Positions 1 to 64,000 of a stretch of DNA of 64,000 nt are shown here, one piece after another (positions within the stretch are counted from its first letter, which is position 1; the number at the start of each line of letters is the position of its first letter). The stretch lies in the IMG/VR virus record IMGVR_UViG_3300040959_000809. One strand, written 5' to 3'. Below the pieces are notes generated by a model, which ran no database searches, was not told the DNA's origin, and saw only the letters and a program-made list of their open reading frames with translations. The position numbers and the translations under genes were made by a program. Source of the stretch: a virus.

Positions 1-837
1 TTTATTGACTATGTCAACATCTTTTTTCAGAATAAGTGGGTTTTGTCGAGCTGGTTGACCATCTGGTGTTTTAATTGCATCCAGATCTACATGGTGGTGG
101 GTACGACCATAACGCTCAACTAAAGTCACCACATCTGGATGCATTTCTTTGAGCATTTGAGATTTACGGAGAGAAGCATCTTCCTCGTAGTTATTATAAA
201 CCTCGGAAGTATTGCCACCCTTAACAGTGCCAGTCCGTAGTTTTCCACAGAGGAAACCATACATCAACATAGTACACAGCCCTCGCTTAAGCACACGGAT
301 AGATAGGTCCACATCCTCATTAAATTTACCGCGCCATTTTTCTGGGCAGTCATTGTCAATAAGAAAACAGGACATAATCCGTGTGTTCAGAATATAAGGA
401 GGATAGTCATAATCGTCAACCACAAAGAATTTATATTGTAGACCAGCCAAGGCTACATTTTCAAATCGGTCAACGAAATCCTCGGTCGCACGGAAAATAG
501 ATGAGCCTTTTTCGACACGATACCTTTTGTTATTATGAACACGCCAGAACTCTGCAATGTTATCATCCATGAGCCAATGTCGCTTGAAGCCGTTTGCCTG
601 TGAATGTTCCCAACACCAATTCCGAGCAGGACCAGAGCCCTTGCCGTGATTACTGAAAGGCAGTGCCAATACTTTTTTAGGGTCAATCACAGAGCAGTAG
701 TCATCATACTCTTGCGGTTCGACCGCAATATAATATGGAACACCCATACCTTCAAGAGCCTTACTCGTATAACGAGATTCATGGCGACCCTTTGAGATAA
801 TATAGATTGGATATTTTGTGGAATATTCTTCACTCAT
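1..837 (-). CDS. TET-associated (TAGT/GREB1-like) glycosyltransferase, truncated by the window edge
   Basis: Not in the ORF track. Manual translation from ATG 837 is open to position 1: MSEEYSTKYPIYIISKGRHESRYTSKALEGMGVPYYIAVEPQEY...ARNWCWEHS...HWLMDDNI...WRGKFNEDVDLSIRVLK...KGGNT. The YPIYIISKGR, MDDN and NED motifs fit this family. Confidence 0.75.
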   Translation of the reverse strand, partial: MSEEYSTKYPIYIISKGRHESRYTSKALEGMGVPYYIAVEPQEYDDYCSVIDPKKVLALPFSNHGKGSGPARNWCWEHSQANGFKRHWLMDDNIAEFWRVHNNKRYRVEKGSSIFRATEDFVDRFENVALAGLQYKFFVVDDYDYPPYILNTRIMSCFLIDNDCPEKWRGKFNEDVDLSIRVLKRGLCTMLMYGFLCGKLRTGTVKGGNTSEVYNNYEEDASLRKSQMLKEMHPDVVTLVERYGRTHHHVDLDAIKTPDGQPARQNPLILKKDVDIVNK

Positions 838-1102
838 CTGCAACATACCTATTCATATTATTACGTTCACGTCCCTTTTCAGGAAACCATACAACGTTTG
901 TTTTATCCGTCAACTGATAGCCCATCCGTTTGGCAAAGTCCTCTCGGTGTTCACGAGATTTAAATTTAATTGTCATCTGTTTCCAAGGTTCTAGCTTCTC
1001 GGATGTAAAAGATGGCATACCAGCTGCATACCACTGAACGTATGGGTTCCGCCATTCGTTTTGTAGTTCCTCTATTGTATCAACTTTTTTATACATTGTC
1101 AA
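830..1102 (-). CDS. small protein typically adjacent to TAGT glycosyltransferases
   Basis: 90 aa ORF whose stop overlaps the ATG of the glycosyltransferase; contains TIKFKSREHREDFAKRMGYQLTDKTNVVWFP. Confidence 0.6.
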   Translation of the reverse strand: MTMYKKVDTIEELQNEWRNPYVQWYAAGMPSFTSEKLEPWKQMTIKFKSREHREDFAKRMGYQLTDKTNVVWFPEKGRERNNMNRYVADE

Positions 1103-1111
1103 CCCCTAATT

Positions 1112-1309
1112 TCAATCTAAATCGCATAACCATTCATTATTTTCATAGAATGCAATTAATGTATTATTTTTTAGTCCAAAAGGACTCTTAACGAGAGCCA
1201 TGGGTTTGCCTGATGTTGAATTTACATCAAGTCTGATCAGAGGAACCGTATGGTTCCCCTCATCTGTATTGTAACCACGGTTTACAAAATGAACCTCAAG
1301 CTGTCTCAT
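1112..1309 (-). CDS. hypothetical protein
   Basis: 65 aa ORF packed in the operon; its start overlaps the upstream stop. Confidence 0.6.
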   Translation of the reverse strand: MRQLEVHFVNRGYNTDEGNHTVPLIRLDVNSTSGKPMALVKSPFGLKNNTLIAFYENNEWLCDLD

Positions 1310-1620
1310 TCGTCACCAAAAAATGATTCGAGACCAATATTTTCGTCTGCCATTTTATAGACCATATCCTTGAGCTTGGGCATAGGTTTATCACCTATAG
1401 CCAGCATAAAGGCTTTATAGTCACCCTCATTTCTAAAGTTTACATAGAGTTTTTGCCATTGCTCTGGGAACTCGGGGTCCTGTGGCTTTGGCTTTACAGT
1501 TGGTTTGTATTCATCTTCCTCACCAAGAAACCTACCTAGAGTATTAGGTAAGTTCTCGTCAGAAACATAACCAACCATATCGTCGTACTCTTGCGACGTG
1601 TCGTGTTTATATTCCTTCAT
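1306..1620 (-). CDS. hypothetical protein, probable paralog of 830..1102
   Basis: LYVNFRNEGDYKAFMLAIGDK resembles TIKFKSREHREDFAKRMG of 830..1102. Confidence 0.6.
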   Translation of the reverse strand: MKEYKHDTSQEYDDMVGYVSDENLPNTLGRFLGEEDEYKPTVKPKPQDPEFPEQWQKLYVNFRNEGDYKAFMLAIGDKPMPKLKDMVYKMADENIGLESFFGDE

Positions 1621-1653
1621 TAATATACCTCATGTTTTGTTTTACACATGTAT

Positions 1654-3012
1654 TTAGACACCAAGCAGTTCCTTATATTGAGTAATAGATAAGGATCCCA
1701 TCTTTTTGTTGTGATAACCTGAAATCATTGCCAAGTTCTCGTATGTGGTTTTACCACCGTCTGTATGAGCAATAATGTGACCACCCTCAGCACTTTCGAG
1801 TATAAGTGGTTTGCCGTCAACAGCACATTTGAAACCTTGTTCAGCCAATTTCGCCTCGCGCCATTCCAATGGGAAAGAACGAAGTTTATCCTTGACTGTA
1901 ATAATTGACTCGAGATTAATATCCTCAAGCAACAATTCAATAGGATAGATCACGTGAGCACGAGAATCAAATTCTCCAAGTGAGTCGTTAAATTGCTTAC
2001 CGATGGTTTTGGTAGAGTCAAAAGGCGACAACGCTTGTAGTCGTTTTGGCTGTTGGTCATATTTGATCTTGAATGGTGCATATGCCTTATAGACAACATC
2101 AAAGAATTCATCGTAATCAGAAATTTTGAATGAGCCATATGTCTCTTCCATATACAACCATAGGCGATAGAAAAGAGTAAATTCCTTCTGAGGCATATTT
2201 TGGCTGTTGAACCGCTTTTTACGAATATCAGCCATTTTAAGAACAAAGTCAAGGTTGTTGTGTACCTTTTCGGAAATCTTATCCATCTTGTCCTGAGTGA
2301 TGTCTGCTTCGTACATATCCTCAAGATCTTTATCGGTAGAGGTATTCAACCCACCCCCATCATAATAACGGAAGAAAAGACGAGCGACCATTTCGTCGAT
2401 ACGTAAGCCTTTATTATCGAAAAGAACCTTAGTGAAACTTTTCTTGGCTTCTCCATCCTTCTGAGTATAGTCAAATAGGGGGTGGATTGAATTGGATACA
2501 CCAGGGACCATACGAACCGTCTCACGAATTGCATTAGCAACAGGTGTCGAGCCATAAGAGTTCAGCATCTCCTGGTGATTAACTTGTGTTGTTTCGTTTA
2601 AGGAACGGAAGATATAGCCAACCTGCCACCCCTCAAGGTTTTCGTAAATACAAAATGTCAAGTCGGTGTCTAGGAATGCATCCCGTTCAGCCGAATCAAA
2701 GTCACGAAAATATTTCCCAGTCTTGAAATCAGGGAAACGATTTTCAAAGAAAGCCTTGATATACCGCTTTCGGTGACCACCGTCAATACTTTCGAATTTA
2801 AAATCACCTTCTGGTGTTTCATGAATTGTGATCTGACCTACATCAATGCCCATAAGCATAGAGTTTAGGATACCCTGTGCCTTACTTGGCTTTGACCGAC
2901 CAACCATAACTGGATCTCGGTCCAAACGCTGTCCTACTGGTTGTGTATCAATGTCGCCAAACATCAACAAAAAGTCACGGACGGACATTGTTTCTTTACG
3001 AAATTTAAACAT
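1654..3012 (-). CDS. DUF262 (ParB/Srx-like) plus C-terminal HNH protein, GmrSD/SspE-like nuclease architecture
   Basis: IDGGHRKRYI matches the DGQQR-type DUF262 motif, followed by IFRSLNET. C-terminal CAVDGKPL...GGHIIAHTDGGKTTYENLAMISGYHN is an HNH motif. Confidence 0.7.
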   Translation of the reverse strand: MFKFRKETMSVRDFLLMFGDIDTQPVGQRLDRDPVMVGRSKPSKAQGILNSMLMGIDVGQITIHETPEGDFKFESIDGGHRKRYIKAFFENRFPDFKTGKYFRDFDSAERDAFLDTDLTFCIYENLEGWQVGYIFRSLNETTQVNHQEMLNSYGSTPVANAIRETVRMVPGVSNSIHPLFDYTQKDGEAKKSFTKVLFDNKGLRIDEMVARLFFRYYDGGGLNTSTDKDLEDMYEADITQDKMDKISEKVHNNLDFVLKMADIRKKRFNSQNMPQKEFTLFYRLWLYMEETYGSFKISDYDEFFDVVYKAYAPFKIKYDQQPKRLQALSPFDSTKTIGKQFNDSLGEFDSRAHVIYPIELLLEDINLESIITVKDKLRSFPLEWREAKLAEQGFKCAVDGKPLILESAEGGHIIAHTDGGKTTYENLAMISGYHNKKMGSLSITQYKELLGV

Positions 3013-3067
3013 AATATAGTTTCCTTTTTCACCTTATAGAATATACTATAACACGAATAAAAACAAA

Positions 3068-3073
3068 TGTCAA
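3068..3073 (-). promoter_or_regulatory. sigma70-type -35 box of an early promoter (GGTTGACATT family)
   Basis: aatgtcaacc on the + strand, with an AT-rich UP element and a -10-like box pointing at ORF 3012. Confidence 0.6.
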
Positions 3074-3103
3074 CCATTTTTTTACTTTTTTTTTACTTTT
3101 TTA

Positions 3104-3307
3104 TTAAAAGTGGTTGGTAATCATATCCAAACGATCCTGAGCAGCTGCCATTGCATCCAATTCCTTTTGGATGGTTTCAATGATATCGGAGTGCTCACCG
3201 ATACCGACCACCTTTTGCATATAGACTTCAATATTTGTTTTATGCAGTTCAATTTCTGCCTCGGCATGTAGCCGAATAGCTTTTAGCATACGTTCTCTCA
3301 ATTCCAT
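3104..3307 (-). CDS. conserved small marine myovirus protein
   Basis: 67 aa with RBS; NIEVYMQKVVGIGEHSDIIETIQKELD motif. Confidence 0.6.
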   Translation of the reverse strand: MELRERMLKAIRLHAEAEIELHKTNIEVYMQKVVGIGEHSDIIETIQKELDAMAAAQDRLDMITNHF

Positions 3308-3317
3308 AATCCTTTCC

Positions 3318-3581
3318 TTAGAGGTCGATTAGATCCGACCACTGTTTCAATTTTTGTCTTTTAGCGGCTTTATGTTCTGCCACTTCCTTAAGATCAATAA
3401 GACCATATTGATCCAATAGGTCGATCATACACATCAGATCGCCAACTTCCACTTCAAGTTTGTGGATATTTTCGGCGGTGTCAGAACCAAACCGAATAAT
3501 TTTTGCAGCCTCTACTTGTAGTTCTGCACATTCCTCCATGGTAATAGTTAATGCCTCTTGCTTAATCTTGTCCACTATCAT
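3318..3581 (-). CDS. MazG-like nucleotide pyrophosphohydrolase
   Basis: TMEECAELQVEAAK...EVEVGDL fits the EExxE/ExxD pattern; likely start is ATG 3581. Confidence 0.6.
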   Translation of the reverse strand: MIVDKIKQEALTITMEECAELQVEAAKIIRFGSDTAENIHKLEVEVGDLMCMIDLLDQYGLIDLKEVAEHKAAKRQKLKQWSDLIDL

Positions 3582-3801
3582 CAGTAGTCTCCTCTTCACG
3601 CATTTCCGCAATCTTTACCAAATCAGCCAAAGCATCAAACTCTCGTTGGAGTTTACCTTTGTACTCATCAGTAATTTTTAAACCTGACTCTATTACATCT
3701 GCTGGAGAGCCATCCTTTAAGATTTTATTCGAATCAGTCACAAAGTCTATTTGCTTTTGAATGGCTTCCAGCCGTTTTCTCATTTCGTTTAAATCTGACA
3801 T
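3562..3801 (-). CDS. hypothetical coiled-coil protein
   Basis: 79 aa with GGAG RBS, directly downstream of gp43. Confidence 0.6.
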   Translation of the reverse strand: MSDLNEMRKRLEAIQKQIDFVTDSNKILKDGSPADVIESGLKITDEYKGKLQREFDALADLVKIAEMREEETTDDSGQD

Positions 3802-3810
3802 ATTTGTCTC

Positions 3811-6351
3811 CTATGAAAAGAAATCTTCGAGAGTACTTATTTTCTCCGAGGACCAGCCAAGAGCATCGAGAATATGCTCAATAGGACTGAGGAATACCTT
3901 TTCGAACTGAGTGTCGTAGTCGATATAATCATGGAGGCCCATTTCGTTGGGCAAGACACCAGGAAAAGATATAGTATTCTCTCGGATTGGATTTGGCACC
4001 TTCAGATAGACAAATTTGACCTTGTCACCAGATTGTACCTGCTCATACCGTTTATTTAGTTTTTTCTGCTTGAGGTGGTGATTATATAAAATAGCACCTC
4101 GGACATGTATCGGTGTGCCTTTACGATAAAGATTGGCGCGGTCCTCATATTTGCCAATGTTATCGGTACCAGATGTTTTACCGATTTCCTCGGGCCCATA
4201 TGATTTGAATTTGTCACGGAAGTCAGCAATAAACGCCTGGGTTTCCTCTTCGTTGCCATTCATAATCACGGAAAAGGTTTCCTTCATTTTCTCTCGGCAA
4301 ATTTCGGGAGTAGACGAACGAACAGACTCGAGACCAGTTACGGAGATTTTTGGTTTTTCATAGTGAACACCTTCGGAATTGAGTGTATTCATGATGTACC
4401 GTTTTTTAGCAACGAACAAGGATTTGTCAGTAATTTTTTCACGTTTCATGAACATTGCCTGACGATAGGCACCCATTTTTTTAGCAAGTTCCTCATAGCC
4501 GGCATCAATAATTTCCTCAATTTTGGAACCACATACCTGATCCAAGAATGTCTCACCGCGTTCACGCTCAATGTCAGTGGTACCAAACGACGCCTCAATC
4601 AGTGGACCGAAGTGAACATAAATTGAATCGGTGTCAATATATGCAATATAATCCCTACCCTCAGTTTTGAGGATTTTGTTCATGTATTCGTTGACCGATT
4701 TTTGTGCCCATCGAATGGATAACTGACCAGATGTAGTGATTGCCTCAGCCATATCGTTAATATAGTAGAGGAAGTAGATGTTTGCCGTAGCACCATATAG
4801 CGAGTTCATCGCAATTTTGATAGCCATCTGAGAGTTATGAAGTTGGTTAGCCTCTCGTTTGAGTTTTTCCTTTTGTTTCGGATCAGTCTCCACCTCAAGT
4901 TGTTGCTCGACCGCAAGCATTTCCTTTTTAATGCCAGACCGCCGATTGTAATATTCGTCAATGATGCCAGGAATAATACCAACCTTTTCGTTACTGAAAC
5001 AGGCACCATTTGCACAAACAGAAACAGATGAATCATTGTTTCGGAATTTATCATCAAGAACCATATCCTGACTCACATATTCACGGCGATCTGGCATATA
5101 AGTTTCAGGTGACATGTTATATTGCAACATCAGGTGAGGATACAGAGAGTTCAAGTCAAATGAAACAATCCATGGATGTAAACCAGTATCCGGATCCTTA
5201 ACATAACCACCAACCAGTTCCTCAACCCTTTCGCCTGGCCCACCTTTAATATCTGGTACAATTTTATCAGCGATTAGACGGCGATAGATGGTCGTTTCCC
5301 AAATGCCCACCGTACCAAACGCTGAAGGAATATTATCGCCACCACCGTAGGCAACGGTCATTACCAACGAGAGCAGACCGGTTTCGTCCTCAAATTTTTG
5401 GATGAGCTGTGTGTCCTTGAGGTTATAATCAAGATACAGTTGGGGATTTTGTTCGTACAGGGCTGTCAGGTTACCATATTCAGAATAATCCAATTTTTTC
5501 TCACCAAGGACTGTATGAGCCACATGGTCGAGTTTGTATGATTCCTGGGTACCATATTTGTAACCAAATTTTTTGAAGGCATCCATGTAGTCAATTACAT
5601 GCAGACCAGTCATTTTGTATGTCGATTGGTCCTTGCCGAAGAAGGTACGAGTATCCTTTTTGATAGACCGCCAAGGAGATAGATCCTTTGCTCTTTCCTC
5701 ACCTAAAAGTCGTATGATACGTGTGACAATATATTGAATATCAAAGTACTCGACGTTCCATCCGGTCACCACATCAGGATAATCATTTTTCCAAATGTCA
5801 ATGAACCGGCGAAGCAATGCCTCCTCGGTGTCAAATTTCATAAAGTGAATGTCATCAGGGTCGATGTTTGTGGTAGTAGCATATTTGTCATAGTCCTTAC
5901 GCCCAAGCAAATGATAGGTATTGCTCTTGGAGGATTTATATGCAATGGATGTGATTTCCTTGTCGGCAGTATCAATGTCAGCATAGCCGTCACTGATGTC
6001 AACCTCAATATCGAAGGATACAATGTTAATGTCGGACATATTGAATTTGATTTCACCAGGATAATTTTCCTGAATGAACTGAGCAACATAGTTAGTATTG
6101 CCATAGATGCCCATGTTGGAAATACCTTTGTATTCCTCAACAAACTGTTTGGCCTCGGACATAGAGTCAAAGGTTTTAGGATGAAGTTCTTTGTTACCGA
6201 TTAGGGACCGAAACTCACCACCAGGCTTGCGTGTGTTTAGATATAATGTGGGCTTGAATGGAACCTTACGAGAGAACCGTTTGCCGTTTTTGTATCCACG
6301 CCAGAGAATATTGTTGCCCCAGCGATCGACTGATGTGTAGAATGAAGTCAT
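3811..6351 (-). CDS. 43: family B DNA polymerase (T4 gp43)
   Basis: Exonuclease motifs FDIE, GWNVEYFDIQY and DYNLKD; polymerase motifs SFDLNSLYPH, KIAMNSLYG and YIDTDS; C-terminal clamp-binding TLEDFF. Confidence 0.97.
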   Translation of the reverse strand: MTSFYTSVDRWGNNILWRGYKNGKRFSRKVPFKPTLYLNTRKPGGEFRSLIGNKELHPKTFDSMSEAKQFVEEYKGISNMGIYGNTNYVAQFIQENYPGEIKFNMSDINIVSFDIEVDISDGYADIDTADKEITSIAYKSSKSNTYHLLGRKDYDKYATTTNIDPDDIHFMKFDTEEALLRRFIDIWKNDYPDVVTGWNVEYFDIQYIVTRIIRLLGEERAKDLSPWRSIKKDTRTFFGKDQSTYKMTGLHVIDYMDAFKKFGYKYGTQESYKLDHVAHTVLGEKKLDYSEYGNLTALYEQNPQLYLDYNLKDTQLIQKFEDETGLLSLVMTVAYGGGDNIPSAFGTVGIWETTIYRRLIADKIVPDIKGGPGERVEELVGGYVKDPDTGLHPWIVSFDLNSLYPHLMLQYNMSPETYMPDRREYVSQDMVLDDKFRNNDSSVSVCANGACFSNEKVGIIPGIIDEYYNRRSGIKKEMLAVEQQLEVETDPKQKEKLKREANQLHNSQMAIKIAMNSLYGATANIYFLYYINDMAEAITTSGQLSIRWAQKSVNEYMNKILKTEGRDYIAYIDTDSIYVHFGPLIEASFGTTDIERERGETFLDQVCGSKIEEIIDAGYEELAKKMGAYRQAMFMKREKITDKSLFVAKKRYIMNTLNSEGVHYEKPKISVTGLESVRSSTPEICREKMKETFSVIMNGNEEETQAFIADFRDKFKSYGPEEIGKTSGTDNIGKYEDRANLYRKGTPIHVRGAILYNHHLKQKKLNKRYEQVQSGDKVKFVYLKVPNPIRENTISFPGVLPNEMGLHDYIDYDTQFEKVFLSPIEHILDALGWSSEKISTLEDFFS

Positions 6352-6402
6352 AATATACCTTTTGTTCAGTGATGTTTACATTGTATAACATAAGAAACAA
6401 TT

Positions 6403-6408
6403 TGTCAA
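6403..6408 (-). promoter_or_regulatory. sigma70-type -35 box upstream of gp43
   Basis: tgtcaacc on the + strand, with a TATACA-like -10 about 17 bp downstream on the minus strand. Confidence 0.55.
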
Positions 6409-6635
6409 CCATTTTCTTTCCATGAGTCCATTTCAGTAATGATCTCATCACCTTCCTTATCATTAGCAATACCATATGCCATAGCCTGGATATCATCAAT
6501 AAGATTTTGACATGCCACCTTATCATATTCCTTGTAAGAAATTTCAGAAAATTCATTTCTTAATCTATGGACCAGTATTGCCTTGTCCTTCATTATGTTG
6601 AGTCTGCGAATTAAATCTTCCACAGAATGTAACAT
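6405..6635 (-). CDS. hypothetical protein
   Basis: 76 aa between gp46 and gp43; true start may be internal (MKDKAIL). Confidence 0.5.
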   Translation of the reverse strand: MLHSVEDLIRRLNIMKDKAILVHRLRNEFSEISYKEYDKVACQNLIDDIQAMAYGIANDKEGDEIITEMDSWKENG

Positions 6636-6647
6636 TTGCCATCCTCC

Positions 6648-8360
6648 CTATGCTGCAATTTCACTGAAGTTTTTAACTTTTTGGAATCTTACATGTGAAG
6701 TGAATTTTTCTGCAAATTGATCACCACGGTGTGAGATTACAAATATATTATCGTCCTTATTTAGATTATTTAGAGTTTCGATCAGGTTTTCCACACCAAC
6801 ATTATCCATAGCACCATCCAATGTTTCATCAAGAATGAGCAGATTTGTTGTTACCGAATTACGAAGTTTGGCAACGGATCGCCAAGCCAACATAATTGAT
6901 AAGGAGATGCGTAACTTTTCACCCTCAGAAAATGATGAGTATGAAAACGTATCCCGGAATCGAGACTTGATAATCTCATTAAAGTTTTCGTCCAATTGAA
7001 AGTCTACAAATAAATCAAATGCACCAAGATATTTATTGATAAGTTTATTCATCACCGGAATATATTGTTTGATTATTTTAGCCTTAATGCCACCATCCTT
7101 AAGAATAGTTGATACGACATTCAATGTGTCTCTTTCGTCAAGCATTTCAGCTCGATCTGTTTGATACACACCTAGTGTTTCCTTGGCTGCCTGTAGTTTT
7201 GAACCATCAACTTCTTCTACTTCTTTTTCTGCTTTGTCTAATTCAGATTTATATTCTTTTAAAGCAGTTTTTGACATACGAATATGTACTCTATGCTCAC
7301 TAATGGTCAGGTTTTTATCTCGAATTGTATCCTCAATCACAGAAATTTCCTCAATCCGAGCCTCATAACCTTTTACCTTTTCCGATAATTCTACAAGGGC
7401 CGCCTCGATCTCAGATACCTTTTTACTTTTTTCGGTAACTACATTTTCTTTGAACGAGTGCTCAATACCTTGTTTACAAGTAGGGCAATTATCATGGTCA
7501 TGGTAGAATGCTAATTCTTTATTGTAAGTTCTAATGGTTGACTCGAGTTCATGCTTTAACGAACTGGCCTTCTCGGCTTTGGACTTGACACTCGCCTTAT
7601 CTTGGATGGTTTCAATGAGCGTGGTGATCTCACCTTCGACTGTTTCGATAGACTCTTTTTCTTGTTCCACCCTCGATATGTGCTCACCCATCTTCTCCTT
7701 AATTTTCTCGACCTCAGCCTCTTTTAATCCAAGCATTTCAGTCTGGTGTTCCTTTGCGGATTCAATTTTGGATTCAATGAGATCTATCTGGTAACTATTT
7801 TCATTAACATTTATTTTATTATCATTGATTTTATCTTTAACTAATAAATTCATAGTACTGAATACCTGAATATCTAGCAGATCCTCAATAATTTCACGGC
7901 GTTGACCCACCGGCAATTCCATAAATGGGACATAGGTAGCACTACCGAGGACAACAATCTGATTGAATGATTTATAGTTGATTCCCAGAATATTTTGTTC
8001 CAAATAAGACTGATAATCTCTTTTGGCTGAATCCTGGTTCAGTAAGGTACCGTCCTTAAAGATTTCAAACACATTTGGTTTCATACCACGGCGAATCATA
8101 TATGTAGAACCACCAACGGCAAAGCTGACCTCAACCAGCATATCCTTTTTATTAATACTATTTACGAGCTGTGGTTTATTAATTTTACGGAAAGGCTTCC
8201 CATAAAGTCCATACACAATAGCATCCAATAGAGTTGATTTACCACTACCATTAGAACCACTTATAAGGGTAGTAGGTTTTCGGTCCAGTTGAATTGTCGT
8301 AAATGAATTTCCAGTGGAAAGGGTGTTTTTATATTTTACGCTTTTAAAAGTAATTCTCAT
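6648..8360 (-). CDS. 46: recombination endonuclease ATPase subunit (T4 gp46, Rad50-like)
   Basis: Walker A GSNGSGKST, zinc hook CPTC, signature FSEGEK, Walker B LILDE, and ISH. Confidence 0.95.
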   Translation of the reverse strand: MRITFKSVKYKNTLSTGNSFTTIQLDRKPTTLISGSNGSGKSTLLDAIVYGLYGKPFRKINKPQLVNSINKKDMLVEVSFAVGGSTYMIRRGMKPNVFEIFKDGTLLNQDSAKRDYQSYLEQNILGINYKSFNQIVVLGSATYVPFMELPVGQRREIIEDLLDIQVFSTMNLLVKDKINDNKINVNENSYQIDLIESKIESAKEHQTEMLGLKEAEVEKIKEKMGEHISRVEQEKESIETVEGEITTLIETIQDKASVKSKAEKASSLKHELESTIRTYNKELAFYHDHDNCPTCKQGIEHSFKENVVTEKSKKVSEIEAALVELSEKVKGYEARIEEISVIEDTIRDKNLTISEHRVHIRMSKTALKEYKSELDKAEKEVEEVDGSKLQAAKETLGVYQTDRAEMLDERDTLNVVSTILKDGGIKAKIIKQYIPVMNKLINKYLGAFDLFVDFQLDENFNEIIKSRFRDTFSYSSFSEGEKLRISLSIMLAWRSVAKLRNSVTTNLLILDETLDGAMDNVGVENLIETLNNLNKDDNIFVISHRGDQFAEKFTSHVRFQKVKNFSEIAA

Positions 8361-9424
8361 TATGTAATATTCATAGCCTCTATATACAGATCATCGATTG
8401 TCTTTTTGACTTTATTTTTATCAACTGATGTATCTAGTGAATCAATATAGTTATGTAGGATTTCCTTAGTATCCTTAGTCTCGTCGAGTATTTCGTCAGC
8501 ACCTACGGATTCAAGATTTAATGCATCATCCACCGCTTTAACATCTGCGGCACCTGAATCAGCCAACCTACTCATAAACAGATCATATATGTAAGGGTTT
8601 GTTCTGTTTTTAACAATGACCTTGATATATGTATCATCTAGCATGGAGACATCCAACTGAGCAATATCGTCAACTGTCATGTCCGTGTCGTCATAATCCA
8701 ATTTATGGAACACACGATTTGGATTTATAACCCGTGTCACATCGCGTGTTTCGGTGTCAAAGACATGGAACCCACGTTTGCCTTGGTAATCAGACCAAGT
8801 CATTTCATATGGGGCACCTAGGTATTCAATATTTCTATACCGTGATGGATGGTGGAAGTGTCCAGAATAAACAGATTCAAAGTTACCGAATACACTCATA
8901 TCCAAACCATGAGTACAAACAGTACCTTTCATCATCTCAAAGCCCTGTACCTCTAAATGTCCCATCAGAACATTTGCATCACTCTTTGAAATAGCATCCA
9001 TACATTTGTCTACATTGTCACGAGTAATCCAGGGAACCATTAGAAACTTTGTAGATCCTAATTGTAGTTCCTCTGGCTCGTGTTCATATATTTTAAAGTT
9101 TTCATACTCACGAAGAAGCAAATTCATAGAATTTACCTCGTTCGTGTTTGTGTAGTAGGTCGTATGATTACCCACAAGAGCATGGTATTTAATACCACGT
9201 TTAGCCATTTGTTCAAAGAAGTATTGTTTACCTCGTTGTAGGCTCACATAATTAATATATTTACGGCGATCAAAAGTATCACCGAGATCAAATACGGTAT
9301 CAATACCATGCTCATCCAGATATGGGAAAAATACTTCCATAAAGAATTTTTCTTGGTGGTTCTGAAAGACTTTACTGTCTCCTCGAACACCAATATGCAT
9401 ATCTGTTACAATTGCAATTTTCAA
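8360..9424 (-). CDS. 47: recombination endonuclease nuclease subunit (T4 gp47, Mre11-like)
   Basis: TDMHIG, LGDTFD, GNH, GHLE and GHFH metallophosphoesterase motifs. Confidence 0.95.
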   Translation of the reverse strand: MKIAIVTDMHIGVRGDSKVFQNHQEKFFMEVFFPYLDEHGIDTVFDLGDTFDRRKYINYVSLQRGKQYFFEQMAKRGIKYHALVGNHTTYYTNTNEVNSMNLLLREYENFKIYEHEPEELQLGSTKFLMVPWITRDNVDKCMDAISKSDANVLMGHLEVQGFEMMKGTVCTHGLDMSVFGNFESVYSGHFHHPSRYRNIEYLGAPYEMTWSDYQGKRGFHVFDTETRDVTRVINPNRVFHKLDYDDTDMTVDDIAQLDVSMLDDTYIKVIVKNRTNPYIYDLFMSRLADSGAADVKAVDDALNLESVGADEILDETKDTKEILHNYIDSLDTSVDKNKVKKTIDDLYIEAMNIT

Positions 9425-9834
9425 AGTTTGCCCTCTTCTCTCATCTTGGCTCTAATCTTGGTAGCAGAAATGTTATGGACTGCATCACCAAGATCATGCT
9501 CTGTAAATGTATATCCAACACCTCTACCGTAGCTAATATCTACGATGTTCGGCACTTCTAAAATTAGATATTCATATCCATTTTGAAAGCCATGCGGTAA
9601 CAATCCTGCCTCAATGTTATTAATCACCTCAATGATTCCAAACGGGTTATCATCTTGTTTAGCAGTTCGTCCAGCACCAGCGTCTTCACCAACAATTCCT
9701 CCTACATCTCTTACCATTATAACAACTTGTCCAGTAATGTCAACACATTTTTTGAACAAAGTTGTGTGGCCGTCATGCCACGGTTGCCAGCGACCTAGCA
9801 TCTGAACTGTAGGCTTTTTATAATCAAACATCAT
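9421..9834 (-). CDS. cytidylyltransferase-like (HxGH) nucleotidyltransferase
   Basis: LGRWQPWHDGH and C-terminal ISATKIR. Confidence 0.75.
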   Translation of the reverse strand: MMFDYKKPTVQMLGRWQPWHDGHTTLFKKCVDITGQVVIMVRDVGGIVGEDAGAGRTAKQDDNPFGIIEVINNIEAGLLPHGFQNGYEYLILEVPNIVDISYGRGVGYTFTEHDLGDAVHNISATKIRAKMREEGKL

Positions 9835-10060
9835 TTTTCCCTTTCAAACCAAATTTTATGTGTTTATACCATACTCGTTCATGCCCATAGTACAGGACAA
9901 ACTTGATAATCAAATCAGCTACAAATACGGCTCCAACTGCCTTTGGTGGCAATCCAAAAAACCAAGCAATTAGTGCTGTAACTATACTTGCAATAATTCT
10001 CCAGGTAATTGCCTTTGCCAAATGTCTCTTACGTGTTACTGACTCAGTCATTTCGTTCAA
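9824..10060 (-). CDS. DUF2061-like small membrane protein
   Basis: RHLAKAITWRIIAS...LYYGHERVWYK. Confidence 0.7.
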   Translation of the reverse strand: MNEMTESVTRKRHLAKAITWRIIASIVTALIAWFFGLPPKAVGAVFVADLIIKFVLYYGHERVWYKHIKFGLKGKNDV

Positions 10061-10466
10061 TCCAAGTTCGAACTACTTCCATGAGTTTCTCGTGTGTATC
10101 ATCAAACCATTCTGCTACATGATAGTCACACTTTGGCGGTGCTTCAAACATTTTATTAGTATCTTCAAATCGACCTTCTTTAATTGTATCCATCCAGATA
10201 GTAAAGTCTGGATTAAACTCTTGTCGAGCCTTTTCTGTAGGGCAAACAAAGTCCGCAATTGCAATCTTGCCAGCCATTACGACACCATCAGAGAGATGAC
10301 GCATCCGTTGAGCTTGGCGCATCCGACCTTCTGGACTAAAGTCCCAGTCATCATAACGACCACGGACCTCATCAGCGTTAATCCATACACCACTCAATAG
10401 ATTTGCAAGTGGTTTGCCTAGAGTACTTTTGCCACTACCAGGCAGCCCAAAAATCAAAATTTTCAT
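10044..10466 (-). CDS. adenylylsulfate (APS) kinase-like P-loop kinase
   Basis: GLPGSGKST, NADEVR, RMRQAQRM, DFVCP and FEAP; likely start is ATG 10466. Confidence 0.7.
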   Translation of the reverse strand: MKILIFGLPGSGKSTLGKPLANLLSGVWINADEVRGRYDDWDFSPEGRMRQAQRMRHLSDGVVMAGKIAIADFVCPTEKARQEFNPDFTIWMDTIKEGRFEDTNKMFEAPPKCDYHVAEWFDDTHEKLMEVVRTWIERND

Positions 10467-10477
10467 AATGTGATCCC

Positions 10478-10963
10478 TCACTTTTTCTTAGTTTTAATCT
10501 TATCCTCAAAATCGCTGATAAAATCATTAATGTATTCAGGAGCTGCATTCATATGAATTGCAACATCATTCGAATCATGAATATGAGCTACCATCTGTGA
10601 TGATTTAAACCGAATGTACATCTGCTTTTTTTCTTTTTGAATACGTCTCAAGAACGCGTACCAAATAATCTGTGTAAAATATGCAAAGGGGTTTTGTGAT
10701 TTTTCAGGGTTAAAGTTGTGAATGTATTGTAGACAGTTTTCAATGCCGTCTGATATCATATCATCCTTATATGAGTAACCACTGAAATTGGGCTTAGTTG
10801 CTAGTCTTGTAGCAATCTGAAAAATGCAACTGCCGATGTAATCAGGAACTTTAGGGGTGGGATCCCCACAGTCCTCGGCCTCTGCGCATGCCTCTTTATA
10901 AACTATAAGAGCCTCAAGCAAGTCTTTATTGTTTACATAATTTTTTTTACGTTTTCCGGCCAT
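10478..10963 (-). CDS. 55: late sigma factor (T4 gp55)
   Basis: YVNNKDLL...PNFSGYSYKDDMISDGIENCLQYIHNFNPEKSQNPFAYFTQI. Confidence 0.95.
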   Translation of the reverse strand: MAGKRKKNYVNNKDLLEALIVYKEACAEAEDCGDPTPKVPDYIGSCIFQIATRLATKPNFSGYSYKDDMISDGIENCLQYIHNFNPEKSQNPFAYFTQIIWYAFLRRIQKEKKQMYIRFKSSQMVAHIHDSNDVAIHMNAAPEYINDFISDFEDKIKTKKK

Positions 10964-11004
10964 AGCAAATCAAGTTCCTTTTTAATAATAGGTGAATTTT
11001 GTTT

Positions 11005-11033
11005 ATAATATCACGTATATGAAAAAATGTCAA
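11005..11033 (-). promoter_or_regulatory. sigma70-type promoter for gp55
   Basis: TTGACA-17 bp-TATTAT on the minus strand. Confidence 0.65.
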
Positions 11034-11077
11034 CCAAAATTTAGTAAAACTTTTTTAAACTTTTTTCATTCTACGTG

Positions 11078-11105
11078 TTGACATTTGCTTAGTATTGTGT
11101 ATAAT
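11078..11105 (+). promoter_or_regulatory. orphan consensus sigma70 promoter facing the 3' end of uvsW
   Basis: TTGACA-16 bp-TATAAT on the + strand with no sense ORF downstream. Confidence 0.5.
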
Positions 11106-11129
11106 AGGGTTATGCCCTTAAAAATACAA

Positions 11130-12617
11130 TTAAATATCTACTGTGTATATACGGAATGAAAACTCCTCCGAAGAGTAAATGTCAATTCTCTTTCTAAAAT
11201 GTTTTAAAGTGTAATTTTCAAATGAGCCTGAGCTCAAATCATCGGCAATATCATAAAGAGTAGCCTTGTCTGCATCATTACCTTTTCTCAAGGTTCTACC
11301 AATAGACTGAAGTACTTTAATTTCTGATTTAGATCCAGAAGCAAAGATTACATTATCAAGTTTCTTCAAGTTCACTCCAGTCGAGAATACACCATATGAT
11401 GCAAGGATGTCGTGTTGTTTAATTGGATCATTTTCTACAAGATGTCGGATCCGTTCACGTTCATCACCCGAGGTTGCACCATATATAAAGTGAAGGTGAC
11501 GATCGTCCTTGCGAAGCAAGGGTTCTAGGATCTTACCATGTTTTTCAACCAAGTCAAATAGAATGAGATTGTTTTGCCCTTCCAGTGACCAGAGCAGATT
11601 TCGTATGAACAGATTCCGTTTTTCGTGATTGACAATGAACTCTCGTTCAGCAGGGTATTTTTTAACCTTGTCGACCTTATTTATGGCATCTTTAAATACT
11701 TTTCTAGCACCCTTTTCGTGTGAGAGAATAATTGCCTTTACTTTAAAATCAGCAACAGTACCCTGATCCATAAGATCCTTTGTACTCACATATTTAACAA
11801 CCGGTCCAAAGCAACCTTCTAACACCATTCTATGTGTTTTTGATTCTGTTGATTTTAATGTACCAGTAAACCCATGGCGATAATCACAATCAGTGAGTTT
11901 TTCCATAATTTTTGTAAGTGATTTAGCCTGAAATAAGTGTGCCTCGTCACCTAGCACAACTCTGAATTGATCAAACCATTCCTTTGGCAATTTAATAAGT
12001 GACTGCCAGGTAGATATTACTATGGGAGCAACCGTATTCTTGTCAACCCCACCTTGTATTGTATAAATGTGCTCTGGGCTACATCCATAGTCAATAAAGT
12101 CACCTTTCATCTGGTGGACCAATCCAATTGTGGGCACAATGATTAGAGTCCTATGCTGAAAGGCCTGATAATAATGTTGCTGTATAAGATAAATGATTAA
12201 GGATTTACCAGATGATGTCGGCGATACCGATAGGGATCTTTTCTTTTTAATAGCATTTACTACATAATCATTCTGATAGTCACGTGGTGTGAATTTACAG
12301 TTGATTTCTTTTGCTACCTCATAGCCGTAATCATCTGGGACTGGTTCGTCAAGGAACTGTTGATCTACATTAAATTCGTATTCTCTAATCTCACAAAATT
12401 CTCTTAATTTTTCCAAGAGTCCTACATATAATATAGGTTTCATAGGATTGAACAAACGAATATAGCCATCCCAATATCTAGCTTTAAATGATGGATGAAA
12501 CTGATATCCTTCAGGACGAAATGAGAAAAACTCTGAAATTTCCTGCTTCACACCAGCATCACATACTATTCTCATATGGACAGAATTTAAATATTCTACA
12601 TTTACAATGTCACTCAT
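11130..12617 (-). CDS. uvsW: SF2 helicase UvsW
   Basis: PRDYQ, SPTSSGKS, GDEAH, GFTGT, STGVN and QSIGRTLR. Confidence 0.95.
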   Translation of the reverse strand: MSDIVNVEYLNSVHMRIVCDAGVKQEISEFFSFRPEGYQFHPSFKARYWDGYIRLFNPMKPILYVGLLEKLREFCEIREYEFNVDQQFLDEPVPDDYGYEVAKEINCKFTPRDYQNDYVVNAIKKKRSLSVSPTSSGKSLIIYLIQQHYYQAFQHRTLIIVPTIGLVHQMKGDFIDYGCSPEHIYTIQGGVDKNTVAPIVISTWQSLIKLPKEWFDQFRVVLGDEAHLFQAKSLTKIMEKLTDCDYRHGFTGTLKSTESKTHRMVLEGCFGPVVKYVSTKDLMDQGTVADFKVKAIILSHEKGARKVFKDAINKVDKVKKYPAEREFIVNHEKRNLFIRNLLWSLEGQNNLILFDLVEKHGKILEPLLRKDDRHLHFIYGATSGDERERIRHLVENDPIKQHDILASYGVFSTGVNLKKLDNVIFASGSKSEIKVLQSIGRTLRKGNDADKATLYDIADDLSSGSFENYTLKHFRKRIDIYSSEEFSFRIYTVDI

Positions 12618-12832
12618 CTAGTAATGTCCACATTTGTTCCTGATGGCTTTGGTGATTCCACCAGTTCACCGTTCCTATTGTATAGAGTATATCCCAATTC
12701 TTGAACACGAATTGCGCCATTCACCATTTGGTGTTCAACGTGAGTTGTAACTAAGTCCTCGCCTACCCAAGAGGTACGAGTGTAATTACTTACAATCTGT
12801 GTTGGAAGAATGGGTGGGATAGACTCTACCAT
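12614..12832 (-). CDS. hypothetical protein
   Basis: 72 aa, translationally coupled between uvsY and uvsW. Confidence 0.55.
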   Translation of the reverse strand: MVESIPPILPTQIVSNYTRTSWVGEDLVTTHVEHQMVNGAIRVQELGYTLYNRNGELVESPKPSGTNVDITR

Positions 12833-12835
12833 TAT

Positions 12836-13273
12836 TTAATATTCTCCTGACTGAAACTTGAGCATATCAATACAATTTTTGATGATAAAATTTCTACTGT
12901 GTATTGTTTTAATAATATCTTCCAGGAAATTTGCTCTGGCTGAATGATAATCAATTTTGAGACTCATCTTAATAACGTCAGGATCTGCTTGTATATATTT
13001 ATCCATATCTTGCCGGATAACTTTTTTCTGAAAAGGTCTCCATCCTCGTTCACGTAGATCCTCTTCAGCCATGGATCCATCAATCCAATCACGCTTTGCC
13101 ATTTCAAGCTCTTTGTAATCATATCGCAGCTTTTTGACTCTCAGTACTTCCTTAAAATACATATTGTAGTATTTACTATGAAGTGTAGGGATCCTTTTGG
13201 ATTCCCCAACTAAATTTGTCTCGTCGATGGGAGAATCCTTTGCCCATAGTTCACTTATATCATCTGTGCTCAT
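12836..13273 (-). CDS. uvsY: recombination mediator UvsY
   Basis: WAKDSPIDETNL...IPTLHSKYY...DMDKYIQAD...RNFIIKN, in the T4-like synteny. Confidence 0.9.
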   Translation of the reverse strand: MSTDDISELWAKDSPIDETNLVGESKRIPTLHSKYYNMYFKEVLRVKKLRYDYKELEMAKRDWIDGSMAEEDLRERGWRPFQKKVIRQDMDKYIQADPDVIKMSLKIDYHSARANFLEDIIKTIHSRNFIIKNCIDMLKFQSGEY

Positions 13274-13327
13274 TATAAAATCCTAAGTTATTTCAACATT
13301 ACATTATACCATAGGTACTATGAAATG

Positions 13328-13810
13328 TCAATCATTCAAATTGTCGATTGTGAAATATGTATATCTGAAGGTTGCCGTTACCTCAGGATATATGACATCC
13401 TGGTTGGTAATATCCAATGAAATTGGTGATAAATCGGTAGGGAAACAATCAATAAAATTAAATCTAATGTTTGAATTTTTATGACTGTTATTAATAATTA
13501 CTGATATATCTGATACGTCTGTTTCGTTGTTATATGTACCCAATTCAGTTGGCTGTGCGTTTAATTTAATCCAAGCAAAAATCTCTTGGTAGTTGACCAT
13601 TTGCTCGTCTACAATAAATGTGACATCCAAATCAGCAAACGCAATTTTCTGTTTTGGTTGGTAGATGTTATTAAGCGGCGTAATTTGCTCGACGGAACCA
13701 GCCGACAAGCTTGGGATATTAACCTTCTGAGTAAAAAATTCCACACTAGGTAATCTATCAATCACAATAGAAAACGAGGTGGGGGTCAAATAGTTCTGGG
13801 CTAACGCCAT
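13328..13810 (-). CDS. tail completion / tail-tube-like protein (gp3-like)
   Basis: NYLTPTSF...VEFFTQKVNIP...LDVTFIVDE...FIDCFPTDLS...ATFRY. Sits in the gp3-uvsY-uvsW-gp55 synteny with a late promoter upstream. Confidence 0.75.
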   Translation of the reverse strand: MALAQNYLTPTSFSIVIDRLPSVEFFTQKVNIPSLSAGSVEQITPLNNIYQPKQKIAFADLDVTFIVDEQMVNYQEIFAWIKLNAQPTELGTYNNETDVSDISVIINNSHKNSNIRFNFIDCFPTDLSPISLDITNQDVIYPEVTATFRYTYFTIDNLND

Positions 13811-13845
13811 TGTATACCTCTACATTAAATGATATGTAACACCAC

Positions 13846-13853
13846 TATTTATA
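13846..13853 (-). promoter_or_regulatory. T4-type late promoter TATAAATA
   Basis: tatttata on the + strand, 36 bp upstream of the gp3-like gene. Confidence 0.7.
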
Positions 13854-13871
13854 TAGAAGTAAGGGCCGTTA

Positions 13872-15221
13872 CTACAGCCCTTTAATGTCCTGTAAGAATT
13901 GGTCTTGTGGTGATGTGTCAGTCCAATAGGCAATATTGGTATGGCATTCATTTATTTCCACCTCGAGCTGTTTGACCATTTCATCTGTCAGGCTCAAGAT
14001 ATTAATTCGTAACAACCTATCAATGTCACCAGAAATTGCATCCGTATTTTTATGGATCTGTACTACAACCTCATCCTTCTTTTTATTTTTAAATTCAATT
14101 TTATTATTTAAAACAGCCTGGATAAATTGCATTTTAACATTGAGCCACCGAGCACTTTCACGTTCATTCTCTAGGTTCTGATTAATTCTTTTCTGTAAAA
14201 TACTCAACCGATAATCACAGAAGTCCTTAATCAGATCACGCTCATCAGAATATTCCTTAAGATTGCCTTGTGGTCCAATAACAGTTAGGTTCTCAGTAAA
14301 CGGTTTGCTTAATTTAAACTTTGAGATGATTTGGCTATCAGTCCAATTTGCAGATGTGTTCTGTTTTAATTTGACCTCAAATTGAAAACCTTTTTTATTA
14401 CAAAGATCTTCATATGAAACAATATCACCATCATCCTCGAGCTTGTCAAGAATCTTTACATACGATTCACGATCAAAGCCATATGGAACTTCATTAATCA
14501 TTATTACAGTTTTGCTCTTTTTCACAAATCGACCAAGTACTGTATGTCTGCCATCCTCTTCGTTGAATTGAACAAGACCATTAAACTCTGGAAATGAAAC
14601 AGGAATCCGCTTTTTAATTTTACCGGATTTAATATATTCCGAACAAGCCTTAATAAGTGCTTTAGGATCACGAGGTAAGATATTTGTTGCAAATCCTGTC
14701 GCAATACCTTTGGCACCATTAGCCAACACCAACGGAATTACAGGAAGATAAAACGTAGGTGGCTCATGCTCTGGATCATCGTGTTGAGGTGATAATTCCA
14801 GATCGTGAATATATTTTGTAAAGTTATTGTGCAGTCGAGTGTAAACATACCGGGCAGCACCAGCCTCTTGCACGAGTCGAGTTCCAAATGATCCTCTACC
14901 TTCGACCAGACATATGTTATTATTCCATTCAGCTGCCATTAATTGACCAGCACCTGCCGCGGAAGCTTCTCCATGGTTATAACCGTAATCTGATATAATA
15001 CCAGACACAGCCGATACCTTTTTAAAGTCATTTTTAGAATTCTTAATTGATGAATACAAATAGAATCGTTGTACCGGTTTTAATCCATCAATCATATTAG
15101 GAATTGCACGAGCTTCTACTGTGTACATGGCGAATGATTTCCACTCATTAGATGCCACCTTAGAGATAGGGTAGTCACCTTTCATTGGTTTGTCATCAAC
15201 AAAATCCAAAACACTCATCAT
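13872..15221 (-). CDS. 52: type II topoisomerase GyrA/ParC-like subunit (T4 gp52)
   Basis: RAIPNMIDGLKPVQR, YNHGE, and AGAARY containing the catalytic Tyr. Confidence 0.95.
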   Translation of the reverse strand: MMSVLDFVDDKPMKGDYPISKVASNEWKSFAMYTVEARAIPNMIDGLKPVQRFYLYSSIKNSKNDFKKVSAVSGIISDYGYNHGEASAAGAGQLMAAEWNNNICLVEGRGSFGTRLVQEAGAARYVYTRLHNNFTKYIHDLELSPQHDDPEHEPPTFYLPVIPLVLANGAKGIATGFATNILPRDPKALIKACSEYIKSGKIKKRIPVSFPEFNGLVQFNEEDGRHTVLGRFVKKSKTVIMINEVPYGFDRESYVKILDKLEDDGDIVSYEDLCNKKGFQFEVKLKQNTSANWTDSQIISKFKLSKPFTENLTVIGPQGNLKEYSDERDLIKDFCDYRLSILQKRINQNLENERESARWLNVKMQFIQAVLNNKIEFKNKKKDEVVVQIHKNTDAISGDIDRLLRINILSLTDEMVKQLEVEINECHTNIAYWTDTSPQDQFLQDIKGL

Positions 15222-15349
15222 TTCTCATCCTTTACTAAAAAGTTTACTTTAACAACATTGCCTTTTTGCTTTCTAATATAAAATTCTAATCCGTGTTCCA
15301 AAAAAATCTTTTTCAGATCTGATACAGTTTTTTCGTCTGTTATTTTCAT
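15218..15349 (-). CDS. 43 aa hypothetical protein between the topoisomerase subunits
   Basis: Manual ORF MKITDEKTVSDLKKIFLEHGLEFYIRKQKGNVVKVNFLVKDEK, with ATGA overlaps at both ends. Confidence 0.6.
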   Translation of the reverse strand: MKITDEKTVSDLKKIFLEHGLEFYIRKQKGNVVKVNFLVKDEK

Positions 15350-17166
15350 GCGAACATAAACTCCTTGCGCAAGCCGGCATCTTTACCGAACATCATTTCA
15401 AAAATTTTCACATCGTCCACAGTCACTGTGTCATATGTTGGTTTATTAATTATAACGTGATACTCATCCTCCTGAAGGCTGCCGAGTCCTTTTATATAAC
15501 GGTGTTTCCAACCAGCCTGATTGGCTTTAAATTCCGAAGCCTCCTCATATGTATAGAACCATTTTGTATCTTTACCTTTGGTCGATATCATAATAGGTGT
15601 CCGTGTGATTTTAACACGCCGTTCTTGTAACAAACGCGGCCAGAACTTGTAGAAGAATGCAATCAGCAATGGTGAGATGTGACCAATTCCGTCATGGTCA
15701 GCGTCTGTGAGTGTCGCAATACTTCCATATGTCATATCATCGACACTATTTGGGTTATTAATGTCTAGCCCGAGTACAGCAACCAATTCACTCAATTCTT
15801 TATTTTTAAGTACATCAGCTGGTTTCATATCCCAGGTATTCATAATAACACCACGCAATGGAAATGCACCAACCTTATTAGGATCACGTACCTTTAATAG
15901 GAAACCCATGGCTGAGTCACCTTCCACAATTTTGAGTGTAGCATCATCTTTATTTGCCGCAATGTGTTTCGCAACCTTGACCTTCTTAAGTTTTTTCTGA
16001 GCCATGGTTGCGGCACGTCTATCAGCTGCAATCTTCTTTGCCAATTGAGCTTCGATGATCGGATCAATGATCTCGGGTGTGTTGAGAATTTTACGAGCAT
16101 AGAATACAAAGTCCTTGCACTCAGCACTCTCATAATGTTCCTTTACATTGCTCATTGGGTTCGTCAATTTTTCCTTCGTCTGTGAATCAAACTTAGGATT
16201 GACAAAGTTTCGAGAGAATAGAACAAAGGTCAAACCATTTTTAATTGTGGCTTTTACAACATCAATTTTATGTTTCTTTTTAATCATGGTGACCAGTTCT
16301 TCAACCACACCATTTACAATATAGTCAACATATGAACCACCCTGCCGTGTATTCACACCATTGACAAAACTGTTTGATCGGAAACCATCCTCGGATGAAC
16401 CAAAGAAAAATGATACGTTATCTGATTTTTCAATTACCACGTGTTCACTGAACAGAGCAGAATATTTTTTCAGATCCGAAACTTGAATCCGACGCTTATT
16501 AAAAGAGAAACGAATTTCCGGAAACGACATTTGAAGCGATACAAGACGTTCTTCAAGTAGTTCAATCGTATCTAAAGAGTTAATTGAATCCGTCTCAAAA
16601 AGTTCATAGTCGGGAATGAAGCAAACCTCGGTGCCACTTCCTGCCTTTTCCTTTGTTTTGACATCAATATAATTGCCCCCATCCTTACAGATGACCTCAA
16701 CCATTGTTCCATTCTGCCATGTTTTACCATGGAATTTTGTGGATAAGAAATTGGTTGCGGCTGAACCGACACCGTTTGTACCGATTGTAACTCGTTCATC
16801 ATCAAAACTTGTTCCGGCATTCACCTTAGTCCATGCTGCAACTGGTCTGAGAATATTCTCTCCAGTGGTCTCGTCGTATACCTCTTCTTGAGGAATACCA
16901 CGGCCGTTATCGGTTACGATGATCTTGTCATCTTCGACCGATACATTAATTTTATTAGCATATTTAAAATTGGTACGGATCGCCTCGTCGATGGCATTAT
17001 CCAAAATCTCGTCAACCATCTTGGATAAGGCTGGTACATAAACCGCCTTTTTCCATTTGCCGAGAACGAACCGTTCAATTTCTTCCATCGAACTTGATCC
17101 CATGTACATGCCGATACGCTCTCGGACGTGTTGACGGGCTGTAAGTATTCTAAATTGTTCTGTCAT
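15346..17166 (-). CDS. 39: type II topoisomerase GyrB/ParE-like subunit (gp39 and gp60 in one ORF)
   Basis: EILDNAIDE, DNGRGIP, GTNGVG, EGDSA, PLRG, DADHDG and YIKGLGS. Confidence 0.95.
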   Translation of the reverse strand: MTEQFRILTARQHVRERIGMYMGSSSMEEIERFVLGKWKKAVYVPALSKMVDEILDNAIDEAIRTNFKYANKINVSVEDDKIIVTDNGRGIPQEEVYDETTGENILRPVAAWTKVNAGTSFDDERVTIGTNGVGSAATNFLSTKFHGKTWQNGTMVEVICKDGGNYIDVKTKEKAGSGTEVCFIPDYELFETDSINSLDTIELLEERLVSLQMSFPEIRFSFNKRRIQVSDLKKYSALFSEHVVIEKSDNVSFFFGSSEDGFRSNSFVNGVNTRQGGSYVDYIVNGVVEELVTMIKKKHKIDVVKATIKNGLTFVLFSRNFVNPKFDSQTKEKLTNPMSNVKEHYESAECKDFVFYARKILNTPEIIDPIIEAQLAKKIAADRRAATMAQKKLKKVKVAKHIAANKDDATLKIVEGDSAMGFLLKVRDPNKVGAFPLRGVIMNTWDMKPADVLKNKELSELVAVLGLDINNPNSVDDMTYGSIATLTDADHDGIGHISPLLIAFFYKFWPRLLQERRVKITRTPIMISTKGKDTKWFYTYEEASEFKANQAGWKHRYIKGLGSLQEDEYHVIINKPTYDTVTVDDVKIFEMMFGKDAGLRKEFMFA

Positions 17167-17256
17167 ATATCGAAAATCCTCAATTCAACTATACCATCAT
17201 ATCACGTCTAGCTCAAATGTCAACCACTTTTTTTTAAAAAAAATACATCTTTTTGG

Positions 17257-17285
17257 TTGACATTGATTATGTAATATGGTAGTAT
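17257..17285 (+). promoter_or_regulatory. early promoter (divergent partner of the gp39 promoter, whose -35 is at 17218-17223)
   Basis: GGTTGACA-17 bp-TAGTAT. Confidence 0.65.
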
Positions 17286-17316
17286 ATATCTATATTGTAT
17301 GTAACAAGGCGAAAAA

Positions 17317-17715
17317 ATGAACCAAGTATATGTATATAGTCACAAATACAAAAGAGAAACACTCGTTGAGGACGTAACTTACTTCTGCATCAAGGAACTT
17401 TTACCTCGGTTCAGTACATTAGATATAACAATAGAGCTAAGTAGTGACATGAGATCGGATCAATTTGGTGCGGTTGTTGCCTTGGATCGCCGAGAGTTCG
17501 AGATGGAACTCTCCGATAAGCTATCAGATGATGATCTGATCTCGACCATATGCCACGAAATGGTCCATGTCAAGCAATACGTTCGGAACGAAATACCCTT
17601 GGTTGGCGGTGTAAACTATAGAACATATAAAGAGTACCAAAATCAACCTCACGAGATCGAGGCCTTTGCATTAGAGAAAATATTGGCGAAAAAATTTAAA
17701 ATAAATGCAAAATAA
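17317..17715 (+). CDS. HExxH zincin-like putative metallopeptidase
   Basis: TICHEMVHVKQY...QPHEIEA. Confidence 0.7.
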   Translation: MNQVYVYSHKYKRETLVEDVTYFCIKELLPRFSTLDITIELSSDMRSDQFGAVVALDRREFEMELSDKLSDDDLISTICHEMVHVKQYVRNEIPLVGGVNYRTYKEYQNQPHEIEAFALEKILAKKFKINAK

Positions 17716-17718
17716 TGG

Positions 17719-17747
17719 TTGACATATAAGGCTATATATGATAGTAT
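17719..17747 (+). promoter_or_regulatory. early promoter
   Basis: GGTTGACA-17 bp-TAGTAT with an A-rich UP element. Confidence 0.65.
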
Positions 17748-17873
17748 GGTTATATAAGGTGAAAAAAAGGAACTTATGATGATTAAATCGACTTTGACTT
17801 TTATGATGACTGAAACGCTTTCAGTAGTGTTTAACCTAAGCTTTATTGCTGCAATTATTTGGGTACTAGTGTA

Positions 17874-18479
17874 ATGATCAAATACGATAAAATCGAATAC
17901 CAAACATATCTTCTTAAGCATAGCCGTAAGCAGAATAAAGGTGCCGTAGGTAATGATACCGAAAAAACTAAGACCTACACTGCTGAATGGAGATTTGAAC
18001 AGCAGTTAGGCAATAAGATCAAAGACTTTGGTAATATTGTCGAAGCTCAAAAATATGCGACAAAGGTGGTTAAGTCCAAAACTTGGAGAAAGCTACTTGA
18101 TGAAAAGGACCGTTCCTTAAGTACCGTTAACGTAGTCGCAAAGAAACGCTCCACTGGTCGTAATACAGCTGGTTGGGCACGAGGTAATACAGTCACATTG
18201 GATATGATGTGTGGGCTAGATGAATACACCTTGCTCCACGAAATGGCTCATTGCCTAGGTAACTGGCACCATGGTCGGTCATTCCGCCGGGACCTTCTGA
18301 AATTGGTCTCCCGGTTTATGGGTTCTGATGCTGCTAAGACTCTTAAAGCTTCGTTTAAGGAATCAAAATTGGCTTGTGGGGAACCACGCAAACCTTTGTC
18401 TTTCGATGCTTGGCAGGCAGCTAGGGCCCGGGCACAACATATGTTAGATGTCTCCGGATCACCTATTAAAAAGGTATAA
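17874..18479 (+). CDS. HExxH (SprT-like) putative metallopeptidase
   Basis: TLLHEMAHCLGNWHHGRSF; likely start is ATG 17874. Confidence 0.6.
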   Translation: MIKYDKIEYQTYLLKHSRKQNKGAVGNDTEKTKTYTAEWRFEQQLGNKIKDFGNIVEAQKYATKVVKSKTWRKLLDEKDRSLSTVNVVAKKRSTGRNTAGWARGNTVTLDMMCGLDEYTLLHEMAHCLGNWHHGRSFRRDLLKLVSRFMGSDAAKTLKASFKESKLACGEPRKPLSFDAWQAARARAQHMLDVSGSPIKKV

Positions 18480-18544
18480 CGATATAACAAAATGATATAA
18501 GGGAGGGGTTGACATTCTCCTCTCTTTTTGATAGAATAGGTACT

Positions 18545-18703
18545 ATGATGATGTTACTTTGGTTACCATCCATAATTCTTCTCTTCCTCGGATTTATCGT
18601 CCTTGTCGCAGGCTTTAGTATTCTCACCTCAATGGTAGTATTTGTGTGGGAACATCCCTTAATAATTCTTTTACTTGTACTTGCTATATTTTTATTACTT
18701 TAA
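18545..18703 (+). CDS. small membrane protein
   Basis: Two hydrophobic stretches; TTGACA at 18509 upstream. Confidence 0.5.
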   Translation: MMMLLWLPSIILLFLGFIVLVAGFSILTSMVVFVWEHPLIILLLVLAIFLLL

Positions 18704-18715
18704 TAGGAACTTTAT

Positions 18716-19141
18716 ATGTACTTTGATGTTGTGACTCCCTCTGCTAAAAACGCAAATGTTGGTTTGGCTGCCTATGCTACAATGGCTAGTAACTTTTTCT
18801 GTAAACAGTTAGGTATCAATCGTTTACAATGTCATGTCACATTAACTATGCACCAAAAGTTATATATTGATGGGAAGGGAACTGAAGGGTCTTGTGAGGC
18901 AATATCGGATAGAGTTTTTAATGTTGATGTTGCACTGTATGGTAATTGGCTGAGTACTCTTGCTCATGAATTGGTCCATGTTAAACAATTTGCTCGTGGT
19001 GAGCTCGATGATAGAATGACTCGCTGGAAAACTAATAAATATTGCGAGAACATTGATTATTGGGATCAACCTTGGGAAAAAGAAGCCCGGCGACTCCAAA
19101 CAAAATTAATGGGTGACTTTGAAAAGTTTATGATGGAGTAG
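18716..19141 (+). CDS. HExxH zincin-like putative metallopeptidase, paralog of 17317
   Basis: TLAHELVHVKQF...QPWEKEA. Confidence 0.7.
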   Translation: MYFDVVTPSAKNANVGLAAYATMASNFFCKQLGINRLQCHVTLTMHQKLYIDGKGTEGSCEAISDRVFNVDVALYGNWLSTLAHELVHVKQFARGELDDRMTRWKTNKYCENIDYWDQPWEKEARRLQTKLMGDFEKFMME

Positions 19142-19144
19142 ATA

Positions 19145-20059
19145 ATGGATATTTTTCTTTTTAATTCTAAATTAAATGAGGATTATCTTGCTGATCTGTT
19201 TATCGGCGAAATGCTTATATCGGATAAAATTGGTAGGATATATACTAACCACCTTCCTCCTTATCTGTTTACTGATTTTAATGAAAATCGTCCTCTGTAT
19301 GGTCGAGGGTTTACAGTATTTAAAAAGATGGATCCTAAGCTCAAGAACAGAGTAACAATAATTCCACACGGCCAGATTCCTGAGTTTATCCAAAGCCAGA
19401 CCGCTAAAAAGATCATATACACGAGTGTTCATCGTAGGGCATTTCCAGAGAATCACCATATGGCTGATTATTTTGGGCTTGTATCTGAAGCCTATGATAA
19501 AAAGGACATTATAGTAATTGATGGTGAGGATTATGAAACAGTTAAACACAATGTCGCCGAGCAATCAACCTATTATAAACGAGAGCTTTTAAAGCACCAG
19601 GAAACTATTGCTAGTCCTATTTCGTTTTCATTCCCTCGCTTCCATAAAAAACCAAAACTGGCGGTAAAGGAATATTTACTAGCACCCTGTGATCCTAGGT
19701 TTAGAGCTTCATATAAGTTTAATACGGAAGAGCAATACTATTCTCAATATTCAAAGGCATTATTTGCAGTTACAAAGAAAAAAGGTGGCTGGGATTGTAT
19801 GCGGCATTATGAAATACTTGCATGTAATTGTCTTCCATACTTTTTATGCATCGAAGAGAAACCAGACACGACAATGTCAACGTGGCCTATGGAATTACAA
19901 TTAGCTGCAAATCATCTATACGAGAGAATGTCAAGATCTAATATAAAGGACTTTGATCTTTATGAATGGGAGACATTAAATACCAAATTTCAAAAGTGGT
20001 TTAGAGCTGAAGGACACAGCAACATATATTTAAAGGTGATAAATGAATCCAAAACTTGA
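19145..20059 (+). CDS. putative glycosyltransferase (exostosin/GT47-like C-terminus)
   Basis: IIVIDGED, YYKRE and GGWDCMRHYEILACNCLPYF. Confidence 0.55.
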   Translation: MDIFLFNSKLNEDYLADLFIGEMLISDKIGRIYTNHLPPYLFTDFNENRPLYGRGFTVFKKMDPKLKNRVTIIPHGQIPEFIQSQTAKKIIYTSVHRRAFPENHHMADYFGLVSEAYDKKDIIVIDGEDYETVKHNVAEQSTYYKRELLKHQETIASPISFSFPRFHKKPKLAVKEYLLAPCDPRFRASYKFNTEEQYYSQYSKALFAVTKKKGGWDCMRHYEILACNCLPYFLCIEEKPDTTMSTWPMELQLAANHLYERMSRSNIKDFDLYEWETLNTKFQKWFRAEGHSNIYLKVINESKT

Positions 20060-20876
20060 AGGCTTTCCTAGCTGTTATGTAATTAATCTTGAAGAGGCAG
20101 AAGACCGCCGAGCATATATGAAAGAGCAATTTGCCAAACACGGCATTAAAAACTATCATATAAAACAATTTAAAAGATTTGATGACGCTAATCTGTGTGT
20201 AAAGGCACCACAAGAAGTGGTGGATGTATTAGCACTTGGTCTTACCACTTCTCATTTATTGATGATTAAATGGTGGTATGAAAACCGCACTGAAGATGTG
20301 TGTGCTATTATGGAGGACGATTGTGATTTTGATTTAATTCAGCATTGGAACTTTAAATTTAGTGATTACATCCGACAGTTTGGACCGCTTTGGGATGCAA
20401 TACAATTGTCTGTGGTTCATGAAGGCTGGCCCGTGATGGCACCGAGAGTTCGAGATCCTTGGGATCATGGGTTGCAATGTTATATTATTAAAAGACATTA
20501 TGCCAAAAAGATTGTTGAGTATTATTTTAATCAAGGTGCCTCCAATATTATTAGTATTAGAATGGCCTGGTGTCAGCGAGAGCCGTTTATGGTTAAATTA
20601 AAACCAACGCCTGAGAATATTGTATTAGGGCTAGGGCATGTATATACACATCCAATTTTTAATCATAATGTACACGATTTCAAATCAATGAACCCGACTG
20701 ATAATGTTGGTCTGGCAAAGAGACAACATGAAAACTCGGAATCAACATATGTATATGTCAAGGAATGGTGGGAAAAGATAGGAACTAATTCTACATTGGA
20801 ACAGTTATTTGATTATGAGTACTGTTGCCCAGCCCATACGAATCAAAAGTTCATGTATATACCTATTGATGTGTAA
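20043..20876 (+). CDS. GT25-like glycosyltransferase
   Basis: YVINLEEAEDRRAYM...SHL...IMEDDCD...YII. Confidence 0.7.
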   Translation: MNPKLEGFPSCYVINLEEAEDRRAYMKEQFAKHGIKNYHIKQFKRFDDANLCVKAPQEVVDVLALGLTTSHLLMIKWWYENRTEDVCAIMEDDCDFDLIQHWNFKFSDYIRQFGPLWDAIQLSVVHEGWPVMAPRVRDPWDHGLQCYIIKRHYAKKIVEYYFNQGASNIISIRMAWCQREPFMVKLKPTPENIVLGLGHVYTHPIFNHNVHDFKSMNPTDNVGLAKRQHENSESTYVYVKEWWEKIGTNSTLEQLFDYEYCCPAHTNQKFMYIPIDV

Positions 20877-20884
20877 GGATAAGA

Positions 20885-21511
20885 ATGGAATACAAGTTTA
20901 CAAATAAATGGTTTAGAAACTCAACGACATTTTCCGTGTGGGAAATACTTTTACGAGAGTGGAAACCAGAGCATATTATGGAAATAGGCTGTTACGAAGG
21001 CCAATGCACTACATATATGATAGAACAAAATGATTGGTCTGACGATGTGAAGCTTTGGGCAGTTGATACCTGGGAAGGTAGCATGGAACACACTGATGTA
21101 AATATGAGTGATGTTGAAAAGCGATTTGATTCAAATATAAAATTGGCCAAAACAAAAGCAAAACGAAGCACCCAGATTATTAAAGAAAAGACATATTCCC
21201 ACCGGCTTATGAGTGCTATGATGGATAGATATGAAGGCAAGTTTGATTTGATTTATGTCGATGGGTCACATACAGCACCTGATGTTTTGCTAGACGCTAC
21301 ACTCGCCTTTAAACTCATTCGCCCTGGTGGTGTAATTATATTCGATGACTGGCATTGGAAGCCTTGGAACGACGAGCGATTTGATAATCCCAATAATACA
21401 CCTAAAGTTGCTATTGATACATTTGTAAATATACATTGGGACAAATTGAGTGTAATTAATATCGGAAACAAAACTGCATTAGATCAACTGTTTATTAAAA
21501 AGAATATGTAA
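20885..21511 (+). CDS. class I SAM-dependent methyltransferase
   Basis: MEIGCYEG, AVDTW, IYVDGSH and GGVIIFDD. Confidence 0.85.
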   Translation: MEYKFTNKWFRNSTTFSVWEILLREWKPEHIMEIGCYEGQCTTYMIEQNDWSDDVKLWAVDTWEGSMEHTDVNMSDVEKRFDSNIKLAKTKAKRSTQIIKEKTYSHRLMSAMMDRYEGKFDLIYVDGSHTAPDVLLDATLAFKLIRPGGVIIFDDWHWKPWNDERFDNPNNTPKVAIDTFVNIHWDKLSVINIGNKTALDQLFIKKNM

Positions 21512-21512
21512 A

Positions 21513-22391
21513 ATGAAATTGTTTATCTATAACCCTGACTTTACTCCTGAAACATTAAAGGATCTTATTATAGGTCATTTAATATTTTGTGGTAATGTAG
21601 AAATATATGCAAATTCTCTCAACGCTGCATATTTTAATGATTGGGGAAATGCAACAAACCATTCGGTTTATAAAAACATCCCGGCATGGAAAAAAGAAAG
21701 AATTACTTGGATCTCACCTAAACAAGCTCATAATTATGATTTTGACATGGTTTTATTTTCCGACATCAATTGGCTATCCAAAAATATGAATGCTCCTTTT
21801 GTGGAAAAGATATTTAAAAAATATAATAAAAAGAATATTGTTGTGATTGACTCTACAATGTCACATTCCCCACATTTAAATGTTGCTAGAAAATCGACCT
21901 ACTACAAAAGAGAAATTGGCGAGCAAAAACATAAACTGGTGCATCCTATACACCATGCATTTCCTGTATATAGGCAACGATTTACTCGTGAAGTAAAAAC
22001 ATCACTTTTGGCCCCATATGATTCCAGGTTTCTACCTAATTCAAATGTGTTTAAAGTAGAGCATTATTATTATGTGCAATTTCTTAAGGCAATGTTTGCA
22101 ACAGTGACTTATAACGATCAATTAGGCTGGGATACTATGCATGTGTATGAGATTATAGCATCACATTGTGTACCATACTTTCCAGACATAGAGAAAAAAC
22201 CTAAATATATAATGCACGACTACCCGGTGGATTTACAATTAAAGGCTAATAAGCTATTTGAATCATTAATCATCGGCTCCGAACAAATATCAATAACCCA
22301 AGAATATCACGATATTCGAGACAAATTTGAGGAATGGTTTCAAGAATGCGGTACAAGTTACATTTATCATAAAATGTTTCAGCCAACGTAA
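21513..22391 (+). CDS. putative glycosyltransferase, paralog of 19145
   Basis: IVVIDS, YYKRE and GWDTMHVYEIIASHCVPYF. Confidence 0.55.
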   Translation: MKLFIYNPDFTPETLKDLIIGHLIFCGNVEIYANSLNAAYFNDWGNATNHSVYKNIPAWKKERITWISPKQAHNYDFDMVLFSDINWLSKNMNAPFVEKIFKKYNKKNIVVIDSTMSHSPHLNVARKSTYYKREIGEQKHKLVHPIHHAFPVYRQRFTREVKTSLLAPYDSRFLPNSNVFKVEHYYYVQFLKAMFATVTYNDQLGWDTMHVYEIIASHCVPYFPDIEKKPKYIMHDYPVDLQLKANKLFESLIIGSEQISITQEYHDIRDKFEEWFQECGTSYIYHKMFQPT

Positions 22392-22442
22392 TTTTTTGTT
22401 GACATTCGTAAATGGACGTGATAGTATAGTGGAGAACAAACA

Positions 22443-22652
22443 ATGCTAATAGACAATACAAATGGTGAGAACATGGGTTCAATGGAAAATAGAATGGAAT
22501 CTCTGGTCCGAAAGCATCGGGATCTGGATCAACGTATTATTGCAATGGAAGCTGAAAAGGCTCCGGATCTGTACATTAATACTCTCAAAAGAGAAAAACT
22601 TCTTTTGAAGGACGAAATCACCAAAACAGAAAAACTCCTTTTGGAGGGATAA
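22443..22652 (+). CDS. DUF465/YdcH-like small coiled-coil protein
   Basis: LVRKHRDLDQRI...LKREKLLLKDEI; promoter TTGACA(22399)-17 bp-TAGTAT. Confidence 0.7.
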   Translation: MLIDNTNGENMGSMENRMESLVRKHRDLDQRIIAMEAEKAPDLYINTLKREKLLLKDEITKTEKLLLEG

Positions 22653-22658
22653 AGTTAT

Positions 22659-22736
22659 CTCCGCTTAGCTCAGCTGGATTAGAGCAAGTGCCTTCTAAGC
22701 ACTAGGTCGGGGGTTCGAATCCCTCAGCGGAGGCCA
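22659..22736 (+). tRNA. tRNA-Arg(TCT)
   Basis: Acceptor CTCCGCT/AGCGGAG, anticodon loop CTTCTAA, GGTTCGAATCC T-arm, encoded CCA. Confidence 0.95.
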
Positions 22737-22743
22737 AATACAC

Positions 22744-22819
<76 letters not shown>

Positions 22820-22919
22820 AAATAAAAAAAAGGTTCGAACGATGGATATAGATACTTTTATACACCATTGGATTGATGACCCATGCGATGATGTAACACA
22901 CTGGATAGGATTTATATAA

Positions 22920-23090
22920 ATGTGGACTTTAATAATTTTCAGTATTGTTACTGACATGGATGACTATGGTATTAGACATACAATGTATGACGATTATAAA
23001 ACCAGAGAGGCTTGCTTGATTCAAGCCTCTGTTCTGGAAGCAACATTTGAGGAGAAGGAAATAACTCTTTGTTATTTTGGTGATGAATAA
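22920..23090 (+). CDS. small hypothetical protein, paralog of 23091
   Basis: Manual 56 aa ORF MWTLIIFSIV...YDDYKTREAC...LC; stop abuts the next ATG. Confidence 0.55.
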   Translation: MWTLIIFSIVTDMDDYGIRHTMYDDYKTREACLIQASVLEATFEEKEITLCYFGDE

Positions 23091-23276
23091 ATGTGGACAT
23101 TAGTTTTTATATATCTTTATGAAGGAATTTCATATTCTGAAACATATGATACATATAATAAAATGACAGATTGTTTTTATGCTAGAGAAGCATTAGGACA
23201 AGAAAACTCTGGGACATCAGGGCGCTTTATTCCTGGAACACAGGCGATTTGTGTGTATATGGGAGAAGTAGAATGA
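23091..23276 (+). CDS. small hypothetical protein
   Basis: MWTLVFIYLY...YDTYNKMTDC...IC. Confidence 0.55.
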   Translation: MWTLVFIYLYEGISYSETYDTYNKMTDCFYAREALGQENSGTSGRFIPGTQAICVYMGEVE

Positions 23277-23878
23277 ATTATGATTTTATAGAGATTGGAA
23301 CATCTGATTTTGACACGTGCATTCAATCCAGTAATGCCGGCGAAGCTGGATTATCAATTGAACCATTAAAGGTTTATCTTGATAGGTTACCGGACAAGCC
23401 AAATGTCACAAAACTAAATTGTGCAATTTCGCTTGACGGCACAGAATATAAAGATAAAATATATTGGATACACCCAGATGATCTTGCAAAGAATGGTTTG
23501 CCTGGTTATATAAAGGGCTGTAATAGAATTGGTGAGCCTCATATTCAGCATTTGACCGATAGGGTAAAGAACACAAATGCCGAGGTGCTTGCAACAGAAA
23601 TTGATATGATCCCACTGTCAAAGATCTTTGATGACTATAATGTCGAGGGGGTTAAATTACTAAAACTAGATACAGAAGGTGCTGATGTTCATATACTGAA
23701 ATCATTTTTACCTTATTTGTCAGAACGCCCTAAGGAACATCGCCCGGACGAAATATTTTTTGAAGCAAATCAGCTCACAGCTGACGAATTAGTTTTGGAA
23801 GTAATTGACCTATATAAGGATATGGGATATAGAATGGCACAGCGGACCTACCAAAATGTTCGACTAATAAAGGTTTAA
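23273..23878 (+). CDS. FkbM-like methyltransferase
   Basis: FIEIGTSD, SIEP and LKLDTEGAD; likely start is ATG 23273. Confidence 0.75.
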   Translation: MNYDFIEIGTSDFDTCIQSSNAGEAGLSIEPLKVYLDRLPDKPNVTKLNCAISLDGTEYKDKIYWIHPDDLAKNGLPGYIKGCNRIGEPHIQHLTDRVKNTNAEVLATEIDMIPLSKIFDDYNVEGVKLLKLDTEGADVHILKSFLPYLSERPKEHRPDEIFFEANQLTADELVLEVIDLYKDMGYRMAQRTYQNVRLIKV

Positions 23879-23880
23879 TA

Positions 23881-24579
23881 ATGAGTGATTTACATAGATA
23901 TGCTTTAAATAATAATGGAAAAATGCTTCAAAAGTGGTTGCATTACTTTGACATCTACGAAAGACATTTTTCAAAATTTAGAAACAAAAAACCAGTGATG
24001 CTTGAAATTGGTGTTCAAGGTGGTGGTTCATTAGATATGTGGAAATGGTATTTTGGCGAAGGGTGTCAGATTATAGGAATTGATATTGACCCAAATTGTA
24101 AGCAATATGAATCTGATAATGTAGACATATTCATTGGTAGTCAATCTGATCCTCAGATCCTTAAAAAGATTATGGCCAAGTATCCACAGATTGATATAGT
24201 GTTAGACGACGGTAGCCACTTCTCTAGCGATATGAAAGATTCCTACGATATGTTATATCACCACGTAGACGAGGATGGTGTGTATTTTATTGAGGACACA
24301 CACGCTTGTTATTTGCCCATGTCACCCTATAATGGTGGGCTTAAAAAGTCTGATAGTTTCATGGAATTTGCCAAAGATAAGATTGATGATCTTCATGCAA
24401 ACTCAATACATACATGCATGACAAATACAATAAAACGTAGAAAACAAAACATACCTTACGGACCAGCAATATCTGATATTACTCGGTCAACTGATAGCAT
24501 TCATTTTTATGATAGTATTGTAGTATTTGAAAAGAGGCGTCAAGGAGATCGTAGGCAAATCATTACTCAAAGTCTCTGA
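23881..24579 (+). CDS. class I SAM-dependent (sugar O-)methyltransferase
   Basis: LEIGVQGGGSL, GIDIDP, GSQSD, LDDGSH and YFIED. Confidence 0.85.
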   Translation: MSDLHRYALNNNGKMLQKWLHYFDIYERHFSKFRNKKPVMLEIGVQGGGSLDMWKWYFGEGCQIIGIDIDPNCKQYESDNVDIFIGSQSDPQILKKIMAKYPQIDIVLDDGSHFSSDMKDSYDMLYHHVDEDGVYFIEDTHACYLPMSPYNGGLKKSDSFMEFAKDKIDDLHANSIHTCMTNTIKRRKQNIPYGPAISDITRSTDSIHFYDSIVVFEKRRQGDRRQIITQSL

Positions 24580-24628
24580 TGTATCTTCTCGGGTGGAAGT
24601 AAAACACGCCCTGGTCGGGTTGGCAGTA

Positions 24629-24656
24629 GGGGGGAGCAATGCTTCCCCCCTTTTTT
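24629..24656 (+). terminator. intrinsic terminator between convergent operons
   Basis: GGGGGGAGC-AAT-GCTTCCCCCC followed by TTTTTT. Confidence 0.8.
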
Positions 24657-24810
24657 AATCTTCTTTTTTCCAGATGGTCCATGCACCATAGAAAATAGCA
24701 GCGTATGCAATTAAATCTACTGGTACCAAAATCATAGCAACACCAGTTGCAATAAGAACCGCACCATCAAGTGTAGTTCTTTCTGTTAATCTTTTTGTTA
24801 ACCATTTCAT
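24655..24810 (-). CDS. 51 aa membrane protein (holin-like size)
   Basis: Manual ORF MKWLTKRLTERTTLDGAVLIATGVAMILVPVDLIAYAAIFYGAWTIWKKED. Confidence 0.6.
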   Translation of the reverse strand: MKWLTKRLTERTTLDGAVLIATGVAMILVPVDLIAYAAIFYGAWTIWKKED

Positions 24811-25004
24811 TCTGATCTCTCCTTTAAAATATCTTTCATTACATTTGATGCTGTGTTAGTAAAGCATCTTGGTGCAACACTGTGAATAATAAGTGCTGGC
24901 ACCAAGAGCTGTAATTTAATGGCCGCTTTTAAGGCATGCCCCATGTGTTGTAATCCAGTTTCGCCAACTTCATCTAAGTGAGCTTTACATTGTTTACTTA
25001 ACAT
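24807..25004 (-). CDS. hypothetical protein
   Basis: 65 aa, coupled; HLDEVGETGLQHMGHA. Confidence 0.55.
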   Translation of the reverse strand: MLSKQCKAHLDEVGETGLQHMGHALKAAIKLQLLVPALIIHSVAPRCFTNTASNVMKDILKERSE

Positions 25005-25305
25005 TTTTCTTTTTGCTTTCTAACTTTTGTATCCGTGTCTCCAAATCATCAATCTTTTTGGTGACTTTTGGATATCGTTTACGCCATGCCTCTGGATCAT
25101 CCTGAAGCCATTCCCATCCAAAGCGGTCCACCAGGTGGTCCAATAGGCCATCAAATTTACCCATCAAATATAGAGCGGCTTTTGTATTTCGGAACCATGC
25201 TAAAAAGGCGGCACCTACAATGGATCCACCAATGGCAGTATAGATCCACAGCGTATCTCCAAACATCCTTGTGAGCATTTCCATCATGTTATATCCTTTG
25301 TACAC
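24994..25305 (-). CDS. single-pass membrane protein
   Basis: TM segment WIYTAIGGSIVGAAFLAWF and a C-terminal coiled coil. Confidence 0.6.
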   Translation of the reverse strand: MYKGYNMMEMLTRMFGDTLWIYTAIGGSIVGAAFLAWFRNTKAALYLMGKFDGLLDHLVDRFGWEWLQDDPEAWRKRYPKVTKKIDDLETRIQKLESKKKNVK

Positions 25306-25994
25306 CTAGTGTAATTATTCATTCCGTGATCAGCTGCACCATCCAAGAAACCGGATCTCCAACCCCTCCATCTATCCTTAAGTAATTGCCAACCAGTCAT
25401 TTTGCGAACATTTCCATAAAAGTTAATGTATTGTAATGAACCGTGATGCTTATAGCCCATAATGAACAATGGCACCTTGGTGACAATATCATTATTATTA
25501 ACATACCTAAGGTGAGTCGTAGAAATATTTTTTACAAATTTACGAGTACCAACTCTTGGTGAGCCGAAGGTGGTTAATTGTTCTACCTTACGTTCCTCTT
25601 CAAAGCGAGATGTAGCAATAGTAGCCATCGCAGCACCTAATGAGTGCCCAGTGATGTACATTCTCTTTGTTTTGTGATTATTATGGTGTTTTACTATATC
25701 AGCCCAAAGTTTATCACATTCATTTCTGAAACCTGAATGTACCAAACCGTGAGTCATAGCACCTCGTGGAATAGCATTTAAATCTGCTAATACATCACTT
25801 AGTTCTGAAGGTTCTGTACCTCGGAATGCAAGGACATATTCCTCCTTGTTCCATACAGCATGGCATTGAGCACCATCATTTTCAAAGAATTTATGACCCG
25901 TGTAACCCAAGGCCTTCATTTTTGGTTTTGCCTTTGCACTATCCAAATATGCAAGTTCAGCTAATTGTGCCATTTTATGACAAACGTTTGACAT
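25284..25994 (-). CDS. class 3 lipase (alpha/beta hydrolase)
   Basis: LAFRGT, VHSGF, ITGHSLGAA (GxSxG), TFGSPRVG, NNNDIVTKVP and H. Confidence 0.9.
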   Translation of the reverse strand: MSNVCHKMAQLAELAYLDSAKAKPKMKALGYTGHKFFENDGAQCHAVWNKEEYVLAFRGTEPSELSDVLADLNAIPRGAMTHGLVHSGFRNECDKLWADIVKHHNNHKTKRMYITGHSLGAAMATIATSRFEEERKVEQLTTFGSPRVGTRKFVKNISTTHLRYVNNNDIVTKVPLFIMGYKHHGSLQYINFYGNVRKMTGWQLLKDRWRGWRSGFLDGAADHGMNNYTRCTKDIT

Positions 25995-26009
25995 TTAGTC
26001 CTCCTAGTA

Positions 26010-26231
26010 TCACCCACCGGGAACAAATCCTTTGGGCTTATAAAATATTTTTTGGTTGTGTATTCGGCCGAGAAGTTCTTGAATCTCGTGCATTTCATAC
26101 CTCAATGTTGCAGATGTTTCACCGCTAGCAATAGCCATACCTCTTCGGCCAGCCTTTGCTCTTAATGCCTGTTCAATTAGTTCAATATCTCTTACACCTA
26201 ATGTAAAGTTTTTATTTGGTTTTGTAGCCAT
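26010..26231 (-). CDS. hypothetical protein
   Basis: 73 aa with GGAGG RBS. Confidence 0.6.
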   Translation of the reverse strand: MATKPNKNFTLGVRDIELIEQALRAKAGRRGMAIASGETSATLRYEMHEIQELLGRIHNQKIFYKPKGFVPGG

Positions 26232-26243
26232 TATTTAGATCCA

Positions 26244-26555
26244 TTATAATTTGTTTTTATTTAATTTTTGTTTGAATAACTCACTATCACTCATCTTCTT
26301 ATTAGCTTTGATTGGTAATTTGGATTGGGAGTTTTGCCGTCGAAGGTCACTACTGGGCTGAACTTGTTCGGATATATCTTCTTTATGAGAGGGTTGTGGC
26401 GGAAGATACGCCTTTCTGAGCTCAGCAATTCTTTTTGCTGTTTCATTATGCTTTTGAGTCCAATATCTCTCAATCATATTCTCCTTGAACCTACGGTCTA
26501 TCTCTCCTTCAATATAATCCTTTAATAGCCAATCAAACAGAAATTGCTTAATCAT
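26244..26555 (-). CDS. hypothetical protein
   Basis: Likely start is ATG 26555 (MIKQFLFDW), overlapping the stop of the Cys-rich peptide. Confidence 0.55.
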   Translation of the reverse strand: MIKQFLFDWLLKDYIEGEIDRRFKENMIERYWTQKHNETAKRIAELRKAYLPPQPSHKEDISEQVQPSSDLRRQNSQSKLPIKANKKMSDSELFKQKLNKNKL

Positions 26556-26667
26556 GTTTTTTACATTTACATTTAGTACACACATCATTAATGCAGTTCT
26601 TGCAGTCAGGTGCATAGCAATGGCATCGGTGCCCGCAGCTCTCACACGTTCTTTCAGGTCCTTGCAT
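26548..26667 (-). CDS. 39 aa Cys/His-rich, metallothionein-like peptide
   Basis: Manual ORF MQGPERTCESCGHRCHCYAPDCKNCINDVCTKCKCKKHD (9 Cys, 3 His); AGGAG RBS. Confidence 0.7.
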   Translation of the reverse strand: MQGPERTCESCGHRCHCYAPDCKNCINDVCTKCKCKKHD

Positions 26668-26683
26668 TATTATCTCCTATTTA

Positions 26684-27229
26684 TTAGTTTCCTGATAATG
26701 GATTATCCAATGCTTCTTGTAATGTTTTTCTTAAATCTGTATCCAGTTTATTCATTTTATTATCAATTCGTTCTTCTGTTTCACGCATTGTGTCTCTGGA
26801 ATCCTTTTCTGATTCTCTTGTCAGATCAGATAATTGTCTTAGTCTGGTATCAATGTCATCCTGAATATTCTTTACACGAGAACTTGTAGAATCAGTAATT
26901 CTTTCTACTCTAATAATATCATCCTTTAAGCTGTTTTTAATATCCCGTGTATAATCAATTGCATCATCAAGCTTTCGTTCGATGGAAAGATTCCTGGCTT
27001 CTACAGCCTCCAAGTCCAATACCTCTAGCTTTTCACTCATTTCTTGAAACGCTTTATATGATTCAAATGCTCCATATAGTGTTCCTAGCAAAGCACTCAC
27101 TACAGCGAAAAGTGCACCAATAGTAGATGGTGTTAGTGTAATTCCAAATAACTTCATTTTGGTGTTCTTGAGGTTCTCAACCTCATTATCGAAAGCCTCT
27201 AAACCTTCTCCCAGATCTTTATCAGCCAT
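26684..27229 (-). CDS. membrane-anchored coiled-coil protein
   Basis: TM segment IGALFAVVSALLGTLYGAF followed by a long heptad-rich region. Confidence 0.7.
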   Translation of the reverse strand: MADKDLGEGLEAFDNEVENLKNTKMKLFGITLTPSTIGALFAVVSALLGTLYGAFESYKAFQEMSEKLEVLDLEAVEARNLSIERKLDDAIDYTRDIKNSLKDDIIRVERITDSTSSRVKNIQDDIDTRLRQLSDLTRESEKDSRDTMRETEERIDNKMNKLDTDLRKTLQEALDNPLSGN

Positions 27230-27238
27230 AAGTTACCT

Positions 27239-27661
27239 CTAGTTTTCAAATTGTAATTGTCTTAATTGTTGTATTTCCTGTTCTAATTTCATTACCTCCA
27301 GCCTTTTCTTTTTTAATTCAAGCTGATACAATTCATTACAATTAATTCTAGCTTTAGGTTTAGCACCAAGCGGAATAATTATTCTAGCATATACCCCAAC
27401 ATCCTTAGGGCTACTACCAAGACTGTCATTATAATCATTAAAGCCATTATTATTTTGGTTCCTAGATATAATACCTGTGACTCCAAATTCAGTATATGTA
27501 GCTGAACCAATAGCATTCTGACAGTCCAAATCCCCTGCTCTGAATTTATCATATTGATGATTTCCAGGCGCAGTTGGGATTTGAAGGTTTAGTGAACTTG
27601 AATCTGCGTTTGCAATAGATACCATGCATAACGTAGCAGTCACTACCAAAAATCTCAACAT
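27239..27661 (-). CDS. secreted protein with a C-terminal coiled coil
   Basis: Sec signal peptide ending SIANA; two Cys. Confidence 0.65.
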   Translation of the reverse strand: MLRFLVVTATLCMVSIANADSSSLNLQIPTAPGNHQYDKFRAGDLDCQNAIGSATYTEFGVTGIISRNQNNNGFNDYNDSLGSSPKDVGVYARIIIPLGAKPKARINCNELYQLELKKKRLEVMKLEQEIQQLRQLQFEN

Positions 27662-27671
27662 CTCATTTTTC

Positions 27672-28058
27672 TCACTTTACTTTAGAACATATTTTTGAGG
27701 AGACAACGGTAGGCCCTCCCCCCTTTAGTAATTTAGATCTTGTACAAACATACCCAACACTATTGACATCTCTATCTCTAATGAATACTGTAAATGATTT
27801 TCTGTCCAAGTAGTTTACTTTAAAGATTCGTTCAGTTGAAGCAAAAGGAATTTGCTCCCATTCTTTGTCAAATACTGATATTTCATAATAGAGTACATCT
27901 GATCTTCTATTAAATAGTTTAAGATTAAGTTGTTTAACCTCCGGCATATATGAATTTCTAAGTTCAGGATACGCCGGAGTCATTTCATGCGACATTGCCT
28001 TGTTAGCTAGAAAAAGCATCATAAGACAAATCAGCACCGATAAAATCAAATATCTCAT
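27672..28058 (-). CDS. secreted Ig-like protein resembling a PapD-N chaperone domain
   Basis: Signal peptide ending KAMS-H; TPAYP...LNLKLFN...YYEISVFD...W...RIFKV...FTVFI...YVC. Confidence 0.5.
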   Translation of the reverse strand: MRYLILSVLICLMMLFLANKAMSHEMTPAYPELRNSYMPEVKQLNLKLFNRRSDVLYYEISVFDKEWEQIPFASTERIFKVNYLDRKSFTVFIRDRDVNSVGYVCTRSKLLKGGGPTVVSSKICSKVK

Positions 28059-28073
28059 AATAAAAGCCTATTT

Positions 28074-28592
28074 TTAGTTAGCGATGCATTCTGCTTCAAC
28101 GATAGATGTATATGTACCTGCAGGAAATGCAGTATTAAACCCATACGTAGCTGTCGAGGATACTGAAAACCAGGTAGTTCCTGCCACAGATAAATCATAT
28201 TCTGTTGCGTTATCAAATTCTACCTTTGCCGCTTCATACCCAGCCATATTAACATCTGATGTATTGGAAACAGTTGTGGATCCAGTCCAAGTAACCGTGT
28301 CAACTAGGGTCGGCGCTGTCGAGAAGGATAATGGATATCTAATCCTTGCCGTATAGTAATCTGCCTGAGCCACGTCGAAACGAATGACGGGGCTAATACC
28401 ACCGTCAGCACTCTCGGTACTCAACTCATTGGGTGTAGGGTTACCATATACACCTGCAGTGTCGGTAAAGATTGAACACTTAGCTTGAACATTTCCTATA
28501 ATAGGTATGTCCTCTGCCGCTGCCACAGAAACATAACCAATTGCAGAAGCTAGGCTTATTCCTAATCCTGTAATTATTGGTTTGATATTCAT
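28074..28592 (-). CDS. secreted protein resembling a Csu/spore-coat-U chaperone-usher pilin
   Basis: Signal peptide ending AAA-E; IIGNVQAKCSI...YG and C-terminal FPAGTYTSIVEAEC. Confidence 0.5.
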   Translation of the reverse strand: MNIKPIITGLGISLASAIGYVSVAAAEDIPIIGNVQAKCSIFTDTAGVYGNPTPNELSTESADGGISPVIRFDVAQADYYTARIRYPLSFSTAPTLVDTVTWTGSTTVSNTSDVNMAGYEAAKVEFDNATEYDLSVAGTTWFSVSSTATYGFNTAFPAGTYTSIVEAECIAN

Positions 28593-28612
28593 AAATTTAC
28601 TCCGTTTTAGTT

Positions 28613-29539
28613 TTAGTTTTTATATTGTGATCTGACCATATCATTATGGACAGCATCTGAAGCCAAATTACTAAGAGCTCTTCTGTTGTCAGGAATATTA
28701 GAGTCTGATAATTTAACTGTTTCTGGATAGGCACCCCCAGGAATCTGTGCCTGATAATAAGTATTAAACTCTGGTACCGCTGATAGTCGTAACATTTTTT
28801 CCTGTTCTTTTGCAGTAGTAACAAAACCTTCTATGTCCATGCCAGCATTTAATTGTCTGATAGGATCATCTTCAGTGGCCTCTTCCTGCTGTGTCTTTCT
28901 TTGTTCTTTTTCAGTCACATCTTCTTCCTCATCACCCATTTGGTCCCTATTCATTACCAATTGGACGTATTCATCATAGTAAGGGTCACCTGGTTGTGGA
29001 GGTGCTTCAAAGAGTCCTTGATCTTGCATCCATGCAAATAAAGCATCCTCATACCCAGGACATTCTGGATTTGAAATTACTACATAACACTCATCATACT
29101 TATAGCTGTATATGACAGTAGGGTTGTTAATAGTACCTTCACCTTCCGTTTGAATGGATCCTGTACCAAATGCTGTTGCTGGTGTATTTTCAATCGAAAT
29201 GAGCCTACTAATTGTGTTACCAGGTAAACCAGACCAATCGTCGGTACTTCTGAAAACATAGCCTGGCCCTTGTGCATTTTCATTCTGCACATGAACTAAT
29301 AAATTATCACCCGGTTCTTTATCTACTGTATAGCGATAAAAAATATTACCGATAGTCAAGCCCGTCTGTGCTGGTAGTATATTAGCCATTACCCAGCTAA
29401 GTCCATTTGCGGCCGCATTATTTGTGGTACTGTAGACTTCAGTCCCCGTCCCTGTTACCCCTATTTCTTCAGAGTAACAAAAGGAGGAGGAGAGTGCCCA
29501 AAATACCACCGCCGATAAGAGTGCTCTTTGTCTCTTCAT
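28613..29539 (-). CDS. secreted protein with a beta-rich N-domain and an acidic C-domain
   Basis: Signal-like N-terminus; DECYVVISNPECPGY; acidic, low-complexity tail. Confidence 0.65.
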   Translation of the reverse strand: MKRQRALLSAVVFWALSSSFCYSEEIGVTGTGTEVYSTTNNAAANGLSWVMANILPAQTGLTIGNIFYRYTVDKEPGDNLLVHVQNENAQGPGYVFRSTDDWSGLPGNTISRLISIENTPATAFGTGSIQTEGEGTINNPTVIYSYKYDECYVVISNPECPGYEDALFAWMQDQGLFEAPPQPGDPYYDEYVQLVMNRDQMGDEEEDVTEKEQRKTQQEEATEDDPIRQLNAGMDIEGFVTTAKEQEKMLRLSAVPEFNTYYQAQIPGGAYPETVKLSDSNIPDNRRALSNLASDAVHNDMVRSQYKN

Positions 29540-30038
29540 TTACTACCTTATTTTTGTTTCCAGGCATTTGATCCTGGTTTTCTTCCCAAGCAGCTTTAGC
29601 TTCTACACCAATTTTACCATCAAAGGGACATGGTGTGCCGGCATTCATCATTGCATTAAAAATACGCTCATCCTGACACATTACAGAAACAGCTGCCACC
29701 TTCATGCCCATATCATATAAAGTCTTAGCATTTTTTAACTTTTCACAATTCATATCACGAACAGTTTTACCTGCTGAAATTCCCAATATTTGAGTCTGCA
29801 CTGCCCCAGCAATACCTACGGTACACAGATCAGAATTTGCCGTATTAATCTGTGGAGATATAGCTGAAGGAGGAGCGGTTTTTACTGTTGTGGTGGAATC
29901 ACTTGTCGAGTTAATTGTACTCTGTGTAGTTGATTCTGTTTTAATAGTATCACTTGCTGTGCTGTCTGCTTCCTGACCTAATGCAAAATTAGGCAAGCAT
30001 AACATCATTAACAAGAACATCATTTTAGATTTAGTCAT
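29469..30038 (-). CDS. secreted, C-terminally anchored Cys-containing protein
   Basis: Signal peptide ending FALG-Q, S/T-rich linker, 4-Cys core, and hydrophobic C-tail GGGILGTLLLLLLL. Confidence 0.7.
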   Translation of the reverse strand: MTKSKMMFLLMMLCLPNFALGQEADSTASDTIKTESTTQSTINSTSDSTTTVKTAPPSAISPQINTANSDLCTVGIAGAVQTQILGISAGKTVRDMNCEKLKNAKTLYDMGMKVAAVSVMCQDERIFNAMMNAGTPCPFDGKIGVEAKAAWEENQDQMPGNKNKVVNEETKSTLIGGGILGTLLLLLLL

Positions 30039-30076
30039 AGTATTAATCCCGTGTAATCATTATTTTATCACATGCT

Positions 30077-30084
30077 TATTTATA
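30077..30084 (-). promoter_or_regulatory. T4-type late promoter TATAAATA heading the secreted-protein operon
   Basis: tatttata on the + strand, 39 bp upstream of ATG 30038. Confidence 0.7.
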
Positions 30085-30134
30085 CATCCAGCCAGCCTAT
30101 TTCTGTTAAAACTTACTGGTAGCCTTAGTTCTCC

Positions 30135-30205
30135 GTGTCACAAATGTGACACTACAAGGTTGTCAAAACTTTGACATTGACAAATAAAGATTAATGTGTT
30201 AATAT
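30135..30205 (+). promoter_or_regulatory. sigma70 promoter preceded by two palindromic operator-like sites
   Basis: GTGTCAC-aaat-GTGACAC (30135-30152) and TGTCAA-aact-TTGACA (30161-30176), then TTGACA(30177)-17 bp-TAATAT. Confidence 0.6.
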
Positions 30206-30208
30206 ATA

Positions 30209-30270
30209 GAGTAGGCAGTGGGTAAAGCGCTGTCTATTTCAATGCGAGCGACGGGGTAAAGCCGTCAAGC
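30209..30270 (+). ncRNA. candidate cis-regulatory leader RNA: two hairpins with identical GGUAAAG loops
   Basis: Stem 30209-30220/30228-30240 and stem 30250-30254/30262-30266, each capped by G-GGTAAAG-C; ends just before the AGGAG RBS. Confidence 0.55.
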
Positions 30271-30284
30271 AAAAGGAGAACTAA

Positions 30285-31250
30285 ATGGAACTACTCACAA
30301 TGTGGAGTCTTATCGGATTCCTGCTTGCTGCGTATGCAGTTATCGCCAACGATTCAGTACAAACGCTCGGTACTTGGATGGCATCAAACAATGAGCGATT
30401 TAATTATAAAGTATTATGGGCAGCGGCATCCGCTGTTTTATTGTATACACTATGGTATGGTTGGTATATGAATGGTGGCGATATATCTTATGGCCGTTTG
30501 AATAAAATTCCATTCCAAGATGTACAATGGTATCATGCCGCGGCACCTGCCATTCTTGTTTTACTAACACGAATGGGTGTTCCGGTTTCAACATCATTTT
30601 TAGTCTTATCAGTATTTGCTTCAACCTTTGTGTTGGAAAAAATGCTTATGAAATCAATTATGGGCTATGGTGTTGCTGCAGCATTTGCTTATGCTGTGTG
30701 GTTTGCTATCCATAAGTATTTTGGTAAATGGTACGACGAAACTCAACCAGTATCTGAAAGCAATAAAAAGTTTTGGCGTATTGCCCAATGGGTAGCAACA
30801 GGTGGATTATGGTTTACTTGGTTGTCGCATGATATTGCTAACATTGCAGTATTCCTACCACGTGCCATTCCTGTAGACCTAATGGTGTTTATCAGCATTG
30901 TGTTTGTTGCCGGCTTGTTCTTTATGTTTAGAGAAAAAGGTGGTAAGATCCAGAAGATTGTTTTGGAAAAACATAATACTCGATATGTACGGTCAGCGAC
31001 ACTAATTGACTTGTTCTATTGGTTATGTCTGTACTTTTTCAAAGAACTGAATGATATTCCTATGAGTACCACGTGGGTATTTGTTGGGTTACTTGCAGGT
31101 CGTGAATTGGCTATGGCTACATATTTTGGTAAAAAGAAAACAAAATCAGTATTTCCCTTGGTCGCTAAAGACTTTGGTAAAATGATGGTAGGACTTGGTG
31201 CCTCGGTTGCGTTAGTATTACTGATTCATTATGTTATAAACCCGTCATAA
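30285..31250 (+). CDS. multi-pass membrane transporter, PiT/PHO4 (phosphate/sulfate permease)-related
   Basis: About 9-10 TM segments. IANDSVQTLGT and SHDIANIA resemble the two repeated GAND/HGANDVANA PiT signatures; also PVSTS and PMSTT. Confidence 0.6.
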   Translation: MELLTMWSLIGFLLAAYAVIANDSVQTLGTWMASNNERFNYKVLWAAASAVLLYTLWYGWYMNGGDISYGRLNKIPFQDVQWYHAAAPAILVLLTRMGVPVSTSFLVLSVFASTFVLEKMLMKSIMGYGVAAAFAYAVWFAIHKYFGKWYDETQPVSESNKKFWRIAQWVATGGLWFTWLSHDIANIAVFLPRAIPVDLMVFISIVFVAGLFFMFREKGGKIQKIVLEKHNTRYVRSATLIDLFYWLCLYFFKELNDIPMSTTWVFVGLLAGRELAMATYFGKKKTKSVFPLVAKDFGKMMVGLGASVALVLLIHYVINPS

Positions 31251-31307
31251 ATTTGTTGACATTCCTCCTGTATTGATATATAGTACTATAGAGATACAGG
31301 AGGGTAT

Positions 31308-31547
31308 ATGTCAGAATATGATATTCAAGAAATAGCTGGAAGGTTGGCTTGGGATATTTTAACTAACGAAACCTACAGACCAGTAGATCGTAGTGGAAAA
31401 GCATGCCGAGAAAATATACATGATGCAATTGTAATAGCAATGTATAAAGGTGAGCTTCAACCGCTAAACGAAGAAATTATTGATGCAGCACTTGAAACTG
31501 TTGATGAAGTTCTCTTACAAATGAGAACACAAACAAAAGAAGATTAA
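31308..31547 (+). CDS. hypothetical protein
   Basis: AGGAGG RBS; promoter TTGACA(31256)-17 bp-TATAGT. Confidence 0.6.
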   Translation: MSEYDIQEIAGRLAWDILTNETYRPVDRSGKACRENIHDAIVIAMYKGELQPLNEEIIDAALETVDEVLLQMRTQTKED

Positions 31548-31563
31548 ATAATGAGGATTTATA

Positions 31564-32133
31564 ATGAGACAACCAGTATGGGTAACTTCACTCGGTAGAC
31601 GAAATATTGAAGGTCTTGAGAAAGAATTAGATGATATCACGTCCCGTGGTACAGAATTCCTAGATGATGCTACTATAGAAGGTGAAGCTCTTCCTAGCGA
31701 AGAGATGCGTAAAAGTAAAATTAAATTTTTAAAAAATCCCAGAATTCATGAAATGGTCACGGATATTTTCCGCAGAGCAAACAAAGAAGTCTTTGGCTTT
31801 GATACCGATTATGTGTGGGATATGCAATATACGGAATATTCAGCTGACCGACAAGATCACTTTGATTGGCACCTTGATGTTGACTGGGGTAGCCAATTGA
31901 TGCATGATCGAAAGCTAAGCATGTCAATACAATTATCAGATTCTGATGAGTACGAAGGTGGCGATTTAGAATTTGAAGGGCTTCAAGCTATGTCTCCAGC
32001 ACAACTGCTTGAACAAAGACAAAAAGGATTAGTAATTGTATTCCCTTCCTATATGAAACATAGGGTAACAGAATTAACAAAAGGATCTCGTAAGGCATTG
32101 GTATGCTGGATGGAAGGTCCACGGTGGAGGTAA
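31564..32133 (+). CDS. 2OG-Fe(II) oxygenase (prolyl-4-hydroxylase-like)
   Basis: HFDWHLD, RKLSMSIQLS, YEGGDL, FPSYMKHRV and GSRKALVCW. Confidence 0.9.
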   Translation: MRQPVWVTSLGRRNIEGLEKELDDITSRGTEFLDDATIEGEALPSEEMRKSKIKFLKNPRIHEMVTDIFRRANKEVFGFDTDYVWDMQYTEYSADRQDHFDWHLDVDWGSQLMHDRKLSMSIQLSDSDEYEGGDLEFEGLQAMSPAQLLEQRQKGLVIVFPSYMKHRVTELTKGSRKALVCWMEGPRWR

Positions 32134-32138
32134 CTTAA

Positions 32139-32366
32139 ATGCAAGTTGAAATTGAAGATATTGTTTTGGATGAGATTGTAGCTCAAAGGCTTAAAAGTGA
32201 TGCCGAGATTATTGATGGTGATCTCACCCAGCTACAAGAAAAAATGAAAATGGTAGGGCTCACAGATGATGAGGATGTAGAATATATGTGGTTGGTTAAT
32301 ACCCTGGATGCCTTGAATACAGCATTAAAGTACTACACTGGTGTTGGTTGGCCACAGAGAGAGTAA
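32139..32366 (+). CDS. hypothetical acidic protein
   Basis: 75 aa, GGAGG RBS. Confidence 0.55.
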   Translation: MQVEIEDIVLDEIVAQRLKSDAEIIDGDLTQLQEKMKMVGLTDDEDVEYMWLVNTLDALNTALKYYTGVGWPQRE

Positions 32367-32423
32367 AAAAGTTAAAATAAATGTAAAAAAATGGTTGACA
32401 TTCGTTACTACCTGTGTTATTAT
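32365..32423 (+). promoter_or_regulatory. early promoter cassette, copy 1 of a 38 bp direct repeat
   Basis: AAAAAAGTTAAAATAAATGTAAAAAAATGGTTGACATT, then TATTAT at 17 bp. Confidence 0.75.
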
Positions 32424-32450
32424 GTATATATGATAACAAAAGGTGATGAT

Positions 32451-32762
32451 ATGACTAAGTTTGAAAAAGAATTGTTCCAGTGGGACGGAATGTACTTAAT
32501 GTACAAAGGCGACTACAAAGGTTCAGTATTGATGAACGAAGCTCATCCGGACTGCCACCCTTCATGGATAGGCAAAGTCAAACCTGCATTTATTGCTCGG
32601 TTTAAATATGGACAAAAACCTTGGAAATCTTGGGTTAAATGTCTGGTAGAAAACTATACTGTTGAGGGCTATCTGGCTGAGGTTGAAGCAACCAATCCGT
32701 TGGAAGCAGTTCAAAAAGTTGGTTATGCTGGCCGTGGTAGATACCTTCGTAAAAAAAGTTAA
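32451..32762 (+). CDS. hypothetical early protein
   Basis: Likely start is ATG 32451, after AAGGTG. Confidence 0.6.
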   Translation: MTKFEKELFQWDGMYLMYKGDYKGSVLMNEAHPDCHPSWIGKVKPAFIARFKYGQKPWKSWVKCLVENYTVEGYLAEVEATNPLEAVQKVGYAGRGRYLRKKS

Positions 32763-32811
32763 AATAAATGTAAAAAAATGGTTGACATTTGCTTAGCAGG
32801 TGTTATATTAA
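32752..32811 (+). promoter_or_regulatory. early promoter cassette, copy 2 of the 38 bp direct repeat
   Basis: 32752-32789 is identical to 32365-32402. Confidence 0.75.
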
Positions 32812-32839
32812 TAGTATAAGGTAAATAAAGGAAAACCAA

Positions 32840-33115
32840 ATGTCAAGAATTACTCATTTAAACGACGGCTCAATGATCAAAGCAGATGTTGTGGAATCTT
32901 TCGACCGTGCGGTTGACAACCCCGAGAACATCAATACCGATGGTTCTATCAATTGGAACTTTGTAGATGCTGATATGAACCTTGACTGTGGTTACTATTC
33001 AGCTTCATATATTGCCGAATGCCTTGACAAACTGGCTGACGATTATGATCTAAACATTGCTTGGGATCGCTTGCAAGTTCTTAAAACTGATTATCTTGGA
33101 ATGGAGGCAGTATAA
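32840..33115 (+). CDS. hypothetical early protein
   Basis: 91 aa, AAGGA RBS. Confidence 0.6.
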   Translation: MSRITHLNDGSMIKADVVESFDRAVDNPENINTDGSINWNFVDADMNLDCGYYSASYIAECLDKLADDYDLNIAWDRLQVLKTDYLGMEAV

Positions 33116-33345
33116 TGAAACGTCAGTGGGTAGCAGATATGATCCTTGTGGAAGAAGAACAGCGCCGTATTGAACCATATGTATGCGAAGGCGACATGCA
33201 AGCTGAAGTTAAATCAGACATGGGCAAGTGGGCAAAAGCTACTGGTGTTTGGGGGAGCATGCACTACAGTCATATAGTTGAAGCTTATGCTGAGGCTCGT
33301 GGCTGGACTCAAGAAGGCTTTACTGGGCTGGAGGTCTGCGAATAG
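33115..33345 (+). CDS. hypothetical protein
   Basis: 76 aa, coupled, GGAGG RBS. Confidence 0.55.
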   Translation: MKRQWVADMILVEEEQRRIEPYVCEGDMQAEVKSDMGKWAKATGVWGSMHYSHIVEAYAEARGWTQEGFTGLEVCE

Positions 33346-33814
33346 ACAAGGCCCTGGCCGAGGGATAGAGTTCGTAACTCACCTTATCATCCTGATTACC
33401 ACCTAGAATAACATAATACTCTATACCAGTGACTGAATATGTTGAAATATAAAACCCTACATGGCCTTGCCATTCTGAATTGCCTCTTGGAAACACAATG
33501 ATGTCTCCTCGTTCTGGTTCAGATACTTTTTCACCCCAGAGCAAGAAACTTCTTGCCATCAAGGGATGTTCACTAACAGATTCAGATCCTGGTATATTGT
33601 TAACCTCTAGTACAGAATTTACAAATGCAGCACACCATTCATATCGGACTGGATCTAAACCAAGAAATTGCTTTAACTCTGCTCGGTCCTTAGTTTCGCT
33701 AGAGTGTAAAAACTCTCGAGCTGTTTTGATTGAGTCCGTAGTAGGATTCTCCAGCTCTAATTGCTCACAACCGGAAACTACAAAGAGAAATGGGATTAAT
33801 AAATGAAGACGCAT
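33320..33814 (-). CDS. lipoprotein with a TIGR02594-like (CHAP/NlpC-type) Cys-His amidase domain
   Basis: Lipobox VVSG-C; EWCAAFVN, ARSFL, GDIIVF, GHVGF and LGGNQ. Confidence 0.75.
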   Translation of the reverse strand: MRLHLLIPFLFVVSGCEQLELENPTTDSIKTAREFLHSSETKDRAELKQFLGLDPVRYEWCAAFVNSVLEVNNIPGSESVSEHPLMARSFLLWGEKVSEPERGDIIVFPRGNSEWQGHVGFYISTYSVTGIEYYVILGGNQDDKVSYELYPSARALSIRRPPAQ

Positions 33815-33905
33815 TTTTTGTTGACATACCAATCATAATGGGTTATAGTAATATTAATGTGCAACTTTATTTATTGGTCCGAGAAGGATTACAGAGGAAG
33901 AAAAA

Positions 33906-34367
33906 ATGAAAAATAAATTAATTGCTTTTGCCTTGGCAGGATCCATATGTACACCTGCATTTGCGGATACCGTTGCCAAGGTTCGTGATGTCTATATTGA
34001 CATTGAGCAGAGTACTCCTTTACAGGAAAGACGTTGTCGAAAAGTTGAGGTGCCTGTGTATGAGAGACAGCAAACAGAAGGTGACGCAGCCGGTGGTGCA
34101 TTGCTAGGTATGATCCTTGGTGGTGTAATTGGCAAAAGTGTTACAGGTGACGACGGTGGTGCCGCAGCAGGAGCAGTAATGGGTGGCCTTATTGGTGCTG
34201 ATAAAGGTTCACAACAAGGTAAAAATGTTATCGTTGGCTATAAGGAAAGCACACATTGTGATTATGTGACTACATGGAAAACTTCTACTGTAACAGAATA
34301 TAGCCACAGTGAGGTTACTTTTAAAACTGATGGAAAGGTATATACTCTGCGATTTTTAAAAGATTAG
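33906..34367 (+). CDS. glycine-zipper 2TM exported protein
   Basis: Signal peptide; GGALLGMILGGVIG...GAAAGAVMGGLIG. Confidence 0.75.
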   Translation: MKNKLIAFALAGSICTPAFADTVAKVRDVYIDIEQSTPLQERRCRKVEVPVYERQQTEGDAAGGALLGMILGGVIGKSVTGDDGGAAAGAVMGGLIGADKGSQQGKNVIVGYKESTHCDYVTTWKTSTVTEYSHSEVTFKTDGKVYTLRFLKD

Positions 34368-34411
34368 CAGGCTTCTAAATAGATTTGTTATTAATAAAGT
34401 GAGGAAAAAAT

Positions 34412-35224
34412 ATGAAAACAATTGCAGTATTTGGTTGTGGCTTTGTTGGCGGCACAACAGCTGAGTTTTTGGAAATGACTGGCTCTAAGGTAATTAGAGT
34501 TGATCCCGTAAAATATCCTGATACAATACCAGAGATTGCTATCAGCAAGGCAGACGGAATTATAATTGCAGTCCCTACTCCTATGGGAGATGATGGTCGT
34601 TGTGATGATTCCATTGTTCGAAGTCTCTTTAAAAAGATGGGCCCGAAAAAGCGTATTCTCTTAAAAAGCACAGTAACGATGGATAATATTGCAGACTATC
34701 CAAAGAACGTAGTTTACAATCCTGAGTTTCTTCGTGAACGGTGTGCAATGGAAGACTTTAAGGCAGCAGAGTTTCAAATTTTTGGATCAGCCGATAAAGG
34801 CAACAGCCTTGCGGATACAATGTGGTGGGCTGATTTGTTTGAAGACTCTTATAAAGTCTTAGGTAGGTTTATCGAATCTGTATTTACAGATAGAGCAACC
34901 GCAAGTATGATTAAATATGTACACAATTCATGGTTGGCAACAAAGGTTGCATGGTTTCATGAACTCTATGCAAATTTGCCAGAGGGCATTGACTATAAGT
35001 CACTGACTGCTACTCTTGGTATGTTTGAGCGTATTGGTCCTGATATGATGGCAGCACCTAATCATGAAGGAAGTCTGGGTTATGGTGGAGCTTGTTTCCC
35101 TAAGGATGTGAGTGCTCTATTGCAGATACTACCTCATTCAATTTTGGAAAAGGTTCACTCAACTAATTCTGAATTAAATAAATTCAGAGCAGAGCATAAG
35201 GAAACTGTATTGGAGGTAGCATGA
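34412..35224 (+). CDS. UDP-glucose/GDP-mannose dehydrogenase family protein (short form)
   Basis: GCGFVG, AVPTP, LKST, YNPEFLRE, KYVHN and GYGGACFPKD. Confidence 0.85.
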   Translation: MKTIAVFGCGFVGGTTAEFLEMTGSKVIRVDPVKYPDTIPEIAISKADGIIIAVPTPMGDDGRCDDSIVRSLFKKMGPKKRILLKSTVTMDNIADYPKNVVYNPEFLRERCAMEDFKAAEFQIFGSADKGNSLADTMWWADLFEDSYKVLGRFIESVFTDRATASMIKYVHNSWLATKVAWFHELYANLPEGIDYKSLTATLGMFERIGPDMMAAPNHEGSLGYGGACFPKDVSALLQILPHSILEKVHSTNSELNKFRAEHKETVLEVA

Positions 35225-35351
35225 ATCTAATAAAAGTTTTATTTTACAGAATGCTATTCTGGAATCATTCTTTTTTGGAAAACATCGTGATTGCATTCAT
35301 GCTGTTAGCAATGATAGGGTTGGCTTATATTTAAGCCAACCCTTCCAATAC

Positions 35352-35684
35352 TTATTTTTTGGCAGAATATGCATTCGCACCAAAGAATACTGATACCAAG
35401 GCAGAAATAGCAACAAAGTATGTTGGCGCAATATCACCCACAATACCTGCGGCTCCGTCTAGTCCTAGATAAGCTGTAAACATAATGGTAGCTGGATAGA
35501 GCAACATTCCAAACAATGCAAACCATGTCATTTTACGCATGGCATCCCTTTGAGCATCTTGATCTTCTAGTTCTCTCCGTTTGAATTCTAGATGCATGTT
35601 CATTTCTTCTTTTGAAATGTGTCCGTCACCGTTTGCGTCAACTCCTTCTACAGCATCCGCATCAATCGTTTTCTTTGCAGCCAT
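35352..35684 (-). CDS. EF-hand-like loop plus 2 TM protein (holin-like), late
   Basis: DANGDGHISKEE loop and two TM helices; TATAAATA at 35732-35739 on the minus strand. Confidence 0.6.
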   Translation of the reverse strand: MAAKKTIDADAVEGVDANGDGHISKEEMNMHLEFKRRELEDQDAQRDAMRKMTWFALFGMLLYPATIMFTAYLGLDGAAGIVGDIAPTYFVAISALVSVFFGANAYSAKK

Positions 35685-35811
35685 TGTGCAACCTCCTTTT
35701 TATTATGTTTTTTATGCACTTGCACAAATTTTATTTATAAAAAAATTAAAATAATGGTTGACATTCGCTCTGGATGGTATATATTAGTACTATAAACAGA
35801 AAGGATACACA

Positions 35812-35985
35812 ATGGAAATGTTTAAAAGATTCTATGAAATCACAGTCACATCTCCTGAAGGAAAACTTCTACATAAGTCAGAAGAATATTCTGGTTATTC
35901 AACATCTGAAGAACTAATGTATCTTGATAGAAAATATCCTGATTGTAAAGTTGAAGCTGAATTCAAAGAACTTCAAATCTCATAG
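35812..35985 (+). CDS. 57 aa hypothetical early protein
   Basis: Manual ORF MEMFKRFYEITVTS...; promoter TTGACA at 35758; AAGGA RBS. Confidence 0.55.
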   Translation: MEMFKRFYEITVTSPEGKLLHKSEEYSGYSTSEELMYLDRKYPDCKVEAEFKELQIS

Positions 35986-36075
35986 GAAAAAAATGAAAAT
36001 AAATGCAAATAAATGGTTGACATTTGCTATAGATGGTGTATATTAATACTATAAGGTGAAAACAAAGGAACTAAC

Positions 36076-36333
36076 ATGTCTATTCAGAAACTTATCGATC
36101 AAACTCACAGCTACTTTGTAGAAGCACAAGGTACAGACCTTGCTGATCTATATAAAGGTGATCTATCTGATTTCCAAGCAGTACAATGGATGATTAATTC
36201 GGATGACATTGATGATGCCGTCGCAAAAATCGATAATATGGATACGGAACCACGTGAGCAGATCATGTTGGCTATTGCGGATGAGTATGGTAATGGATAT
36301 GTAGAAACTGTAATAGGCTATGAGGTAGCATAA
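36076..36333 (+). CDS. hypothetical acidic early protein
   Basis: Promoter TTGACA at 36017; AAGGA RBS. Confidence 0.6.
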   Translation: MSIQKLIDQTHSYFVEAQGTDLADLYKGDLSDFQAVQWMINSDDIDDAVAKIDNMDTEPREQIMLAIADEYGNGYVETVIGYEVA

Positions 36334-36346
36334 ATTAAAATGATTA

Positions 36347-36423
36347 CTCGGTGTAGCGCAGTCTGGTAGCGCATTTGGTTTGGGACCAAAGGGTCGGGAG
36401 TTCGAATCTCTCCACCGAGACCA
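36347..36423 (+). tRNA. tRNA-Pro(TGG)
   Basis: Acceptor CTCGGTG/CACCGAG, anticodon loop TTTGGGA, GTTCGAATC, encoded CCA. Confidence 0.95.
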
Positions 36424-36451
36424 CTGACACAACTCTTTTGGAGACTTTATT

Positions 36452-36616
36452 ATGACTGAACTTATGACTGATATTGATGTTATTGAATCTGCATTAATCG
36501 CCTTTAACGAAGGTGCCAGCGATGAGAAATATGCGGCACTTTACTCTTTGGAAAAACTTCTGTTGGAAAAGAAGGACATGGTTGCAAAATTTGAAGCAAC
36601 TGCATGTGACTTATAG
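36452..36616 (+). CDS. 54 aa hypothetical protein
   Basis: Manual ORF MTELMTDIDVIESALIAF..., GGAG RBS. Confidence 0.5.
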   Translation: MTELMTDIDVIESALIAFNEGASDEKYAALYSLEKLLLEKKDMVAKFEATACDL

Positions 36617-36670
36617 GTCACATAATGATGTTATATATTGACTTTTGATGTATAACATCATAAATACTAT

Positions 36671-36980
36671 GTAATCGTTGATACGATTCAACGCATGGAC
36701 TGGACCGGGGGGCAATACCCCGCAGCTCCACCATAAACACACTGAGAACGTGCAAGCGTCAGTAAGTCTATAAAGGGTCGCAACCTTGAGCAACAGTGTG
36801 TTTTTGATGGGGCTGAACTAGGATCGACAGGTGTGTAGAGATGAGAGTAGATTACCGTGGTGGCTTACGACATTCGGCCAAACAAACTAAATGCAAACGA
36901 TAATGTTGCACCTTCAGGTTACGCACTAGCGGCATAAGCTGACGGGCTGGTCACTTGCCTCGGAACAGAAAAGTGACACT
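36671..36980 (+). ncRNA. ssrA: circularly permuted two-piece tmRNA (alphaproteobacterial type); outer ends approximate
   Basis: Acceptor piece ends CAGCTCCACCA at 36733. Coding piece starts GGGGCTGAACTAGGATCGAC at 36809, giving a G3.U70 pair. Tag ORF 36893-36937 reads ANDNVAPSGYALAA*. Confidence 0.92.
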
Positions 36981-36990
36981 TTATTCTAAT

Positions 36991-37020
36991 GACTCGTCAG
37001 TACTGACGGGTCTTTATTTT
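36991..37020 (+). terminator. intrinsic terminator after tmRNA
   Basis: GACTCGTCAG-TA-CTGACGGGTC followed by TTTATTTT. Confidence 0.7.
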
Positions 37021-37049
37021 TCTTAATACACACAAGGAGATTTTCAAGG

Positions 37050-37835
37050 ATGAAAAATCTATTTTTAACTACAGCAGCGATGGCTTTGATGACCTCAGCT
37101 GCCTTTGCCGCAGATGTCACTGGTGAAATTCAATTGGACTTTACACAAAACGCAGCTGATGATATTGTTGCCAACCAAACACTAGAACTTGGTGTTGATG
37201 CAATGGCAGGAAATGCCGGCATTGGATTTGCAATGAACGGAGATACTGTAGAGGTTGATTCGTGGCATGTGGGAATGTCAACAGGAGATATTGCCTTCTC
37301 ATTTGGTGATCAGGGTGACTTGCTAGGTGACTTTGGTGGAATCACAGAAAACGCAGGCGGGACAACTTTGGCCAATCCAGCTGATGATGGTGAAAGTCTA
37401 ATCGCAAGTGCATATGGCGCAAGCATTATGGTTGGTCTTACTGATATGACAGCTGATGTGACTGACGTAAAAAATGTACAAGCTACATATGGCATGGATG
37501 CAGCCGGGATTGACATCGGTGTAGGTTTGGACTATAACCTAGATTCAGAGGAATTTATCTACATGGGCTTTGGCGGAGCAACTCGTTCCATCGCAGGTAC
37601 TGAGGCTAGCATCGGAACTACTTTTACTTATGGTGCCGAAACCTTTGCTTATGAAACAGATGTAACTGTATTTGGTGTTACAGGTTTTGTCAACGGCGAT
37701 GAAAACGACAGCTTACAAAATGTAGGTGGTGGTTACTACACCAATGTACAAGGTTTGGATGTGTATGCTGAAACTGCATATAACCTTGATAGCGAAGAGT
37801 GGACCCCATCCACGGGTGTTGCGTTCTCGTTCTAA
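37050..37835 (+). CDS. outer-membrane porin (Rhodobacter-type beta-barrel)
   Basis: Signal peptide ending AAFA-A, acidic amphipathic beta strands, and C-terminal GVAFSF with a terminal Phe. Confidence 0.75.
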   Translation: MKNLFLTTAAMALMTSAAFAADVTGEIQLDFTQNAADDIVANQTLELGVDAMAGNAGIGFAMNGDTVEVDSWHVGMSTGDIAFSFGDQGDLLGDFGGITENAGGTTLANPADDGESLIASAYGASIMVGLTDMTADVTDVKNVQATYGMDAAGIDIGVGLDYNLDSEEFIYMGFGGATRSIAGTEASIGTTFTYGAETFAYETDVTVFGVTGFVNGDENDSLQNVGGGYYTNVQGLDVYAETAYNLDSEEWTPSTGVAFSF

Positions 37836-37850
37836 AGAATAAATACACAC

Positions 37851-37880
37851 ACAAGGTGGGCAGGATTCTTGCCCCCTTGT
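37851..37880 (+). terminator. hairpin after the porin gene
   Basis: ACAAGG-T-GGGCAGGA...CTTGCCC-CCTTGT inverted repeat. Confidence 0.5.
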
Positions 37881-37884
37881 ACCT

Positions 37885-37892
37885 TATAAATA
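37885..37892 (+). promoter_or_regulatory. T4-type late promoter TATAAATA upstream of heme oxygenase
   Basis: Exact TATAAATA about 63 bp before ATG 37956. Confidence 0.6.
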
Positions 37893-37955
37893 AGTTCAAA
37901 AGTTGCACGAGCGAACTTTGTAATTAACACTCACAATTTGGAGGAATTAGATTTT

Positions 37956-38573
37956 ATGGCAAACAACTTAAAAGAACTTACCTGGGAACATCACAAATCA
38001 GCAGAACGTACTGAATTTACTCAAATTTTGCTAGGTGGTGAAATTAGCCCAGAACTTTATCACAAATATCTTTGCAGCCAATTAATTTGTTATACTGCAC
38101 TTGAAGAGGCGGTGACATTGCCAACAGAATTTCAATCTGTATTCAGACAAACTGGATTAGAGGAAGATATTGCGGAATTAGAAAGCATTTATGGTATTGA
38201 ACCATGGGATGAACCTTTACCAGCGGTAATTGAATATGTTGAGCATATAGGTTATCTTGCGAAAAATAACGACAACAATGGTCTTTTGGCTCACCTATAT
38301 GTTCGCCATTTTGGTGATATGAGCGGTGGACAAATTATCAGAACCAAGGTTCCAGGCGATGGTACATTCTATGATTTTGATGACATTGATACATTAAAAT
38401 CTGGTATTAGAGAATTGTTGAATAATGATATGGCTGTAGAAGCTGGCATTTGTTTCCAATATGCTGAGCAAATGTTTGGTGAATTGCTGGATTGCACTCC
38501 ATATTATTTTAATACTGAATATGCAATGGCGGAAGGCTTACCATATGATGTCGCTGATGGTGAAGAAGAATAG
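37956..38573 (+). CDS. heme oxygenase (HemO/Ho1-like)
   Basis: LKELTWEHHKSAE (heme-ligand His), RQTGLEEDI, AHLYVRHFGDMSGGQII and FYDF; GGAGGA RBS. Confidence 0.9.
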   Translation: MANNLKELTWEHHKSAERTEFTQILLGGEISPELYHKYLCSQLICYTALEEAVTLPTEFQSVFRQTGLEEDIAELESIYGIEPWDEPLPAVIEYVEHIGYLAKNNDNNGLLAHLYVRHFGDMSGGQIIRTKVPGDGTFYDFDDIDTLKSGIRELLNNDMAVEAGICFQYAEQMFGELLDCTPYYFNTEYAMAEGLPYDVADGEEE

Positions 38574-38576
38574 CAT

Positions 38577-39254
38577 ATGGAAATAGTAAAAAAATTAAAT
38601 AAATTTACGGCCGACACAAAGACACTTTTTTCCAATAATATGGAAAGAACTATGCCCGATTATAGAGTCGAGCAATTCCCTGGATGGTCGGATCAGTTTT
38701 GGAAAAAGCCAGGATTGATTAGAAAATGTCATTTAAAAACAATAGATCTAATTGAAGAACGAAACCTTTGGCTTCTGCATATTAATATCTTTCCAGAGTT
38801 CGGGCTTGATTTGCCTATATTAGGATGTGATGTAGTTGCAGGGCCGAATAAAATTAGCGGTTCGTTCTTTGATTTCTCACCTATTATCAAACAACACCAT
38901 CCAATGATTAAGCACTTTGCAGAACAAACTGGTGGGGTGTCTTGGAAACGAGAAAGAAAATTGCCACCGTGGGCCACAAAAATCTTTTCAAACCATATGG
39001 TCGCTGCTGGTGCGGTTCGTAATGAAGAGGTGGATCAGTTCACACAGTTGACATATTCTCTTATGGAATACTATCTCTTACAGATGGAAACTCTTGCCGA
39101 GAATACTAAATTGGATACAAAGGCGGTCCAGAATAACTATTGCAAAAATCAGAAAAAGAATCCTAAGCTACACAGTTCAATTGCTGCAATGGGGATTCCA
39201 GAGCATAAGAAAGATTATTATGTAGATCGAATTCTTTTTGAAGAAATTGGTTGA
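38577..39254 (+). CDS. ferredoxin-dependent bilin reductase (PcyA/PcyX-like)
   Basis: RKCHL, LHINIFP, LPILGCDVVAG, FFDFSP, LPPWATKIFS and YCKNQKKNP; adjacent to heme oxygenase. Confidence 0.85.
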   Translation: MEIVKKLNKFTADTKTLFSNNMERTMPDYRVEQFPGWSDQFWKKPGLIRKCHLKTIDLIEERNLWLLHINIFPEFGLDLPILGCDVVAGPNKISGSFFDFSPIIKQHHPMIKHFAEQTGGVSWKRERKLPPWATKIFSNHMVAAGAVRNEEVDQFTQLTYSLMEYYLLQMETLAENTKLDTKAVQNNYCKNQKKNPKLHSSIAAMGIPEHKKDYYVDRILFEEIG

Positions 39255-39314
39255 CATTTCTTATAGTACGTGATATAGTAATAGTATTACCAATCAAATA
39301 GGAGATAGGTTTTT

Positions 39315-39551
39315 ATGGTCGTTACTATGACACCTGAAAAAATACATCATGCAATATCGACAATGGTTTCTCAAGGTGTTCCTTATATTGACGCGCTAGT
39401 GACATACGCAGAAAATAATGGACTTGAAATTGAAACTATTGCTGCTATAATAAAGAAATCCTCTATACTTAAGGAAAAAGTACGTTCAGAGGCAGTTCAG
39501 TTGAGAATGGTGAAAAAAGATGAAAATGACCTCACCGACATTTGCGAATGA
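39315..39551 (+). CDS. 33: late transcription coactivator (T4 gp33)
   Basis: YIDALVTYAENNGLEIE...ILKEKVRSEA; promoter TTGACA at 39251. Confidence 0.85.
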   Translation: MVVTMTPEKIHHAISTMVSQGVPYIDALVTYAENNGLEIETIAAIIKKSSILKEKVRSEAVQLRMVKKDENDLTDICE

Positions 39552-40122
39552 GGAATCATTCAGTGCTTATGTAAAATATCTTGCTTTTAAAAGACATTTT
39601 ACTACAGACTCGTATGATTATTTCAAATACAATGGAAAAGTTAGAGCTTCGATTGATTCGTTTCAGTCGAGAAATGATTCGTTTTTCTTTCTGAAACTGG
39701 CAAGAAAAGACGATTATGAAAATATAATTCTGGCTAATATGATTGAAAAGCCAGATATATGGGTACGTGATATACTGGAGCAGGAGGGACACAATCGCTA
39801 TATAAAATGGAAAAAAAGAATGGACTCGTTAGGATATATCTTCAAGAGTGATATAAATACTATGTTGGATGAATATGAAGATAATTTTGTAGTTCGTGAT
39901 GGGCAACACCCACATATAATGACTATGATGCTACAGAAAAAAATATCCTTAGAAACATTCACCATCATGACACACTTGGCAAATATTTTTCCTTATTGGG
40001 ACAAAAAAATTGTTGACAAAGTTGTGTCACGTGATATAATGAAAAAATCAAGGAAGTATAAACCTTTCTTGGATCTTGATTGGAATAGGTACAAGACATA
40101 TGTCAAAGATCAATTCCTTTAA
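39520..40122 (+). CDS. 59: helicase loader (T4 gp59)
   Basis: YLAFKRHFTTDSYDYFKYNGK...ISLETF...KYKPFL. Confidence 0.9.
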   Translation: MKMTSPTFANEESFSAYVKYLAFKRHFTTDSYDYFKYNGKVRASIDSFQSRNDSFFFLKLARKDDYENIILANMIEKPDIWVRDILEQEGHNRYIKWKKRMDSLGYIFKSDINTMLDEYEDNFVVRDGQHPHIMTMMLQKKISLETFTIMTHLANIFPYWDKKIVDKVVSRDIMKKSRKYKPFLDLDWNRYKTYVKDQFL

Positions 40123-40179
40123 TGAAGATATAAACCGCAATAAAATACTATATAACGCAAAATTAGGAGAAATAAAACC

Positions 40180-41109
40180 ATGACTATGGATTTCAACGCA
40201 CTAAAAAAGAACCGTTCTTCGTCACTAGACAAACTGAACGCTCAACTCGATAAAATCACCACAAAATCTTACTCCGACCCGAACGAGGGTAAATTCTGGA
40301 AACCGACCCGTGATAAGGCCGGTAACGGTTTTGCAATTATTCGTTTCCTTCCACCTCCTCAAGGTGAGGAAATGCCATTCGTACGTATCTGGGATCACGG
40401 TTTCCAAGGACCTAACGGTCAATGGTACATTGAGAACTCACTGACAACTCTTGGTCAGGATGATCCAGTCTCCGAGTACAATTCCAAATTATGGAACTCT
40501 GGCCTGGAATCAGACAAGGACCTTGCACGTAAACAAAAACGTCGACTGAAATATGTGGCAAACATTTATGTGGTCAAGGATTCTGCTAACCCAGAAAACG
40601 ATGGTAAAGTATTCCTTTATCAGTTTGGTAAAAAAATCTTTGATAAACTCAATGATCTAATGAACCCATCATTTGAGGATGAGAAACCAGTCAACCCATT
40701 TGATCTATGGGAAGGTGCTAACTTCCGTCTGAAAATTCGTCAGTTCGAAGGTTATCCTAACTATGACAAATCAGAGTTTGATGGACCGACATCATTATTT
40801 GATGATGATGACAAACTAGAGGCTACTTGGAAATCTCAGCATTCTCTCCAGGAATTACTAGATCCTAAAAACTTCAAATCATATTCTGAACTCAAAACAA
40901 AATTGTACCGAGTTCTTGATCTTTCAGAAGATGCAGGACCAACTGCATCTAGTCGGATGGAAGAGTCCACTACGGACAATGATTTGGACTTGAGCAATAT
41001 GGGTAACACACAGGCTTCAGCTGAAGCCGCACCGGCACCCGTGAATATGTCCATGAACGATGACGATGATGACGATTTGTCAATCTTCAAAGAACTTGCA
41101 CGCTCATAA
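40180..41109 (+). CDS. 32: ssDNA-binding protein (T4 gp32)
   Basis: FWKPTRDKAGNGFAIIRFLP...WYIENSLTT...GKKIFDK...PFDLWEGANF; acidic tail. Confidence 0.97.
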   Translation: MTMDFNALKKNRSSSLDKLNAQLDKITTKSYSDPNEGKFWKPTRDKAGNGFAIIRFLPPPQGEEMPFVRIWDHGFQGPNGQWYIENSLTTLGQDDPVSEYNSKLWNSGLESDKDLARKQKRRLKYVANIYVVKDSANPENDGKVFLYQFGKKIFDKLNDLMNPSFEDEKPVNPFDLWEGANFRLKIRQFEGYPNYDKSEFDGPTSLFDDDDKLEATWKSQHSLQELLDPKNFKSYSELKTKLYRVLDLSEDAGPTASSRMEESTTDNDLDLSNMGNTQASAEAAPAPVNMSMNDDDDDDLSIFKELARS

Positions 41110-41122
41110 TTAAGTAATCACC

Positions 41123-41157
41123 TAAGAGGGCTCAAATAGTTGGGCCCTCTTATTTTT
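41123..41157 (+). terminator. intrinsic terminator after gp32
   Basis: TAAGAGGGCTC...GGGCCCTCTTA followed by TTTTT. Confidence 0.75.
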
Positions 41158-41170
41158 ATTGGAGAAAAAC

Positions 41171-41452
41171 ATGTCAACAGTATCAGAAGATATTTTAGAT
41201 TTTGATTTTGGATTTACTGCAGTAGATGCTGATGAGCTTGAGGTTGTACGAACTGCAACTGAAAAATCAGAGGAACTATCTGCTCAGGTAGAATCCACAA
41301 GCGCAAAAGCAGAACTTGTTTATAATGCAATTATTCCACTTCTTAATAATCTAAAGGCAAATCCTGAAAAGGATTATATTTACTGGCCTAATCGCCACGA
41401 AAAGATTGATGCTTTTGCCGACAAGCTTTATGAAATTATGAATGGGAGTTAA
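41171..41452 (+). CDS. conserved hypothetical protein
   Basis: FDFGFTAVDADEL...NLKANPEKDYIYWPNR; GGAG RBS. Confidence 0.65.
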   Translation: MSTVSEDILDFDFGFTAVDADELEVVRTATEKSEELSAQVESTSAKAELVYNAIIPLLNNLKANPEKDYIYWPNRHEKIDAFADKLYEIMNGS

Positions 41453-41454
41453 CT

Positions 41455-42516
41455 ATGAGTCTACTAGACAAACTTGTCAAAAACAGCACAATTAAAATGA
41501 CGGCTCAACTTACTGAGTCGACGGTTTTTGGTAAAAAAGAAATGGCAACAACACCGGTCCCTATGGTGAATGTTGCCCTATCAGGTGATCCTGATGGTGG
41601 TTTAAGCCCAGGTTTGCTGGTGCTTGCTGGACCATCAAAACATTTTAAATCAGCATTTGCACTCTTAACTGCATCAGCATACATGAAAAAATATGACGAT
41701 GCGGTTTTGTTATTTTATGATTCAGAATTTGGAACACCTCAAGCCTATTTTGAAACATTTGGTATTGATATGGACCGTGTCGTGCATACACCAATTACTA
41801 ATGTTGAGGAACTTAAATTTGATATTAGTAATCAATTAGATCAGATTGAGAAAAAAGATCATGTAATTGTTATTATTGATTCTGTGGGTAACCTTGCCTC
41901 TAAGAAAGAGGTTGAGGATGCAATGAACGAAAAGAGTGTCGCCGATATGTCTCGGGCTAAGTCACTCAAATCATTGTTCCGTATTGTTACACCACATCTT
42001 AATCTTAAGGATATTCCACTCATTGCCGTAAACCACACATACCAAGAGATTGGCTTGTTCCCTAAGGCAATCGTTTCAGGCGGCACAGGGATTTATTACT
42101 CAGCAGATGCCATTTGGATTATTGGTCGCCAACAGGACAAGGTTGGTACGGAAATTCAAGGTTATCATTTTGTAATTAATATTGAAAAATCTCGCCATGT
42201 AAAAGAGAAATCCAAGATCCCAATTTCAGTATCCTGGGAAGGTGGTATCGTCAAATGGTCAGGTCTTATGGATGTGGCCGAAAAAGGTGGATACCTTCGT
42301 AAACCAAAAGTTGGTTGGTATGAAGCGGTGGATCCCTCCACTGGTGAAATTATATCAGACAAACTAATGAGAGCAAAAGATGTAAATAATAATGAAGAGT
42401 TCTGGCAGATGATGTTTGCAAAAACTGATTTTAAAGAATATATTAGAAAATTATTTACAATAGGTGCCTCGGGCAGTATCATGGGTGAAGATGATATTGT
42501 TGAGGTTGTTGAATAA
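41455..42516 (+). CDS. uvsX: RecA-like recombinase UvsX
   Basis: AGPSKHFKS, FYDSEFG, IIDSVG, VADMSRAK and SGGTG. Confidence 0.95.
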   Translation: MSLLDKLVKNSTIKMTAQLTESTVFGKKEMATTPVPMVNVALSGDPDGGLSPGLLVLAGPSKHFKSAFALLTASAYMKKYDDAVLLFYDSEFGTPQAYFETFGIDMDRVVHTPITNVEELKFDISNQLDQIEKKDHVIVIIDSVGNLASKKEVEDAMNEKSVADMSRAKSLKSLFRIVTPHLNLKDIPLIAVNHTYQEIGLFPKAIVSGGTGIYYSADAIWIIGRQQDKVGTEIQGYHFVINIEKSRHVKEKSKIPISVSWEGGIVKWSGLMDVAEKGGYLRKPKVGWYEAVDPSTGEIISDKLMRAKDVNNNEEFWQMMFAKTDFKEYIRKLFTIGASGSIMGEDDIVEVVE

Positions 42517-42569
42517 ACCTGTTGACTTTTCCTATAATTAATGATATTATAGGTACTATAAAACAAACC

Positions 42570-42591
42570 GGTGGTGGCTTTTGTCACCACC
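42570..42591 (+). other. hairpin in the gp41 leader
   Basis: GGTGGTGGC-TTTT-GTCACCACC, between a TTGACT...TATTAT promoter and the gp41 start. Confidence 0.5.
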
Positions 42592-42616
42592 TATCTTTTT
42601 ATAATATAGGGACAAC

Positions 42617-44056
42617 ATGCTAGAAAAGTCTATTTTATCAAATTTAATCTTCAACGAGGAATATTACCGAAAGGTTTATCCTTATGTAAAGGGCGAGTAT
42701 TTTGACGACTCGAACCATGAGCGTATTTTTTCTACCTTTAGTGAATATGTAGAAAATTACAAGGAGGCTCCTTCGATTGAGGCTCTTAAATTATCACTTG
42801 ACAAACGTAAGGATCTCAACGAAGACTCATATAAAAATGTAATGTCTGCGGTTGATGACTTTCGTGTTGATGAGGAAACAAATACTGAGTTCCTTATTGA
42901 TGAAACAGAAAAATTCTGTCAAGATAAAGATCTCTATAATTCAATCCGCAAGGCTATTCTTATTCTGGATGGTGAGGATAAGCAAAACGATAAGGGATCC
43001 ATTCCTAAAATCTTATCGGATTCTCTAGGTATTACATTTGACCAAAGTGTGGGTCATGATTTTCTTGAGGATTATGAAGGACGATACGAATATTATCACA
43101 AAAAAGAAGAGCGGCTGCCATTTGATATTGATCTTTTAAACAAGGTTACCAAGGGTGGCTTACCTCGTAAATCAATGACAGTTCTGTTGGCAACAACCGG
43201 TGGTGGTAAATCTTTGGTAAAATGTCACATGGCTGCAAATTATTTGATGTACGGTAAGAATGTCTTATATATAACCATGGAGCTTGCTGAGGAAGAGGTT
43301 GGTCGTCGAATTGATGCCAACATTATGGATGTTACTCTGGATGAGGTTTCAATTACACCACGTGATGTTTTTGAAAAACGAATGAACAGATACAGATCCA
43401 AGACTCCTGGTAAACTCATTGTCAAGGAATATCCAACTGGTTCTGCTCACGTAGGACATTTCCGACATCTATTAAACGAATTGGAAATGAAAAAAGGCTT
43501 TAAGCCGGATGTGGTCTTTGTTGACTATATTAACATCTGCGCGTCTGCACGGGTCAAAGGTGCGGCCGCAGCAAACTCTTACACACTTGTCAAATCTATT
43601 GCGGAGGAAATTCGTGGTCTGGCTATGGAATTTAATTGTGCCGTTGTTACTAGTTCTCAGTTTAATAGGGACGGTTACGGCAACTCTGATGTTGATCTCA
43701 CCAACACCTCTGAGTCTATGGGTATTACTCACACTGCTGATTGTATCCTTGGACTTATAACGTCGGAAGACCTAGACAGTCTAGGCCAGTTGATGTTCAA
43801 ACAACTTAAAAATCGTTGGGGCGATTTAGGATATTATCGTAGATTCCTTGTAGGCATTGAACGTGCCAAAATGAAAATCTATGATCTTGAGGAATCAGCC
43901 CAACAAAACGTACAAAATACTGATGGTAATAATCAATCGGCATCAAACAATGATACCCCTTCGTTTGATAAGACCTCATTTGGTCAGGTTGTTACCATGA
44001 ACAGTAGAGGCAAAAGTCGTAAAAATGTATTCGAGGACATGGAAGGATTCAAATAA
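42617..44056 (+). CDS. 41: replicative DnaB-like helicase (T4 gp41)
   Basis: LATTGGGKS, YITMEL, KEYPT, VDYINI, SSQFNR and KQLKNR. Confidence 0.95.
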   Translation: MLEKSILSNLIFNEEYYRKVYPYVKGEYFDDSNHERIFSTFSEYVENYKEAPSIEALKLSLDKRKDLNEDSYKNVMSAVDDFRVDEETNTEFLIDETEKFCQDKDLYNSIRKAILILDGEDKQNDKGSIPKILSDSLGITFDQSVGHDFLEDYEGRYEYYHKKEERLPFDIDLLNKVTKGGLPRKSMTVLLATTGGGKSLVKCHMAANYLMYGKNVLYITMELAEEEVGRRIDANIMDVTLDEVSITPRDVFEKRMNRYRSKTPGKLIVKEYPTGSAHVGHFRHLLNELEMKKGFKPDVVFVDYINICASARVKGAAAANSYTLVKSIAEEIRGLAMEFNCAVVTSSQFNRDGYGNSDVDLTNTSESMGITHTADCILGLITSEDLDSLGQLMFKQLKNRWGDLGYYRRFLVGIERAKMKIYDLEESAQQNVQNTDGNNQSASNNDTPSFDKTSFGQVVTMNSRGKSRKNVFEDMEGFK

Positions 44057-44260
44057 ATGAAATACGAAATAGCATTATCACGGACCGGGGTATACGGAAT
44101 TTTGGAGAACACATCTGGTACTTTTATAAATATGTCAAACACCAAAAAAAGTACCATAGAGTCAGTCTGTGATAATTTAAACTGGGGCACTGGGTTTCAA
44201 GGACATACCCCCAATTTTATTGCTAACTTTTCTCCTTTGGTAAGAACAAAAAGAGAATGA
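44057..44260 (+). CDS. hypothetical protein
   Basis: 67 aa coupled to gp41; contains a late promoter. Confidence 0.5.
   Translation: MKYEIALSRTGVYGILENTSGTFINMSNTKKSTIESVCDNLNWGTGFQGHTPNFIANFSPLVRTKRE
44125..44132 (+). promoter_or_regulatory. T4-type late promoter TATAAATA
   Basis: Exact motif upstream of 44265. Confidence 0.6.
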
Positions 44261-44264
44261 AAAA

Positions 44265-45707
44265 ATGCCTCGTAATTTTAGAAACTATTTAAATGAAGCT
44301 TCTATATTAAAACCTGATTATGTAGAAGGGCATAAATTTGCCTGGAACGGTAAAGGTGTAAAGGAATTTGAAACCGCCGGTTATAAGCGCAATAATATAT
44401 TTACTGTAGTTACTGGTTCAGAAGGTGCTGTACTCATTGGAAGCCAAGATGCTGAGAATGAAAAATACCTACAAGGACCTGACGGAAAGGTATGGCACTT
44501 TAAAGGTGGTCTAAGTTTTAAGGCATCTTCTTTTACCCATGTTAAGGAATCTGGTGGGACACCCAGTGGCGCCGAATGGGAAAACCTTATTGTATTTGCC
44601 TATAATAATCTTAAAGGTACTGCTACAGATGAGGAAACAAAGGAAGTTGCTCTCAAATATTGGGAGCGTTATGGTAATATTTCGGATGAAATTGCTAAAA
44701 ACTTTGATACCAATCTTAAGGCAAAGCAGTTAGTACAAACAGGGCGTGGTTTGGGTAATGTCAAACTTGGAAAGTTTTGGAAAGCAGCTGGTGCGACAAA
44801 CAAGACACCAAAAACTGATATCGCATCATCTAATTTTGTGGAAAAGATTTCACTTAAAAAAGGTGGTGGATCTCAGCTCATTTCAGCAGAGAAAAAAGAA
44901 GCACTTGCAATCGTCAATGCTGCCCTATACGAAATGGGTGGTAACGCACCATTTGCCAAAAAGTTAACTAAGGCTATTGAAGATAAAATGACCAGACTTG
45001 TTACAACTGAGGCGGTCACAACCCTACAGAAACGCTCAATGATGGGTGATAAGGACGCTGGTGTGATTGATTATCAGAAAAAGGATAATGATCATAAGGA
45101 ATTGTCTGCAATGCTCAAGGAGGCCATTAGAGGGGCATCCGAAAGCAATAACTTATTCGCTCGACATATTGTACTAGAGGCAGCCACTGGTAATAATAAA
45201 TTTGGTGGTGCCAATTCAAAGGCAGCCGCAAATGTTTTAGGAAAATTTGATATTAGAACATTTGAGGTGGTTGTACAACCCATTTCATCTATTGATGATC
45301 CTATTATTATAGAGTATGCACAAAAGGTACGGCCATATGTTGCATTTAAAAAAGGTTCAGCGGGTTCTGCTGCTTATTCGGCAATGCGGATGGGTTTATC
45401 CGAAGGCTATACATTCCAAAAACTAGTCACCGAAGAACTTTCAAACATTCAAGGTTTCTATCTTACAGAGGATATTCTAAACGAAGGTCCTATGGGTATG
45501 CTTAGACGTGCTGGCACATTTGCCAAACGTGCAGGTGCCGCAGCTAAAAAAGCATTGGATGCAGCAGTTAAAAAGATCATTTTAAAATTAAAAAAGGTAT
45601 TTGCAGCCATTGCCAAAAAAGGTAAAAACATGATGGCAGCCCTTATGAAGTTCTTAGGGGTTGAGGTAAGTACTGCATCAGGAATTCCAGCAGAGGTAGG
45701 TCTATAA
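44265..45707 (+). CDS. putative head-packaged protein with a possible PD-(D/E)xK nuclease core and a cationic C-tail
   Basis: Leader MPRNFRNYLNE-A; TPKTDI...KISLKK; internal LVTE, YLTE and ILNE sites. Confidence 0.6.
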   Translation: MPRNFRNYLNEASILKPDYVEGHKFAWNGKGVKEFETAGYKRNNIFTVVTGSEGAVLIGSQDAENEKYLQGPDGKVWHFKGGLSFKASSFTHVKESGGTPSGAEWENLIVFAYNNLKGTATDEETKEVALKYWERYGNISDEIAKNFDTNLKAKQLVQTGRGLGNVKLGKFWKAAGATNKTPKTDIASSNFVEKISLKKGGGSQLISAEKKEALAIVNAALYEMGGNAPFAKKLTKAIEDKMTRLVTTEAVTTLQKRSMMGDKDAGVIDYQKKDNDHKELSAMLKEAIRGASESNNLFARHIVLEAATGNNKFGGANSKAAANVLGKFDIRTFEVVVQPISSIDDPIIIEYAQKVRPYVAFKKGSAGSAAYSAMRMGLSEGYTFQKLVTEELSNIQGFYLTEDILNEGPMGMLRRAGTFAKRAGAAAKKALDAAVKKIILKLKKVFAAIAKKGKNMMAALMKFLGVEVSTASGIPAEVGL

Positions 45708-46960
45708 TGAAAAGATTTAAAAACTATATTGCAGAGGAGGTCCTTACAGAGGATAAGAATTTGCATATGACGCACCTTGAGGATGCGGTCCTTGATGGGG
45801 GTGTGGTTGGTACTCGGAATGTTATTAACTATCTTCGTGCATTGAGAGACATGTTAGGTGGCAACACCAAGGCACCAGTAAATGTCTCTGTAAAATGGGA
45901 TGGGGCACCGGCAATTTTTGCTGGGAAAGATCCATCCGATGGCAAATTCTTTATTGCCAAAAAAGGTGTTTTTAATAAGAATCCCAAAATATATAAAACA
46001 GAAGCTGAAATTGACAATGATATATCAGGTGACCTTGCGTCAAAGTTTAAGGTTGCTTTAAAAGAGTTTAGTAAGCTCGGCATTGAAGGAGTGGTACAGG
46101 GTGATTTCCTATATACGAATGATGATTTACAAACGACGGCTATTGATGGAGAATCGTATATTACTTTCCATCCTAATACGATTGTTTACGCGGTACCAAC
46201 AAAAAGCAAACTTGCAAAAACAATTTCAGGATCCTCGATCGGCGTGGTCTTCCATACAACATACCGAGGAGATTCATTTGAAACAATGTCAGCAAGTTTT
46301 GGAAAGGAGATTGTACCTTCTCTCAAAAAAGTCAAATCGGTCTGGGCGGTAGATGCAGTATTTGAAGATAAGTCGGGCAATGCCACATTTACAGCTGCAG
46401 AGACAAAAGCATTAAATTCTATTCTAACCAAGGTAGGCACACTGTTCAGAACAATTAAAAAGGAAACCCTAAACGGTCTTTCAAAGGCAAATAATGAGGA
46501 ACTTAATACACGCGTAAATGTATATGTAAATCAAAAGGTCCGAGCTGGAGAACGTATTGGAAACCCTAAACAGTTTGTGGCTGGTCTCACAAAATACATC
46601 AATGACTATTACGGCAAAGAGGCAGATAAAAAGAAAACCCAGCGCGGTAAAGACACACAGACCGCAAAGCGTGACTCGGCTCTAGCCTATTTTGCAAACA
46701 ATAATAAAAAAGAAATAGAACGCTTATTTGAAATGTATAACCTATTAGTTGATGCTAAACTTATGGTTATTTCAAAATTAAACCATGTCGATGGTCTACA
46801 AACATTTCTTAAAACCAATAAAGGTTTTGAGGTTACTGGACAGGAAGGCTTTGTCGCCATTGATCATATGGGTAAAAATTCACTTAAACTTGTAGATAGA
46901 CTACAATTTAGTAAGGCGAACTTTAGTACAGAATATATTAAAGGCTGGGAGAAAAAGTAA
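45707..46960 (+). CDS. putative head-packaged ligase-fold covalent nucleotidyltransferase
   Basis: Leader MKRFKNYIAE-EVLTE; SVKWDGAP (motif I KxDG), VQGDF, QEGFV (motif IV) and LKLV (motif V). Confidence 0.65.
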   Translation: MKRFKNYIAEEVLTEDKNLHMTHLEDAVLDGGVVGTRNVINYLRALRDMLGGNTKAPVNVSVKWDGAPAIFAGKDPSDGKFFIAKKGVFNKNPKIYKTEAEIDNDISGDLASKFKVALKEFSKLGIEGVVQGDFLYTNDDLQTTAIDGESYITFHPNTIVYAVPTKSKLAKTISGSSIGVVFHTTYRGDSFETMSASFGKEIVPSLKKVKSVWAVDAVFEDKSGNATFTAAETKALNSILTKVGTLFRTIKKETLNGLSKANNEELNTRVNVYVNQKVRAGERIGNPKQFVAGLTKYINDYYGKEADKKKTQRGKDTQTAKRDSALAYFANNNKKEIERLFEMYNLLVDAKLMVISKLNHVDGLQTFLKTNKGFEVTGQEGFVAIDHMGKNSLKLVDRLQFSKANFSTEYIKGWEKK

Positions 46961-47190
46961 TGGCTTGGGTAGCAGTACCAGGATCTAATGGAATTTGGGA
47001 ATATGATAATGCGGCCAGCACAGCTGATGCTGATACATATGATGATGCAAATGGTACTGTTACTGGAGGAATTAGATCATTTACACCTCCGGGCGGTTCT
47101 GCTCAATTCACCTATATCAAGACAAGAAAAGTAGGTGAGACAATCGTTCGCGGAGAACTCAATAAAAACTATTATGACGGCAAAATTTAA
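46960..47190 (+). CDS. small hypothetical, likely virion-associated protein
   Basis: 76 aa, coupled, in the late region. Confidence 0.55.
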   Translation: MAWVAVPGSNGIWEYDNAASTADADTYDDANGTVTGGIRSFTPPGGSAQFTYIKTRKVGETIVRGELNKNYYDGKI

Positions 47191-47206
47191 GAGATAGGTA
47201 AGAGCA

Positions 47207-48514
47207 ATGGCACAATTTAACAAAGATACAGGTGAATTTCTCAATAATAATAAAACACTATATGAAGTTGTTATGGTTGCTGGCCAAGCCGGGCCCTCAA
47301 CATATGTTAATACAGGCAATCTAAACACATCTTCTGATTCTTTTGGCAGAATGAGAGTCTCAGAACCACTTACTTTGTTTGATAGTAGTCATAGATACGC
47401 CGACAATGGACTTTTTTCAGAGAGCATAACAGGAACGGCATCATCAACATTTAACGGTGATGCAGGACTTATTGACTTAGATGTTGGTTCAAGTTCCGGT
47501 GATGAAATTCTCAGAGAAACCAATAAGACATTTGCATATCAGCCCGGCAAAAGTCTATTGATTCTTTCAAGTTTTATGCTTGCTGCAGCAAAAACTAATC
47601 TAAGACAGCGAGTTGGTTATTTTGGTTCTGAAAATGGTATCTTCTTAGAACAAGACGACAGTAATATATTAGTGGTATTGCGAAGTAAAGTAACTGGTAG
47701 TGTAGTTGACACAAAAATTGCAAAGGCAAACTGGAACGTTGACTCGTTAGATGGTACAGGCCCAAGTGGAGTGACTTTAGATTTGACTAAGGTTCAACTT
47801 ATGTGGTTGGACGTTGAGTGGCTTGGTGTTGGTAGTGTGCGTTTTGGTTTTGTGGTCAATGGACAGTTTATTCCATGTCATGTATTCCATCATGCAAATT
47901 TAATTGATTCCACATACATGACAACTGCATCTCTACCATTAAGACAAGAACTTACAAATACTGGTGCAACTTCTGGTGCAAGTCAGGCAAAACAAATTTG
48001 TAGCACTGTTATTAGTGAAGGTGGATATGAACTAAGAGGTAGACAACACGCCATTGGAACTCCAATTACCAGTGCATATCAATTGGCCGATGCCGGAACA
48101 TATTATCCTGTAGTTTCAATTAGACTGAAATCTGCAAGACAAGATGCAATTGTTATTTTGACTGCATTGTCTCTATTGGGGGTTGGTAATGGTGTAAACT
48201 TCTCATGGAAAATTGTTGCAGGCGGAACAGTGACAACAGCTTCTTGGACAAGTGCTGGTTCCGATTCTTCAGTCGAATACACCTTATCTGGAACTGCGCA
48301 TGATGGCGGTGGTAGAGTTCTTGCACAGGGGTATTTGAATTCCTCTAATCAAGGTTCGCCCACAATGGATATTCTAAAAGAGGCACTATTCAAGTTTCAG
48401 TTAGAGAGAAATTCATTTGCTGATGTTATGGAACCACTCTCGTTTTTGGTTGCTCCGGCAACTGATGATGAAGATATTTTTGCCTCGCTGGATTGGGAAG
48501 AGGTTACACGATAA
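47207..48514 (+). CDS. beta-rich putative virion structural protein (lectin-like)
   Basis: DSFGRMRVSEPLTLFDS...YQPGKS...RVGYF...WLGVG; G/S/T-rich. Confidence 0.6.
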   Translation: MAQFNKDTGEFLNNNKTLYEVVMVAGQAGPSTYVNTGNLNTSSDSFGRMRVSEPLTLFDSSHRYADNGLFSESITGTASSTFNGDAGLIDLDVGSSSGDEILRETNKTFAYQPGKSLLILSSFMLAAAKTNLRQRVGYFGSENGIFLEQDDSNILVVLRSKVTGSVVDTKIAKANWNVDSLDGTGPSGVTLDLTKVQLMWLDVEWLGVGSVRFGFVVNGQFIPCHVFHHANLIDSTYMTTASLPLRQELTNTGATSGASQAKQICSTVISEGGYELRGRQHAIGTPITSAYQLADAGTYYPVVSIRLKSARQDAIVILTALSLLGVGNGVNFSWKIVAGGTVTTASWTSAGSDSSVEYTLSGTAHDGGGRVLAQGYLNSSNQGSPTMDILKEALFKFQLERNSFADVMEPLSFLVAPATDDEDIFASLDWEEVTR

Positions 48515-48532
48515 TTTATTATAGGTTATATT

Positions 48533-49246
48533 ATGAAAAATTTAATTTATCAGTATTACAGTAGTCCAGATAAAGATCGAGTGAAAAAAGATAGGCCCGG
48601 TGTATATATAAATGCCGGTAATTATCACGAGTACTCTAAACAATCCATATCAGCATATGCCAAAAAGCATGGTGTTTTATATAAATTTATGGACCACAAA
48701 TTACCTGACGACATCCCTTTATTCTATGGTATTTTTCTACCATTTCTAGAGGGCTGGTGTTGGGATTATGATAATATTTGTTTTATTGATAGTGATATTA
48801 TGGCTACCGTAAATAGTGGAAATGTATTCGACTATGCTGGCAAACAAGGTCTTACATTACATAAAATGGATGCTTCAAAACATCGATTTGATTCCAAGCG
48901 AGCATTTAAATTCTTTAATGAAATTAACGGCTTCTTTAATAGTGGTGTAGTGATCTTTCCAAGATCCGAATATGAAAATTTCATACATTTTGCATCCACA
49001 TTAAAACAAAGAGACTTAAACAGAACCTCTGTCGAGAATAGTCTTGGCGGTTTTGATCAAGGTTTATTAAATACCTGGATAGCAAATCATAAACGCTATA
49101 ACGAATTGCCAAAGCAATATAATTATCATATGGGTAGATATCAAAAGCCCGAAAGATGGTACGATGGCGTGAGCCTAATACACTACCATCGAGAGGACAA
49201 AGCATTAATGGAACCAGAGTTTCAGGATGAGAGAATACTTAAATGA
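48533..49246 (+). CDS. GT-A (GT8-like) glycosyltransferase
   Basis: FIDSDI (DxD), FNSGVV, DQGLLN, YN and LIHY. Confidence 0.75.
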   Translation: MKNLIYQYYSSPDKDRVKKDRPGVYINAGNYHEYSKQSISAYAKKHGVLYKFMDHKLPDDIPLFYGIFLPFLEGWCWDYDNICFIDSDIMATVNSGNVFDYAGKQGLTLHKMDASKHRFDSKRAFKFFNEINGFFNSGVVIFPRSEYENFIHFASTLKQRDLNRTSVENSLGGFDQGLLNTWIANHKRYNELPKQYNYHMGRYQKPERWYDGVSLIHYHREDKALMEPEFQDERILK

Positions 49247-49824
49247 TGGGTGATTTAAAATTTACAACTTGTGGGGATTTTATGCAAGAGCAAGATACTT
49301 ATATTGACCAGTATAAAGAATTTTACAATAACGGCGGTTACGAAAATAATGATCCCGTGATGAGAGCAAAAGATGACATTAAAAAGATGCTAAAAAAGTT
49401 CGACTGTAAATCATTATTAGATTATGGATGTGGACATGGACTACAATATTCTCAGCACAAATTAGATCAGTATTGGGATATTAAAAAACTTACGAAATAT
49501 GATCCAGGTGTACAAGAATTTGAAATAAAGCCTACTGGGACATTTGATGCAGTCATTAATACTGATGTTTTAGAGCATATTCCTGAGGATTATGTATATG
49601 ATGTGATTGCAGACATTTTTAGTTATGCTGGTAAGTTTGTATACTTTAGTATTGCCACAGATCTGGCAAAGGCAGTATTACCGAACGGGGAAAACGCTCA
49701 TTGCACATTAAAACCACATTCTGAATGGGTTACCATTATTGATGAAATGCGTGGGGATATTCCTACATTGGTAAAATGTACTGGCCGTAATCGCTCAAAG
49801 ATAGGGAGCACGTTACTGGAATGA
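49243..49824 (+). CDS. class I SAM-dependent methyltransferase
   Basis: LLDYGCG, KYDPG and DVLEHIP. Confidence 0.85.
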   Translation: MMGDLKFTTCGDFMQEQDTYIDQYKEFYNNGGYENNDPVMRAKDDIKKMLKKFDCKSLLDYGCGHGLQYSQHKLDQYWDIKKLTKYDPGVQEFEIKPTGTFDAVINTDVLEHIPEDYVYDVIADIFSYAGKFVYFSIATDLAKAVLPNGENAHCTLKPHSEWVTIIDEMRGDIPTLVKCTGRNRSKIGSTLLE

Positions 49825-50339
49825 TTAGAAAGGTTATACTCATTGGTAATGGTCCGTCAAGTAAATTTTATTCACAATTAAATCATTTAGATGGCGGAAT
49901 GACAGCTGGGTTTAACCTTACTGAACACAATGTAGATATTATTTTTGTAAGCGATAAAAAAGTTATTAATAAACTTGAAGGCAATCCAAAGGTACATGTA
50001 TTAAAAAAGCCTTTCATGACAAAAAAAGGTGGGCTTAATCTTGCATGGAATACAGGCCATAATGCATATAACTACCTAAGAAAAATGGGTTATACTCATT
50101 TTGAAATGTATGGTTTTGATTTGCTCTTTTCAGACAATTGGAGTTCGTCGACAGATCGAGTATTTAATAAGGATCTGTGGGTTCAACAGGCGATTGAGGT
50201 TGACATTAATAACGAATGGATTCAATACTGGAATGAGATAATTGACACACCTACAATCATTCATGCTCCTGTCGGGGCAAAACTTTATGTAAACTCTAAA
50301 CATGCACAAATAGAACACCATGAAAACTTTAATTATTAG
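49821..50339 (+). CDS. putative glycan-modifying enzyme (MAF/sialyltransferase-like)
   Basis: VILIGNGPS, NTG and MYGFD. Confidence 0.5.
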   Translation: MIRKVILIGNGPSSKFYSQLNHLDGGMTAGFNLTEHNVDIIFVSDKKVINKLEGNPKVHVLKKPFMTKKGGLNLAWNTGHNAYNYLRKMGYTHFEMYGFDLLFSDNWSSSTDRVFNKDLWVQQAIEVDINNEWIQYWNEIIDTPTIIHAPVGAKLYVNSKHAQIEHHENFNY

Positions 50340-50868
50340 TATGCCTAAATCAGGCACATATCTATGTAGTAATTTACTTTTAGAGTTTGGAATCAGACAA
50401 ACCTTACTACATTTAAACACAGGTACCTACCAGCAATATACATCTGATATAAACGATACCAGAAAAAATCCCCAAAAATACACACACCAGTTGAACTTTG
50501 AAAAGTCAATAGAGTTATTTGGTGATAATGAGTTTGCGGTCACCCACGTACCATATAATAAGAAAAGAGCTCAATTGCTGAAGAACACAAAGAAAATACT
50601 TTTGGTGAGAGACGAAAAGGAAATTGTAGAATCATATCAAAGATGGAATGAAAAAACTGATAGACCTATGCCAGCGTTAAATTTAGGTGATATAAAGAGA
50701 TGGGAGCAAGAAACTAATATTTTTAAGCTTTCATTTAATGATATGATAAATAAAAATGTAGAACAGATTGATAGGTTACAGAACTATCTTTTTAATAGTA
50801 TAAAGTTTGATAGTCTGATGTGTATTAAGAATGCAATTGAATTGCCATCAATGACAAAAATGAGGTAA
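50320..50868 (+). CDS. sulfotransferase-like protein
   Basis: ISMPKSGTYL (5'-PSB loop), VTH and LLVRD...S. Confidence 0.65.
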   Translation: MKTLIISMPKSGTYLCSNLLLEFGIRQTLLHLNTGTYQQYTSDINDTRKNPQKYTHQLNFEKSIELFGDNEFAVTHVPYNKKRAQLLKNTKKILLVRDEKEIVESYQRWNEKTDRPMPALNLGDIKRWEQETNIFKLSFNDMINKNVEQIDRLQNYLFNSIKFDSLMCIKNAIELPSMTKMR

Positions 50869-50872
50869 TATT

Positions 50873-51544
50873 ATGGTAATATGTGATAAACATAATTTTA
50901 TATTTCTGAGAATTCCGAAGAATGCAAGCTCTAGTCTTGCAGATTTTTTCGTGAGAAACTTTTGTGATCAGAATGATATATGGACAGAGGTAAACGATTG
51001 TGGTATTAGAGACAATAATGTAAGCCCAGAGTTGATTAGAAAATATAGACATCAGTACAGGTTTATCCACCTAATGCTTCAGGAACTAGTGGATAATAAT
51101 GTCGTGACCCCGACTACGTTGGCTGATAAGGAAATCATAAGTGTACTTAGAAACCCACATAGGCGCCAATTATCACTTTATTTCTTTTTAAAGCGAGGAC
51201 AAAGAAAATCGCCTGAGGAATTTAGACATATTTTTAGAGATGGTTATCATGAAACGGATACTTCAAATAGGATTCTCCAAACAGATTATCCTAAATTAAA
51301 AGGTGTTGACAAAGGGACATGGTGGATATATAATAGACTTAATGAACACTTGCAAGAGTTTTGCTCCTCCAAGGGCATGACAGGAAAGTTAGAATTAAAA
51401 CAATATAAAAACGGATATACACCGAAACAACAAGAAATCTTTGAACAGTATTATGACCAAAAAACACTTGATGCTGTTAAAAAATATTATGAAAAGGATT
51501 TTGACAAACTTATGGAATTAGGAACGGGATTGGAACTAGCATGA
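50873..51544 (+). CDS. sulfotransferase family 2-like protein
   Basis: FLRIPKNASSS, LRNPHRRQLSLY, and C-terminal YYEKDF. Confidence 0.75.
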   Translation: MVICDKHNFIFLRIPKNASSSLADFFVRNFCDQNDIWTEVNDCGIRDNNVSPELIRKYRHQYRFIHLMLQELVDNNVVTPTTLADKEIISVLRNPHRRQLSLYFFLKRGQRKSPEEFRHIFRDGYHETDTSNRILQTDYPKLKGVDKGTWWIYNRLNEHLQEFCSSKGMTGKLELKQYKNGYTPKQQEIFEQYYDQKTLDAVKKYYEKDFDKLMELGTGLELA

Positions 51545-52221
51545 ACGAAATACAAAAAGCTTATATTTTAAGAATTGACACCGATCTATCACGAGAGTAT
51601 GCTCAAATTACCGCTGATTCTTGTGATACAATAGGACTACCTTACGAATATCACGAGGGCTTCTATAACATGGATCCAAATGACGCCTGGAATACCATAG
51701 GCTTGAGTAGACATATCAAGCGTAATAACTGGGTTCCAGCTGCACAACTTTGTACGGCTGGTCATGCAGCTATTTGGAAAAAGATTGCAGACAATAATGA
51801 AACTGCAATTATTCTTGAGCATGATGCTGTAATGCTACACGATCCTCGGAATGTTAAAATTGGTGATAATAGAATTGTATGTCTAGGATACAAGTTAAAG
51901 GATCCAACTAGATATGACCATGAAGCCGCAGGTGGTCCTAGAGGACTTAGACAAATATCTGGCCACGAAGGTGCTCATGCTTATGCCATCTCGGCGGCTA
52001 CCGCTAGGTCGATGCTCAAGGAAATTGAGGAAAATGGTGTAAGGTCAGCGGTTGACAATCTATACTTTCTCATCCAACGTGCAAATTATACAAAGATTCC
52101 TTTGGCTATTATGGACCCAACAGCTGCAATTGGTTGGCTGCGAGACTCTACAATTTGGGAGGAACCAGCAGAAAATAATTATGCCTTTGTAGCATCATTT
52201 GAAAGAAATCTGGTAAATTAA
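51541..52221 (+). CDS. GT25-like glycosyltransferase
   Basis: CTAGHAAIW, ILEHDA and GAHAYAIS. Confidence 0.65.
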   Translation: MNEIQKAYILRIDTDLSREYAQITADSCDTIGLPYEYHEGFYNMDPNDAWNTIGLSRHIKRNNWVPAAQLCTAGHAAIWKKIADNNETAIILEHDAVMLHDPRNVKIGDNRIVCLGYKLKDPTRYDHEAAGGPRGLRQISGHEGAHAYAISAATARSMLKEIEENGVRSAVDNLYFLIQRANYTKIPLAIMDPTAAIGWLRDSTIWEEPAENNYAFVASFERNLVN

Positions 52222-52224
52222 ACC

Positions 52225-52884
52225 ATGTCGTTTCTGTTAAAGAATGATGTTATATCATTACACGTACCAAAGACGGGTGGTAAGGCATTTGAGCAGTGGA
52301 TTACATATGGTGCCAGGGTGGTTAAGGAACGAATTGTCAATCAACATTATTCATATTCTGAACTAATAAATGTTCACCCTGAGTATACTGATAACGACTA
52401 TATTATGATTATCAGAAATCCATATGCAAGAATTGTAAGTTGGTACCACCACAGTAGAGATGTGTATACATATAGTATTAATAGACCAGCACAAAAGGAC
52501 AAGAACCATCCACCAGAATCACCTAGGTTTAGCCCATCATTTGAAGATTGGGTACGAAAGGAGGACCTAAGAGATTTTCCAGCATTTACAAAAAACAGAA
52601 CGGCTGGATCTTTTGGAACAATGAAATCATATTTACACCCATCTGGTAGGATGCCAACATATCTATTACACCAGGAAACATTAGCAGATGATCTAAAACC
52701 ATTGAGAGAACTATGGGAAACAGACGCACCATTAACAACTGAAAATAAATCGTCTGTTTCCTTTTCAGGTAATAATAATTGGAAAAATGAGTTTAAATCG
52801 GATTATACAAAGGACTTTATATACGAATACTTCAAGGAAGACTTTGAAACCTTTGGATATGATAGAAAGTTCCCCACCGATTAA
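52225..52884 (+). CDS. sulfotransferase family 2-like protein
   Basis: LHVPKTGGKA, IRNPYARIVSWY and YFKEDFETFGY. Confidence 0.8.
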   Translation: MSFLLKNDVISLHVPKTGGKAFEQWITYGARVVKERIVNQHYSYSELINVHPEYTDNDYIMIIRNPYARIVSWYHHSRDVYTYSINRPAQKDKNHPPESPRFSPSFEDWVRKEDLRDFPAFTKNRTAGSFGTMKSYLHPSGRMPTYLLHQETLADDLKPLRELWETDAPLTTENKSSVSFSGNNNWKNEFKSDYTKDFIYEYFKEDFETFGYDRKFPTD

Positions 52885-52890
52885 GTAAGT

Positions 52891-52898
52891 TATAAATA
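52891..52898 (+). promoter_or_regulatory. T4-type late promoter TATAAATA
   Basis: Exact motif 34 bp upstream of 52933. Confidence 0.7.
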
Positions 52899-52932
52899 TA
52901 TCTATAAAGTAGCATAGGAATCGAGACATATA

Positions 52933-55242
52933 ATGGCCGATAAAAAGAAGAAAAAGCCCCCAGTCAAAAACTTTAAAGAATTTGACCCGGCCCAATTCAT
53001 TGAAACTGAACCAAAATTAACAGAAGCCGTTAAAAAAGACACGGTCGTTATTAGTTTCGGCAGAATGAATCCTATTACAGTAGGACATGAAAAGCTTGTT
53101 GGTAAGGTTTTAAATGTTGCTCAAAGCCAAAAGGCGGATCCTGCTATTTTTCTTTCTCACACAACTGATCCTAAAAAGAACCCTTTAACATATGAGGAAA
53201 AACTATTTTTTGCTCAAAAGGCCTTTGGCAAAGTAATTAAGAAATCACCTGCAAGGACAATTATTGAGGTGGCAAAACAACTACAGAATATGTATAAGAA
53301 TATGACTGTGGTAGTTGGTTCTGACAGAGTAAAGGAATTTGAAACCTTATTAAATAAATACAATGGAAAAGATTATAAATTTAATACTATTAATGTAGTT
53401 TCAGCTGGTGAAAGAGACCCAGACTCGGAAGGTGTTTCCGGCATGAGTGCATCCAAGATGAGATCGGCTGCTGCCGATGATGACTTTAAAAGTTTTAAAC
53501 AAGGTCTTCCTAAAAAATTACAATCAACCGCAAAAAAGATTTTTGATACAACGAGGCAAGGTATGGCATTAGATGAAGAAACTTTAGAAGAAGCAGTTCT
53601 ATCGAGAGCCGCACGACGGAAAAGAGCTCGACTCCTTAGAAGATATAAAGGTAAAATTGCTCTTGCACGCAAAAAGGCAATGCGTAGACGTGCCACATTA
53701 GACACTCTAAAGAAAAGAGCTCGGAAAACTGCACGTACTATGATCAAGGATAAATTGGCAAAGTCCAAAAGATTTGCTGATCTTGATCCTACTGCAAAAA
53801 TTGCTATTGAAAAGAGACTTGAGAAAATGCCATCGGCGCGTCTTGAAAGATTGGCTCGACGGATTCTCCCTTCAATTAAACGTAAGGAAACGGACCGTAT
53901 GCAACAAAGAAAAAAGAATGAGTCCTTAAATATTGATGAACAATTTGAAATGTTTATGGAAGAAAGAACACCGTCAGGTCGTTTTGGAAAGAATACCCAT
54001 GATATCAAGGTAAAGGTACCAGGTAGAATTAATAAAGCTATTAAAAAGGGAAGCCCGGTTTGGGACCAACGTGAGAACAAACCTCACCAGGAAACCAAGA
54101 AACACCTTTCCGATATAATGAAAAAGCATGGTGTAAAACCATCTAAGGCAAAACATTATCATAATGACATGACAGGTCATTATATGATGGCACATCCAAG
54201 TAATGATCCAGCAAAAGTTCATGCCGCGGCAACTGAATTTGAAAAAACAGTAGGTAAGGCGGTTCGTACAGAAGCCAAAGATGGTGATGGTGTCAATATC
54301 GTAAGGGACCGTGAATTTAAGGGTAAACCTATGAAGAAAGAGCCTGGTACAATAGGCATTAAATTCTCTGATATGAGAAAGTCTAAGTGGGCCAAGGACT
54401 CTGATACCAATCCAAAAAGATCCAAAGCTATGGGTGAAGCCACAGATCTTGAGGAAAAGCTAAAAGCCTCCGATGATATGGGCACTTGGATTAAGGATTT
54501 CCAGGATTCTGATGCACCACAGTTTAAAGACAAATCAAAAGAAAAGCGTAGACAAATGGCTATTGCTGCTAAATTGGATGCCGAGGATGATGTTAAAAAG
54601 GAATCGGTTCAAAAGGGAACTCATATTTCAGACGATCCAAAGGCTATGGCTAGAATAGAAAAATTCTTCAAAGGTTTGAAGCATCAGCCCAAAGGCAAAG
54701 ATATGAAAGATATGTTCGGGTTCATGATGAAACAAATGGGCTATAACCCTAAAACCGGCCTTAAAGAATATAATGAAGATGTAGATCTTGATGAAGCAGC
54801 TCATGATCCTAAACATGTAAAAATGGCTATAGGCATTGCATCTGATAAAAGATATAAAGGTGGTGACATGACTGGTGCAGTCAAGTCCATCGAAAAGATC
54901 AAAAAGGGACTATCTGATCATCCACAAGTTTCTGCTGTACTAAGAAGACAGAACGAAGAAACCAAAACGGAATCGTTGGACGAAATGTGGGGAACATATG
55001 TTTCAAAACGACCTCACATGCTATTGGATAAGAACAATAAGGTTAAATTTGACAAGCGCTTTAAAATGTTTAAAAAGCAAAATGAACTTGAAGAAGAATT
55101 TACACTTAATGAAGAAATGGATTTGGTAAATGATCTTGAGAATTCAGTAAATGAGTTTGTAGAATCTAATGAATTCAAGGAAGCAACTGAACCAAAACTT
55201 TCGTTTAAGGATATCCAAAAAAGAATGGGAAAGGCAAAGTAA
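52933..55242 (+). CDS. putative head-packaged polyprotein with an N-terminal cytidylyltransferase-like (TxGH) domain
   Basis: KNFKEF...KLTE-A leader; FGRMNPITVGH, VVGSDR and MSASKMR; then modules separated by TLEE, NIDE, DLEE, DLDE, SLDE and TLNE. Confidence 0.7.
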   Translation: MADKKKKKPPVKNFKEFDPAQFIETEPKLTEAVKKDTVVISFGRMNPITVGHEKLVGKVLNVAQSQKADPAIFLSHTTDPKKNPLTYEEKLFFAQKAFGKVIKKSPARTIIEVAKQLQNMYKNMTVVVGSDRVKEFETLLNKYNGKDYKFNTINVVSAGERDPDSEGVSGMSASKMRSAAADDDFKSFKQGLPKKLQSTAKKIFDTTRQGMALDEETLEEAVLSRAARRKRARLLRRYKGKIALARKKAMRRRATLDTLKKRARKTARTMIKDKLAKSKRFADLDPTAKIAIEKRLEKMPSARLERLARRILPSIKRKETDRMQQRKKNESLNIDEQFEMFMEERTPSGRFGKNTHDIKVKVPGRINKAIKKGSPVWDQRENKPHQETKKHLSDIMKKHGVKPSKAKHYHNDMTGHYMMAHPSNDPAKVHAAATEFEKTVGKAVRTEAKDGDGVNIVRDREFKGKPMKKEPGTIGIKFSDMRKSKWAKDSDTNPKRSKAMGEATDLEEKLKASDDMGTWIKDFQDSDAPQFKDKSKEKRRQMAIAAKLDAEDDVKKESVQKGTHISDDPKAMARIEKFFKGLKHQPKGKDMKDMFGFMMKQMGYNPKTGLKEYNEDVDLDEAAHDPKHVKMAIGIASDKRYKGGDMTGAVKSIEKIKKGLSDHPQVSAVLRRQNEETKTESLDEMWGTYVSKRPHMLLDKNNKVKFDKRFKMFKKQNELEEEFTLNEEMDLVNDLENSVNEFVESNEFKEATEPKLSFKDIQKRMGKAK

Positions 55243-55736
55243 TGAATAGCTTTAAAGATCATCTTGCAGAAAAGAAAAATGCAGAAGATCCGGATATCGG
55301 AGACCGAAAAGGATCACAACCTTCCGAATATCATAAAGGAATTAAGTCTGTTTCCACCAAGGTCGCTCGTGATCAACACTTTAAAAAGTATGCCAAAAAA
55401 GGTGAAGATGGCGAGGCGGACAGTCAAGCAAATTATAAACCTGCACCAGGTGACGCCACTGCTACAACAAAACCTTCAAAGCACACAAAACGCTATAAGG
55501 CTATGTTTGGAGAAGATGCAACAGAAGGCTTAAAGAAAAAGGCCGAGAAAAGCGGTATGCCTCTTGGAGTACTTAGGCAGGTTTACAACCGTGGTGTTGC
55601 TGCATGGAAATCTGGTCATCGCCCTGGCACTACTCCTCAGCAATGGGGCTTTGCAAGAGTTAATAGCTTTGTGACCAAATCAAAAGGGACTTGGGGCAAG
55701 GCAGATAAGGATTTAGCAGCCAAGGTGGGGGGCTAA
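55242..55736 (+). CDS. putative head-packaged protein
   Basis: Leader MNSFKDHLAE; C-terminal domain LKKKAEKSG...VYNRGVAAW...QQWGFARVNSF. Confidence 0.7.
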   Translation: MNSFKDHLAEKKNAEDPDIGDRKGSQPSEYHKGIKSVSTKVARDQHFKKYAKKGEDGEADSQANYKPAPGDATATTKPSKHTKRYKAMFGEDATEGLKKKAEKSGMPLGVLRQVYNRGVAAWKSGHRPGTTPQQWGFARVNSFVTKSKGTWGKADKDLAAKVGG

Positions 55737-55738
55737 AA

Positions 55739-56371
55739 ATGCAAAACTTTAAATCGTTTATTTCTGAAGCCGGTGGTGCTGGTGAGTGGGGAGCAAAGAA
55801 ACTCACAAAGAAATATAAAAAAGACACCCCAGGCGAATCCTCTGATTTAAATGAAAGCGCATTAAAAGCACTTAGGGTTGCGACCAAAGCTCATGCAGGA
55901 CAAACACGTAAAAGTGGTGGCAAGTATATTGAGCACCCAAAAGAGGTTGCTCGATTTGTAAAGCAATTTAAAAAGTCAAATAATCTTTCGGCGTTAGTAC
56001 AGGCAGCCTATCTACACGATACTATTGAAGATACTGATACAACATATGATGATTTGGTTAAACAGTTTGGTGCTCTTGTAGCTGATATGGTTCAGGAATT
56101 AACAACTGATAAAGCTGCCTCTGATGCTATTGGTAAAGGTGAATACATCGCTGGTAAGATGGCTAAAATGTCAAGTTGGTCATTAGTTATTAAACTTGCG
56201 GATAGATTAGCAAATGTACAAGACATTGATACTCGGCCTGCAGATTTCCAAAAGAAATATGCTGCACAGACTGCACTTGCCATTAAACGTCTCCGTAGTG
56301 ATAGGTTCTTGAGCAAAACACATAATAAAATCATCTCGGCAATTGAGAAAAAGATTAAAGAGTATGTTTAA
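55739..56371 (+). CDS. SpoT/Mesh1-type HD (p)ppGpp hydrolase with a capsid-targeting-like leader
   Basis: Leader MQNFKSFISE-A; AHAGQTRKSGGKYIEHPKEVA, AAYLHDTIEDT and IKLADRLAN. Confidence 0.88.
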   Translation: MQNFKSFISEAGGAGEWGAKKLTKKYKKDTPGESSDLNESALKALRVATKAHAGQTRKSGGKYIEHPKEVARFVKQFKKSNNLSALVQAAYLHDTIEDTDTTYDDLVKQFGALVADMVQELTTDKAASDAIGKGEYIAGKMAKMSSWSLVIKLADRLANVQDIDTRPADFQKKYAAQTALAIKRLRSDRFLSKTHNKIISAIEKKIKEYV

Positions 56372-56747
56372 GTTTAAAAAATATGTATCTGAAGGCCTCA
56401 AGCTTAAACTCATTAGAGGTAAAGGCGAAGACGTCTTAAAAATAAAAGATAGTAAAGAGAAGTCTTGGGTTGAAGTGCGTGGAAAACCTAACTTCGAAAC
56501 TAAGTTTGATCCAAAAGATCCTCTACATAAAGCAATTGCAGCTTTAAGAAAATCTGTTAATGTGTCTGAGCTTGTGAATGGAGAGCCTGTAGGCATTAAT
56601 CCAAACCATCCTGACGGTAAAAAAGCTCTGGCAGCAATAAAGAAGTTGATGAATGAAACTAACGGCTTTCAACCAGCAATGATGTTACATGAGCCAACCA
56701 AAAAGAAAATATTGTCTAAACAAAAAAAGAATAGAGAAGAAAAATGA
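56364..56747 (+). CDS. putative head-packaged protein
   Basis: Likely start is ATG 56364; leader MFKFKKYVSE-G. Confidence 0.65.
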   Translation: MFKFKKYVSEGLKLKLIRGKGEDVLKIKDSKEKSWVEVRGKPNFETKFDPKDPLHKAIAALRKSVNVSELVNGEPVGINPNHPDGKKALAAIKKLMNETNGFQPAMMLHEPTKKKILSKQKKNREEK

Positions 56748-57439
56748 AAAGATTTAAGCATTATATTTCAGAAGGTAATGCTAAAGGTGGTTACCATTAT
56801 GAAGATCAGGTTAATAGTAATCTGAAAAAGCATGGAATGCAGAAAAAGGACCAAAAGAGTGCTGGAGCATCAAAGGATGCACCTGATGGAACAATTCGGT
56901 CCAAGGATGGTAAACATCACAATCTTGAAATTAAACAGAATAAAAATGCTATGTATGGACAAATTGGTATGCACCACGATGGCAAAACATGGAAGGTAAA
57001 GGATAAATCCAAAAAGGATTATCCTGAAACTGCAAAACATATTGAAAAACATGTAGTACCTCATATGAATAAACATATGGGAAAGCCATCCGGTGATTAT
57101 CACAAGGATAAAGAAGTACACGGTAACCATTATATCCCACATAAGGGCACTCAGCCCATCCGTGATCATTATGCAAAAGATAGAAACACACATTATATTC
57201 AGATTGGCAAATCCGGTCTCCACCATATGTCAAAGGATCATGGTAAACTTGGTACTCATGAATTAAACGGAGATACTCGTTTCCGTGTACGTGTTAAATA
57301 CCATGGAACAAATAAAAAGACCAACAAGGTAAGTTATAGCCATACTGTTACGATGGAATTAAAGAACCATAAAGCATCACATATAGATCTGGACCATCAT
57401 TCAGAACATTTAGGTAAAATACACGGCAAACATGAATAG
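56744..57439 (+). CDS. putative head-packaged, His-rich PD-(D/E)xK-like nuclease
   Basis: Leader MKRFKHYISE-G; YEDQV...APDG...NLEIK. Confidence 0.6.
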   Translation: MKRFKHYISEGNAKGGYHYEDQVNSNLKKHGMQKKDQKSAGASKDAPDGTIRSKDGKHHNLEIKQNKNAMYGQIGMHHDGKTWKVKDKSKKDYPETAKHIEKHVVPHMNKHMGKPSGDYHKDKEVHGNHYIPHKGTQPIRDHYAKDRNTHYIQIGKSGLHHMSKDHGKLGTHELNGDTRFRVRVKYHGTNKKTNKVSYSHTVTMELKNHKASHIDLDHHSEHLGKIHGKHE

Positions 57440-57716
57440 TTTTAAAACATATATTCTTGAAGCAAAGACACCCAAATGGAAAAAGGCAGGGCCGGATGGT
57501 GAGCAGGAAATTACCTTTCCTACAGGTAGAAGGTTTAAAATAGAAAAACAACTTGATCAAAATGAGCGACATCAACGTGGCGAATATAAGGTCATGGAAT
57601 GGGATTCCAAAACTCGGGATTGGGAATGGCATGAAACATATAGTCCAAAATGGTATGCTAAAGAGAAGGTAATGGAACTAGGCAAGTATGACCAAAAGGG
57701 AAAAAAGGTAGGATGA
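57432..57716 (+). CDS. putative head-packaged protein
   Basis: Leader MNSFKTYILE-A. Confidence 0.65.
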   Translation: MNSFKTYILEAKTPKWKKAGPDGEQEITFPTGRRFKIEKQLDQNERHQRGEYKVMEWDSKTRDWEWHETYSPKWYAKEKVMELGKYDQKGKKVG

Positions 57717-58087
57717 AAAAGTTTAAACAACATTTACATGAATCTAACTTTGGTCTATATGAAGGAACCACAGTACCACTTGATCAGCCGATGATTGAAA
57801 TTGATGAGGAACAGGAACCAGAACTTAATTCACCAAAACGTGGCGGCAAGAAAAAGTACATTGTATATGTCCGGGATCCTAATACAAAGAATATAAAAAA
57901 GATCCAATTCGGAGACGACACGGGATTGTCTGCAAAGATTAATGACCCAGGTGCTCGGAAGAATTTTGCAGCCAGACATAATTGTGCTGATAAAACAGAT
58001 AAAACCAAGGCTGGCTATTGGGCATGTAGATTACCAAAATATGCCAAACAATTAGGTCTTAAAGGCGGAGGTGATTTCTTTTGGTAG
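57713..58087 (+). CDS. putative head-packaged protein with a basic His/Cys-containing domain
   Basis: Leader MKKFKQHLHE-S; RKNFAARHNC...KAGYWACR. Confidence 0.7.
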   Translation: MKKFKQHLHESNFGLYEGTTVPLDQPMIEIDEEQEPELNSPKRGGKKKYIVYVRDPNTKNIKKIQFGDDTGLSAKINDPGARKNFAARHNCADKTDKTKAGYWACRLPKYAKQLGLKGGGDFFW

Positions 58088-58341
58088 TCCCGTATAACGA
58101 CACCAACATGGGGCTCAGAATATTTGACGTACTAGCCGAGAGCTCAGAGTACGTATGGCACCGTGATAAGGAAAGTAGAGAAATAGAAGTTATTTCTGGT
58201 GAGGGTTGGCAGTTTCAAGTTGAGGATTGCTTACCTTGGTTATTAACTAAAGGGATGAAGTTTACAATAGAGTCAGGTGTTTACCATAGGCTTTTAAAGG
58301 GTGTAGATAATCTTGAAATAAGAATAAAAGAAATAACTTAG
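58081..58341 (+). CDS. small cupin-like protein
   Basis: VWHRD...GWQFQ...YHRLLKG. Confidence 0.55.
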   Translation: MVVPYNDTNMGLRIFDVLAESSEYVWHRDKESREIEVISGEGWQFQVEDCLPWLLTKGMKFTIESGVYHRLLKGVDNLEIRIKEIT

Positions 58342-58344
58342 CAA

Positions 58345-58352
58345 TATAAATA
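58345..58352 (+). promoter_or_regulatory. T4-type late promoter TATAAATA
   Basis: Exact motif 39 bp upstream of 58392. Confidence 0.7.
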
Positions 58353-58391
58353 TCAAAAATAACCACATTAAATTTTTAAGGATCTAATAAA

Positions 58392-60170
58392 ATGGCTTTT
58401 ACAGACAGAATTAAACAGTTAATGTCGTCTCATCTCGAGGCGGAACTAATGGAAGGTCTGAAACACGACCGTTATATGCGTGCTCACGGTAAAAAAGCTA
58501 AAGGCACCGCAACATGGATGTTTACCACCAAAAAAGATGGTGAAGTAAACTACGATAACGATAAGGAAGTTTTCCAATCCGGTCCATCTATGAAACTTGC
58601 AGATGCTGCCAAAAAAGCAATGGATGCTCTTAAATCAAAAACAATTTATGTAATGGAAGCTAAATTAGATCCAGTTGGCAAAGAAGATGATGATGTGGAC
58701 AATGACGGTGATGTAGATAAATCCGATAAGTATCTTAAAAAGCGCCGGGCCGCAATCAAAAAGGCTATTAATACAAAACCAGCAATGAAAGAGGCAGCTA
58801 AAAAGCAAAAAGCAAAACTACTGCCCGTCAAAGGTTCTGTAGATGATGCAAATGATGTGGCACAAAAGGCAACTGGCGAATCTGTTAATGAAGCGGCAAC
58901 ACCTCAAATGATGAAAGCCGCAAAAGAACTTGAAATGTACGCAAAGAAACACGGTGGGATTGATAAAACAGACTTTATGAAAGCCTCAAAGATGTTGGCA
59001 TCCGGTAAAGCCGGAACAAACCTTGTTAAATTTGTAGACGGACTTGACACAGATCCTCGTGAAAAGGTTATTACAGTTATGGGAACCCACATGGGTAATA
59101 AAACTGTTGGAAAAATGTTTGGTGTTAACATCCGTGAAGAAGTAGAATTAGACGAAGATCGTAGAACGGAACTTAGTCATCAATCAATGATGTTTACTCA
59201 TGCAATGAAACAAGCTGAATTTAAAAAGAAAGATCCGAGACTCGCAAAACAGCATGATATGGCTGGCAAGTTGCATGCTAAAGCGGCAGATATGCACGCT
59301 GATAACCATCCAGATGCAAAAAAGCATTCAGATAAAGCAAATAAAGCATCAAAGCTATTAGGCGAAGAAGTAGAACTTGATGAAACTTTATCACCATCTG
59401 AAAAGAAACTTGTCAATCAAATGTATGATAAGAAAGGTAACCTGACACCACTTGGTAAAAAGGTTATGAACCACGGTAAAAAGCCTGGTGATAACATCCG
59501 TGAGGAAACTGAACAGCTTGATGAATCAACTCAAATGATGGAAAATCTAGCTGATGCGATTGATAATACAGATTTGGCTAAACTCACAGTAGAAGAGTTA
59601 TCTGAAATCGAAGAAGGTATTATTAAGGCGCTAGGTGTTGCCGCCAAAAAGACTGTAGGTGGTGTCGCTAAGGGTGTAGGTGCTGTCGCTAAGGGTGTTG
59701 GTAAGGCAGCTAAATCCGCAGTCATTAATAAACAAGGTAATATCCGTGGTACACAAGCGGCTAAAACTGACGCACAGACTAACAAGGCTAATAAAATTGC
59801 TGATAAATTGCAACGAAATAAAGATGCGGCCGATAGATTAAAAGCGGCTCAGGACAGAATTAAATCTCTTTCCTCTAAGCCTAAGAAACCATTAGCGGCA
59901 AGTTATAATGAGGACCTAAACGAAATCGGAAGTAACTTTGAAACAAAACCGAATGAAAAGAAACTTGCTGACCTAGGCCGTAAAATGATGGATATGGGTC
60001 AAAAGGAAAAGAATGATACTCTTTCAAATGCATATGCCAGACTTGGTGACGCGTTGACAAGATATGGTACCACATTTGGTGCCAGAAATATAAAAGATTT
60101 GGAAAAGAAAACTGGCATGAAACAAGCCATTATTATGGATCTTATGAAAAGAGCTGCGAAGCATAAGTAA
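58392..60170 (+). CDS. putative head-core/internal polyprotein
   Basis: K/A/D/E-rich modules separated by ELME, YVME, SVNE, IREEVELDE, GEEVELDE, IREETEQLDE, EIEE and DLNE. Confidence 0.65.
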   Translation: MAFTDRIKQLMSSHLEAELMEGLKHDRYMRAHGKKAKGTATWMFTTKKDGEVNYDNDKEVFQSGPSMKLADAAKKAMDALKSKTIYVMEAKLDPVGKEDDDVDNDGDVDKSDKYLKKRRAAIKKAINTKPAMKEAAKKQKAKLLPVKGSVDDANDVAQKATGESVNEAATPQMMKAAKELEMYAKKHGGIDKTDFMKASKMLASGKAGTNLVKFVDGLDTDPREKVITVMGTHMGNKTVGKMFGVNIREEVELDEDRRTELSHQSMMFTHAMKQAEFKKKDPRLAKQHDMAGKLHAKAADMHADNHPDAKKHSDKANKASKLLGEEVELDETLSPSEKKLVNQMYDKKGNLTPLGKKVMNHGKKPGDNIREETEQLDESTQMMENLADAIDNTDLAKLTVEELSEIEEGIIKALGVAAKKTVGGVAKGVGAVAKGVGKAAKSAVINKQGNIRGTQAAKTDAQTNKANKIADKLQRNKDAADRLKAAQDRIKSLSSKPKKPLAASYNEDLNEIGSNFETKPNEKKLADLGRKMMDMGQKEKNDTLSNAYARLGDALTRYGTTFGARNIKDLEKKTGMKQAIIMDLMKRAAKHK

Positions 60171-60209
60171 TAAATAATAGTAGTCATTACAAAATATAGG
60201 AGAACTAAA

Positions 60210-60497
60210 ATGGCTTTATGGGGAAAAACAGACGCCACGGGATCAATCCCAAAATGGCTAGAGGACGATGTAAATAACACAAACAAGTCAAATGATAAAG
60301 ACTTGTGTGTATTTTTGGACCTTGACGAAGCTCAGGTTGCAGGAAACAGAGACATTGGTTTGAAAACACCAGGTTGGAATATCTATACAACCTATGTGAA
60401 TGCCAATGGTGACACTCGTCGGATCATCGAGCCATTAGTTGCAATGAAAGTTTCTGCAGCTGATGCGGGTGATAACGACGCCATCGCAAATAGCTAA
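60210..60497 (+). CDS. hypothetical late protein
   Basis: AGGAG RBS, with ATAAATA just upstream. Confidence 0.6.
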   Translation: MALWGKTDATGSIPKWLEDDVNNTNKSNDKDLCVFLDLDEAQVAGNRDIGLKTPGWNIYTTYVNANGDTRRIIEPLVAMKVSAADAGDNDAIANS

Positions 60498-60513
60498 TAA
60501 CAGTTAATATATA

Positions 60514-60888
60514 ATGAAATTGACAGAATCAACTTTCGTAATGTTCGCTATGAAGTATTATGATAATCCTCAATGCTCAGATATTTCAGAGTTTGAGGAG
60601 GACCTAAAAAGATTTCAATATTTAAGAAAGCTTTTCGGGCGTTATCGTCAAGACGGAGATTTGAAAGAAAGGTTGATTATTAATCATTTGATAGTTATAT
60701 ACAACGTATTTGGTCCCTCCGCAACCAATATGTTGTTCATGAAGCTACACGAATACCATGAGTATTTATTGCCATTCGTCTCGTATTTAAATTTTATGCC
60801 AACGGTAGTATTGTACGAGGATACTGTTCTCCACAAGGACAGTATTGTTGGTGACGAATCGATTGTTGAAACACTTAAGGAACTCTAA
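60514..60888 (+). CDS. conserved marine T4-like protein
   Basis: FAMKYYDNPQC...FEEDLKRFQYLRKL...ERLIINHLIVIYNVF. Confidence 0.7.
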   Translation: MKLTESTFVMFAMKYYDNPQCSDISEFEEDLKRFQYLRKLFGRYRQDGDLKERLIINHLIVIYNVFGPSATNMLFMKLHEYHEYLLPFVSYLNFMPTVVLYEDTVLHKDSIVGDESIVETLKEL

Positions 60889-61269
60889 ATGGTAGTTGAT
60901 CTATTTTTAGTCTATCAGTTTATCAGAAGACTTGTAACTCCCTTCAATAAATGGGAGGCGTATGAGCTTGGGATAATTGATGATAAGGGAAACATCCTTC
61001 GAAAGAAAAGAGACCGCACTCCAGAAGAAAGAAGAAAATTCGGCGTGTTTGATATTATGATTTTAAAACTTAAAAAACTATTGGCAAAAATTCCAGGAGG
61101 TACTACCAAGTTAGCTTCCTATGCCACAGCCCTTTGGCTGATTAGAGAATGGAATCATTTCTCAAGCGAATCACTTCTTACAGAGGACGTATCCGAGGAT
61201 CAGATGGACGAATCAATTGATAACTTTATCAACGAGCGCCTGATCCCACTCTTAAATAAGGATACCTAG
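60889..61269 (+). CDS. conserved marine T4-like protein
   Basis: FIRRLVTPFNKWEAYELGIIDDKGNILRK...LKKLLAKIPGG. Confidence 0.7.
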   Translation: MVVDLFLVYQFIRRLVTPFNKWEAYELGIIDDKGNILRKKRDRTPEERRKFGVFDIMILKLKKLLAKIPGGTTKLASYATALWLIREWNHFSSESLLTEDVSEDQMDESIDNFINERLIPLLNKDT

Positions 61270-61271
61270 TT

Positions 61272-63209
61272 ATGCCATTACCAAGAAATAATTGGGGTAA
61301 CTCATGGCCGCTTGCAGTCGAAGCATGGGTACAAGAAGTCCTTGCAAATATTGTTGGTAACCCTTCATCTAACCAAAACATTCCTGAAACCAACCGAGGA
61401 AAACTCGACACTAATGGTGATGGTAACGTGAACCTCACTGATGTCATTACTCTGCTTAGAGTACAAACCGGACTGACTGAACCTAGCGATAATGTTGTTA
61501 GTGGTGAATTTTTAGCAAGACATGGCTATAATGTTCTTAGAAGAGGAAGATATTATAATACTGAGGTTGCAAACCAAACATATAATTTAGGATTTGAAGA
61601 AATTAACAACCCTGGCAATCCAGGCGTAGACGATCATCTAAGTACGGTTCATGGTGGAACAGCTATGAGTATGAATATGGTCCGAAAGGAATTTAAACTT
61701 AGGGATACGGATGTTGCAACTACCTCATCAGTAAGTGAATTCCGAGGTGCAGACCCCGGTATTCCAGCAAGTGGACAAGGATCATTTAAAGACTATTATG
61801 GTACATCTGGTAATGTTCTTGGTCTTATTGCATATGAAATTACCAGATCAGATAAGCAAAATAATGGCTACCAGACAGTTGTAATTGATAGCCCGTCCGA
61901 GTTTGTACCTGGGAACCCCAGTACCATGATGTGGAAAGGTGGGCAGGAAGTAGGATGGGGATATAGAATCTATATTGGTTATAAGAATGGTGATAGTGGT
62001 ACCGCCTGGAGAGGCGATTTTCAGATAGATGATATTAACCTACGTGCCAGCAACAACAACCGTGTAAAAACTTGGACCTTCTCCACTTCTAGCGAAGGCT
62101 GGACACAATTAGATGGCAGCGCGGATATTGGGCAAGCTTATAATGCCAGAGGTTTTAATGATGACATATATGATGTAATTAATGAACCAAATTGGATTAG
62201 TATCGGCAACGGCACTACTGCAGCACGATGGAATAGAGATTCTGGTGGTACTCCGTCAAACAGTACTGGTGTGGCCTCTGATGCTAATGATGCTGGTTCA
62301 TATTATTTGTATGCTGAAACAACCTCTCCAACTAACTATAGTGATAATTTCTGGATGAAATCTCCACTGCTTACTTATGATACTGGTGAATGGTCTAAAC
62401 TTGCTTGGCAGTGGGCTTGTTACTCACCAATCAGTGTAGGTCAGGACAATCAAGGAGCATATGCTGTTTATATAGTCGCCGAACCAGTGGTTTTTAAGCA
62501 ACCCATAGCCCAACAAATTGCTACTGGTGGATCATCGAACAGTACCACCGCAAGGCGCGCCAGATTCCCAATTGGATGGACATATCCTTCTGGTAGCTAT
62601 CACGTAGGTACTGGACCGACTGGTGTCTATAATTTTGGAAGAGTACCAGAAGGAACCGATTTTAGATTATATCTTAGATACCAAAATGGTGACGCTGGGA
62701 CCAGCTACCGTGGTGATTTTCAGGTAGGACAGATTCAGCTTTTGGATGGGACTGGTTCCAGTAAATATAATATAGGCTTTGGATCAGTTTGGTCTGGAAG
62801 TTCTCCAAAAGGTGGCCCATGGTATACATTTAGCAATAATACCTATCCAAATATTGTGAACTGGGAAGATACATTAGGTAAATGGTCGGCAATGGCTGAT
62901 GGAATTAGCAATACAACTAATTATCAATGGAATAAGAAAAGCGGTGGCACCCCATCTAGCCAAACCGGCGTAGACCCGCCTACTGGTTCATATGAACCTT
63001 ACATATATGCAGAAACTTCAGGTACTGGTGTGAGTCTTAATTATTATTGGACAAGATCAAGAGTATATACTGTGCCTACTGGAACCCAAAATGGGCAAGG
63101 TATTACCAATATGGACATTTGGTATTTTGCTTATGGTGATAATATCAAAAATGGGGCACTTGATGTTTTTGTAGAATTTGATAATCAATACAAACAGGAT
63201 ACATTCTAA
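61272..63209 (+). CDS. virion-type protein with a dockerin/EF-hand-like loop and two MAM-like repeats
   Basis: DTNGDGNVNLTDV; two repeats of RGDFQ...W...GGTPSxxTG...YxYAET. Confidence 0.65.
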   Translation: MPLPRNNWGNSWPLAVEAWVQEVLANIVGNPSSNQNIPETNRGKLDTNGDGNVNLTDVITLLRVQTGLTEPSDNVVSGEFLARHGYNVLRRGRYYNTEVANQTYNLGFEEINNPGNPGVDDHLSTVHGGTAMSMNMVRKEFKLRDTDVATTSSVSEFRGADPGIPASGQGSFKDYYGTSGNVLGLIAYEITRSDKQNNGYQTVVIDSPSEFVPGNPSTMMWKGGQEVGWGYRIYIGYKNGDSGTAWRGDFQIDDINLRASNNNRVKTWTFSTSSEGWTQLDGSADIGQAYNARGFNDDIYDVINEPNWISIGNGTTAARWNRDSGGTPSNSTGVASDANDAGSYYLYAETTSPTNYSDNFWMKSPLLTYDTGEWSKLAWQWACYSPISVGQDNQGAYAVYIVAEPVVFKQPIAQQIATGGSSNSTTARRARFPIGWTYPSGSYHVGTGPTGVYNFGRVPEGTDFRLYLRYQNGDAGTSYRGDFQVGQIQLLDGTGSSKYNIGFGSVWSGSSPKGGPWYTFSNNTYPNIVNWEDTLGKWSAMADGISNTTNYQWNKKSGGTPSSQTGVDPPTGSYEPYIYAETSGTGVSLNYYWTRSRVYTVPTGTQNGQGITNMDIWYFAYGDNIKNGALDVFVEFDNQYKQDTF

Positions 63210-63379
63210 TGAAAAAGATTAAAGTAGAAGAACCAGTAAATAATGTAGGCGGTGGAAATATTGCTGGTCTCGGTGTGGGTCCTCAAGGTGAACCTGGGGT
63301 AACACCAAAGCAACAGAAAAAATATAAAAAGAAAAATATTTTAAAATTTAAAGATTATTTGGAAGGAGATAAACCATGA
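63209..63379 (+). CDS. 56 aa hypothetical protein
   Basis: Manual ORF MKKIKVEEPVNNVGGGNIAGLGVGPQGEPGVTPKQQKKYKKKNILKFKDYLEGDKP, overlapping both neighbours. Confidence 0.6.
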   Translation: MKKIKVEEPVNNVGGGNIAGLGVGPQGEPGVTPKQQKKYKKKNILKFKDYLEGDKP

Positions 63380-64000
63380 TCACATTAGAGCAATTCCAAG
63401 CAATGATTCCCAGAAATAAAGAGGCGGATGCTTGGTTTGAGGCAGCAACAGAACTTTTTGAGGCCTATGATATTAATACACCAAATAGAATCGCAGGGTT
63501 TATGGCACAATGTGCTCACGAATCCGCAGATTTTACTAGATTGGAAGAGAATCTTAATTATAGTGAAAAAGCACTCAATGGTGTCTTTGGTCGCTATTTT
63601 GGAAAAGGGAAAAGAGATGCTGCTGAGTATGCGCGCAATCCTGAAAAAATTGCAAACTATGTTTACCAAGATGAGTTCCGATCTAAGCGAGGAGCAATGG
63701 GTAATGTTAATGACGGCGACGGCTGGAGGTTCCGCGGACGCGGTATCAAGCAGCTCACTGGCCGTAACAATTACACGGCATTTGGAAAAACGGTCGGAAT
63801 GTCAGCAGAAGAAGCAGCCGATTATGTAGCAACACCAAAAGGTGCTATTGAATCCGCATGCTGGTTCTGGAAAACAAACAAACTTGAAAAATGGGCTGAT
63901 AAAGGTGACAATGTAGGGTTGACAAAAAAGATCAATGGTGGTACTATTGGATTAGATGATCGTAACCGTCGTTGGGAGGAAGCACTGGCAATTCTAGGAG
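63376..64000 (+). CDS. GH19 chitinase-like endolysin, truncated by the window edge
   Basis: Not in the ORF track. Manual translation from ATG 63376: MITLEQF...FMAQCAHES...LEENLNYS...DGWRFRGRGIKQLTGRNNY...SACWFW...KINGG. Confidence 0.9.
   Translation, partial: MITLEQFQAMIPRNKEADAWFEAATELFEAYDINTPNRIAGFMAQCAHESADFTRLEENLNYSEKALNGVFGRYFGKGKRDAAEYARNPEKIANYVYQDEFRSKRGAMGNVNDGDGWRFRGRGIKQLTGRNNYTAFGKTVGMSAEEAADYVATPKGAIESACWFWKTNKLEKWADKGDNVGLTKKINGGTIGLDDRNRRWEEALAILG

Follow-up and report, generated by a model that had tools for sequence, protein, structure and literature searches.

A late gene cassette of marine T4-like phages that may build an usher-less assembly in the host envelope

In the chaperone-usher systems (PapD-PapK, FimC-FimA, SafB-SafA and CsuC-CsuA/B) the gene for a Sec-exported beta-sandwich subunit adjoins the gene for a PapD-like Ig protein. 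The same Ig superfamily includes the MSP proteins (VAP-A/B, MOSPD2 and nematode major sperm protein), and MSP domains bind extended peptides via strand augmentation. Phage proteins that act on the envelope include the two-component spanins (lambda Rz/Rz1, T4 PseT.3/PseT.2). A curli (type VIII secretion) operon encoding CsgG, CsgF and CsgA/B is present in pelagimyophages and HTVC023P-type podophages (PMC7029224, PMC9599517, PMC9004378).

Here we describe six genes, P1 to P6, from an uncultured marine T4-like phage (IMG/VR record IMGVR_UViG_3300040959_000809), of which a stretch of 64,000 nucleotides (the window) was analysed. The cassette does not fit the canonical chaperone-usher and Csu systems and is a previously undescribed envelope module of phages, for which chaperone-assisted envelope assembly, help in lysis and receptor masking are candidate functions. 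Our preferred reading, held tentatively at a probability of about 0.4, is that this late cassette builds an usher-less protein assembly in the periplasm and outer envelope of the infected cell, and not a chaperone-usher pilus. A surface appendage is one possible reading of what is built.

Gene order, late-promoter motif and distribution

The features of the locus are as follows.
30077-30084, minus strand: TATAAATA, T4-type late promoter motif, 39 nt 5' of the P1 ATG
29469-30038, minus strand: P1, ORF of 189 aa
28613-29539, minus strand: P2, ORF of 308 aa
28074-28592, minus strand: P3, ORF of 172 aa
27672-28058, minus strand: P4, ORF of 128 aa
27239-27661, minus strand: P5, ORF of 140 aa
26684-27229, minus strand: P6, ORF of 181 aa
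25284-25994, minus strand: class-3 lipase, possibly linked to the cassette (Lipase_3, E 2e-23; no signal peptide)
24994-25305, minus strand: 103-aa single-transmembrane coiled-coil protein, possibly linked to the cassette (weak XhlA match)

An earlier note on this DNA had described six consecutive genes behind a late-promoter motif, and all six ORFs were found on the minus strand at the starts it reported. P1 and P2 overlap by 71 nt, and the P2 signal peptide is encoded inside the overlap. Across the window TATAAATA occurs eight times against 6.5 expected, a frequency not above chance. Its position upstream of P1 is conserved, which upholds the late-promoter claim: the motif lies near P1 in 39 of 63 distinct related loci, at 18-52 nt 5' of P1 in most of the 39. 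From its placement at about -10 before the first gene, P1-P6 are predicted to form a T4-type late transcription unit. A second late promoter before P3 was considered and rejected; the internal TATAAATA copies of the relatives are Tyr-Lys-Tyr codons within P2, and none of these copies is near the P2-P3 junction.

A survey of operon conservation found P1-P6 co-occurring in other genomes as a fixed cassette, its gene order unchanged across 85 related loci, in every locus that is long enough to show the order (50 full sets plus truncated loci). P4 is 122-162 aa long in 83 loci, with P5 directly next. P6 is always 3' of P5, unrelated genes intervene in about half of the loci, and the P5-P6 gap in some relatives holds small one- and two-transmembrane proteins. 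The lipase and the 103-aa membrane protein are both downstream of the cassette in 15 of the 85 loci. SNase genes inserted in some cassettes lack a signal peptide and were set aside as unrelated passengers.

Relatives of P3 were found at no fewer than 590 IMG/VR loci (at least) and in more than 415 metagenome protein clusters. Among 185,579 species genomes the cassette was seen only on (mis-binned) contigs of three metagenome bins, and is therefore phage-borne. Vibrio phage K251 g3 encodes a trio matching P3, P4 and P5 (hhalign E 1e-6, 2e-4 and 2e-13, respectively), and homologues of its P3-like protein occur in pVco-14 and vB_VhaS-tm; all three are cultured Vibrio siphophages. The Vibrio-phage trio is located in the head-tail region and lacks P6. 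Because P3-P4-P5 also stands alone in these siphophages, it can be regarded as a portable core.

Predicted export and properties of the cassette proteins

Each of P1-P5 begins with a basic and then a hydrophobic segment ending in a small-x-small site. This pattern is conserved in the family alignments and, with hydropathy, agrees with the five Sec-type signal peptides reported earlier. Mature P1, P2, P3, P4 and P5 contain 4, 2, 2, 2 and 2 cysteines, respectively, all even-numbered sets that are (nearly) invariant. Signal peptides together with conserved paired cysteines would be expected of Sec-exported proteins that fold in the oxidising periplasm, and on these features export of the P1-P5 products is supported. 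Nothing named was matched by P1-P6 in Pfam, NCBIfam or PHROGs, P1 matching only phrog_20531, a PHROG without assigned function. P2-P5 alignments used as profiles against PDB sequences gave no match below E 0.2, and P2 had no match in the ESM Atlas. By tblastn against 50,697 named phages P2, P3 and P4 gave no match, and the sole match of P5 was to Vibrio phage K251 g3.

P3 has a signal peptide, a flexible N-terminal extension (IxGxVxAxC) in which hydrophobic residues alternate and a Gly is invariant, and a beta-sandwich of about 130 aa. Both motifs noticed earlier are present and kept across the family, one close to the start of the mature protein (IIGNVQAKCSI) and one close to its C-terminus (AGTYTSIV); I31, G33, V35 and C39 are (nearly) invariant in the family alignment. 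In the AlphaFold2 model the core has pLDDT >90, and in segment 27-38 pLDDT is low to moderate and no strand is assigned. The invariant cysteines are Cys39 in the first strand and Cys169 in the last, and a bond between them within one chain would make these strands adjacent, possibly with no open donor-strand groove. The earlier assignment of P3 as a Csu-type pilin was not borne out. P3 had no SCPU (PF05229) or Fimbrial Pfam match at E <=1, all 116 matches of its profile among 1.84 billion proteins were phage-cassette relatives, and its best VIA matches were not pilins but generic beta-sandwiches, at Z 7.9 for the C-domain of an amylase and Z 7.5 for a coat domain from a plant virus. The distant full-length profile matches belong to no Pfam family and lie on T4-like phage contigs. 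P3 is a candidate structural subunit. Paralogy of P3 with P2 or P4 was ruled out by hhalign, and an extra 170-aa gene in one divergent cassette (L091) was rejected as a second P3.

P4 carries a signal peptide followed by a single PapD/MSP-like Ig domain. The mature part of about 105 aa starts with an invariant His (HExTPTYP), contains the invariant Cys105 and Cys124, and is modelled by AlphaFold2 with pLDDT mostly >90. Its fold is that of the PapD-like/MSP superfamily, a seven-stranded s-type Ig sandwich that superposes on the PapD N-domain and MSP. SafB is the best VIA match (Z 10.6, rmsd 2.8, 99 aligned); FimC scores Z 10.6, YadV 10.0, PapD 9.2 and CsuC 8.8, and the top 25 matches include nine chaperone-usher chaperones. 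MSP domains (MOSPD2, Z 10.3; major sperm protein, 9.7) and generic Ig domains (CsxA, Z 10.4) score as high as the chaperones. The earlier proposal of a PapD-like chaperone therefore stands as far as the N-domain fold is concerned (SafB and FimC at Z 10.6), and is weakened by the presence of one Ig domain and by the equal scores of generic Ig and MSP domains. P4 had no PapD_N or PapD_C Pfam match. A search for homologues of >=245 aa returned none, a weak indication that two-domain forms are absent.

The charges of P3 and P4 are complementary (pI 4.1 vs 9.5). Their pairing was modelled as a single-chain read-through fusion, using an alignment of 15 natural in-frame fusions plus unpaired rows. 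Both domains had pLDDT >90 and the pTM was 0.51, about that of two independent domains by our own estimate of the threshold, and thus gives no confident docking.

The observation that the window lacks an usher holds for P1-P6 and for 28 other ORFs that were scanned, the largest otherwise unassigned ones included (Pfam, PHROGs). The usher (PF00577, about 800 aa) was likewise not matched at E <=1 in any of five contigs from related phages (87-155 kb), with a positive E. coli control. A true chaperone-usher pilus, with P3 as pilin, P4 as a reduced chaperone and the fibre exported by a borrowed host usher, would account for the chaperone N-domain-like fold of P4 and the pilin-like terminal motifs of P3. 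Against it, P4 has no second chaperone domain and no longer homologues were found, the PapD_N, SCPU and Fimbrial searches were negative, and P3 has no pilin structural match. Moreover, the cassette occurs in very different phages, so T4-like phages and Vibrio siphophages would each need a host with a compatible usher. We regard such a pilus as highly improbable.

P1 consists of a signal peptide, a Ser/Thr-rich linker and a helical core that is strongly conserved and in which four cysteines are invariant. P1 ends in a hydrophobic tail (GGG...LLLLLLL) that is probably a membrane anchor. The core is 54% identical to gp46 of the Pelagibacter podophage HTVC033P, encoded four genes away from the lysozyme. 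P2 contains an eight-stranded jelly-roll domain (residues ~31-153) and a Cys-x8-Cys-Pro-Gly-Tyr motif, and its distal part comprises an acidic linker, both helical and disordered, followed by a C-terminal helix that is conserved (LPDNxRxLR...MVRSQY). Its AlphaFold2 model has a mean pLDDT of 79.5, and >95 in the jelly roll. The best VIA match (Z 8.2) is to generic jelly rolls, and Foldseek matched TNF-like lectins, viral coat proteins and, as the top match, Ena2A, which is weak (TM 0.42, rmsd 8.6; VIA Z 6.6).

In P5 the signal peptide is followed by a short strand at the N-terminus (SLNLxLP), then by a beta-hairpin that is amphipathic and has a tip loop of hypervariable length, and by a C-terminal amphipathic helix, as read from the sequence alignment. 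Cys47 and Cys108 are invariant. P5 is the best-conserved member among divergent cassettes; in the ESM Atlas it matched viral hypothetical clusters only, with more than 1,500 family members in the three best-matching clusters. The signal peptides end in AxA-type sites, and no conserved cleavage-site cysteine (lipobox) was found in 36 sequences. P5 is a candidate outer-envelope anchor or pore.

Every cassette product is aimed at the envelope, which would suit a role in masking receptors or excluding superinfecting phages. In that case the exported proteins might bind or cover a component of the host outer membrane or periplasm, blocking competing phages and keeping progeny from being lost on debris, as with T5 Llp. 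The P1 core is extremely conserved, even in the Pelagibacter podophage, as if it bound a conserved host target; the P5 loop is hypervariable, and the P2 jelly roll is lectin-like. However, exclusion genes are usually early rather than late and the cassette is predicted to be late, six genes are many for such a role, and no member resembles a known exclusion protein. Masking is accordingly given a low probability.

P6 has about 30 cytoplasmic residues, one hydrophobic transmembrane segment (residues ~34-55) and a charged helical region of about 125 aa that is predicted to form a coiled coil in the periplasm; the earlier note had likewise described a membrane anchor and a coiled coil. It contains no cysteine, and has a homologue in gp49 of Pelagibacter phage HTVC115P. 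The layout of an N-terminal transmembrane segment and periplasmic coiled coil matches an i-spanin in topology only; no family was matched. P1, through its C-terminal anchor, and P6, through its N-terminal anchor and coiled coil, are expected to remain in the inner membrane.

The topology of P6 (N-in, one transmembrane segment, periplasmic coiled coil) raises the alternative of a lysis device, a multi-part spanin-like machine that acts after holin and endolysin and disrupts the outer membrane. The periplasm would be bridged by P6, in the inner membrane, and P5, at the outer membrane, with P1-P4 as accessories and the nearby lipase and small membrane proteins in the same lysis module. The late-promoter motif before P1 fits this, as do the P5 amphipathic helix, which could pair with P6, the Lipase_3 and weak-XhlA proteins directly downstream here and in the same 15 loci, the small membrane proteins between P5 and P6 in some relatives, and the lysozyme near the P1 homologue in HTVC033P. 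On the other side, P5 is not an o-spanin by definition because it has no conserved lipobox, and four extra conserved exported proteins would have to be explained; to our knowledge no spanin needs as many. The Vibrio-phage trio does without P6 and sits in the head-tail region, and no cassette protein matched any named lysis family. We consider a lysis device unlikely, if less so than masking.

A possible usher-less assembly

In the assembly that we favour, basic P4 would hold acidic P3 via beta-strand augmentation, in the way that a ligand is held by an MSP domain or by the N-domain of a pilus chaperone. P3 would be the stoichiometric building block, self-associating through its N-terminal extension or attaching to P5, and P5 would use its amphipathic hairpin and helix to form oligomers at the outer membrane, serving as an anchor or as a small pore. 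In the T4-like form of the cassette, P1, P2 and P6 would link the assembly to the inner membrane. As infection ends, the assembly might alter the outer envelope, either by coating or masking the surface or by weakening it for release.

Taken jointly, P3, P4 and P5 might be a self-sufficient, usher-free pathway that assembles a protein polymer or a coat, either within the outer envelope of Gram-negative cells or on its surface. It would combine a half-chaperone with a subunit and with a small oligomer that acts as anchor or pore in the outer membrane, and the trio would be activated late by unrelated lineages (T4-like myophages and Vibrio siphophages). This wider reading is doubtful, somewhat less so than the lysis device; if true, it would place a new class of envelope assembly beside chaperone-usher, curli and type IV/V pili.

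The cassette is among the more widespread unexplained gene sets of marine phages, and its six proteins all fall outside the named families. Should the trio assemble an envelope structure usher-free, it would be a minimal form of chaperone-assisted assembly and, after phage curli, the second case of ocean phages adding a new surface or envelope structure, with a bearing on lysis, superinfection, aggregation and marine particle formation. If it is a lysis device instead, it would add a new way for phages to break through the outer membrane. As the trio is present in cultured Vibrio phages, the question is testable at the bench.

Comparison with known systems

Like the chaperone-usher systems, the cassette places a gene for a Sec-exported beta-sandwich subunit next to one for a PapD-like Ig protein. 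The fold of P4 can be superposed on those of chaperone N-domains (Z 8.4-10.6), and P3 has an N-terminal extension of alternating hydrophobic residues and Gly and a last strand rich in G-x-Y. Unlike them, it has no usher, P4 has one domain where chaperones have two, PapD_N, PapD_C, Fimbrial and SCPU sequence matches are absent, and P3 has no pilin structural match. The cassette is also phage-encoded and late (predicted), and P1, P2, P5 and P6 have no counterpart there. The MSP proteins share with P4 a single Ig domain of the PapD-like superfamily (Z 9.2-10.3), but are eukaryotic and cytosolic, lack a signal peptide and disulfide, and show no sequence similarity.

Two-component spanins resemble the cassette in late expression (predicted here), in the i-spanin topology of P6 and in a small exported partner, P5, with conserved cysteines. 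They differ in that P5 is not a lipoprotein, four further conserved exported proteins are present and the core trio occurs without P6. Bacillus endospore appendages (Ena) are Gram-positive and spore-specific and have no sequence similarity to the cassette; they share jelly-roll or beta-sandwich subunits, an N-terminal connector and cysteines, which serve in cross-linking in Ena.

The cassette is not the published pelagimyophage curli operon. Its proteins are different and lack amyloid repeats, and CsgG (PF03783) and CsgF gave no match in P1-P6 or the five relatives of 87-155 kb. Like the cassette, pelagiphage curli is a multi-gene exported envelope or fibre module of abundant marine phages that is absent from their hosts, lies in a variable region between replication and structural genes, and has a debated function (PMC7029224, PMC9599517, PMC9004378).

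Layout, promoter and predicted exported proteins of the cassette

The six minus-strand ORFs, P1 (29469-30038), P2 (28613-29539), P3 (28074-28592), P4 (27672-28058), P5 (27239-27661) and P6 (26684-27229), lie exactly where the earlier note, which read them as a late operon, had placed them. Intergenic gaps are short (P2-P3, 20 nt; P3-P4, 15 nt; P4-P5, 10 nt; P5-P6, 9 nt), whereas P1 and P2 share 71 nt (29469-29539); in all related loci these two genes overlap by 65 nt or more. The shared stretch is dual coding, for the P1 C-terminal hydrophobic anchor in one frame and the P2 signal peptide in the other. Gene callers often choose a start for P2 further downstream and so miss this signal peptide.

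The proposed promoter motif, TATAAATA, was found at 30077-30084, 39 nt ahead of P1. It is not enriched across the window (8 observed against 6.5 expected). Among 63 distinct related loci, 39 have the motif near P1, in most cases 18-52 nt upstream of it, and many of the loci without it have another gene immediately upstream of P1. Family alignments bore out the signal peptides of P1 to P5 as conserved. The mature proteins carry even numbers of invariant or nearly invariant cysteines (4, 2, 2, 2 and 2, respectively), as would be expected of periplasmic proteins.

P1 is predicted from its sequence to have a stalk rich in Ser and Thr, a helical core that is very conserved and contains the four cysteines, and a C-terminal tail of hydrophobic residues. 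In P2, an eight-stranded jelly roll (pLDDT >95; best Z 8.2) has TNF-like lectins, viral coat proteins and Ena2A among its structural matches; beyond it the chain continues as an acidic helical region, disordered in part, and closes with a conserved helix. P5, the best conserved member across divergent cassettes, reads as a short strand and an amphipathic hairpin, the tip loop of which is hypervariable, together with a disulfide and a helix that is likewise amphipathic. P6 lacks cysteines and combines one membrane segment with a C-terminal region that is helical and charged. None of P1 to P6 matched Pfam, NCBIfam or named PHROGs, and alignment profiles of P2 to P5 found nothing among PDB sequences.

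Source phage, genomic surroundings and distribution

The window belongs to an uncultured marine T4-like myophage and encodes gp32, UvsX, gp41 helicase, gp43 DNA polymerase, topoisomerase II subunits and a gp46-like nuclease subunit. The nearest named phages, cyanophage S-RIM12 and phage C48C1, share just 44% identity in the polymerase. The cassette occupies a variable stretch, with a glycosyl- and methyl-transferase block on one side and a divergent membrane protein on the other:

19145-24579, plus strand: transferase cluster with a glycosyltransferase-25-like gene and several methyltransferases (Methyltransf_24, FkbM, FtsJ-like)
24629-24649, plus strand: strong GC-rich hairpin followed by a T run, closing the plus-strand transferase block and opposing the end of the minus-strand block
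24994-25994, minus strand: class-3 lipase that lacks a signal peptide, and a 103-aa protein with one transmembrane segment and a coiled coil, both downstream of the cassette
30285-31250, plus strand: polytopic membrane protein of 321 aa, divergent from the cassette, with a very weak PHO4 (phosphate transporter) match

The transferase cluster resembles the cell-surface sugar-modification islands of pelagimyophages, and the hairpin is likely to be a bidirectional terminator. The lipase and the 103-aa protein, the latter with a weak XhlA match, lie downstream of the cassette here and in 15 of 85 loci, and may be a lysis-related pair.

P3 was found at no fewer than 590 loci in IMG/VR and in more than 415 protein clusters from metagenomes. 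The order P1-P2-P3-P4-P5-P6 is constant across the 85 fetched loci, incomplete sets being due to contig ends; P6 is always 3' of P5, and unrelated genes intervene in roughly half of these loci. In a set of 185,579 species genomes, the cassette occurs on three contigs only (L092, L093 and L094), from two CONCOCT metagenome bins that carry the labels Saprospiraceae and Melainabacteria. The three contigs are probably mis-binned phage DNA and not evidence on the host, and the cassette is therefore a phage module.

In its four-cysteine core, P1 shares 54% identity (72% in DNA) with gp46 of Pelagibacter podophage HTVC033P and with gene 001 of EXVC032P (window 29469-30038; L086:3803-4477), and gp49 of Pelagibacter podophage HTVC115P is 29% identical to P6. 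These sequence matches hint at a gene pool common with SAR11 phages and suggest gene exchange with them. Some other T4-like contigs have divergent cassettes in which two additional genes, one of 163-170 aa and one of 51-64 aa, lie between P2 and P3 (L091:2344-2856; L095:2994-3485). The larger of the two in L091 was considered as P3-like and rejected, having no similarity to P3.

The P3-P4-P5 trio and the folds of P3 and P4

A tblastn search with P5 matched Vibrio phage K251 g3, a 59-kb siphophage, in which genes 0012-0014 (L096:3178-4318) resemble P3, P4 and P5 (hhalign E 1e-6, 2e-4 and 2e-13). The trio lies between head genes and the head-tail adaptor, without P1, P2 or P6, and the adjoining large genes have neither a signal peptide nor an usher match. 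Gene 0014 seems to have been annotated with a start too far downstream, as an in-frame signal peptide is encoded upstream. The P3-like protein is also present in two further cultured Vibrio phages, pVco-14 and vB_VhaS-tm. Since the trio stands alone in K251 g3 and its P3-like protein recurs in Vibrio phages, P3-P4-P5 is, judging by gene content, the portable functional unit of the cassette. That the cassette is a lysis device, a reading based on the spanin-like topology of P6, the late promoter and the adjoining lipase and small membrane proteins, is rather unlikely; the lack of a lipobox in P5 and the occurrence of the trio without P6 weaken it.

P3 and P4 share a reading frame with two stop codons between them, and their read-through fusion was folded with AlphaFold2 from an alignment that combined 15 in-frame fusions occurring naturally in relatives with unpaired homologues of P3 and of P4. 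Both cores were confident (pLDDT >90), but the docking of P3 with P4 was unsupported by this model, the pTM of 0.51 being about that of two independent domains by our own estimate of the threshold. P4 (model residues 199-306) is predicted to form one Ig domain. The PapD-type N-domain fold proposed for it holds, the best matches being N-domains of chaperone-usher chaperones (SafB, Z 10.6; FimC, 10.6; YadV, 10.0; CfaA, 9.8; PapD, 9.2; FaeE, 8.9; CsuC, 8.8), with MSP domains level at Z ~10 and a few unrelated Ig domains equally high. A second domain is absent from P4, and a search for longer homologues found none. Mature P4 begins at residue 24 with an invariant His (motif HExTPTYP), which recalls the metal sites formed by an N-terminal histidine in certain Ig-like or cupredoxin-like proteins of the periplasm; no family with such a site matched P4.

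P3 is a beta-sandwich of ~130 aa preceded by a conserved N-terminal extension of ~12 residues, unstructured in the model. Its top structural matches are generic (amylase C-domain, Z 7.9, 70 aligned; plant-virus coat domain, Z 7.5). The Csu-type pilin identity suggested earlier found no backing: no pilin chain is among the structural matches listed, and a profile search covering 1.84 billion representative proteins returned cassette relatives only. The most distant full-length P3 relatives are again in T4-like phage cassettes and have no known domain.

Proposed assembly and comparison with known systems

The favoured reading, to which we give a probability of about 0.4, is an assembly that forms in the periplasm and outer envelope and needs no usher. 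In it, P4 would hold P3 through strand augmentation, P5 would anchor P3 at the outer membrane or let it pass, and in the T4-like version P1, P2 and P6 would link the assembly to the inner membrane. Such an assembly could coat or mask the surface, or weaken it for release. A cassette devoted to receptor masking or exclusion seems improbable. As the earlier note had observed, an usher is absent, with no profile match in the window ORFs scanned or in five relatives whose contigs span 87-155 kb (estimated completeness 89% at most); a true chaperone-usher pilus built on a host usher is very improbable. A CsgG profile likewise had no match in the five relatives or in the window ORFs scanned.

The cassette does not qualify as a chaperone-usher, Csu/SCPU, curli or spanin system, and no published description of it was found in the literature searched. 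With chaperone-usher chaperones it has one fold in common, that of P4, and possibly an assembly logic. The published curli operon of pelagiphages (PMC7029224, PMC9599517, PMC9004378) differs in gene set but is, in concept, the closest precedent for an envelope or fibre module carried by a phage.

What the first reader, a model, noticed from the sequence alone, without database searches (positions are those of the whole stretch)
30209..30270. Twin-hairpin leader RNA with identical GGUAAAG loops upstream of a transporter: riboswitch-like candidate
Seen: the predicted transcript (-10 box at 30200-30205) begins with an 11-12 bp stem containing several G-U pairs, then a 5 bp GC stem. Both are capped by the same 9-mer GGGTAAAGC (30220-30228 and 30254-30262), and the second ends just before the AGGAG RBS of the PiT-like gene. 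Established: guanidine-II riboswitches use two hairpins with identical loops that kiss upon ligand binding, but their loop is ACGR. Inference: a possibly undescribed ligand- or protein-sensing element controlling an ion or phosphate transporter in a phage. I do not recognise it as a known Rfam family.
Basis: partly seen in the sequence, partly recalled or inferred. Interest (0 to 1): 0.75.

Follow-up and report, generated by a model that had tools for sequence, protein, structure and literature searches.

The report
Conserved leader hairpin on phage phosphate-uptake genes
A marine T4-like phage carries a short, strongly conserved RNA hairpin just ahead of the ribosome-binding site of its phosphate-uptake genes; it matches no described RNA family, and the "twin identical loops" occur in only about a fifth of the variants.

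Summary

The conserved unit is hairpin 2 plus its flanks, 31 nt at 30241-30271.
- It has a 3-bp outer helix (UGY/RCA), an invariant GAGN/AA internal loop, a 5-bp stem and a loop with a GUAAA core.
- In 75 distinct phage leaders the stem is always paired, and 4 of 5 pairs show compensatory changes.
- Unpaired bases are 94% identical, against 60% at third codon positions and 33% just upstream.
- It always lies 11-14 nt before a start codon. That gene is the PiT-fold transporter, a pstS inserted behind the same leader, or a small outer-membrane barrel.
- No true match in 151 Pelagibacteraceae genomes or in Rfam.

Hairpin 1 is a variable 5' stem-loop. It carries a GUAAA loop in 28 of 137 leaders, where it forms its own covarying hairpin-plus-U-run family.

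Best reading (about 0.4): a translational operator recognised by a trans-acting factor through the GNRA-like loop and internal loop. Rivals are a small-ligand riboswitch (0.2), a constitutive stabiliser or enhancer (0.25), and boxB-like antitermination (0.1). It is not guanidine-II. The scan had separately noted the transporter, and a Pho-box array on other DNA.

The parts
30177..30205 (+). Sigma-70-type promoter: TTGACA, 17-nt spacer, TG-TAATAT
   Evidence: 10 of 12 matches, TG before the -10. It belongs to a family of TTGACA early-type promoters repeated through the window. Function is inferred; no transcription start was mapped.
30209..30239 (+). Hairpin 1: 12-bp stem with 4 G-U pairs and loop GGUAAAG (30221-30227). 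It sits at the 5' end of the predicted transcript and is followed by a weak U-run (UAUUUC).
   Evidence: Fold. It belongs to a covarying family of GUAAA-loop hairpins, most followed by a U-run: 19 sequences, 100% paired, all 8 pairs with double changes. This family is found in only 28 of 137 leaders.
30241..30271 (+). Core conserved element (model R1). Outer helix 30243-30245 with 30269-30271; internal loop GAGC (30246-30249) opposite AA (30267-30268); inner stem 30250-30254 with 30262-30266; loop GGUAAAG (30255-30261).
   Evidence: CM match of 52.7 bits, E 1e-11, the only copy in the window. Covariation; conservation.
30274..30278 (+). Shine-Dalgarno AGGAG, 3 nt after the outer helix and 6 nt before the ATG
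   Evidence: The element-to-start distance is 11-14 nt in every fully paired, non-coding instance.
30285..31250 (+). 321-aa divergent PiT-fold membrane transporter (P0001)
   Evidence: AF2 model with alignment, pLDDT 92.9. Foldseek top hit 6L85, a Na-dependent phosphate transporter, probability 1.0 and TM 0.60. 20 of 39 relatives weakly match PF01384. About 57% identical homologues occur in Pelagibacter genomes.

Best explanation
Window 30241-30271 is a phage-specific structured 5'-UTR element placed directly against the ribosome-binding site of the genes in a phosphate-uptake cassette. Those genes are a PiT-fold permease, in some phages pstS, and in others an outer-membrane barrel.

Shown: the RNA folds as a 5-bp stem capped by a GNRA-like GUAAA loop. 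The stem sits on an invariant GAGN/AA internal loop and a 3-bp outer helix.

Inferred: a trans-acting factor, most likely a protein of the phage or the infected host, recognises the loop and the internal loop. Because the element ends 3-8 nt from the SD, inside the 30S footprint, binding would set the rate of translation initiation, most simply by steric repression. Known examples of that design are the T4 gp43 operator, the thrS operator and IRE/IRP.

Hairpin 1 is a separate, interchangeable 5'-terminal stem-loop that probably protects the mRNA. In the window's lineage it is a hairpin-plus-U-run type that carries the same GUAAA loop, so the same factor could also act there.
For: 1. Structure: across 75 distinct leaders the inner helix is 100% paired and 4 of 5 pairs show compensatory changes. 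There are 64 double-change cells against 11 in shuffles (0 of 500 reach it), and slid controls pair only 23-47%. RNAalifold finds the same helix on its own. In the outer helix, the pair next to the internal loop is U-G 48, U-A 19, C-G 8 and never mismatched.
2. Sense-strand RNA: the G-U pairs would be C-A mismatches on the other strand.
3. Sequence-specific recognition: unpaired bases are 94% identical, against 90% at codon positions 1+2, 60% at position 3 and 33% in the 40 nt upstream. GAG, AA and the two last A's of the loop are invariant in 110 leaders.
4. Loop variants (GGACAAG, GGAAAAA) keep a G-N-N-A-A core, pointing to a fold read by shape.
5. Coupling to translation starts: every fully paired, non-coding instance lies 11-14 nt before a start codon, whatever the gene. 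Downstream genes: PiT-like 55, pstS 5, a ~180-aa secreted protein 3, a Phage_OMP-like barrel 1 and a 55-aa ORF 1. Promoter type upstream varies.
6. One copy per cassette gene and nowhere else: one in the window and one in each of 5 large phage contigs.
7. A hairpin-1-type hairpin with a UGUAAAG loop replaces the element directly before the SD at the pstS-PiT junction.
8. GUAAA-loop hairpins do not occur at other terminator-like sites in the window, and no other well-paired one was found in 5 phage contigs.
Against: - No binding factor is identified, and no gene was found to co-occur with the element (bS21 was tested and does not).
- A membrane permease cannot plausibly autoregulate through RNA, so the factor would have to be encoded elsewhere.
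- A single hairpin with an internal loop can also be a small-ligand aptamer.
- G-N-A-A-A loops may simply be stable caps: two terminator-like hairpins elsewhere in related contigs carry UGCAAAA or UGUAAAA loops.
- The direction of regulation is unknown, and no expression data with mapped 5' ends exist.
Confidence: 0.4

Rival explanations
1. Small-ligand or ion riboswitch. The GAGN/AA internal loop, with or without the GUAAA loop, binds a phosphate-status signal or ion such as Pi-Mg, PPi, ppGpp or Na+, and changes translation of phosphate-uptake genes independently of the host PhoBR system.
For: The conservation pattern fits an aptamer: invariant unpaired bases and covarying stems. The element is tied to functionally coherent transport genes, namely a PiT-fold permease, pstS and an outer-membrane barrel. 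It persists whatever promoter type lies upstream, including the window's apparently constitutive TTGACA promoter. Small single-hairpin aptamers are known from the literature (own knowledge: xanthine/NMT1, HMP-PP, guanidine-II).
Against: No alternative pairing sequesters the SD or forms a terminator after the element. The element has only 8 bp and no junction or pseudoknot. Loop variants showed no compensating change in nearby sequence by eye. It is absent from the host homologues and from about 60 of 70 other phage pstS genes, which carry different leaders. A general metabolite sensor would usually be more widespread. No phosphate riboswitch is known.
Confidence: 0.2
2. Constitutive structural leader. 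The two hairpins protect the 5' end of the mRNA from decay and keep the SD single-stranded, acting as an insulator or translation-enhancer cassette. The GUAAA loop is simply an unusually stable GNRA-like cap. There is no regulator.
For: Almost every one of 137 leaders has some hairpin right after the -10 box, whatever its sequence. The SD is unpaired in all folds. The whole leader is portable: the identical leader drives pstS or the permease, like the mobile promoter/stem-loop cassettes described in T4-type phages (own knowledge). Similar G-N-A-A-A loops cap two other terminator-like hairpins in related contigs.
Against: A stabiliser does not need an invariant GAGN/AA internal loop or bases more conserved than codon positions 1+2. 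Hairpin 1, which already sits at the 5' end, varies freely while hairpin 2 does not. Other terminator-like hairpins in the window do not use this loop.
Confidence: 0.25
3. boxB-like transcription antitermination or attenuation. In the twin-loop lineages, hairpin 1 plus its U-run is an early intrinsic terminator. A factor bound to the GUAAA loops of the nascent RNA decides read-through.
For: Hairpin-1-type hairpins have 8-10 bp stems followed by a U-run that is invariant over three positions; they covary fully and keep G-U-A-A-A. The loop variants GAAAA and GACAA equal the lambda and P22 boxB pentaloops (own knowledge).
Against: About 80% of leaders have no GUAAA loop on hairpin 1, and most of those lack a U-run by eye. 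The window's own U-run is broken (UAUUUC). Hairpin 2 is not followed by a terminator. No boxA-like sequence is visible in the leader, and N-like proteins are not known in T4-like phages. The element's fixed distance to start codons points to translation.
Confidence: 0.1

Closest known systems
Guanidine-II riboswitch (mini-ykkC, RF01068)
   Same: Two small hairpins with identical loops just upstream of a transporter's SD. This resemblance holds in the window and in about 20% of the leader variants.
   Different: The loops have a GUAAA core, not ACGR. Only the second hairpin is conserved across relatives. The second hairpin has an invariant internal loop and an outer helix that mini-ykkC lacks. 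There is no Rfam match, and the gene context is phosphate uptake rather than guanidine export.
Lambda/P22 nut boxB hairpin bound by N protein
   Same: A 5-bp stem capped by a GNRA-like G-N-N-A-A pentaloop. The natural variants GAAAA and GACAA are the same as the boxB loops. It lies close behind a phage promoter.
   Different: No boxA is present and no N-like gene is known in T4-like phages. It is followed by an SD and start codon rather than by terminators. An extra closing mismatch (G-G, G-U or G-A) and the GAGN/AA internal loop are present.
Protein-bound translational operators next to the SD or cap (T4 gp43 operator, E. coli thrS operator, IRE/IRP)
   Same: Short stem, conserved apical loop, a conserved bulge or internal loop about 5 bp below the loop, and a position where a bound protein would block initiation.
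   Different: There is no sequence similarity. The regulated products are envelope transport proteins that cannot be their own repressors, and the binder is unknown.
Pho-box (PhoB) control of phage pstS, as described for cyanophages
   Same: The same kind of genes. A subset of the leaders lies behind 11-bp-period TGTCA-type repeats (seen by eye).
   Different: That control is a DNA site for transcription. The element here is an RNA structure downstream of the promoter, and it persists behind sigma-70-like and late-like promoters too.

Membership tests
Guanidine-II riboswitch (mini-ykkC) | Two hairpins, each with an ACGR tetraloop on a C-G closing pair | tested here: not met
   The loops are 7 nt, GGUAAAG. 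No ACGR loop occurs in any of the 75 aligned leaders.
Guanidine-II riboswitch (mini-ykkC) | Both hairpins conserved among relatives | tested here: not met
   Hairpin 1 shares the loop in 28 of 137 unique leaders and otherwise belongs to unrelated hairpin types.
Guanidine-II riboswitch (mini-ykkC) | Match to the Rfam covariance model | tested here: not met
   No match at E up to 10 on 30040-30400, nor at E up to 1 in 14 related loci.
Any Rfam 15 family | Covariance-model match to the leader | tested here: not met
   The only hit touching the leader is a 14-bit match (E 0.23) to the unpaired tail of DUF805b, far below its gathering score of 35.6.
Riboswitch (generic) | Conserved aptamer-like structure with covariation and conserved unpaired bases | tested here: met
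Riboswitch (generic) | Expression platform: alternative pairing that hides the SD or forms a terminator | tested here: not met
   The SD is unpaired in the MFE and consensus folds, there is no U-run after hairpin 2, and no complement to the SD is visible in the leader.
Riboswitch (generic) | Direct ligand binding | not testable with these tools
   Needs in-line probing or ITC.
nut site (boxA + boxB) | GNRA-like pentaloop on a short stem | tested here: inconclusive
   The loop core is GUAAA, with variants GACAA and GAAAA. Whether it adopts the fold cannot be shown here.
nut site (boxA + boxB) | boxA (CGCUCUUUA-like) upstream of boxB | tested here: not met
   No such sequence in 30206-30250 or in the aligned leaders.
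PiT / PHO4 phosphate transporter family (the downstream gene) | PiT fold | tested here: met
   The Foldseek top hits are both chains of 6L85: probability 1.0, E 1e-4, TM 0.60. The next hit has E 0.2.
PiT / PHO4 phosphate transporter family (the downstream gene) | Pfam PF01384 at the gathering score | tested here: not met
   The window protein scores 10.8 bits against a 33.7 cut-off. 20 of 39 relatives match weakly, best E 5e-7. It is a divergent, shorter (321 aa) relative, and its substrate is not shown.

The most novel reading that the evidence does not exclude
The 31-nt element is a self-contained sensor of cellular phosphorus status. It would bind phosphate, perhaps as a Mg complex, or a phosphate-starvation metabolite. 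That would let a phage tune a permease, pstS and an outer-membrane barrel at the level of translation without relying on the host PhoBR system. It would be the first phosphate-responsive riboswitch.
Probability: 0.1. Interest if true: 0.9.

Novelty: new variant of a known kind. Interest (0 to 1): 0.6.

Why it matters
Phage-encoded phosphate-uptake genes are a textbook case of viruses reprogramming ocean microbes, and their control has so far been discussed only as PhoB-dependent transcription.

This work shows a second, RNA-level layer specific to a very abundant group of SAR11-type myophages. The transporter family has more than 7,800 relatives at E <= 0.001 in public protein collections, and at least 430 stretches in viral contigs encode one.

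The element is a compact 31 nt, strongly covarying and attached to several genes. That makes it a tractable target for finding either a new RNA-binding regulator or a new ligand sensor. It also marks the boundaries of a mobile cassette into which pstS is inserted in some phage subpopulations.

Tried and rejected
- Rfam at gathering and permissive thresholds, on the window and on 14 related loci: nothing on the leader. The DUF805b tail match (14 bits) did not recur in relatives and is taken as chance.
- Single-sequence structure prediction of the transporter failed (pLDDT 44). The alignment-based model worked.
- The atlas fold library was not available.
- The window's own assembly is not held. 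The nearest genome, G001, is a 5.1-Mb MAG carrying phage-like contigs that end before the locus.
- Divergent single proteins as queries gave few viral loci.
- Host origin of the element: the upstream regions of 80 bacterial homologues show no such hairpin. The CM search of 5 plus 151 Pelagibacteraceae-type genomes gave only two weak hits (21-25 bits), which by my reading of the flanking sequence lie inside coding regions.
- Genome-wide regulon idea: the CM finds one copy per phage contig, and GUAAA-loop hairpins elsewhere are coincidental or rare.
- Link to phage ribosomal protein bS21: it is present in 1 of 5 contigs and absent from the complete one. Rejected.
- Loop-to-flank pseudoknot and loop-to-loop kissing: the loop variants showed no compensating change in nearby sequence by eye.
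- Leader peptide: the window has a 5-codon ATG...TAA frame at 30243-30260, but the ATG is not conserved.
- K-turn reading of the internal loop: the strand order of the G-A pairs and the bulge is the reverse of a K-turn (own reasoning).
- Metatranscriptome contigs from one marine study cover the leader and gene, and also the leader-pstS and pstS-permease junction variants. Being contigs, they cannot show a transcription start, strand or level, and no cover upstream of 30206 may only reflect sequence divergence.
- Literature searches found pelagimyophage pstS as a structural variant (PMC12379486) but nothing on this RNA.

Full report
**1. What is in the sequence**

Reading 29900-30500 confirms every item of the finding.
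- A sigma-70-type promoter has TTGACA at 30177-30182, a 17-nt spacer, and TG-TAATAT ending at 30205.
- Hairpin 1 pairs 30209-30220 with 30228-30239: 12 bp including four G-U pairs.
- Hairpin 2 is a 5-bp G+C-rich stem, 30250-30254 with 30262-30266.
- Both are capped by GGUAAAG. The 9-mer GGGTAAAGC occurs only at these two places in the 64 kb.
- AGGAG (30274-30278) and the ATG (30285) of a 321-aa ORF follow.
- The 84-nt leader folds into exactly these two hairpins (-25.3 kcal/mol, z = -3.5) and leaves the SD free.
- A start about 7 nt after the -10 box would fall inside the 5' arm of hairpin 1, so hairpin 1 sits at the very 5' end of the RNA.

**2. Context**

The window is the replication region of a T4-like myophage. 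It encodes a gp43-type DNA polymerase, SbcCD-like nuclease, topoisomerase II and helicases. It also holds many TTGACA early-type promoters, three tRNAs and a permuted alpha-type tmRNA.

The gene behind the leader has no Pfam or PHROG match on its own. Other evidence places it as follows.
- An alignment-based AlphaFold model is confident (pLDDT 92.9).
- Its only significant structural match is the Thermotoga Na-dependent phosphate transporter 6L85 (probability 1.0, TM 0.60).
- 20 of 39 relatives weakly match PF01384.
- Homologues about 57% identical are common in Pelagibacter genomes.

So the gene is a host-derived auxiliary gene of a SAR11-type myophage. At least 430 viral-contig stretches encode a relative, and more than 7,800 related proteins exist.

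**3. What is conserved**

Upstream regions were taken from 160 viral loci (inspected).

The 31 nt around hairpin 2 are nearly constant. Everything further upstream is replaced from lineage to lineage. The consensus reads:
- outer helix UGY with RCA;
- internal loop GAGN opposite AA;
- a 5-bp stem;
- a loop K-G-U-A-A-A-D.

On 75 distinct leaders (A2):
- The inner stem is paired in 100% of cells, and four of five pairs show compensatory changes (A-U/C-G, C-G/U-A/A-U/G-C, G-C/A-U, G-C/U-A).
- There are 64 double-change cells against 11 in shuffles (0 of 500 reach it).
- Slid controls pair only 23-47%.
- RNAalifold predicts the same helix independently.
- In the outer helix, the pair next to the internal loop is U-G, U-A or C-G and never C-A.
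- The G-U pairs put the structure on the sense RNA.

Across 110 unique leader-plus-gene records, mean pairwise identity is:

| Positions compared | Identity |
|---|---|
| Unpaired bases of the element | 94% |
| Codon positions 1+2 of the gene | 90% |
| Codon position 3 | 60% |
| The 40 nt upstream | 33% |

GAG, AA and the last two loop A's are invariant. The rare loop variants GGACAAG, GGAAAAA and UGUUAAAG keep a G-N-(N)-A-A core, which is the pattern of GNRA-like pentaloops.

**4. Where else it occurs**

A covariance model of the 31 nt (R1) gave these results.
- It finds one copy in the window (52.7 bits; the next hit is 13.9).
- It finds one copy in each of five large phage contigs.
- In two of these contigs the copy is not directly in front of the permease:
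  - in the complete 221-kb contig it precedes a PBP_like_2 phosphate-binding protein (pstS; E 2e-48);
  - in the 230-kb contig it precedes two small ORFs, with the permease next.
- In the pstS case the leader through the ATG is the one found in front of the permease in sister phages. pstS is therefore inserted exactly behind the leader, which agrees with pstS being a structural variant of pelagimyophage subpopulations (PMC12379486).

An exact-pattern scan of viral contigs returned 82 matches, of which 76 are followed by an ORF.
- 55 are followed by the permease and 5 by pstS.
- Among the rest, those with a fully paired stem in non-coding DNA precede:
  - a 180-aa secreted protein (3);
  - a 103-aa Phage_OMP-like beta-barrel (1; PF24653, E 3e-9);
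  - a 55-aa ORF (1).
- The start codon is always 11-14 nt downstream.
- Two contigs carry two copies, one before the secreted or barrel protein and one before the permease.

The element was not found in several places where it might be expected.
- Bacterial homologues of the permease lack it.
- 151 sampled Pelagibacteraceae genomes gave only two weak hits, inside coding regions by my reading.
- About 60 of 70 other phage pstS genes have different leaders.

**5. Promoters**

Upstream of the leaders, promoter types differ among 145 unique regions.

| Promoter type | Count of 145 | Expected in shuffles |
|---|---|---|
| TTGACA-N16-18-TAnnnT | 41 | 0.65 |
| ATAAATA-type late-like motif | 77 | 12.7 |
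| Strict 11-bp-period TGTCA-type pairs (Pho-box-like) | 15 | 0.4 |

Looser Pho-box-like arrays are visible by eye in more of them. The window has the TTGACA type. Whatever the element does, it is therefore independent of how the operon is transcribed.

**6. Hairpin 1**

Nearly all 137 unique leaders have some hairpin right after the -10 region, but it falls into unrelated types. The commonest loop is AWCGUYGA.

A GUAAA-type loop, and hence a twin, occurs in 28 of 137. Those 28 form a real family of their own.
- In 19 distinct sequences all eight stem pairs covary.
- The stem is 100% paired.
- G-U-A-A-A is invariant.
- A run of U follows.

The same hairpin type, with a UGUAAAG loop, a U-run and then the SD, forms the pstS-permease junction, where the 31-nt element is missing. 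GUAAA-loop hairpins are not used at the other terminator-like sites of the window, and no other well-paired one was seen in five phage contigs. Two terminator-like hairpins elsewhere in related contigs do carry UGCAAAA or UGUAAAA loops.

**7. Mechanism**

Shown:
- a covarying sense-strand RNA structure;
- invariant unpaired bases;
- a fixed position against start codons of envelope phosphate-uptake genes;
- phage specificity;
- independence from promoter type.

Inferred: the loop and internal loop are read by something. I rank the readings as follows.

| Reading | Probability | Main reason |
|---|---|---|
| Trans-acting factor acting on translation initiation | about 0.4 | Single short hairpin with apical-loop and internal-loop determinants inside the 30S footprint; no alternative pairing with the SD; a second hairpin type with the same loop can take its place before an SD |
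| Constitutive stabiliser or enhancer | 0.25 | Argued against by the invariant internal loop |
| Small-ligand riboswitch | 0.2 | Possible for a hairpin of this size, and attractive given the gene set; no expression platform and a narrow distribution |
| boxB-like antitermination at the U-run of hairpin 1 | 0.1 | Applies at most to the twin lineages |

**8. Comparison and novelty**

It is not a guanidine-II riboswitch: the loops, the conservation of both hairpins, the Rfam model and the gene context all fail. It resembles boxB only in the loop. In architecture it resembles protein-bound translational operators. It matches no Rfam 15 family, and I found no paper describing it. I class it as a new structured leader of a known general kind.

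Earlier notes of this scan had flagged the permease on this window and a Pho-box array before a PiT-like gene on other DNA. Neither concerned the RNA.

Noticed in passing
window 36607-36980 (+); also L076, L037, L017, L064, L057 at about 3000-3340: A permuted, alpha-type tmRNA gene is carried by the phage (104-112 bits). In several related phages it lies immediately downstream of the PiT-like gene; in the window it is about 5.4 kb further on.
   Followed up: partly
L253 1400-2600 (221-kb complete viral contig); L275, L299, L311, L321, L323: pstS (PBP_like_2) is inserted exactly between the conserved leader and the permease. It brings its own 3' hairpin (UGUAAAG loop, U-run) and a new SD for the permease. 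This matches the pstS structural variant reported for pelagimyophage subpopulations.
   Followed up: yes
L117-L151 (Pelagibacter genomes), about 20-70 nt upstream of the homologous gene: The host homologues have their own conserved upstream block in many strains (for example AAGTCATGAATCGATAGGAACCGAAAACAATAAT). It is unrelated to the phage element and could be a host promoter or leader signal.
   Followed up: no
many leaders, e.g. L192-L216, L230-L243 (hairpin just after the -10 box): A second recurrent hairpin type at the 5' end of the leader has the conserved 8-nt loop AWCGUYGA on a variable 6-7 bp stem. It is commoner than the GUAAA type.
   Followed up: partly
window 32365-32438, 32752-32825, 35728-35801, 35987-36060, 17689-17755: A repeated intergenic cassette holds an A-rich stretch, GGTTGACATT and a TATA-rich -10 box (early-type promoters). 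Copies also occur in two contigs of the MAG G001.
   Followed up: no
G001 contig C64 1-4171 against window 25000-29189: A 5.1-Mb, 98%-complete MAG holds contigs 95% identical to this phage. These are probably phage contigs binned with a bacterial genome.
   Followed up: no
L038 4161-4334 (-): A manA RNA match just below the gathering score (49.3 against 55.2 bits) lies next to a tRNA in a related phage contig.
   Followed up: no
L288 333-878, L283 7676-8218, L309 5924-6235: Small signal-peptide proteins (103-181 aa) sit behind their own copy of the element, directly upstream of the permease copy. One matches Phage_OMP (a cyanophage outer-membrane beta-barrel domain). They may be an outer-membrane part of the uptake cassette.
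   Followed up: partly
window 30243-30260 (+): A 5-codon frame (ATG CGA GCG ACG GGG TAA) overlaps the 5' half of hairpin 2. The ATG is not conserved in relatives, most of which read ATG TGA or have no ATG.
   Followed up: yes

Follow-up and report, generated by a model that had tools for sequence, protein, structure and literature searches.

A small alarmone hydrolase behind a predicted T4-type capsid-targeting leader in a family of marine T4-like phages

The internal proteins of bacteriophage T4 (IPI, IPII, IPIII and Alt) begin with a leader of 10 residues, in which positions 4 and 7 are aromatic and positions 8–10 read I/L-x-E. This capsid-targeting sequence (CTS), MKTYQEFIAE, is removed by one cut (PMC8442874), and amber-suppressor genetics assigned residues 4 and 7 to targeting and residues 8 and 10 to processing; fusion to the T4 CTS leads to the packaging of any protein and to its delivery into the host (PMC9026906). 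T4 propeptides are 10–20 amino acids (aa) long (PMC5694885). In the T4 record, IPII and IPIII start with MKTYQEFIAE and IPI with MKTFKEF...ITE. Cleavage occurs at an [L/I]-x-E motif before a small residue, the mature proteins are basic (the IPs have a pI of 8.9–9.5), the loci are variable and cassette-like, expression is late, and the protease is gp21 (Peptidase_S77). One of these proteins, Alt, is an injected enzyme.

Phages are also known to encode enzymes of alarmone metabolism. Stand-alone small alarmone hydrolases (SAHs), which are single-domain HD hydrolases of the RSH family, are encoded by Salmonella phage PVP-SE1 (PbcSpo) and by SSU5 (PaSpo), and one is annotated in Pseudomonas phage Adele (PMC7229694, PMC12846349). 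The PVP-SE1 and SSU5 enzymes counteract every toxSAS toxin tested, and it was proposed that they let an incoming phage bypass alarmone-based defence (PMC7229694). Alarmone synthetase domains that travel in the capsid have been predicted as well, in polyvalent and MuF proteins of phages (PMC5512222, PMC12226406); these RelA/SpoT NTase domains, like those of the MuF polymorphic toxins (Apk2), reside in multi-module proteins that are cut by proteases (PMC5512222, PMC12226406, PMC10083569). Finally, the T7 portal protein Gp8 is a virion component that acts against restriction by the stringent response. It binds and inhibits RelA/SpoT late in infection, does not degrade alarmones and is not a dedicated cargo (PMC13483052).

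Here, we describe a 64,000-nucleotide stretch of viral DNA from IMG/VR (the window) that encodes an SAH domain preceded by what appears to be a leader of the T4 type. The source phage is an uncultured marine T4-like myovirus: the window, with a GC content of 38%, encodes DNA polymerase gp43, topoisomerase II, gp46/47, UvsX, the gp41 helicase and gp32. The closest cultured relatives are cyanomyoviruses, with 59% identity for a virion protein and 44% for the DNA polymerase, although psbA was not found in the related genomes. A megablast search with 23 kb of the window against 50,697 phage records gave no match. Two assemblies that contain the hydrolase (HD) gene were rejected as a guide to the host, as their metagenome bins are labelled Saprospiraceae and Rhodobacteraceae, respectively; since these labels conflict, the bins probably contain mis-binned phage contigs. 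The locus includes the following elements:

44265–46960, + strand: two leader-bearing genes, encoding a 480-aa protein (MPRNFRNYLNE) and a 417-aa DUF6267 protein (MKRFKNYIAE), just upstream of a virion structural protein gene (47207)
52891–52898, + strand: T4-type late promoter box TATAAATA, 42 nt upstream of 52933, the start of the first gene of the HD operon
52933–55736, + strand: first genes of the HD operon, encoding a cytidylyltransferase-like polyprotein (769 aa) and a DUF5824 protein (164 aa, MNSFKDHLAE)
55722–55732, + strand: strong Shine-Dalgarno-like element AAGGTGGGGGG, read from the sequence, its end lying 7 nt before the ATG
55739–56371, + strand: predicted pro-enzyme open reading frame (leader, linker and SAH domain), complete, with an ATG start, 210 aa, pI 9.58
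56364–58087, + strand: genes for four further basic proteins with the leader (127, 231, 94 and 124 aa), immediately 3' of the HD gene, with overlapping start and stop codons

The HD gene sits in a tightly packed row of genes on one strand (52933–58341, +) with overlapping stop and start codons. The cytidylyltransferase-like and DUF5824 genes are a single fused gene in the related locus L103, and in P0140 they are fused to the HD module as well. The position of the HD gene shifts within these arrays of leader genes: it follows gp41 in L103, and the cytidylyltransferase gene in the window and in G002, a related genome of 183 kb (91% complete).

The predicted mature protein and its sequence motifs are located as follows:

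55856–56368, + strand: predicted mature HD-domain hydrolase, residues 40–210, pI 9.67, all-helical
55892–55939, + strand: HAGQTRKSGGKYIEHP, residues 52–67, with the nucleotide-binding R-K and the first metal-binding His (H66)
56012–56035, + strand: LHDTIEDT, residues 92–99, with the HD metal ligands and the ED catalytic pair
56192–56215, + strand: KLADRLAN, residues 152–159, with the last metal-binding Asp (D155) and N159

A sequence-only reading of this DNA had described a complete set of SpoT/Mesh1 HD-hydrolase motifs, and this description holds, as all three blocks are there (H52-A-G-Q-T-R-K...Y63..H66-P67, L92-H-D-T-I-E-D-T99 and K152-L-A-D-R-L-A-N159). Pfam HD_4 (PF13328) matched residues 44–178 with an E-value of 2.8e-16 and 60 bits, against a gathering cut-off of 27.2. 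Only HD_4/HD domains were matched in the 210-aa protein, which has a single catalytic domain without synthetase, TGS or ACT domains. The NCBIfam model spoT_relA matched via its hydrolase region (E 2.2e-25), and the NCBIfam models for long RSH proteins matched, below cut-off, over only their first ≈140–160 positions, the N-terminal hydrolase part. In an alignment of 64 family members, no variation is seen at H52, Q55, R57, Y63, H66, H93, D94, E97, D98, D155, R156 or N159; these include all metal-binding and catalytic residues (H66, H93, D94, D155, E97 and D98), along with R57 and N159.

The best sequence match among solved structures in the PDB was human MESH1/HDDC3 (1.6e-16), followed by the hydrolase domains of mycobacterial, staphylococcal and Thermus Rel and of SpoT (1e-15 to 1e-12) and, more weakly, by the Pseudomonas aeruginosa SAH (PaSAH), RelH and the (p)ppApp-specific Aph1. 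An AlphaFold2 model of the protein has 11 helices and a mean pLDDT of 86.8, rising above 90 over residues 39–210. When this model was compared with known structures in Foldseek, MESH1 and PaSAH were retrieved with a TM score of 0.82 each and a probability of 1.00, followed by RelH and SpoT. The predicted fold (TM 0.8) and the H..HD..ED..D..N constellation are the same as in MESH1/HDDC3, PaSAH and Corynebacterium glutamicum RelH, at about 27–29% identity. However, these cellular enzymes have no propeptide, and the single cellular SAH measured, from a metagenome-assembled genome (MAG), is acidic (pI 5.8), in contrast to the basic phage domain. By every computable criterion, in sequence and in model, the protein appears to be a catalytically intact single-domain SpoT/Mesh1-type SAH, an assignment that we consider well supported, and it is probably active as an alarmone-type pyrophosphohydrolase.

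The substrate specificity of SAHs is promiscuous and hard to read off their sequence (PMC10083569), and our attempt to settle (p)ppGpp versus (p)ppApp specificity by sequence gave no decision. The signature of Aph1 is an Asp (Asp24) in place of the base-stacking Arg and a compact, tetramer-forming fold of eight helices (PMC10083569). This signature is absent here: R57 is invariant at the position of Asp24 (mapped by motif rather than by superposition), the HD family has the larger number of helices seen in (p)ppGpp-capable SAHs, and 7smg, the structure used for the comparison with Aph1, was a much weaker match (E 5.6e-8, TMq 0.49) than MESH1 or Rel. The top Foldseek structures were the complexes of MESH1 with NADPH and with PAPS, and a MESH1-like promiscuity towards these compounds is possible. 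These matches, and the promiscuity of SAHs in general, raise the alternative that the protein is packaged and injected, but that its relevant substrate is a non-classical one, such as NADPH, PAPS or another 3'-phosphorylated nucleotide, e.g., the signal of a defence system. We consider this alternative distinctly unlikely, since the Rel/SpoT nucleotide-binding R-[K/S] motif and N159 are kept in the family, R57 occupies the position that differs in Aph1, and the NCBIfam and PDB matches to bona fide Rel/SpoT hydrolase domains equal those to MESH1 in strength. Furthermore, a synthetase gene adjoins one branch of the family: in L104, a 250-kb contig, a gene that encodes a RelA_SpoT synthetase domain (29.4 bits; Pfam cut-off 27) comes 2 nt after the SAH gene. 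This adjacency lends independent contextual support to alarmone chemistry. Among the neighbours of the HD gene in the window, no RelA_SpoT domain was found, and a gene order as in the toxSAS–SAH (type IV) toxin-antitoxin pairs, with a synthetase gene next to the SAH gene, was seen only in the distant relative L104.

The N-terminal region that precedes the domain contains the following elements:

55739–55768, + strand: CTS-like leader MQNFKSFISE, residues 1–10, ending in I8-S9-E10, with a predicted cut before A11
55769–55846, + strand: Lys-rich disordered linker, residues 11–36, specific to the window copy and its 97%-identical twin
55847–55855, + strand: L37-N38-E39, second predicted prohead-protease site, directly before helix 1 of the HD domain

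The leader had been proposed to target the capsid, and a comparison with T4 bears this out at the level of sequence: F4 and F7 coincide with the T4 targeting positions, and I8 and E10 with the processing positions. Defined strictly as M-x(1-3)-F-[KRQ]-x-[FYHW]-[ILVM]-x-E, the motif heads 8 of the 97 genes in the window, where 0.0043 would be expected, and each of the eight lies on the + strand, within 44265–58087. Information content over 13 non-HD and 81 HD-family leaders is highest at positions 1, 4, 5, 7, 8 and 10. Position 4 is F/Y in 100% of the leaders and position 7 is Y/F/H in 85–92%, while E10 is found in 85% of the non-HD leaders. In part of a more distant branch of the HD family, position 10 is Asp or some other residue, and these members appear to rely on a later L-R-E site. 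Some homologs of the hydrolase start with MKTFKKFISE, and a gene of cyanophage S-RIM8 that adjoins its virion structural protein gene starts with MKSYNEFISE. The resemblance of these N-termini to the T4 CTS suggests that the label is common to distant T4-like lineages, although a match over only 10 residues could have a convergent origin.

A shared N-terminus might also be a feature of translation initiation or of the mRNA, or a recombination handle for the shuffling of cassettes, in which case the SAH would be an ordinary non-virion enzyme. Initiation can benefit from early codons rich in AAA/TTT, cassette exchange at the T-even IP loci is believed to be helped by conserved CTS DNA, and the genes clearly shuffle between positions. 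However, the leader codons differ while the classes of residues are kept (ATT/CTT/GTA/TTA at position 8 and TAT/CAT/TTT at position 7), and the DNA upstream is unrelated. Moreover, fused homologs (L063, L057, L058, L022, P0020 and P0121) contain in-frame copies of the motif at the junctions between their modules, where there is no translation start and the initiator Met is replaced by Leu, for example in L063 (...LLKKFRKYTE-MNE-MKSFKKYIVE-DTLNE-NALKAL...) and L057 (LLKRFRTYAEE...SLNE-NAL). The internal, non-initiating copies and the codon variation indicate that the signal acts on the protein and not on translation, and an origin of the leader in translation or mRNA was rejected on these grounds. 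The conserved positions are also those of targeting and cleavage in T4, and the motif heads a gene in the interval between portal and protease (see below). We thus regard a role unrelated to packaging as very improbable. Paralogy was likewise rejected as the source of the shared N-termini, because the downstream domains (HD_4, DUF5824, DUF6267 and proteins with no hits) are unrelated. That the N-terminus is a T4-type targeting and processing leader is well supported by these comparisons, and it probably directs incorporation into the prohead as well as processing.

The sequence-only reading had also pointed to a second site that would release the bare catalytic domain. In the AlphaFold2 model, L37-N38-E39|S40 falls exactly on the boundary between a disordered segment (pLDDT <50, residues 9–34) and the confidently predicted domain, which begins at residue 39. 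At the junction column just before helix 1, [LIVMF]-x-E is found in 56 of 64 family members, and the segment that precedes the domain is 8–18 aa long in 59 of the 64, similar to the T4 propeptide lengths given above. The release of the bare domain by a cut at this site is a well-supported prediction. In most homologs, the linker region comprises 0–8 residues, and the extra Lys-rich insert of 26 residues is present only in the window copy and its twin, from a Tara MAG. Close homologs mostly read leader-DT-LNE|S, and in the simplest members the Glu of the leader itself forms the junction, as in L103 (MISFIQYIRE|DSAAAL). The junction also stays with the HD module inside polyproteins, including the 865-aa P0140, which contains the cytidylyltransferase and DUF5824 modules in addition. 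In two cultured phages, Vibrio phage pv27 and BcepSaruman, the SAH has no leader and no junction site and begins at helix 1. The leader and junction are therefore additions made in this lineage rather than requirements of the fold.

The leader is confined to clustered genes in late-type operons and to one gene of the head module. All 10 proteins of the cluster are basic (pI 9.36–9.97), whereas 10% of the other genes in the window have a pI above 9.3 (p = 4e-6). In G002, the strict motif occurs in only 5 of 581 open reading frames, all five of them in the syntenic cluster. A variant leader, MKTFKNLIAE, is found on a 559-aa gene of G002 located between the portal and Peptidase_S77 (gp21) genes, with gp22 and gp23 alongside; this slot is the position of gp67/gp68 in T4. 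Two genes of the window have counterparts here: a module in gene 58392 is 49% identical to part of the 559-aa head-module protein, and gene 46960 is 70% identical to a small gene adjoining gp21. The Peptidase_S77 prohead protease was detected in G002 (121 bits) and in a second related genome, G003 (143 bits), both of which carry a leader-tagged HD gene. The gp21-type protease was seen in these relatives only, because the head module lies outside the 64-kb window.

The octamer upstream of the HD operon, TATAAATA, is the T4 late-promoter consensus. It is found at −38 to −42 before the heads of the syntenic leader operons in the window, G002 and L103, and in G002, 29 of 42 boxes lie 8–100 nt upstream of a gene start on the same strand, compared to 6.2% of positions. 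The raw count in the window is no higher than chance (8 versus 6.5 expected), and the weight given to the box derives solely from its conserved position and from the gene-upstream enrichment in G002. Between 52500 and 60600, sigma-70-like promoters were not in excess and a terminator inside the operon was not found; the scans for promoters (17 versus 22.9) and for terminators (3 versus 6.2) were uninformative.

Late-type expression would place the pro-enzyme in the producing cell as well, where a late lowering of (p)ppGpp could be useful in itself. This leads to another explanation, that the protein is a late cytoplasmic alarmone hydrolase that keeps (p)ppGpp low and GTP available for assembly and DNA packaging, and that its incorporation into heads is incidental, minor or a by-product of the leader-tagged cassette array. 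In addition to the promoter context, such a role would agree with the need of T7 for alarmone suppression before lysis (PMC13483052), and with the absence of a leader from the validated SAHs of PVP-SE1 and SSU5 and from the nearest cultured homologs, which presumably act after expression. However, the leader and the junction L-x-E are kept in >100 diverged members and at every genomic position of the gene, and the domain is strongly basic, as in internal proteins embedded in DNA. The leader and the basicity count against a purely cytoplasmic role, as a cytoplasmic enzyme needs neither. On balance, we find this explanation unlikely.

The hydrolase family comprises 464 members at E <1e-5, all of them metagenomic and largely marine (Tara, JGI), and several are found on contigs of 100–250 kb. 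There are 76 related loci in IMG/VR. The cluster names (NCBI/JGI/Tara) gave only generic annotations. No leader-tagged form was found in cultured phages, in which the tblastn matches were leaderless and at most 46% identical.

The tagged hydrolase resembles the T4 internal proteins in its 10-residue leader, which is aromatic at positions 4 and 7 and closes with I/L-x-E, in its cleavage motif, its basic predicted mature form, its variable, cassette-like locus, its late-type promoter context and the presence of a gp21 protease in the lineage. It differs from the T-even internal proteins in its cargo, as an alarmone hydrolase is not known among them. The window copy furthermore carries a second predicted processing site, beyond a linker of 26 aa, and the array is much larger than that of T4, with at least eight tagged genes plus polyproteins. 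Like the stand-alone phage SAHs, it is a phage-encoded single-domain hydrolase, but these enzymes, including the pv27 and BcepSaruman homologs, lack leader and junction and are thought to act after they are expressed. The polyvalent and MuF systems share with it the principle that alarmone-metabolising enzymes travel in the capsid and enter with the DNA, and that a protease divides multi-module proteins; however, they present synthetases (toxins) on MuF or polyvalent scaffolds, whereas here the opposing hydrolase would be presented on a T4-type CTS.

From these comparisons, a model can be proposed. The pro-enzyme, composed of a 10-residue T4-type CTS, a disordered Lys-rich linker and a single-domain SpoT/Mesh1-type SAH, would be transcribed late, together with a battery of leader-tagged basic proteins. 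The leader would dock it on the scaffolding core of the assembling prohead, and the gp21-type serine protease of the phage would cut after E10 and probably also after E39, leaving a basic hydrolase of 171 residues (pI about 9.7) among the packaged DNA. At the next infection, the hydrolase would be ejected with the genome and would remove the 3'-pyrophosphate from (p)ppGpp and/or (p)ppApp ahead of all phage gene expression, which would blunt the stringent response or an abortive-infection defence based on alarmone synthetases (toxSAS/CapRel-type). Taken as a complete chain, from packaging and processing to injection and action on entry, we see the evidence as evenly poised. The original proposal of a pre-packaged enzyme that cancels alarmone signalling in nutrient-limited marine hosts is thus supported in part: comparative evidence stands behind the identity of the enzyme and the CTS-type leader with its L-x-E junction, while packaging, cleavage, injection, substrate, timing of action and the link to nutrient-limited hosts are steps that we infer.

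Its suggestion that a virion-delivered alarmone hydrolase would be new holds within the open-access full-text literature, in which we found no report of a virion-targeted enzyme of this kind. Phage alarmone hydrolases are known, as are virion-borne synthetase domains (PMC7229694, PMC5512222, PMC12226406) and the T4 internal proteins, but the combination of such a hydrolase with internal-protein delivery is unreported in the literature searched. If the model is correct, this would be the first virion-delivered anti-alarmone enzyme.

At the level of the family, we tentatively suggest, at slightly less than an even chance, that marine T4-like phages represented by >460 metagenome sequences pre-load their capsids with a processed alarmone hydrolase, so that the erasure of alarmones would be their first biochemical act, and that the hydrolase is one cargo of an injected, CTS-addressed toolkit. 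Such a modular toolkit would also include a nucleotidyltransferase, the DUF6267 protein and polyproteins, and would be far richer than the T-even internal proteins. The T4 capsid-targeting system would then be an ancient and general address label that distant marine relatives use for the delivery of enzymes, the rule M-x-x-F-K-x-[Y/F]-[I/L]-x-E would predict injected effectors in viral metagenomes, and the system would offer a natural template for engineering protein delivery in phage heads. An injected hydrolase would disarm the stringent response or the alarmone-synthetase abortive-infection systems before viral transcription, a time window that is not covered by expressed phage SAHs or by the portal-based inhibition of T7. 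Such a head start would be of particular importance in the oligotrophic ocean, whose hosts are frequently starved.

The cytidylyltransferase-like, DUF5824 and HD-hydrolase modules are freely split, fused and re-tagged. In the window, the cytidylyltransferase-like and DUF5824 modules are two separate genes (52933-55736), and the DUF5824 gene carries a leader of its own, MNSFKDHLAE. They form a single gene of 678 aa in the metagenomic locus L103 (15800-17836), and likewise one gene in phrog_3041, while in the fused homolog P0140 both are joined with the HD module in one polyprotein of 865 aa.

In another metagenomic locus (L104:9001-10333; JGI 3300075147, a 250.6-kb contig), a member of the HD hydrolase family is followed after 2 nt by a gene of 253 aa, the product of which starts with MSELKRYILEE and contains a RelA_SpoT alarmone-synthetase domain (29.4 bits against a cut-off of 27). 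The two genes form a predicted phage SAH-SAS pair, arranged in the same HD-then-SYN order as in the long RSH enzymes. The two products possibly constitute a toxin-antidote pair.

The related genome G002 encodes a basic protein of 559 aa between the portal and the gp21 protease (L094; 163779-165458, minus strand). This protein starts with MKTFKNLIAE and consists of modules with acidic linkers between them (E-L-D-E|A and E-L-E-E|A), and one of these modules also occurs in window gene 58392. The protein appears to be a head-module polyprotein occupying the slot of T4 gp67/gp68. The prohead proteases of cyanophage S-RIM8 (L080:24994-25638; MKLIAEE...EFIAEE) and G002 (162838-163524, minus strand; MKLITEVFNE) themselves have cleavable motifs resembling the capsid-targeting sequence at their N-termini, paralleling the LIE-9 site noted in T4 gp21.

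Among the other window genes, a leader-bearing protein of 417 aa (45707-46960) represents a full-length member of DUF6267 (E = 4.9e-108); its L103 homolog is apparently split into ORFs of 72 and 235 aa. Genes resembling glycosyltransferases, methyltransferases and sulfotransferases (48533-52884; phrog_24759, phrog_3347) form a block between the two leader-gene clusters, downstream of the virion structural protein gene.

Copies of the HD gene (97% and 92% identical) were also present in metagenome bins labeled Saprospiraceae (L096, G001:C88) and Rhodobacteraceae (L097), respectively. In all likelihood, both are phage contigs wrongly assigned to bacterial MAGs; the labels are not evidence on the host. 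At 37956-39254 in the window, a heme oxygenase gene (PF01126, 6.5e-25) adjoins a ferredoxin-dependent bilin reductase gene (PF05996, 4.4e-19). This pair of genes is present in L103 as well, yet psbA was absent from G002 and G003, two near-complete genomes of relatives. The window phage, a carrier of bilin-synthesis genes, may be a non-cyanobacterial T4-like phage.
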